A stretch of 64,000 nt of DNA from Botryllus schlosseri (GCA_051294905.1 CM119376.1:25854001-25918000), one strand, 5' to 3'. Shown: positions 1-64,000, counted from the first letter of the stretch. Notes: generated by a model not told the origin, from the sequence alone. Made by a program: numbers and translations.

Positions 1-637
1 AATGATAGGGTTGTGGCCAGAGTTAGACAACCGGAAGATTTTCAGCTTCTCACAACTAGATCAGAATCGATGATACCTACCGTTTCTGCCGAATTACATT
101 AGAATTGAATTTCTGAATTTGCAGAGCCTTGCAAATTGAATTTCATTATGAATTAGAAAGCTGTGCAACGAAAAACGAATTCAGTTGATGTCAATTCTGA
201 GTTCATCCTCATAAGCACGAGAGCCGTGGCTGTCTGTGCACTGTACAGTGTACACCAAGCTTCGCACTATACAGATATGCAGTGTTTTCAAGAAAGCTGG
301 AAATTAAAGTACATCAGAATTAAAGCATAGAAACACTTCACAAATCCGATTAGAATTAGATCATAAGCATTTCGCTTTCATTAGGGATCTAGGATATTCT
401 ACTCCAAGTCTGGATGTTGCGGGAGGGATCAGGCGTAGCACTTATTCCAAAACGTAAGGATCGCAGAGCAGCATGCCGCTGTGGTAACCCGACACTTTGG
501 AGAAGTCGAAAGGCTTGAAGCTCCATGAATTCCACACGTCACTTTGTGCAGGACACTGAGTGATTATCTAGAATGCTGGGATATAGAACTATATATATCC
601 CTGATCCGGGCAAATTCGGGATGTACCTTATCTGTAC

Positions 638-1546
638 CAGTGTTGGGATGACTCGAGTCATGACTTGACTCGAGTCAACTTTTTCGTGTGACTTGACTTG
701 ACTCGAGTCACTTCGAAAAAATGACTTGACTTGGCGCTTCAAAAATGTAGATTGACTCGTGACTCGGAGCAAAATTTACGAGTCAATTTCAAGTCATCAA
801 ATAATCTCTGTACCTTGTTTATGTTCGGATTATTCGTGATACGCCTGTGGGACTAGTGAGAGCAACCAGTCATTCACTGATTGTACCTTTCACTGACCCC
901 CCTTGTTACATCACAAATAAATTGAACGAAAACGAACTGATGACAGCTTACGTTTATGTGCTATCAGTAGCATAATCTAATAGCAACGTATCTCTGTTTC
1001 TTAGACGGCTCAGTGCGTACATCGCGCAGTGCCCACCTTAGCCAACCCCCTTGTATGATTTGAATTGAACGAATATAGTTTATGCGTTTATATTCTCACG
1101 GATGTGTAGATGGATAGTGTATTATACCATGTCAATTTGTTTCAACTTCTCGACGCTTCGTATTCGATCCTCTATTTTGGCTCACGTATTTAATTAGCGG
1201 CTCTACGTCTGCTCAATCGATACAACGACTTTTTGCATTATATATATTTAACTTTATGTTCGTTTGCAAATATATTTGACTTCATACTCGTTATTTGATT
1301 CAAGACATATGACCAATACATCTGTCTTTCACACATATAGCAAAATGTAATGACTTTGAATGATCACTCGTACTTCAAAAAACCAATTTGACTTGAATTG
1401 TGACCTGACTTGACTCGAGTCATCTCCAAAAAACGAGTGACTTGACTTGACTCGAGTCACCTTCGAAAATCGATTGACTTGACTTGACTCGAGTCAAAAT
1501 GTGCAATGACTCGTGACTCGAAGGTAGTGACTTGATCCCAACACTG
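638..1546. mobile_element. Non-autonomous hAT-like element with GACTCGAGTC arrays
   Basis: TIR CAGTGTTGGGAT / ATCCCAACACTG; subterminal GACTCGAGTC and GACTTGACT arrays; degenerate flank duplication ATCTGTAC / ATTCTGTAC. Confidence 0.8.
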
Positions 1547-1896
1547 ATTCTGTACTCGATCCGTAGCCAGAATCATAACGGTCATCCGTATGTGCCTCTC
1601 TGAATGATCCCGAAGTTTTGGTTCTATGGTCTCATGGACTACGTACAAGAGATTAAATGTACGAGAGCATTTACTTCAACATGAACTGGAGAAATCTACA
1701 TAGTACTATTAATCCACAGTCACATACTTAACAACCCACAAATAGATCGCCAACGCTATTGATGTCACATTAATCTGTTGTGGAATGTGGTGTACCAGTA
1801 GCGTTTGTTCACTCATCATAAATAATATTCCACCAGGGATTTCTAGAAATCCCTGTATTCCACATCAAAACTAACAAATCCATACTTCGAATAAAC

Positions 1897-2219
1897 TAGG
1901 GATACCGTACTTCGAGATCTGGAAGAGGACACTTTTACAAATCGCTGAACTTATAAAAATTGGACGAGAATACGGGTAATTTGAAAATTTTGACTGGAAA
2001 TGCTGTCAATTTGACTAGACTAGATTGACTCCCGGAAGATCCGCTCTAAGCTTTTTAGTCATCCTTGACGTCAAAATCCAGATTTAGCGTCGTTTATGGC
2101 GTTTTTCAGTTCTGCCTGTCAAATCTATAAAGTAGGATAAACTGCCAAAAAGGAGGACATTTTGGATTCTGTGAAAAAGGAGGTCAAATCCTCCTAAAGG
2201 AGGACGTACAGTAACCCTA
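1897..2219. mobile_element. hAT-like MITE
   Basis: TIR TAGGGATACCGTAC / GTACAGTAACCCTA; AATAAAC repeated on both flanks; subterminal AGGAGG motifs. Confidence 0.7.
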
Positions 2220-2536
2220 AATAAACAGACCAGTTTGAAAATATCCAGATGTGTATTTGGTTGCTTTTGAAATATATATGCACGTACACTATAAAATCAT
2301 AATTAAAACATTCAATGCAACTTCTTGATTTTGAAAACTTGAAATAAAGACATCAACCTTTGCGTCATAAATGCCAAACGAAATGCACAATGATACACCC
2401 TCAACCTTAAAAATCTTGTCTCGAATCAAGGTCACATTTGTAACAACTGGTAAACATAACCATATTGTAGTGTCGCGGCGGAATCCCAGAGGAAAACATG
2501 CCTCGATTGCGTGAAACGTGATCCATCCATATGCGA

Positions 2537-5500
2537 TCACACATCGTCATCTGCTCCCGATTCCACAATCAGAACCTCCCTATTCTCATAGGTCCAGAAG
2601 CCATTCAGATCTATCAATATATTGGTCACTGTTTCACCCTGGCCGCTGTTGATCAGATCCTGAGAGAATTTAGGACACAACATTAGTTGGTTAAACTTTG
2701 TTTCAAAGGCAAACAACTGAATTCCAGAATGAAATCTTTCTCGACCAATTCTTATCATTTATTGATACATTATACTCTTTTACCTGTAATGTAATTTTGA
2801 GTGGGTCAGTTGGCTTCACCATATCAAATATTTCGTCTTTCACATCAGCAAACGAGACTGGATCTTGACCGTGGACTTTCATCATTTCCTGAAGTTGAAA
2901 ACATCATTAAACCGTCCGTAGCATAAGTTACAAAGATAAATTCATACACCTGGAATACTGTAATTTCAGTTTGTCAATACCATATAGTTATGAAATTTAC
3001 GAGTACAATACAGGTCAATGAATTCAAAACTTGATGGTTCAACATTACATAATTTACCTCAATCAACAAATTCACATAATCAAATACTTGGAACTAGCAA
3101 AGTATTTAATCGTCATCAAACTCACTTGGATGTCCCTGAAGAAATAGTTGAGAGCAAACACATTCAGGTATCCGCGATTTTGCACGTCAAGCAGCTTGAA
3201 TAGGTACTGAAGAGCGGCAGGCTCTTTTCGATTTTCCATAGCAAGGACAAAGTCGAGATAGGTCTTGTAGTCCATTTCGCCGTCGTATGTTAAGCATTCT
3301 TGGAAGACGCGATCCAAAAAGACTTTTGTGAGAGTTCCGGTACCATATCTGGAAAATCGAGAAAATGATGATGCCTATGAGGGTAAACAAATTGAAAGAT
3401 CATCGATCCCCTAAATCAGGGGTGTCAAACTCAGATTGCGTCGCGGGCCGGATTCAAGGCTCCAAATCACCCGCGGGCCGGACCAGTCAACTGATTCCAA
3501 AATATTACCTCCTACCCTTGCTTTTCACTTAAATATTTTAGTACCAAGCATATGGATAATACACGGCTCATAAAGGTTTTATTCTATCACGTCGCAACAC
3601 CATTAATCGCGAACAATTTATAGAATTGGCGAAAATATTATGATTGTTCTGCTGAATACAGTTGAAGAACCGATGAAACAGTGGCGCTAACGACGATATA
3701 AGTTGGCATATTTCTATGCTCCCTTTGCTGTATTAGTAATAGGGCGTCAGCCAAGCGTATGCGCTGTGTGAAATACAAGATATTCAACTGTAAACACGGA
3801 CATTTGAATTTAGGTTGTTATTATGAAATCGCATGTCGGGTTTCTCTCAAAGTCCGGGGACCTATTGGGTGAAAAGTGACACAGCCGCGCAATCATTGAT
3901 ATTTGGATTATATATTTGTGTACCTGATGTATATCTTCTATGTAAACTACATATACCGGTGCCGTGTTGGCGTTTTCTATTATGGGAATAACTACTTTTT
4001 GTTCCGTTTTTTCACAAAACTCTGAAATCAGTGCGCACATTTGGCGTTTTCGAATTAGAGAGAGTGAAACCACAACGCCGTAGTCGGTGGTATCCGGGTA
4101 GGACTCCAGAACGACAACAACCTAGATGTTGGAGAATTATCTATGCTCCTCCTCATCATCTCATCCGCGTAAGCGGTGTCTTACAGAAGTCTGGAAGTGA
4201 GCCGTGCTAACAGTCGGCAATTACGGAATCAAACATGGAATCTCGGCCTGGTGTAAATGGCCATTGTAGTCGACTAACACCATGAATACCGCAAAAAACA
4301 ACATAATGTTGCCTATGAACTGAACATGCTATATAGGCATTTGCTGTCTTGGAGGAATATTCAATAGAAGTATTTCCTGCAAAAAATCTCAACATTTGTT
4401 ACAAATGTGCTGGATAATATAAGCATTATTTTAATATACTCAGAATTGCTTCGCGAGCCGGATGAAATGGTCTGGCGGGCCGGATGCGGCCCGCGGGCCG
4501 TATGTTTGACACCCCTGCCCTAAATAGTGAACACTGCAGTATCATCACTATTTCATCAAACCTTCACCTAATCCCTAGAGATGATACATTTGTCAATACA
4601 AATGTAAACTAATCAGGCGCAAGTAAAAAATGGTTGGAAACTAGGCATACTCAAGTAGCATAGAAGTTGTTGAAAATGTTACATCACTGAGCAGTGAGCA
4701 CACACAGTCAGTGCACCACTTTGGCTATTAAATTGATTACATACAAATTAAAATCACAATATAATCGACTCAAAGAGATTCTTGGAGGCACAGAACTGCA
4801 ATATACAGTTGAATAATATATTGATATTGAAAAAAACCCGACTATTTACGGCTGACTCTCGTCAGGGGTAATCGTCAGCAACTAGTAGAGAATTCAAAGG
4901 AACATTGTATATCAACAATCGTATCACCAATTGGTCAATTTGATTTCATTTGGGATAGACATTTTGAACAAGACTTGATTAACAAATCAAAAAGAGCATA
5001 TCAAATCCCAACAACGTGAAGCAAGAAAAAGTTCAAACCTCGCCAATTCTTCCTTGCTCAACATTCCGTTGTGGTCCTTGTCCAAATTCAAATACTGTCC
5101 ATAAACCCTCAACGCAGACGGTGCCGAAAACCAGTTTGCTTCTTGGACTTCTTTAGAAAGTTCCTCGTCTCGTAGCTCGAGCAGATCGTCCAGAAAACCA
5201 CAAGCGAGAATATCCTGTATCTTAATTCTAAATAACAGAATAATTTGAAGATATTCTTAAAGGTACAGAACAATTGGACAGTACATTCATATTGAAATAA
5301 ACCCAATATTTTCAGCTGACATTCATCAGCAACTAGTAAAGATTGTAGATCACCAATCGTATCAACAAATATAACGTTACCAGCATGAAATTTTGAATAT
5401 TGGAGTATATGAATGAGTAATATGAATGTGTCAATACCTTCCCGTTCTCATCGGGTCCAGGAAGAAGAAAAATTTTCGGACTCCTGTGCAAACGTAAAAC

Positions 5501-8500
5501 GAATAGAATGATCGCTCCAAGCCGTCTAGTTGGGGAAGAGTGGGTATCAGTTCCAAAATGTAATTTTCTAAATCGGCTTCGCGTAGATAACCCTGACCCG
5601 CGACATCATACAGGCTGAGACCTATTCTGGTCTGATGCAACCAAACCTGAGTAAAAATGAAAGATACGTTTGATCAAGGGGCATGGCATACTTAGGGGCA
5701 GTCAGTAAGAAGAACTTATATTTTTTAGAGTGATCATATAGGTTATGCCTACTTGTTTGCGTACTAAAGCGGTCATGTGTTACTTCTACTGAACAGTTTT
5801 CTTGGGCAAAACTACTTTTCACACTTTCGAGTTTGAAAAGTAGAGAGTGGTTCATGATAAGTTTGCATTACAATCATCAGTAAAATTGTCATGTGCGCCA
5901 CATGAATATCAATGTAACTGAATATATCGTACCTATTAGTACAGGGGTTCTCAAAGGGTGGGCCATGGCCCAGTGGTGGGCCACAGGAGCATTTGAGATG
6001 GGCCGCAAACCTATTTAGAAAATTTTAGAATTAATGTAAGTTTAGCTATATTTGTTTTATGTTAAACGCTAAAAATATATTCATAAACCTTTTTATCCGA
6101 CTCTGAGGATACGTAGTGGCACGTATGTACCAGTGTACAAGTAGAAAACGGGAGGGACAACCGGCGGCTTTCTCTACTGGTTATGAAAACCAACGGCTGG
6201 AGCAACTAAAATATTTTGGAGTATATAATAACTTGACGGTAATGCTGAACTAACCAAGCACTCCAGCAGGGTCATATGTCGTATGCCGTAGAAAGGGTTG
6301 TGCAATAAACTCGTAATGAACTGCAATTGATCATTGATGTATAGATTTACTGTACTTCGGCAGGTCGTATTATTGTACGATAAAAATAGCCATAATTGCA
6401 AATTATTAGCAACTTCTGGTGAAGGTATACTTCACCACTTCAACGAATCGTAATGGATTGAGGATTAGCGGAGCGCATTAATCTTTGGAGTCAGTTTAAA
6501 ATGTCCGGCCTTGAAATCATTTTAGGCTACATAATGTAAGACTCACGTGAATTAATTTTATCACTGGATTGGATATTATGACATCGCAACTCCATTTGGT
6601 TTGGTACATAAGACATACAATGTAGCCTACATTGTACAGCATGCATATTAAAAGAACTCCTTTTCCACTTCTCTGTATTACCCCATTCATTAATGAATTG
6701 TTTGAAGCTGGCCCAGAATGATTATATTATTCCCCACAATAGTGGAACTAAAACTCTAATCGCACAGTGGATCATTGATCATTGTGTTTCGCGACTCGAA
6801 AGGAGCAGCGGACGATCATAATATACACAGGAGATTTAGCCTATGATCTACCAGGTCCGTAACTGCCGCACCCAAACCACAAATTGGGGGAGATCGAGGG
6901 AGCGAAAGATTATTTCGTTGGTCGTCAACTTGAAAATTTTCGTCGCGCTTTGCGCGATTTCATGTCCCGGAAGGTCTTCATTTAAATATCATCGGTATAT
7001 TAAGAGTAAAATGCGCATTTAACGGGATTATGACTCTAGATAATAGGTGGGCCACAGCACATTTTGAAACCGGAAAATGGGCCACAGCCAAGAAATGGCT
7101 GAGAACCCCTGAATTAGTATGTTACATAGTTACAAGGTTGTAACCAAGTCACAAGGCTCCGAGTCACAAGTCAATCTCAATTTAATAGTTTTGACTCAAG
7201 TCAAGTCGAGTCATTTTCAATTCACCACCGAGTCAAGTCCGAGTCCAAGCCAGCGAGCAGAGGGTCGAGTCCGAGTCATGGTATTATGACTCGAGTCCGA
7301 GTCCAAGTCATTGCGTTAACTGCTCAGTTTCGAGTTGAAGTCTTGTTAAAACCACTTTTTATAACTCTGTTTGGTGATATCGAATGGTTCGCATTAAAAA
7401 TAGACAATTTTCCTCACTTTTAAGTTTCTGGTCACGTTTTTAAGTACATGTACCAAAAGGCGAAATACCAGCAGTGTGGTTACTTTACTATTCTTCGAAA
7501 TTACAATGAAATGTCGGTCTTTTTCGTCTGAGACTCAAGTCAATACCGAGTCATTTCCGTATTTTGGAGAATATGACTCGAGTCATCAGAAAATCGCGAC
7601 TCGAGTCGAGTCATTACAACCCTGGTATGTTATCAAGTAACTAAATGCTAAAAGTATCCGATCATTCATATAACTACTGATGCTGGCTTGACTCTTTATC
7701 GTAATTTCAATTTTCTACTTCCACGTGAAGTAGTTTTGAAAGCTCTAGGAAATTGCTACTTGTACTTGTAATTGACAAGAATTTTTACTTGTACTTTTGC
7801 TTCAGTAGTACGGCCGATCACCTCTACTGCAGTGACGATTGTATTTCAGATGCATCTCTCAGAGGGAACAAAAGAGCACCATTGCTGCTAAAAATCGTGA
7901 TGTGAGGGGTCTGAGAGGAATATTTTCCAAAATCCTTAACTATTTTTGAGCAAACTGTCACAGTTGTTTCAACTGATTTGCACAAAGTAAAAGCACCCCA
8001 ATCCAATTATATAAGTTCTGAAATCTTGGAGTTACCATTATTACCTTTCTCATAACATAATTGAAGAATTGCAAGATCGATATCCTGCCGAGAGGGTCCT
8101 TTTGATATAACTTTCCGAAAACGATTGCAGAGAAAAATTGCTTGCACTTTTTGCTGGCTTTCTTTCCAACCTGGAAATGATCAGGAATCAGCACTACCTC
8201 AGCGTGGACAAGGCCCTGATGTCAGTAAAACAAATTCTGCCACACAACAGTTGGAAATCTATTATCTATCAAGTAATGAAATAAAGATACCTCAAGAAAA
8301 TCTTCATAATTTATCATTTGTTCATCGCCGGAAACCGGTGGTGTATGATTTTTATCCAACAGATACCACAAGTTCTGGAGTTCATCGTTATCAAGGAGTT
8401 CCCTATGCAAAATGAAGTGATTATAAAATGTAAAACTTCGGTGAGAAAATGAGGAATATTGGAACACATTTAGTCGCCTACCTGCTTCTTCTTTGTAGAA

Positions 8501-8747
8501 AAACTGCCCTCGATTCTTCGCGTAACTTTTGTAAAAGCACTTCATCTTCGGCAGGAAGTCTGTAGTAAAACCTAGGGATGGACTTATATGATGATGGCTC
8601 TGAAGAATATCCGCTTTTCCAATTCTCGTATAATTTTGTGAATTGATCAAGCTCTTGCGCAGTTTTGGCGTCTTCAGTTAACTCAGGTTTATCATCGCCG
8701 GGATCTTTATTGGTGACATATTTTTTTAATTTCTCTTTCCAGTCCAT
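2537..8747 (-). CDS. PPP2R3C: Protein phosphatase 2A regulatory subunit B'' gamma; exons (descending) 8747-8482, 8402-8291, 8170-8045, 5646-5438, 5227-5039, 3348-3126, 2888-2784, 2659-2537; 450 aa
   Basis: Starts MDWKEKLKK and contains RLPAEDEVLLQKLREESRAVFLQRRSRELLDNDELQNLW, FFNYVMRKVWLHQTRIGLSLYDVAGQGYLRE, ALRVYGQYLNLDKDHNGML and IDLNGFWTYENRE. All 7 introns are GT-AG with consistent phase; 1353 nt CDS. Confidence 0.97.
3417..4517. mobile_element. Non-autonomous hAT (Charlie-like) element in PPP2R3C intron 5
   Basis: TIR CAGGGGTGTCAAAC / GTTTGACACCCCTG; perfect 8-bp TSD CCCTAAAT; subterminal GCGGGCCG motifs. Confidence 0.92.
4775..4932 (-). repeat. Penelope-like tail copy
   Basis: Reverse complement of the tail (CGTCAGGGGTAATCGTCAGCAACTAGTAGAGAA). 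Confidence 0.8.
5238..5392 (-). repeat. Degenerate Penelope-like tail copy filling most of PPP2R3C intron 4
   Basis: CAGCTGACATTCATCAGCAACTAGTA...ACCAGCATG matches the family. Confidence 0.7.
5942..7111. mobile_element. Non-autonomous hAT element in PPP2R3C intron 3
   Basis: TIR CAGGGGTTCTCA / TGAGAACCCCTG; TSD TATTAGTA / AATTAGTA (7 of 8); subterminal GGGCCAC motifs. Confidence 0.88.
7133..7624. mobile_element. hAT MITE, CAGGGTTG family, copy 1
   Basis: Ends CAAGGTTGTAAC / TTACAACCCTG; internal GACTCGAGTC arrays; closely similar to 10166-10683. Confidence 0.85.
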
Positions 8748-9742
8748 TGTCAACCTAACCTTGGAATTTATTCCCGCTTGAAGACAACGGAAAGATTATA
8801 AGTAGTTAAAATTTTCTTGCCAAGTAAAAAAGTATAAACAAACGACCAGTAACCACTCATGCGAGCAAAACAGAAAACTGATCATGGGTAATAATGAGAC
8901 ATAAACCCAGCCCATACATCATCAGATTACGATGTAGGAACAGAGTGCGAACAGGACCAGGGTTTTATTTCATATGCCATGCTATCACAGGTACAATTAT
9001 CTAATTCAAATAAGGATAATTCAAATTAGAATGAGAAAGAAAATATATTACTACAACCATTACTGACTGTACGGTGTGGTAGAAACCAAGAGTAACAGAA
9101 AACCTTAATTATATACACCCTGTCGGTATGGTATTTTACATATTGTCATCTTCTACTCCTAGTCCTACATGAAGTTCACGCGATAAAATTTATTCATTAT
9201 TCATGGATGGCTGCATAATATTTGAACTGCAGTAAACTCAACAGTTGCTCAGGGAACCAGTTATCGTTTACATTTGTGGCCACTAGAAGACGCTAATCTC
9301 TGAATTTGTTTCCATATTTGATGTCATTATGGATAAGTTTCTATTAATTTACATTGTAAATAACGCGAAAACTTGATATTTCTTCCAACACATACTACTT
9401 TAGTCATAAATGTTCAAATCTGTCTATTTACCGGTATGGCTCTTATGTCATTGCACTGTATCCCAAAATGTTTTGTTGTGGAGACTGCCATGGAGAACGC
9501 CGGGCATATTTGCTCCAGTCATGTTGATGGTTGCCAACATTATGGTATATTCAGTTAGTTAGGTTTATATAACATGTTTAGAGATCGCATGACATGTTGT
9601 GTTTGTATATTTTGATCGACAGCTCCAATCTGTGAAGCCGTATATCCACATATTGTTATCAGTCCAGTTTTGTAGATAATTTAGTTGTTGTGTGTGGTGT
9701 TTATTTTGAGTTGAGTTCATGAATGCTGTCGAGGCCGCTAGG
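8748..9742. promoter_or_regulatory. Putative bidirectional promoter interval PPP2R3C / TTLL5
   Basis: Head-to-head ATGs 995 bp apart; no TSS data. Confidence 0.55.
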
Positions 9743-38985
<29,243 letters not shown>

Positions 38986-40110
38986 ATGAAGAAACCATGT
39001 CGTCTTCGCAAAGAGATTCACGCTCCCAAGCAATGCAATTCGTTACTGTTCGTGTTTTATGCAAGCGGGCTCTCTCAAAATTGATAATTCCTGCACTCCT
39101 TTATATACGGTGATATGTAGTTTGAGGTAATCCCGCTTTTCCGATAGTTTCCTATGTCTTGACAAAACGACCTGTTTGTAGATCAAGTAGTGAATCGAAA
39201 ATTCGTCATCGTTTGGCGCTAAATTTTGTATTGATCTGGGATGATTCAGCCCTTCGTGTCACAAGCAGTGATATGAATTACTCTTTTTACCATGTTGGAA
39301 GACAATTTGTGGGATGAAAGCAGTCATCTGTGATTTTAACTATGTGGCTGAGTATTAGGATTAGTAGTCACCGGGATCACATGATTTCGTCACGCTTTGG
39401 AAATACTTTTCTGATCTGCATTTTCGATGGATTGACCTCGTGTACTGAAGCATCTTCCCTTGTAGTTGAGACTGCACGTCTTAATATTTTCTCATCTCAG
39501 ATGAGGAACTATCTTTCTTGTGGTTTCTGTCTTTGGATAGAATGTCAATCGCTTTCCCCCTGTGTTATGTATGAATTCAGAAGTCATTCTGCACTGTGCT
39601 TCGTGTCGGCACCTAAGGTTTTAGCTTGGGTGCTGTTTTGGTAGAGAATACATTTGATGCTCTATCCACTGTTCGGCATTGTACAAATTATTCTGCACTC
39701 CTCCGTTTTCTGTGTGGATCTACCATGTACATAGTCTTTTGCTATTTACTTGGATAATACGAATGTGTTGCACATCCGACTAGAGATCTCTTCTCTAAAT
39801 ATGTTCCTACTGTGGATTTTTTCCCTTTTTATGCTTGGTGAACACTACAGTTATCCAAATATATTTTAGTGTCAAGATTGAAATGGTTCTTGATTCGTGA
39901 AGTTTCAGCGATAAGAGAGAGAGAGAGAGAATGAAATGAAGAATGAGTCTTAATCGTAATTTATACAGGATTGTTTTGCAACCTGTTAAACAACGAAAAT
40001 TGGCATTTATGACAGACATGGAGCTGTTTCGTGGTTCTGCAGGTGGTTGTAGCAAAGAACGGGCAAATGGACCCACTGATTCAGAATTGCATCAAATCAT
40101 TATTCATTCC

Positions 40111-41113
40111 TCATGAATCGAATCGACAGGAAAAACCACTTCGCTGGCAAAACGGTTTTGATTGACAGCACCCAATAGTTATGACTGGTAACTGATTTGT
40201 ACAAAGGCGTCTCGTGCCGAAACATCCTTTTCGACTTGAAGTTATAGCGCATAAAAGCTTTTTCAATTGTAGTAGCACACGCGCATCTTCCTCAATATGG
40301 TCTTTCAAAATCCATACTGTTGCTGAAGTGCCATCTACCCCAAACATAAATGACGAGCATGTCGATGTAAGATGAAACATGCTCCTACAGTTGATTTCGA
40401 CCCTGTGATAGAAATCATCCTCAAAATATAATGCGAGAGACTGTGGCAGTAAGGAATGCTGTATATCGTACGGTACCATTATCGAATTCGATAGTACCAT
40501 GCGTGAGAATGTAAAATTAGAGAATTTATTCGTTCTACTCAAGTAGAGTAGAGACGACACAGAGTGGCGAGTTCTGAGCTAGGCCAAACATACTTGAAGT
40601 ATAATAACAAGGTTTTTCCTACAGCGTCTTTACAAAAAAACAGACGTTCTCGATACCCGCGAGGGACGAATACAAGGAAAGCGAAGGAAAATGAGCAAGA
40701 AAAAGCGTCTAAAAGACAACCTATCGAGAACTGTGACATTGGGCATTGGGCCGAGATGGATGTACTTGGTAGTTTGACCATGCTACCATAGCAATTTACA
40801 ACGTAGCTACGTTGTAAATTGTTATGATGCTACTATGTGTACTATCTGCTCATTGCACCCCCTGTTGTCATGTACATTCTATTATACATTGTGTGTCTTC
40901 AGTGAAATAAAAATAATGGAACCGCCGAATATTATACCTTTATTGATATTAATAGAAAATATAAGCTTCAAGAACTGTTGAATTCGTTCTAAATGAAACT
41001 TGTCTGGACAAAAAAACACTTAAGCAATAAGTAACGAACGTAAAAAAGTTTACATATTTGAAAATTTCAACATAATTATTGGTCATTTGCAACTCAGCAT
41101 CACCAATCCTCAT
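40111..41113 (-). other. Candidate unassigned small gene or pseudogene (putative exons 41113-41054 and 40440-40111)
   Basis: 149-codon stop-free frame at 40111-40560 with an acceptor-like CATTCCTTACTGCCACAG at 40441. A possible ATG exon MRIGDAELQMTNNYVEIFKY ends at a GTAAAC donor in phase 0. No family recognised. Confidence 0.25.
40640..40925 (+). repeat. Diverged relative of the 53085 SINE body
   Basis: Shared GAACTGTGACAT[T/C]GGGCA...GGCCGAG[A/G]TGGATGT core and ACATTGTGTGT...ATAAAAAT tail. Confidence 0.65.
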
Positions 41114-41461
41114 GTTCTTCGCCTTCTTGCATCTTTGCACCGCACGGTGGAGACGGTGTGTTTCTCTCTGAACCGAAAATCCGAAGCGTGACGTGTAAAA
41201 AGTGCCGGGACTCGTTGCGTTCGCCACGTCCAGTCGAAATTGATCATATATAATCTTTTGTATTAATTTTTGTCGTGTCTAGTAGCGTTCTGTCGGTTGC
41301 GATCTAGAAAAAATTGTATATATATTCGTGTTAAATACTCACAGCTTCTTCCCAGTATATAAACGGTGTGTCGAAGTCGTGAAAACTGAAAAGCAGATGG
41401 AGCATTTCATACATTGATAAGCTCTAAGTCTTTATACTAACTTACAGGTTAATCGTAGATT

Positions 41462-44400
41462 ATGGAGAAGTTGTCGTTAGCGTTTTTACTCTCGCTCGCG
41501 GCGTTGAGCAATGGTTTGATGTTTAAATTGCCGGTTAACTCTGAAAAATGCCTGAAAGAAGAAATACACAAAGATGTTCTCGTGAAAGGAGACTACGAAG
41601 TCACTCCCATGGTTGGTGTCAAAGTGGACCTGAGGGTAAGGAGTTATCCGATAGAATAATGTTTTTTAGTTTATCCGAGTAAATATTTTGGTCTCACATA
41701 AAAGATTCCAACTCGGAATTTCACTCGAACACGACTATAGGCCTATGCACCAAGATAAGTATTACATATCCTGAATCTTATAGTTGTGACTTCTCACTTT
41801 ACACATATTGGGAAAATCTATCCAACAACTTCCCACATCCTGTGATTTTAGTGAGTATCTAAAATTTGCTTAGTACCATATCAAACTATATTTATGCTAA
41901 TCCAATATCTGAAAATTAGATTGAAATAATAGTCTATTTAGTTGACAACAATACTGCCTGTGTAATTTATGAAATATGTGTCAGCCTGTCATAGTTTATA
42001 TATATACTAGTGCCATATTCTCACAGTTTTTTAATCAGTACCGGTATTTAACGTAATAGGTAAAATATCTGATTTCTTCGGTAAGAAATTTGACTTTCGC
42101 AGCAACCACACAATCCAACTTGCATCAGTTGTTGATCATGCCTCTGATCTGACCCGGAAACCCAGAGAAAAAACTCCTCACAGTCACAGATGGTGTGTAT
42201 CTTGACCCGAGAAAGCCTCTGATACTGGGGATAAACTGTTTACAAATTATCATAATATAGTATCAGAAGTAGTACAAAGGAACTTGTGCTTTGGTACTTG
42301 AGTAACAGATGACAGCATATATCCAATGATCAGACAATAGCTTATCCAACAAATTGAAAAGCCGGGTCAGTTCTTGAACCCCTGCTCATCATTTAAATAA
42401 CTCCCAGGATGCTTTGTATATGGATCTTTATCCCTGTCTTCAGTGCCTTCTAATGATTTCCTTGTTACTTAATGGGAGGGATGATGCCAAGGTATGGGTT
42501 AGAAAATTATGATCGACCATACAATAAATTCATGTTGGAATAACCCGAATATTTTCGGCTGACACTCGTCAGCAACTAGTAGAGAATTGGAAAGAACATT
42601 GTATATCAACAATCGTATCACAAAATATGACGTCACCAGCATGGAATTTCGAACGAGAGAGCGTCATATTTTGTGATACGATTGTTGATATACAATGTTC
42701 TTTCCAATTCTCTACTAGTTGCTGACGATTACCCTGACGAGTGTCAGCCGAAAATACTCAGTTTTATTTCAATATGAATATACTATTCAATTGTATATTG
42801 AAGTTGTGTACCTCCAAGAAGCTCTTCATACAATAAATGTATCATATGATCCCTACGCTACATTGTTATCATATTACAGGTGACAGATTCAAACAGTCAT
42901 GTTTTGTATCAAAAAGAAGATGCAGGAGAGGGGAAATTTGCTTTCACTACAGATGATTATGACATGTTCCAAGTTTGCTTCAAGAGTGTATCGAGTGTTC
43001 ATGGTAATACCTCGTTTGCGTTGGGTTTCATGTTACATCAATTTTATATCAGTGCAGTTTATTTGTTGTGTTTAGAGTTTTCCGTTCATGTAAGTGGTAG
43101 TTTATGGCTAGATTTGCTTGTCTTTATAAGAGACAATGTTTTTGATGTCCTGAATAATCACGACGACCATGCCATACAATACAAACCTGTATTACTACTG
43201 GGGATGTACTTCTGAAATTGCTAGTATTTTTGGATTCACCTGGCTCGCTATTTTGTAATTTGCTGCCTCCACTTGCAGTATTACATAAAAACTACTTGTC
43301 ATTTTCTATAGCATGTACAATTGTACATTGTAAATCCACATGAAAATTGGAATGCGGTCACTGCATTTTCTTGAGCATCAACAGTGCGACTGTGCGTTAA
43401 GCACATACGAATGTATTCTTCAAATCCCTGTAGCACATAATTCTCACCTCCATACAAACCTGATTTTCAAAACGTAGAAAAAAGTAGACCTAGTTGAAAT
43501 AAGGGTAACAAATTTTGTGATTTCTTTTGACACAACTTGTTACAAATTTTATCTTGCTACTAACCTGACTATTTTTGAAGACTGCATGATTCAATTCTGC
43601 TGTTGACTTGTTTGCATACTCTCGTACCAATGATTTGAAGTCACTAGGCCTACCCTTATTGTTCTCTGCATTTGTGTGTCCGCCTGCTGACGTGGCTCCT
43701 ATCGCGCTGGTATCCTACACTCAGTAACTTGAAGTCAACAGCAATTAGACCTTTGGATGTGATCGCTGCATTCTATTTCAATCTACTACTACAATATTCG
43801 ATAGAATGTGAAACCAGAAGTTGAACTGACATATCGATCTCGACTTCCATCCATGCCACCTGATTTTGTCGCTTGTCCTTTTGTATTATCTTCCGTACTC
43901 TTCATTCAGTGTGCATTAGAGTGGAGTGAAAATAACATCTTTTTTAAATAAAAAAGGGGGTTATTAAATCCTGACAAATGACCTAAAACTTGGAAAACAA
44001 TTGACTTTTGAGGATTGCCCCCATTTTCCAGCCGACAACCCCCCAATTTCTGACCGCGAAGGTGTATAATGGCCCATCTCGACAACTACTGGTCGTAGAG
44101 TCATGATATATAGCTCAAAAGCTGCCAAAAACATGTTTCTATCTGTCTTGAGAACGTTTTCTCTATTGTGAAAACAAAACGTGTTACAGCTGGCTGGTAG
44201 ACCATTGCTGACATGGTATATTTGCTACTGAGGGCACAGTCAAAGCATGACTTAACTCTTCTCCTTTCTCATGGAGACGGTCGCTCGCTTGGGTATTCCG
44301 CAACAGTATTCACGATCGGGCGTCGTCAGCGGCACTTCCCGGCCCACTGATCGCTACCCGCCATGCATTCATTAAGAGCCTTGATGTTCTTTTGCCATTT

Positions 44401-45664
44401 TACCGATATTGAGCACGACGCAGTCCACACACCTCGTTACGTCCTACGCCAAGCCCATCTTGTACGTATACCCTTGTACGCTTCGTCCATGAGCACAGCA
44501 TAGTTGAAGAAATCTTCAAGCCTCAGTAAGCTGGGATGCCACAGCCTCACACATCTGCTGCAAGATCAGCGGTCTAAGCACAACTGTGTCCTTCCACTCC
44601 ACTTGAATGGGTCCGACGACCACTCAGGGTCTCCTTCCACAGCCATATTCTAGATCAGGGGTCACCAATTTTCACTCCACCCTAGTGTGCATGCCATTGC
44701 CTCTTTCTTTACTTCGCCTGGGTGTCTGATTTTATAGACTACTCCGAGTTGTTTCGACACCTTCCTTCATTGTATCGCAGTCTTGTGGTATTTGAAACGA
44801 TGAAATTCTTAATAAACTGATACTGACTCCAATTAAATGCATCCTATCTATTATATCAAGGTAAAACGGGCGATCAGGATATAAAGCTTTCCATGAAACG
44901 CGGAGTTGAAGCAAAGAATTATGACGATGTAAGTTTTAACGATGTCATGTTACTGTGGATGGTGTTGATAATTGATTTGTATCTGTTTAGCTCGCAAAGA
45001 CTGAAAAATTGAAGCCATTGGAAGTGGAATTGAGGCGACTTGAAGATTTGTCCGAGTCGATTGTGGGCGCTTTTGCCTATATGAAAACTAGAGAGATGGA
45101 GATGAGAGACACCAATGGTATGTTGTGACATGAGTTTAGTTTGGTTTTGAATAAGGATTTTCTGTTTGTATGTTGTGAAGATGTTTTTTCTCTAACGCCG
45201 ATACCATACCCCTAAGTCTCTGATCTTGCATTCACTGCAAAATTGTGTATGCAGCAGGCGTTATTTTACCATTCTCCATGCGGCCAATTGGAACTATTTG
45301 CGTAAAAGGTTTGACCATTTTGCGACTATCATTATTTGGACATGATTCTCTGTAAACAGTTTGGAACATTTATAGAGCTGAATAAAGACGAGGCAATTGT
45401 CAATTGACCTGGCGTTCAAAAGTTGGTCCACAGAGCAGGCTCATCGATTTTTGTCCTATTGAATATTCTGGAGCAATGGCAACTTATAAATATACCGTGT
45501 TATGCATGATGATTGATGACTAATAATTGATTTTCTTTTCAGAATCAACAAATTCCAGGGTGCTATATTTCAGTATTTTCTCAATGCTGTGTCTTGTCGG
45601 CCTGGCGACGTGGCAAGTACTGTACCTCCGAAAGTTCTTCAAGTCAAAGAAACTGATAGAATAG
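41462..45664 (+). CDS. TMED10: p24 delta / TMP21 cargo receptor; exons 41462-41635, 42880-43003, 44861-44928, 44991-45117, 45543-45664; 204 aa
   Basis: Signal peptide; [18 protein letters not shown]; [17 protein letters not shown]; GVEAKNY; [21 protein letters not shown]; TM segment [23 protein letters not shown]; C-terminal [13 protein letters not shown] introns in phase. Confidence 0.97.
42541..42830. repeat. Near-perfect inverted pair of Penelope-like tails
   Basis: Minus copy ~42541-42645 and plus copy ~42660-42830. Confidence 0.85.
43917..44684. mobile_element. Non-autonomous hAT-like element with GC-richer internal cargo, in TMED10 intron 2
   Basis: TIR TAGAGTGGAGTGAAAAT / ATTTTCACTCCACCCTA; perfect TSD GTGTGCAT. 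A lone right end of the same family lies at ~31380-31494. Confidence 0.88.
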
Positions 45665-45774
45665 ATAAGCACTACTACCGCAGAGAGGCATATTTATCAA
45701 GTCTTTCATGAACTTCTCAATTTGTTGCTATTTTAGGTGGATTATACTTTATTTACGGGACTTTCGAGCGCGTT

Positions 45775-45830
45775 ACGGGGTAGTACTTGTTATTCCTGAG
45801 ATACGGGGTAGTACTTGTTATTCCTGAGAT
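45775..45830 (+). repeat. Perfect 28-bp tandem duplication in the TMED10 3' region
   Basis: ACGGGGTAGTACTTGTTATTCCTGAGAT x2. Confidence 0.95.
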
Positions 45831-46188
45831 TCTAAGTGGCAGTATGCACTACTAGCGTTTCTCGCGAATGTAACTCTATGAATCTTCAGGGATCGGGATC
45901 GCACTCTGCTCCCTTCAAACAGCATTTAAATATATATATCCATGCGTAGTCTTGTTGGGTAATATGTGAAGTGAACCATGAACGAATGTTTAATTTGCTC
46001 TGCTGAGGCAGTAATCTGACAATGTATTTGTAGCTGTGAGGTCTGTGCTTCACTTTCATGTAGGCAACTTGATAATAACCAATCTGGTGTAATATTCAAT
46101 TGCCTCATGCCTCTGTCGCGCAGAAGTTGAAATCGGCTCTTGTGTAATTTTGGTGTTTCGGAGCCATGTATGTTATTTGGTTCCATAG

Positions 46189-46379
46189 AATCAGCTGCCG
46201 AACGGCAATATTTTGTCTTATCTTTAATGGAATGTTTGCAAGAGAATAAAAGATACAGGAGTTTTGAGAAACGTGGGTGGCAGTAACTGATTATCCTCTT
46301 CTGTTTTGAATAACTTTTGAGCCGTGTCTTGACAGGTTTCGGGTACGACGTCCTGGGCAGCAGTGAGACGCAGGAGTAG
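46189..46379 (+). CDS. Two exon-like segments 46189-46272 and 46336-46379 (ESAAERQYFVLSLMECLQENKRYRSFEK-RFGYDVLGSSETQE*); possible alternative 3' end of TMED10
   Basis: Acceptor GTTATTTGGTTCCATAG; 63-nt GTGGGT...CTTGACAG intron with a CTGAT branch-like motif. Phase 1 matches the TMED10 exon 4 donor. Confidence 0.45.
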
Positions 46380-46498
46380 CAACTAAATACGCGATTGCTA
46401 CTTTTAGAAAACCTCCGTTGACGTTTCTGCAAGTCAAGCTAGCCAACTTACAAAATAGAAAGTAGCATTTGGATAGATTAGCCTTACTTATATATGTG

Positions 46499-46970
46499 TA
46501 GGGCTGGGCACAATCTGAATCGAGTATTAATTTGAATGATTCGAGTAGGTAAAACGATTTTTTTGAGTACTGAAATTATACGCTCCTCACCACTGAAAGT
46601 TAATTTATCAACGAGAATTATAGTTTTGATACTAATTTTCACTGTTGAAACCTTCATAGGCGATATTGTAGCATACGAAACATATACTACAAAGCTACGA
46701 AGGTTGCTGGACGTAGCACATCTCCGAAGTCACGATTATCCCACATTATCAGCAAGTAGAATGAACCGGTATGGTCGAAAAATACCAAAAGTATCATTTA
46801 TGAGTTGGATAACAGGCATTATATTCTTAGTGGTGGCATAAACGGTACATATTTGATCTTTGACGTATTACATTCTGTTATGACATCATAATGAGTGATG
46901 CTCGATTACTCGAAGCATATTACGTGATTCAGAATCGAATCACTCAGGTATTCGATTTTGCCGAGCCCTA
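46499..46970. mobile_element. hAT-like MITE
   Basis: TIR TAGGGCTGGGCACAATC / GATTTTGCCGAGCCCTA; TSD TATATGTG / CTTATGTG. Confidence 0.75.
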
Positions 46971-47795
46971 CTTATGTGAACAAGATAGTCATGCGATGTA
47001 TCATGCCAACACGGATTTTGAAATTAGCAATTAGTCGTGGCACCATTTGTGATCGCTAAGGCAAGTTTTTGCAACTTTTTTTTACAGCTTCCTAAATACT
47101 CAGCTGTTTGGTGGATTCTTATATTGCAACTTTTCTCCATTTTTTTCATGCAACTTTTTTCGAATTTTCATGCAACTAACTTTTTCCTGGAAATATTTGG
47201 CACTATATGCAAATAGATTTCTTCACTATCGTTTAAATTTGAGGTCCTTTCTGATTTGATGTACATTAGGGCTAGAAAGCCGAAAATTACATTTCCACGG
47301 GGTCAATTTTTTCAGGCTATTGATTTTGTTGAAGTCGCCAACACCGTGTTTTGCTCAGTCCCTTGGATACGGATCGATTCGAGTATCTCATACCCTAATA
47401 ATTTCAAGGAACTTGTCCATAAATGCAACTTCGTGAAGAATAAATGCAAATTTTTACTGCAACTTTTGTGAAAAATAAATGCCACTTTCCACTGATTTGA
47501 CTGCAACCACAACTTGCGCTAGGGATCACACAGCACGTCGCAAAGATGCATTTTGAAAGCTGTCGCCACCAGCTGACTCAACTAATCCCACATGATCCAG
47601 TCCAAATTTCTTTTCAAACCACCTCAGTCATTTTCCGACTTTTGACATGCCCTAAAACTCCTTTACTTGCTATTGGTTATCATGAATGAAGCCACTTTAA
47701 CGCCACTGGATAATAACAAATTAAGCGATCCAATCTGTACAACTGCTGCGTGGCACATATCATTTCAAGAGCGTTCCATTTATCATTGTTTGTCA

Positions 47796-50103
47796 TTAAA
47801 TAAAAAAATTAATTGGTTCATCAAAACTATCGCAATCAACACTCGTAACTGCTGAGTGCTTAGGCAGTCTTCCTTTTTTTCGATACACCTCTTTGGGCAA
47901 TTGCACTTTTTGCGATTCGGTCACGTCTCTGTCCGCCAGTATACGGATGAGATTTCGGTGGAACGAATGGATCATTTGCAGGTTCAAAGTTAATTTTTGA
48001 TGAGAAATATCGACGATGTGCTGTACGTAGTCATCCGCGACCAGTCTTTCACCCTAAAAAATCAGAGGGGACTGACACGCAATTATTTGAAGCAGTCATT
48101 TGAATGTGCAGCGAATTGCATAAGTGTAACAACATCGCTACATGCAGTTCGACTTTTGGCCAGCGCACGTCTCAAATTGTCAGATGAGCGTCTGGGCCCA
48201 TCCCCTGCATCGCGGCTCATACAGTGTCTTTACAAAGTTAAAGTCTTGAAGAAAGTCCTGATGAAGGACAAATAAATGGAAGACATTGAAAGATTGAGAT
48301 CATACGCTGTAGCCGGCACATGAATACTGGAAATATTAGTATGGCAGGGTGTTCAGTAACAAAGTACTTCGATTTCTTTGGAGTACACAAACAGGTTCTG
48401 CCTGTTTGTACTATTTACTTCAGTGGTTATGATTCTAGACTACTTCTACTTAACAGTCAATTTTTCAGCCCAAATTACGCGAAAATACTTCATTTTTTAC
48501 TTGGACATCTATACTTATGTTACCCCTACTTGAGTACCAATAATGAATACTTCGGTCACCCCTGTTAGATCTAGAGACCACATCATTTCGTCGTTTCAAC
48601 ATCCTCATCTGCTGATTACATCACATTGTGCAAGGGATTACCTTGGAGTTGACGATGCCGCATAATCATGAAGCTTGTAGCTGAACATGGGTTACGTCAA
48701 TGATGCCCCAGTTAGTGAATTAACATAGGACATCGAGAGGTGGTTAAAATACTCGTATTTTATCCTCAGGTAGTGATTTCCAGGTATGTAAAAAGTCAGA
48801 ATTCTTGGCAAAGTTTTGTCCAAGAAAAGAAAAGTGTTAAGTAGAACTCTAAAATAATAACCAGGTGAGTAAATAGTGCCAGTAGGCAAAAAATGAATGT
48901 GTACTTCAAGAAAGTAGAAGTACTTCTTTACTGAGTACCTCTTGAGGACATTGCATTGTGTCTTGTATATCGCATTGTGTCAGGTATATCGCATTGTCTT
49001 GGGTAGATGAAATTCATCAGTTCCTTCCAATTACCATATCAAACTTACCTTATCATTTGTCAACGGTACTTCAAGACACGCGGTCCCTCTGACGGCTGCT
49101 ATGATTTTTCTCCCACTTTTTCCGAACGTGATTCCAGAATTACGAAATCCCGATTCAACGGCTGCAGTGTGTAGCAATCGAGCTTTTTCTATAGTCCGGC
49201 ATTGGGCGTGAAGTACAAAGGGTTCGAATTTATATTTGCTCGAGCAATCCACCGAGTAGAAAGTACTCGTCAGTTCTTTGATATCAAACGTTTTGTGTGA
49301 TACAAAAAACCAATGGCATCCTTTTTTACTGTTCTGTTTCGCGTTATCGAGTCTTTTCTCGGTTGTCAGATCATCAGAACACAATAATATCCTTCCCGAA
49401 CAGGAACTGGTTGTGAAGAAGTCGTCATGGGAGTTGATGTACGAGACCAGGTCGTGTATCTCTTCGTCGATGCTACCTTTACGACTGATGTCACATTTTC
49501 TTATTGTTGCTTCTTTCCACCGCCGAAATTCATCGACAGATGCACCGTACGTTCGACCTGTGAATTGATAGATGCTGAGATCATGATCATTCACTGGCAG
49601 TCAAGTAGGCTACTATCTGTTCTGAGCAACCGAATCAAATAGGTCACCTCTGTAATTACCACTTTGTGTAGTGAAGGAGAGTGGTTCTAATTTTACACTT
49701 CTACTACAGCGACTGCATTCCGTACAAAAGTACCGTACTTCTCAAATTTTGTCAATCAGAATGCCACATAATAAATGTATCTGAACCGATCTTATCAGTA
49801 AAACAGGCTGAATTGCAATATTGTACATCAATGCCATTTTGCAGCTATTACAGCTCACCGACTAAAAAATATTTGGTATGCACCGTCGTCTTTTAAAAAC
49901 ACCTGTTTACAGCTTCTATTTGTAGTAGCTGTGGTAGGGTCTACCTGAGGAATTACTTACCCTTCAGTAATATCAATAACTACTTGGACCACCTAAGATA
50001 GATGGATTCTACGGTACATAAAAATCTCCATCACAGAAAACTCACTTTTCCTCATGAAAGAGTTGTCAGAGTCGGCCGACTTTGTTGCATCTTTGGTTGA
50101 CAT
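47796..50103 (-). CDS. TYW3: tRNA wybutosine-synthesizing protein 3; exons 50103-50046, 49557-49049, 48053-47796; 274 aa
   Basis: DISRKGSIDEEI, FFTTSSCSGRI, KFEPFVLHAQC, ESGFRNSGIT, AVRGTACLEVPL. The third exon GERLVADDYVQHIVDISHQKL matches the family C-terminal helix. The ATG exon was found 0.5 kb upstream with a GTGAGT donor in phase 1. Confidence 0.92.
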
Positions 50104-50377
50104 TATATCAGCAGCTTGACCTTGAAATATAATCACTAACAGAAAAATCATATTTTAAAGCACATATATGAAATAAGTTCGCAAAGTGAATCCGACTGAA
50201 AATCATTAAGAACTAGCGGAAGAAGTCCTCAAGCCAACATGACGACGATTATAATTTAGACATGAAATCAGCCTTAAAGATAGGTCAGGATTGCAAGTGA
50301 CTATTATTCTATTACGATATATACAGCCCTCAGTATCATGGTTTCAGTAGGTCACAAAAGATGAGTGACATGCCTGA

Positions 50378-50818
50378 TCAATACATCGCATCCCTATCCT
50401 CTTCATTTAAAAAGTATATTTTTACATCCCCTTTGTCAGTCGTGACTATTTCATCAAACTTAATAAAGAAGTAAGCCCCCAGTCCATACGTCAAGCAAGG
50501 AAATCCCAAATTTAAAATTTTCAAAAATCCAAAGAACCTGTCTTCCAAATTCAAGTTCTGATGCTTCCGTTTCGAACAGTGATATTTTAAATATGGCCAA
50601 CATCCCGTTCTCAATATATGATAATTGACATTATCCACTTTCCAGTTGAAATGAGACTTCCCGAATTGATCGTTCACAACACTCGATTGTCGTACAAAAT
50701 ATGAGGTCCAGTGAGGTAAGTCCCTTTGTCGCAAATGTGCCGTGAGTACCTCCGATGCTTTAGGTTTGGATGTATTCCTTCGCCAAACGCATATTGCATT
50801 GATGATTTTGGATTTCAT
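50378..50818 (-). CDS. C15orf61: C15orf61-like conserved protein (DUF4528), single coding exon, 146 aa
   Basis: KPKASEVLTAHLRQRDLPHWTSYFV, NDQFGKSHFNW, YHILRTGCWPYLKYHCSKR and YFLNEEDRDAMY are characteristic of the family. Confidence 0.9.
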   Translation of the reverse strand: MKSKIINAICVWRRNTSKPKASEVLTAHLRQRDLPHWTSYFVRQSSVVNDQFGKSHFNWKVDNVNYHILRTGCWPYLKYHCSKRKHQNLNLEDRFFGFLKILNLGFPCLTYGLGAYFFIKFDEIVTTDKGDVKIYFLNEEDRDAMY

Positions 50819-51483
50819 TAATTCAGAAATTTAAATAGAAGCCTTGCCTAACAAACGTAACGAGAAGGTTCTAAAAAAAATGCAATGTGACAGTCATGGC
50901 TACAATAGCCCCAATCGGACAAGATAAGCGGAATCATCATGATGGTCTGGCCTATTGCGACCATCAATTATAAAATCAGCAGTTAGAGCTACTGTGATCA
51001 CAAAGTCCTTCATAAATTACATGGTATGATATTAAATTGAACGCATGTTGGCATGACCGACAACTATAGAAAAGACATAGCAAGCCATATTATGTTCTAG
51101 GTATGATTTTGACCTCAGCAGTTCTTTAAAAATACTGCAGTTATTGAACGACCAACATTTCCAAGCTGAATACGCAAACGGAAAAACTATTTGACTGGCG
51201 GTAGCAGATTTGTTACAAGTTTATCATGGGTGAATGTGTGAGAACACAGTCTATCATCATGAAATTCCCATTTTGAGAATCCAAACTGAAATCCGTCAAA
51301 GGGCTATGTCCGCAGTAGTCCCTGGCCCTGCAGAAAAACTCAATAGCAGATTTCTCAGTAAAAATAATCTCCTCAAAATGTTCGAGCGTCTGAATGACGT
51401 AGGAGTACCAAAACTTGTGTACTCATTCGAGCTAAAGCGCAAAATTTATCGCTTTTCCACAATATAAAACGGTTCAAAGCTTT

Positions 51484-52776
51484 CTACGCTTCACTCGTAG
51501 CAGCTTTTTTATACCAAAAACGAGCACGATGATCTTCACTGCAACTTATAAATCCCGGGCAAGTGGTAGAGTGTGCGATCTGATGGACGGGACCATTGTG
51601 ACCAAGCGAGAGTAGCCTCTGACGTTCACCAGTGCGTGTATCCCAACAGCACAAAGATATCGTCTTTTCGTCCGGAAACAATGCGTAATCTTCTGTATGG
51701 TTGAAGACTCCTTGCGCCTTATGGATTTGTTTTCCGCTTAATTCTGCTCCGGTGTACGCAATTAGTGATCTTCCAGTAGCGGTTTCCCATAGTCGACATA
51801 CACTGTCTTTCCCACTCGTGAGCAGATACTTTCCATTTCGAGAAAACTGCACGGAACACACTTGCTCCCCACTGTGTGCTTTTTGATATGTGGCAATACA
51901 TCTATTGCTCACACCATCCCATAGCTTTACATCACCATCTTTATTAGCACTGGCATAAACTTTGCCTTCATTATTGTAGGTAATCATTGTGATCGGACCT
52001 CTGTGTTGATCTTTGCTGTTGCAACTAACGTAGCATTGGAATGTGTTGAGGTCGTACAGGCGTATTACCGGATGTTGTGTGCCGACTAGCAGAAAATCAC
52101 CTGTAGGGTGCATTGCCAAAGCGCGCACCGTAGCTACTTCTTGAATTGTCTTCGATGCCTTCTTTGTGGAGCTTTTTGAGAAGTCAAACACCTTCACTGT
52201 ACAGTCTCGACTGCCTGACACAAGCAGTTGTTGACTTGGATGGAAATCCAAACATGTAACCTCATCCATATGGTCGTATAAAGTACGAATGACAGGGTGA
52301 TCGACCATTCCGGCTTGATCAATGTGTCCTTGATTGGCTTCGAATATGCTCTTTGAAATCATACGTTCTACATCCAGCACTTTGATTGATGTATCAACCG
52401 ACCCAGTTGCTACATACAGACCATTTTTCGAGAATTTGGCAGCACGGCATGGGCCTTTGTGAGCCGTAACATAGCATGTGTCATACATGGTTACCTCTGG
52501 CGACGTAATTTGTACATCTGTTTCGAATTCCAAGTCGATTCCGCTGCCAGGAGCGACCAGATCTTTGTTAGTTGTCATTCTGAAATCCTTTTCGTGTTCA
52601 ATGTGCGTGATTCCTGTCTCAAACACTTTGAGAAGTTTGTCAGACGGGGGACATTGCGTTGTCGGCTTGACTTGAGAGGTCAAGCTCTTGGCAACGGCGA
52701 TGTATCCGTCGTTCAACAGCTGACTGATGATTGCTCGGTAAAGATTGTCTCGCATTTTTACATTGTCAGGCTTCAT
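51484..52776 (-). CDS. CSTF1: Cleavage stimulation factor 50 kDa subunit (WD40), intronless, 430 aa
   Basis: N-terminal dimerisation motif LYRAIISQLLNDGY; TCYVTAHKGPCR; HPVIRTLYDH; WD repeats ending SCSEDHRARFWY. ATG at 52776; the longer track ORF starts at an upstream GTG. Confidence 0.97.
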   Translation of the reverse strand: MKPDNVKMRDNLYRAIISQLLNDGYIAVAKSLTSQVKPTTQCPPSDKLLKVFETGITHIEHEKDFRMTTNKDLVAPGSGIDLEFETDVQITSPEVTMYDTCYVTAHKGPCRAAKFSKNGLYVATGSVDTSIKVLDVERMISKSIFEANQGHIDQAGMVDHPVIRTLYDHMDEVTCLDFHPSQQLLVSGSRDCTVKVFDFSKSSTKKASKTIQEVATVRALAMHPTGDFLLVGTQHPVIRLYDLNTFQCYVSCNSKDQHRGPITMITYNNEGKVYASANKDGDVKLWDGVSNRCIATYQKAHSGEQVCSVQFSRNGKYLLTSGKDSVCRLWETATGRSLIAYTGAELSGKQIHKAQGVFNHTEDYALFPDEKTISLCCWDTRTGERQRLLSLGHNGPVHQIAHSTTCPGFISCSEDHRARFWYKKAATSEA

Positions 52777-52826
52777 TTTCCTTTTTCCGTCAAGATAACG
52801 ATACACAAACAAGCTCACGTACTCAC

Positions 52827-52899
52827 CAACTTCGAATTCCTCAAGACCGCAGGCAATGTGTTTGCTTGAATTTACATACTCAATTTGAACTCTGTTTTC
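52827..52899 (-). other. Candidate 73-nt leader exon upstream of CSTF1
   Basis: Bounded by acceptor GGTTTCTTAG (AG at 52901-52900) and donor G|GTGAGT (52826); a second GTGAGC lies 8 nt further on. Confidence 0.45.
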
Positions 52900-53779
52900 C
52901 TAAGAAACCAGCCATGCGAAAAATTTTAGTATCATTCATCATCATCATGCAATGTACGAAATTGAGCATTGCGAGGCCGCAGTAGAGTGAATTTCGCAAT
53001 TTTCCGACAGATTTTTCCATCAAAATCAGGAAGGTCCTTATTTTCACTGATGCTCAATCGAAAGCGATGTCACCAACACATAGTAGAGATAGTGTAGTGG
53101 TTACGATAAGCGCCCAGCACGCAGGCGAACCGCGTTCGATTCCCGTCGGAGGTTTATCTGGGCTCCTCTTCCCCTGCCGTTGCCGTTCTTACGGCGACAA
53201 AAAAAAAGCCCAGAAAAAGACCCGACGAAAGAAAGCACTCACAAAGAATGGAAAAGAACTAGTAGAAAGAGCCGCGGCTTCAAAGAGATCAACATCGAAA
53301 AAGAACTGTGACATCGGGCACTCTAGGCCGAGGTGGATGTTAGAGTAAAGGATCGCTACTGATGCGTGTCGTTCTACATCCTCCTATCTGTTCATGACAT
53401 CGCATTGTGTCTTATCGCATTGTACATTGTGTGTGACTTGTTCAGATAAAAATATAACCCAACCATGTTATGTTATATCTGTACACAGCTGACCTTCTAT
53501 GAAAGCCTGAATACTCATGCTCACTGCGGCAAGCATGTGACTCCAAAGGAATTCCTTCGATTTATCAAGTCTGGTTGATAATGTGTCTTGAAAACTTATT
53601 TCAGTGTCTATAAATATAGCTCAGTTGCCCCACCAATATTCCTAGCTATACCATAGCCTTTATAAAGGCTATGGCTATACTTTCCGTCCAATATACGAGC
53701 CGCCAGATGACAGTATGGAGAAATAAGATCTCAGGTAATCGTTACCGTGGGAGATGTTACTCAACATTTGTCACCAGAA
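52900..53779. promoter_or_regulatory. Putative bidirectional promoter interval CSTF1 cluster / COA4-SANBR
   Basis: Divergent ATGs at 52776 and 53780; the interval is partly occupied by a SINE. Confidence 0.55.
53085..53480 (+). mobile_element. tRNA-derived SINE
   Basis: A box TAGTGTAGTGG (53090-53100) and B box GTTCGATTCC (53134-53143) in a tRNA(Asp/Val/Glu)-like head with a broken anticodon stem, followed by an A-rich body and a 3' end shared with 40640-40925. Confidence 0.75.
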
Positions 53780-56178
53780 ATGAATTCGTCCGGGCATGCT
53801 TGGAAGGAAAGGCCTGCTTCGCCAGAAGATGACGATGAAGAAGACCCAGTTGATGCTATGATCAAGAAGACCGGCTGTCTGGAGGAACACAACAACGTAC
53901 AAGTACGAAAGCATTGCCTAAAACCCATGTTTTACCTCCTACCAATTCATTCAATGCAATTTGCATCGTATGTGTATGAAACATTTGTGTTGTAGGCCCA
54001 CATTGCGTATCTTGTGTCATTAAAATAATAGAACTGCCGAATATGCGAATATTATTATCACTCACCTCCTGAATGTATCTCATAAAATATGTTGGTATAA
54101 AGTTAACCCGGTTCAGTCAGGTGGTGATAAAATTGGATTTCCACAATATCAGATGAACACTGTCGGTCAAATAGATGAAGTGGTAGCCTGTTAATCGAAT
54201 TGTCCTCACATCGCTTTTTAATTCGAATATGGCAAATTTTGAAGGCATTTTATTCACTCATTCAACTGTTGAATTTTCTTTATTTCAAAACATTGCGATA
54301 ATGTGACTGCGGAAAATGTAGATATACGAAAGTGGAAAAACTTCTCACATCTCTCTTTCTCTCTATGTATATTAAGATCTCTTAATTAAGCACCTACACT
54401 ACAAAAGAACCAAATTGTGTGAAAATGTGACCCTCAAAACTGATGCATAAAAAATGGTCTCAAAAAGTTAGGTATATACCCGTATGTCTTATGTCTCATG
54501 ACATCTTTGCGGTCTGAATTTCAAGTCCACAGGCCATGATGTTCCTCGTCTTGCAAATAACGTCTTAAAACAAGACCAAAAAAATTGAATGCATCAAAAA
54601 TTGTCTTGATAAGATACGTTTTACGTCTGATTATTAAGTCGAATAATCGTGATAATTCAATATGCTCTTAAAAGCTCAATTCGTCTCAACTTTAAGATTT
54701 AACTTTATCAGTAAGACTGAGATTCCAAAATATCAGATCATATCCTTGTACGGTCTTGAATTATTTTTTTGTAGTGAATATACCTTTGACCTGCAATGTT
54801 ACAGGTGTTGAAGATATTAAAGTTGAGTTCTACAGTAAATATAAGATATATGCATATGGATTGAGGAGATACAGACAAAGCACAGCATATACAGTAGGCC
54901 TACATTGTATCGTTTTCATAACTTATGCATACAGGCTACTACGATGTTCTTGATTGTGGGGATCGAGTAAGCATTTGAGTAACCACCTATAAAATTTGGT
55001 AAACAGGTATCAACAAACGTATTAGATGTAATGTTCCACCCTAGTCTTATATGAAATAAATATTGTTGTCCAATCAAACAAATCATCCTAAAAATCACCT
55101 TCCTCATAGCAGAGAGAAAACATAACAAGGCATGAGTGTTACATATGTAATGGGGAGGGCTAGAGGATGTTAATTAGCGGCTTATCTCCTTGTTAAGCTT
55201 TCATAAACACCGATTCTATGCCGGCATTGTTTGTAATATGGGAACATCATGTCGGCGTATAGATCTGCGTAATAATTGAAACACAATCCCGCTTGTGTTA
55301 TTGATATAGTATTGTACTCAAATCAAGCTGAACGTCTGACTTTTAATGGTGGTTCCTCTATATCTGTTGAAGGGTATTTGTAGAAATCCAACCTTATCAT
55401 TATTAATGCTGTCTCAAAAGATGCCAAGGTGCCTTGCGCAAGGTTTTAGTAACATGTTCAATAATGTTGTACCATTTGAGGTGTTCGAGTCATGTATGTT
55501 GAGGTGTTTCACTTGTTCTTTTAGGAAAGTAAATTTATGCTATATTTTTTGTATCATAAGTAAGATGATGGAATATCATAGTACTGCTTATTATTATATT
55601 TCAAAGGATATGGTGGTGATGAATTTGCAAAATCATGTGAAGGTGATGTATTAGGTTCACAATCTGATACATACAGCCCAAGCTGCTTCAATAGGCTTTA
55701 CTGGTAAAATTGTATTGGTACTGGTGCTTATTTTTATTTGACTGAGAGGGATGTCCAACAGGTTGCATCAGGGTTCTAACTACAACAGTTTTGTTTTACT
55801 ATTATTGAAACTACAGCTATACAAATACATCATCTTCTATAACATCTGTCCTATTTTTTCACTTATAAGTCTGTATTTTGTCTTGACCTTTTAGAAACCA
55901 ACTAGATCAGATGGCCATGACGAAAGTGATGAATTTGTGGTCAGTTCCTTATATTGCTGGGTTGGGGGTCCGCGCTAGAAAAAGGTCGAAAACACCGTAC
56001 TGAAGCAATATTTTCTGTCAGATTTTATCACAGCCTTGCACGAATGAGATTTAAACTTGCTACTTTTCATTGTTAGTTTTGCATGTTCGACCATCGCGAC
56101 TGGCGGAAGTGTCAGCAAGAAGTGAAAAAGTTCAAGGAGTGCATCGAAAAATCAAAAAGTTCACCAAAGCAGCAATAA
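53780..56178 (+). CDS. COA4: Cytochrome c oxidase assembly factor 4 (twin CX9C); exons 53780-53902 and 56077-56178; 74 aa
   Basis: GHAWKER...DDDEEDPVDAMIKKTG C-LEEHNNVQF-C MFDHRDWRK C-QQEVKKFKE-C. The twin CX9C motif is completed only after the phase-0 GTACGA...TTGTTAG splice. Confidence 0.93.
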
Positions 56179-56196
56179 ATACTTCTACAATTCAAA

Positions 56197-63044
<6,848 letters not shown>

Positions 63045-63206
63045 GTAAGAATCTTTTCGATTCGTTTTCGGCAGTTTGAATCGGACTTTTGAGACTTTTT
63101 TCAAATCTAGTGTACTTTCCCACTTACATCGAGAGGTGTCCCACGTGACCATCACCAATCGATGTTACCCATCCGCATGTTGAAATTTATGGTGTTGATT
63201 GTGGGG

Positions 63207-64000
63207 TAGGGTTGTCCATAATTTGGAAAATGTCAAAATTTATGCGTATCCATGTCTCATTCTATAGATTATAGTTAAAAAACGTCAATGAACCTGCAAT
63301 AAGCTCACAGGAAAGTCGTTAACATTTGTCTAAATGCGTTTGAAAGTAGCTGCCGTAGAGTGGGCGTGTCAGCGAGCATAGAACGGCAAGCAGACTAGTA
63401 ATCACGAAATCACGGCGTTTGATTGACTAATCTGCTATGCTTCAATGATCACGACGTTGGCGGCTTGTTGATCAGCCGGTCAAGGAGTCGGCTGACGGCG
63501 GTGATTCTGTAAGTGCATTGTAGGTTGGTCCGCAGCTAATGATTTAGGGTTGATTCAGAACATGTTGAGTTACGAAATACATGATGAACTAAGAACAGCT
63601 ACTTCACAATATCTTTAAATACATGACTGGATGGCTTATTGTGAAGGTAACCGTTGTAGCCTGTATGCCTTGATTTCATTGATGGAAAGCACAAAAACAC
63701 GCGGAAAAATAGTGCAAAGGCGCTTATGCAAGTGGCAAACAAATTTCTAGTTTCAGAGGGGATGTACCATCATTGAATACAAATATAAAGCTTGACATTG
63801 ACACTACTTTGTCTGATCTTATTAGGCTGTTGTCGTGGTACATAATTGAAATCTTGAATGCTGTTAAGGGCTGGATGAATCAGTCATTTATGCTTGGCAC
63901 TTGTCAGATTCTTGCAGCATAATGAATCATACCCGCAAGTGCTGTCAAAGTCCTCAATGATGCCGGGCAAAGAGCTCTAAAGATAAGCACAGACTATGCT
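63207..64000. mobile_element. Second, more diverged copy of the foldback element, truncated by the window end
   Basis: Starts TAGGGTTGTCCATAATTTGGAAAAT and is colinear with the left arm at 31520. Confidence 0.85.

What the first reader, a model, noticed from the sequence alone, without database searches (positions are those of the whole stretch)
47796..52899. CSTF1 - C15orf61 - TYW3: three unrelated same-strand genes arranged as an operon or around one shared leader exon
Seen: CSTF1 stop to C15orf61 ATG is ~670 bp, and C15orf61 stop to TYW3 ATG is ~275 bp. Each downstream gene has an acceptor just before its ATG with no local upstream donor exon recognised: TTGCATTTTTTTTAG at 50872-50871 (52 nt before the C15orf61 ATG) and ATATTTCAAG at 50122-50121 (17 nt before the TYW3 ATG). 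I saw no AATAAA in either spacer. The only obvious strong upstream donor is G|GTGAGT at 52826, just 5' of CSTF1. Splicing it to 50121 joins the leader frame ENRVQIEYVNSSKHIACGLEEFEV in frame to GQAADI-MSTK of TYW3. Known: ascidian operons are resolved by SL trans-splicing, lack real intergenic DNA and are enriched in single-exon genes; the cholinergic VAChT/ChAT locus instead uses a shared leader with an intronless gene nested in intron 1. Inference: either a tricistronic SL operon, or one leader exon alternatively spliced to produce different genes, with CSTF1 and C15orf61 nested in the first intron of TYW3.
Basis: partly seen in the sequence, partly recalled or inferred. Interest (0 to 1): 0.8.

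Follow-up and report, generated by a model that had tools for sequence, protein, structure and literature searches.

The report
Probable sea-squirt operon: CSTF1, C15orf61, TYW3
Three unrelated genes sit head to tail on one strand of a sea-squirt chromosome and are most likely an ordinary tunicate operon, at least for C15orf61 and TYW3, not a new kind of shared-leader gene.

Summary
On the minus strand lie an intronless CSTF1 (52776-51484), an intronless C15orf61/DUF4528 (50818-50378) and a three-exon TYW3 (50103-47796). The stop-to-ATG spacers are 665 and 274 nt. Neither spacer holds AATAAA or ATTAAA, and an acceptor-like AG precedes each ATG. Plus-strand genes bound the cluster on both sides, so there is one obvious promoter region (52900-53780).

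New evidence: C15orf61 followed by TYW3 is conserved in Styela clava, with only 90 nt from stop to ATG. A related styelid contig that looks RNA-derived (the TYW3 intron is removed) runs from the end of C15orf61 through a 173-nt spacer into TYW3. That spacer has AATAAA 13 nt before an acceptor. This matches the published Ciona type of spliced-leader (SL) operon.

CSTF1 is linked only in this species and probably one sister species, and 665 nt could hold a separate promoter.
- C15orf61-TYW3 operon: about 0.7-0.75.
- All three genes co-transcribed: about 0.4.
- Cis-spliced shared leader as the main mode: about 0.05-0.08. Its "in-frame" join means nothing, because the leader frame has no ATG.

No RNA of this species could be reached. 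First readers noted similar operon-like runs elsewhere in this genome. This is a known kind of system and of low interest.

The parts
52900..53780 (.). Region between the divergent plus-strand neighbour and CSTF1. It is the only obvious promoter region for the cluster. It holds a 34-nt palindrome around TATAAA (53647-53679) and a roughly 350-nt MITE-like element with inverted ends (53061-53406).
   Evidence: CpG observed/expected is slightly raised here (1.1-1.24) against 0.72-0.95 in the spacers, which is weak evidence. Promoter function is inferred, not shown.
52827..52899 (-). It is preceded by acceptor-like TTTCTTAG (AG 52901-52900) and followed by G|GTGAGT (GT 52826-52825). It has no ATG in the frame that joins TYW3.
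   Evidence: Whether either site is used is unknown.
51484..52776 (-). CSTF1 (CstF-50), a single coding exon of 430 aa.
   Evidence: Pfam CSTF1_dimer plus WD40. It has the same MKPDNVKMRD start as the 80%-identical homologue P0241. It is also a single uninterrupted ORF in L005 and L006.
50819..51483 (-). Spacer A, 665 nt, between the CSTF1 stop and the C15orf61 ATG. It is either the CSTF1 3' UTR running up to a trans-splice acceptor, or a 3' UTR followed by a separate promoter and outron.
   Evidence: No AATAAA or ATTAAA, and no repeat copies elsewhere in the window. No conservation with the upstream regions of relatives.
50871..50885 (-). Candidate (trans-)splice acceptor TTGCATTTTTTTTAG, 52 nt before the C15orf61 ATG.
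   Evidence: 11 of 14 pyrimidines, about 0.9 such sites per kb. By eye, an AG lies 2-17 nt before the C15orf61 ATG in L001, S. clava L003 and Clavelina L007; the pyrimidine filter scored it in L001 and L003 only.
50378..50818 (-). C15orf61 homologue (DUF4528), a single coding exon of 146 aa.
   Evidence: Pfam E 5e-64. 95% identical to P0001 from a sister species.
50104..50377 (-). Spacer B, 274 nt, between the C15orf61 stop and the TYW3 ATG. It has two acceptor-like sites, AG 50137-50136 and AG 50122-50121.
   Evidence: The orthologous spacer is 90 nt in S. clava and 173 nt in L004.
50046..50103 (-). TYW3 coding exon 1 (MSTKDATKSADSDNSFMRK, phase 1), donor AAAA|GTGAGT.
   Evidence: It is required because exon 2 has no in-frame Met (translation).
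49049..49557 (-). TYW3 coding exon 2.
   Evidence: Pfam TYW3 E 2e-42. 57% identical to S. clava TYW3.
47796..48053 (-). TYW3 coding exon 3, including the stop codon.
   Evidence: It aligns to the C-terminal part of L004 TYW3. The intron position is shared with S. clava.

Best explanation
This is a tunicate-type operon resolved by spliced-leader (SL) trans-splicing. RNA polymerase II starts in the region shared with the divergent plus-strand neighbour (about 52900-53780) and reads leftwards. C15orf61 and TYW3 are made from one precursor. The C15orf61 mRNA is cut and polyadenylated at or just before an acceptor 17-32 nt upstream of the TYW3 ATG, and the SL is spliced onto that acceptor to give a capped TYW3 mRNA.

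This two-gene core is older than the species, because it is shared with Styela. The intronless CSTF1 was placed upstream of it in this lineage. CSTF1 is either the first cistron of a three-gene operon, with about 613 nt of 3' UTR running to the acceptor at 50871, or a separate unit whose downstream neighbour has its own promoter in the 665-nt spacer. The odds between these two are about even.

Shown here: gene identities, order, strand, spacing, the sequence motifs, synteny in relatives, and a dicistronic contig in a relative. Inferred: co-transcription in this species, SL addition, and the poly(A) sites.
For: - Three same-strand genes with 665-nt and 274-nt stop-to-ATG gaps are bounded by plus-strand genes on both sides: an EMP24/TMED gene (41462-45664) and SANBR (from 56197).
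- In S. clava (L003), a C15orf61 ORF at 9428-9910 sits 90 nt before the TYW3 ATG at 10001, with the acceptor CATTACAACAG 8 nt before the ATG. That leaves no room for a separate promoter.
- L004 (Logan run SRR32906204) carries the last 25 codons of C15orf61, a stop, a 173-nt spacer with AATAAA at 207 followed by TTTCAG ending at 226, and then TYW3 from 278.
- L004 and L008, from that same run, both lack the TYW3 exon 2/3 intron. That intron is present in the window, in S. clava, and in the genomic ORFs P0126 and P0125, which read into it. So the run is most likely RNA and L004 an unresolved dicistronic transcript.
- The cluster matches published Ciona operon traits. Genes abut with no intercistronic DNA, and 16 of 18 junctions lack AATAAA (PMC1488885). 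Single-exon genes are enriched, above all as the 5'-most gene, and 185 three-gene operons are known (PMC2760879).
- Acceptor-like sites are enriched just upstream of the ATGs of these genes across species.
- A sister-species contig has an ORF running in from its end, then 635 nt, then C15orf61. This is the same geometry as the window (that the ORF is CSTF1 is inferred).
Against: - No RNA of this species was reachable, so there are no SL junctions, no poly(A) sites and no spacer-spanning reads.
- The stop-to-ATG gaps, especially 665 nt, are long enough for a promoter plus an outron of usual Ciona size (mean 438 nt, peak about 100 nt; PMC4691747).
- CSTF1 and C15orf61 are unlinked in another relative (L005 versus L001, same run) and in S. 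clava. C15orf61-TYW3 is also absent in that relative and in Clavelina.
- Each acceptor alone is within chance.
- That L004 is RNA is inferred from intron absence, not known from metadata. It carries a one-base frame break in the C15orf61 tail.
- In Botryllus, the fuhc gene pair with a 227-nt spacer gives dicistronic RNA but no SL was found (PMC3691228). Dicistronic RNA alone therefore does not prove an SL operon.
Confidence: 0.7

Rival explanations
1. Three closely packed but independent transcription units. Each gene has its own promoter in the DNA just upstream, that is in spacer A, and in spacer B or the C15orf61 body. Each may be SL trans-spliced as a non-operon gene. The C15orf61-TYW3 adjacency in Styela would then be retained synteny, or overlapping units.
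For: Ciona outrons peak near 100 nt and average 438 nt (PMC4691747), so 613 nt and even 258 nt could hold a promoter plus an outron. S. clava C15orf61 has no called gene in the 9 kb upstream, so it has its own promoter there. The linkages are broken in other ascidians without loss of the genes. In Botryllus fuhc, the authors favoured read-through over an operon (PMC3691228).
Against: The 90-nt S. clava gap and the layout in L004, where AATAAA is followed directly by an acceptor, leave no room for a TYW3 promoter outside the upstream gene. L004 joins both genes in what is most likely RNA. The spacers show no CpG or GC rise, unlike the region upstream of CSTF1 (weak evidence).
Confidence: 0.2
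2. Shared cis-spliced leader (VAChT/ChAT type). The 73-nt exon at 52899-52827 is a common non-coding first exon whose donor at 52826 splices alternatively to 50870 (C15orf61) or 50120 (TYW3). CSTF1, and for TYW3 also C15orf61, would then be nested in the first intron.
For: A consensus G|GTGAGT lies 50 nt upstream of the CSTF1 ATG. GTRAGT occurs only 0.34 per kb on this strand, and GGTRAGT only 4 times in 64 kb. There is no good acceptor between the donor and the CSTF1 ATG, other than a weak AAAAAG 4 nt before it. Cross-cistron cis-splicing was seen as minor products at Botryllus fuhc (PMC3691228), so such junctions could exist as by-products of a polycistronic precursor.
Against: The leader frame has no ATG, so the in-frame join is a 1-in-3 coincidence. 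No GTRAGT lies upstream of CSTF1 in L005 or L006, nor in the 1 kb upstream of S. clava C15orf61. The C15orf61-TYW3 pair exists without CSTF1 or this leader in S. clava. Using the donor would splice out the CSTF1 ORF, leaving an essential gene without a defined way to be expressed. The three proteins are functionally unrelated, unlike VAChT and ChAT (established knowledge).
Confidence: 0.06

Closest known systems
Ciona intestinalis SL-resolved operons (Satou et al. 2006, PMC1488885; Satou et al. 2008, PMC2760879)
   Same: Same-strand unrelated genes. The upstream genes are single-exon. There is no AATAAA before the junctions and an acceptor lies shortly before each downstream ATG. Three-gene operons are common in Ciona (185 known). 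In the relatives S. clava and L004, the C15orf61-TYW3 junction is as tight as Ciona junctions.
   Different: In this window the stop-to-ATG gaps are 274 and 665 nt. Without poly(A) mapping it cannot be said that the cistrons abut, which is the Ciona criterion (under 100 nt between gene models). No SL reads are available for this species.
Botryllus schlosseri fuhc-sec / fuhc-tm pair (PMC3691228)
   Same: A stolidobranch ascidian, two same-strand genes, a featureless spacer of about 230 nt (274 nt here), and a dicistronic processed RNA that can be detected.
   Different: No SL was found on the downstream fuhc gene, and the authors favoured read-through. Here the downstream gene is preceded by acceptor-like sites, and in relatives by much shorter gaps.
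Cholinergic locus (VAChT nested in the first intron of ChAT, with a shared leader exon)
   Same: Geometry only. An intronless gene would lie between a donor-bearing non-coding exon and the acceptor of a downstream gene.
   Different: The genes here are functionally unrelated. The leader is not conserved in relatives. No transcript evidence exists. Generic SL trans-splicing explains unpaired acceptors in tunicates.

Membership tests
Ciona-type SL-resolved operon | Consecutive genes lie on the same strand with no opposite-strand gene between them. | tested here: met
   CSTF1, C15orf61 and TYW3 are all on the minus strand and are flanked by plus-strand genes.
Ciona-type SL-resolved operon | Cistrons abut: the upstream poly(A) site lies at the downstream trans-splice acceptor, with under 100 nt between gene models. 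| not testable with these tools
   No poly(A) or 5'-end data exist for this species. Stop-to-ATG gaps are 665 and 274 nt. The orthologous C15orf61-TYW3 gap is 90 nt in S. clava, and L004 has AATAAA 13 nt before the acceptor.
Ciona-type SL-resolved operon | Downstream genes carry the spliced leader. | not testable with these tools
   Only acceptor-like sequences can be seen. The exact-protein look-ups found no transcript contigs of this species. No SL copy lies in the window.
Ciona-type SL-resolved operon | An unresolved polycistronic transcript is detectable. | tested here: inconclusive
   Contig L004 from a relative joins the C15orf61 tail, the spacer and spliced TYW3. That it is RNA is inferred. 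Nothing is available for this species or for the CSTF1-C15orf61 junction.
Ciona-type SL-resolved operon | No canonical AATAAA lies upstream of the internal junctions, and upstream genes tend to be single-exon (statistical traits). | tested here: met
   One search found no AATAAA or ATTAAA in either spacer. Searches show CSTF1 and C15orf61 as single ORFs. Both traits are weak discriminators.
Shared-leader nested locus (VAChT/ChAT type) | A common 5' non-coding exon is cis-spliced to alternative downstream genes. | not testable with these tools
   The donor at 52826 exists. No junction data are available.
Shared-leader nested locus (VAChT/ChAT type) | The arrangement, meaning the leader plus the nested gene, is conserved in related species. 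| tested here: not met
   S. clava has C15orf61-TYW3 without CSTF1. There is no GTRAGT upstream of CSTF1 in L005 or L006.
Shared-leader nested locus (VAChT/ChAT type) | The genes serve one pathway and are co-regulated. | tested here: not met
   Pfam identities: an mRNA 3'-end factor, a DUF4528 protein and a tRNA wybutosine enzyme. That these functions are unrelated rests on established knowledge.

The most novel reading that the evidence does not exclude
An operon caught growing at its 5' end. An old C15orf61-TYW3 operon, shared with Styela, would have acquired the intronless CSTF1 gene upstream in this lineage. That would give a three-gene unit with an unusually long (about 610 nt) first junction. 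The GTGAGT at 52826 would then allow a minor cis-spliced route from the 5' leader to the downstream acceptors that skips CSTF1. Because CSTF1 encodes a cleavage/polyadenylation factor, the efficiency of 3'-end formation at its own junction could feed back on how much precursor reaches the downstream genes.
Probability: 0.12. Interest if true: 0.5.

Novelty: new member of a known kind. Interest (0 to 1): 0.25.

Why it matters
If confirmed, this adds one more operon to a tunicate genome in which operons are expected (about 20% of Ciona genes). The useful parts are modest. C15orf61-TYW3 is an operon candidate conserved between styelid lineages, so it could serve as a test locus for how ascidian operons are kept or broken. 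The gene calls returned for the S. clava locus list no C15orf61 at that place, which is a typical operon mis-annotation. The later arrival of CSTF1 gives a dated example of how genes may join an operon. None of this changes the current understanding of trans-splicing.

Tried and rejected
- Exact-protein look-ups for the window's CSTF1 and C15orf61, and for S. clava C15orf61, found no contigs. No transcript of this species could therefore be read.
- The two sister-species contigs (SRR25569784) are listed without DNA.
- The protein Atlas gave nothing useful for C15orf61.
- Rfam at gathering and E-value thresholds, and ARAGORN, found nothing in the window or cluster. There is no SL RNA gene here.
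- The Ciona SL (ATTCTATTTGAATAAG, PMC7986045) gave only a chance-level match with 3 mismatches. No SL remnant lies upstream of the intronless genes, so there is no sign of recent retroposition from a trans-spliced mRNA.
- CpG observed/expected is 0.95 genome-like throughout and separates promoters only weakly.
- Non-coding alignment of spacer A with the upstream regions of four relatives found nothing.
- Pfam on small ORFs flanking CSTF1 in L005 and L006 was uninformative.
- I considered a 46-nt 5'-UTR intron in CSTF1 (52826-52781, branch-like CTTGAC). I left it open because the acceptor is purine-rich and the intron is very short.
- I considered whether L004 is genomic DNA with TYW3 intron loss. 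I judged this less likely, because a second, different TYW3 contig from the same run (L008) also lacks the intron.


Full report
**What is there.** I read 47000-54000 on the minus strand and listed ORFs.
- CSTF1 is a 430-codon ORF from ATG 52776 to the stop at 51484. Pfam gives CSTF1_dimer at E 7e-21 plus WD40 propeller families. Its start, MKPDNVKMRD, is the same as in the closest homologue P0241.
- C15orf61 is a 146-codon ORF at 50818-50378. Pfam gives DUF4528 at E 5e-64.
- TYW3 (Pfam E 2e-42) has three coding exons that join in frame: 50103-50046 (donor AAAA|GTGAGT, phase 1), 49557-49049 and 48053-47796.
- The stop-to-ATG gaps are 665 nt and 274 nt.

All are at the stated coordinates. AG 52901-52900 lies before a 73-nt segment that ends in G|GTGAGT (GT 52826-52825). 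AG 50872-50871 lies 52 nt before the C15orf61 ATG. AG 50122-50121 lies 17 nt before the TYW3 ATG, with a better acceptor (TTTTTCTGTTAG) 15 nt further up. Neither spacer has AATAAA or ATTAAA. The same is true of the 1.3 kb after TYW3, and only about half a site is expected by chance in 665 nt, so this absence says little.

**Chance.** Acceptor-like sites (YAG after at least 10 of 14 pyrimidines) occur about 2.2 per kb per strand in the window, so any one of them near an ATG is unremarkable. Taken across species, five of ten ATGs of these three genes have such a site within 60 nt, where about 12% each is expected. My binomial estimate is about 0.004. By eye, C15orf61 has an AG 2-52 nt before its ATG in all four species examined (window, L001, S. 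clava L003, Clavelina L007), although the Clavelina site did not pass the pyrimidine filter. The flanking DNA shows no alignable conservation. GTRAGT occurs 0.34 per kb on this strand and GGTRAGT only four times in 64 kb, so the donor at 52826 is mildly unusual. The "in-frame" join of the leader to TYW3 is correct arithmetic, but the leader frame (ENRVQIEYVNSSKHIACGLEEFEV) has no Met. It is a one-in-three coincidence.

**Surroundings.** The cluster is bounded by plus-strand genes.
- An EMP24/TMED10-type gene at 41462-45664 is convergent with TYW3.
- On the other side is SANBR, from 56197 on (BTB_SANBR). It is preceded by a plus-strand exon at about 53777-53900 that looks like the start of COA4. 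Pfam found nothing in so short a piece.
- The roughly 880 nt between that exon and CSTF1 is therefore a divergent intergenic region and the only obvious promoter region. It holds a 34-nt palindrome centred on TATAAA and a MITE-like element of about 350 nt. CpG observed/expected is slightly higher there (1.1-1.24) than in the two spacers (0.72-0.95), which is weak evidence.

**Organism.** Earlier follow-ups of this scan call the genome a stolidobranch sea squirt that uses a spliced leader (I did not check this). My searches agree. The nearest named TYW3 is from Styela clava at 57% identity, and the nearest CSTF1 and C15orf61 sequences are unnamed Logan contigs, followed by Ciona, Clavelina and Phallusia.

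**Comparative evidence, the main new result.**
- In S. clava (L003, OZ123519.1) tblastn finds a C15orf61 ORF directly upstream of TYW3 on the same strand. It runs from 9428 to 9910 with the acceptor TTATTATTATTCTCACAG 2 nt before its ATG. TYW3 starts at 10001, only 90 nt after the stop, with CATTACAACAG 8 nt before the ATG. The gene calls returned with that locus list TYW3 but no C15orf61.
- L004, a 1604-nt Logan contig from run SRR32906204, carries the last 25 codons of C15orf61 (local alignment score 91 to S. clava), the stop, a 173-nt spacer, and a complete TYW3 ORF from 278. In that spacer AATAAA (207-212) is followed 13 nt later by TTTCAG (AG 225-226). A cleavage site expected 10-30 nt after the signal would coincide with the acceptor, which is the abutting layout described for Ciona operons (PMC1488885).
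- L004 lacks the TYW3 exon 2/3 intron. So does L008, a second and different TYW3 contig from the same run. That intron is present at the same codon in the window, in S. clava, and in two genomic contigs whose called ORFs read into it (P0126, P0125). The simplest reading is that the run is RNA and that L004 is an unresolved dicistronic transcript.
- Caveats: I could not see the run's metadata, and L004 has a one-base frame break just upstream of the conserved C15orf61 tail.

**CSTF1 is a later arrival.**
- It is not in the 10 kb upstream of the S. clava pair.
- In run SRR10746997, CSTF1 is 80% identical and is a single uninterrupted ORF (L005). No C15orf61 lies in the 2.3 kb after it. C15orf61 there (70% identical, L001) sits between Axin and aldolase genes on the opposite strand, with no TYW3 nearby.
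- In Clavelina, C15orf61 is followed by an SNF2-family gene.
- Only a sister species keeps the window's geometry (C15orf61 95% identical, P0001). An ORF runs in from the contig end and stops 635 nt before C15orf61. No DNA was available for that contig, and that the ORF is CSTF1 is my inference.

**Literature frame.**
- Ciona operons are same-strand genes that abut without intercistronic DNA. Downstream genes receive the one SL, and 16 of 18 mapped junctions lack AATAAA (PMC1488885).
- About 20% of Ciona genes are in 1,310 operons, 185 of them with three genes. Single-exon genes are enriched, above all as the 5'-most gene (PMC2760879).
- Non-operon trans-spliced genes have outrons of mean length 438 nt with a peak near 100 nt (PMC4691747).
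- The stolidobranch Botryllus fuhc pair (227-nt gap) gives dicistronic RNA, but no SL was found and the authors preferred read-through (PMC3691228).

**Judgement.**
- The C15orf61-TYW3 pair has the layout, the conservation and, in a relative, the probable precursor RNA of a Ciona-type operon. I put co-transcription with SL resolution at about 0.7-0.75.
- For CSTF1, the single promoter region, the single-exon 5' gene and the sister-species geometry favour inclusion. The 665-nt gap, the recent origin of the linkage, and the fact that S. clava C15orf61 must have its own promoter favour a separate unit. I put a three-gene operon at about 0.4.
- All three genes independent: about 0.2.
- A cis-spliced shared leader as the main mode: about 0.05-0.08. 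It rests on one donor motif, is not conserved, has no coding sense, and would splice out CSTF1. Junctions from 52827 to the downstream acceptors could still occur as minor by-products of a polycistronic precursor, as seen at fuhc.

**Verdict.** This is a known kind of system in an organism where it is expected. First readers noted several similar operon-like runs elsewhere in this genome. Interest is low. The conserved styelid C15orf61-TYW3 pair and the later addition of CSTF1 are small but usable details. No RNA of this species could be reached with the tools, so the operon remains inferred.

Noticed in passing
L003:9428-9910 (Styela clava OZ123519.1): An intact C15orf61 ORF of 160 codons lies 90 nt upstream of TYW3. 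The gene calls returned for this locus list no gene there, so it was probably swallowed into the TYW3 model or missed. This is the usual fate of operon genes in automatic annotation.
   Followed up: partly
window 53061-53406 and 48348-48964: Two copies of a MITE/foldback-like element share ends of the type ATCGCATTGTGTC. One lies upstream of CSTF1 (26-nt inverted ends, with a tRNA-like A/B-box stretch inside that ARAGORN and Rfam do not call). The other lies in TYW3 intron 2 (100-nt arms, 73% complementary).
   Followed up: partly
window 53647-53679: A 34-nt near-perfect palindrome centred on CTTTATAAAG lies between the divergent CSTF1 and the plus-strand neighbour. It could act as a TATA element in both directions.
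   Followed up: no
window 53777-53902 (+): A plus-strand ORF starting MNSSGHAWKERPASPEDDDEEDPVDAMIKKTGC resembles the N-terminus of COA4 (by recall only). With the exon at about 56077 noted by another reader, COA4 would span a 2.2-kb intron and end next to the SANBR start.
   Followed up: no
L004:1-110: The C15orf61 tail in this contig is in frame only for its last 25 codons. Upstream of GACCAGAAGAAG the best match shifts by one base. This could be an assembly error, an allele or a decaying gene.
   Followed up: partly
L004 and L008 (both from SRR32906204): One sequencing run yields two different full-length TYW3 sequences (59% and 56% identical to the window's exon 2). The sample is either a mix of ascidian species or one species with two TYW3 genes. 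Only L004 has C15orf61 upstream.
   Followed up: no
window 49961-49955 (-): A consensus GGTAAGT sits inside TYW3 intron 1. It is one of only four GGTRAGT on this strand of the window and may mark an unrecognised alternative exon.
   Followed up: no
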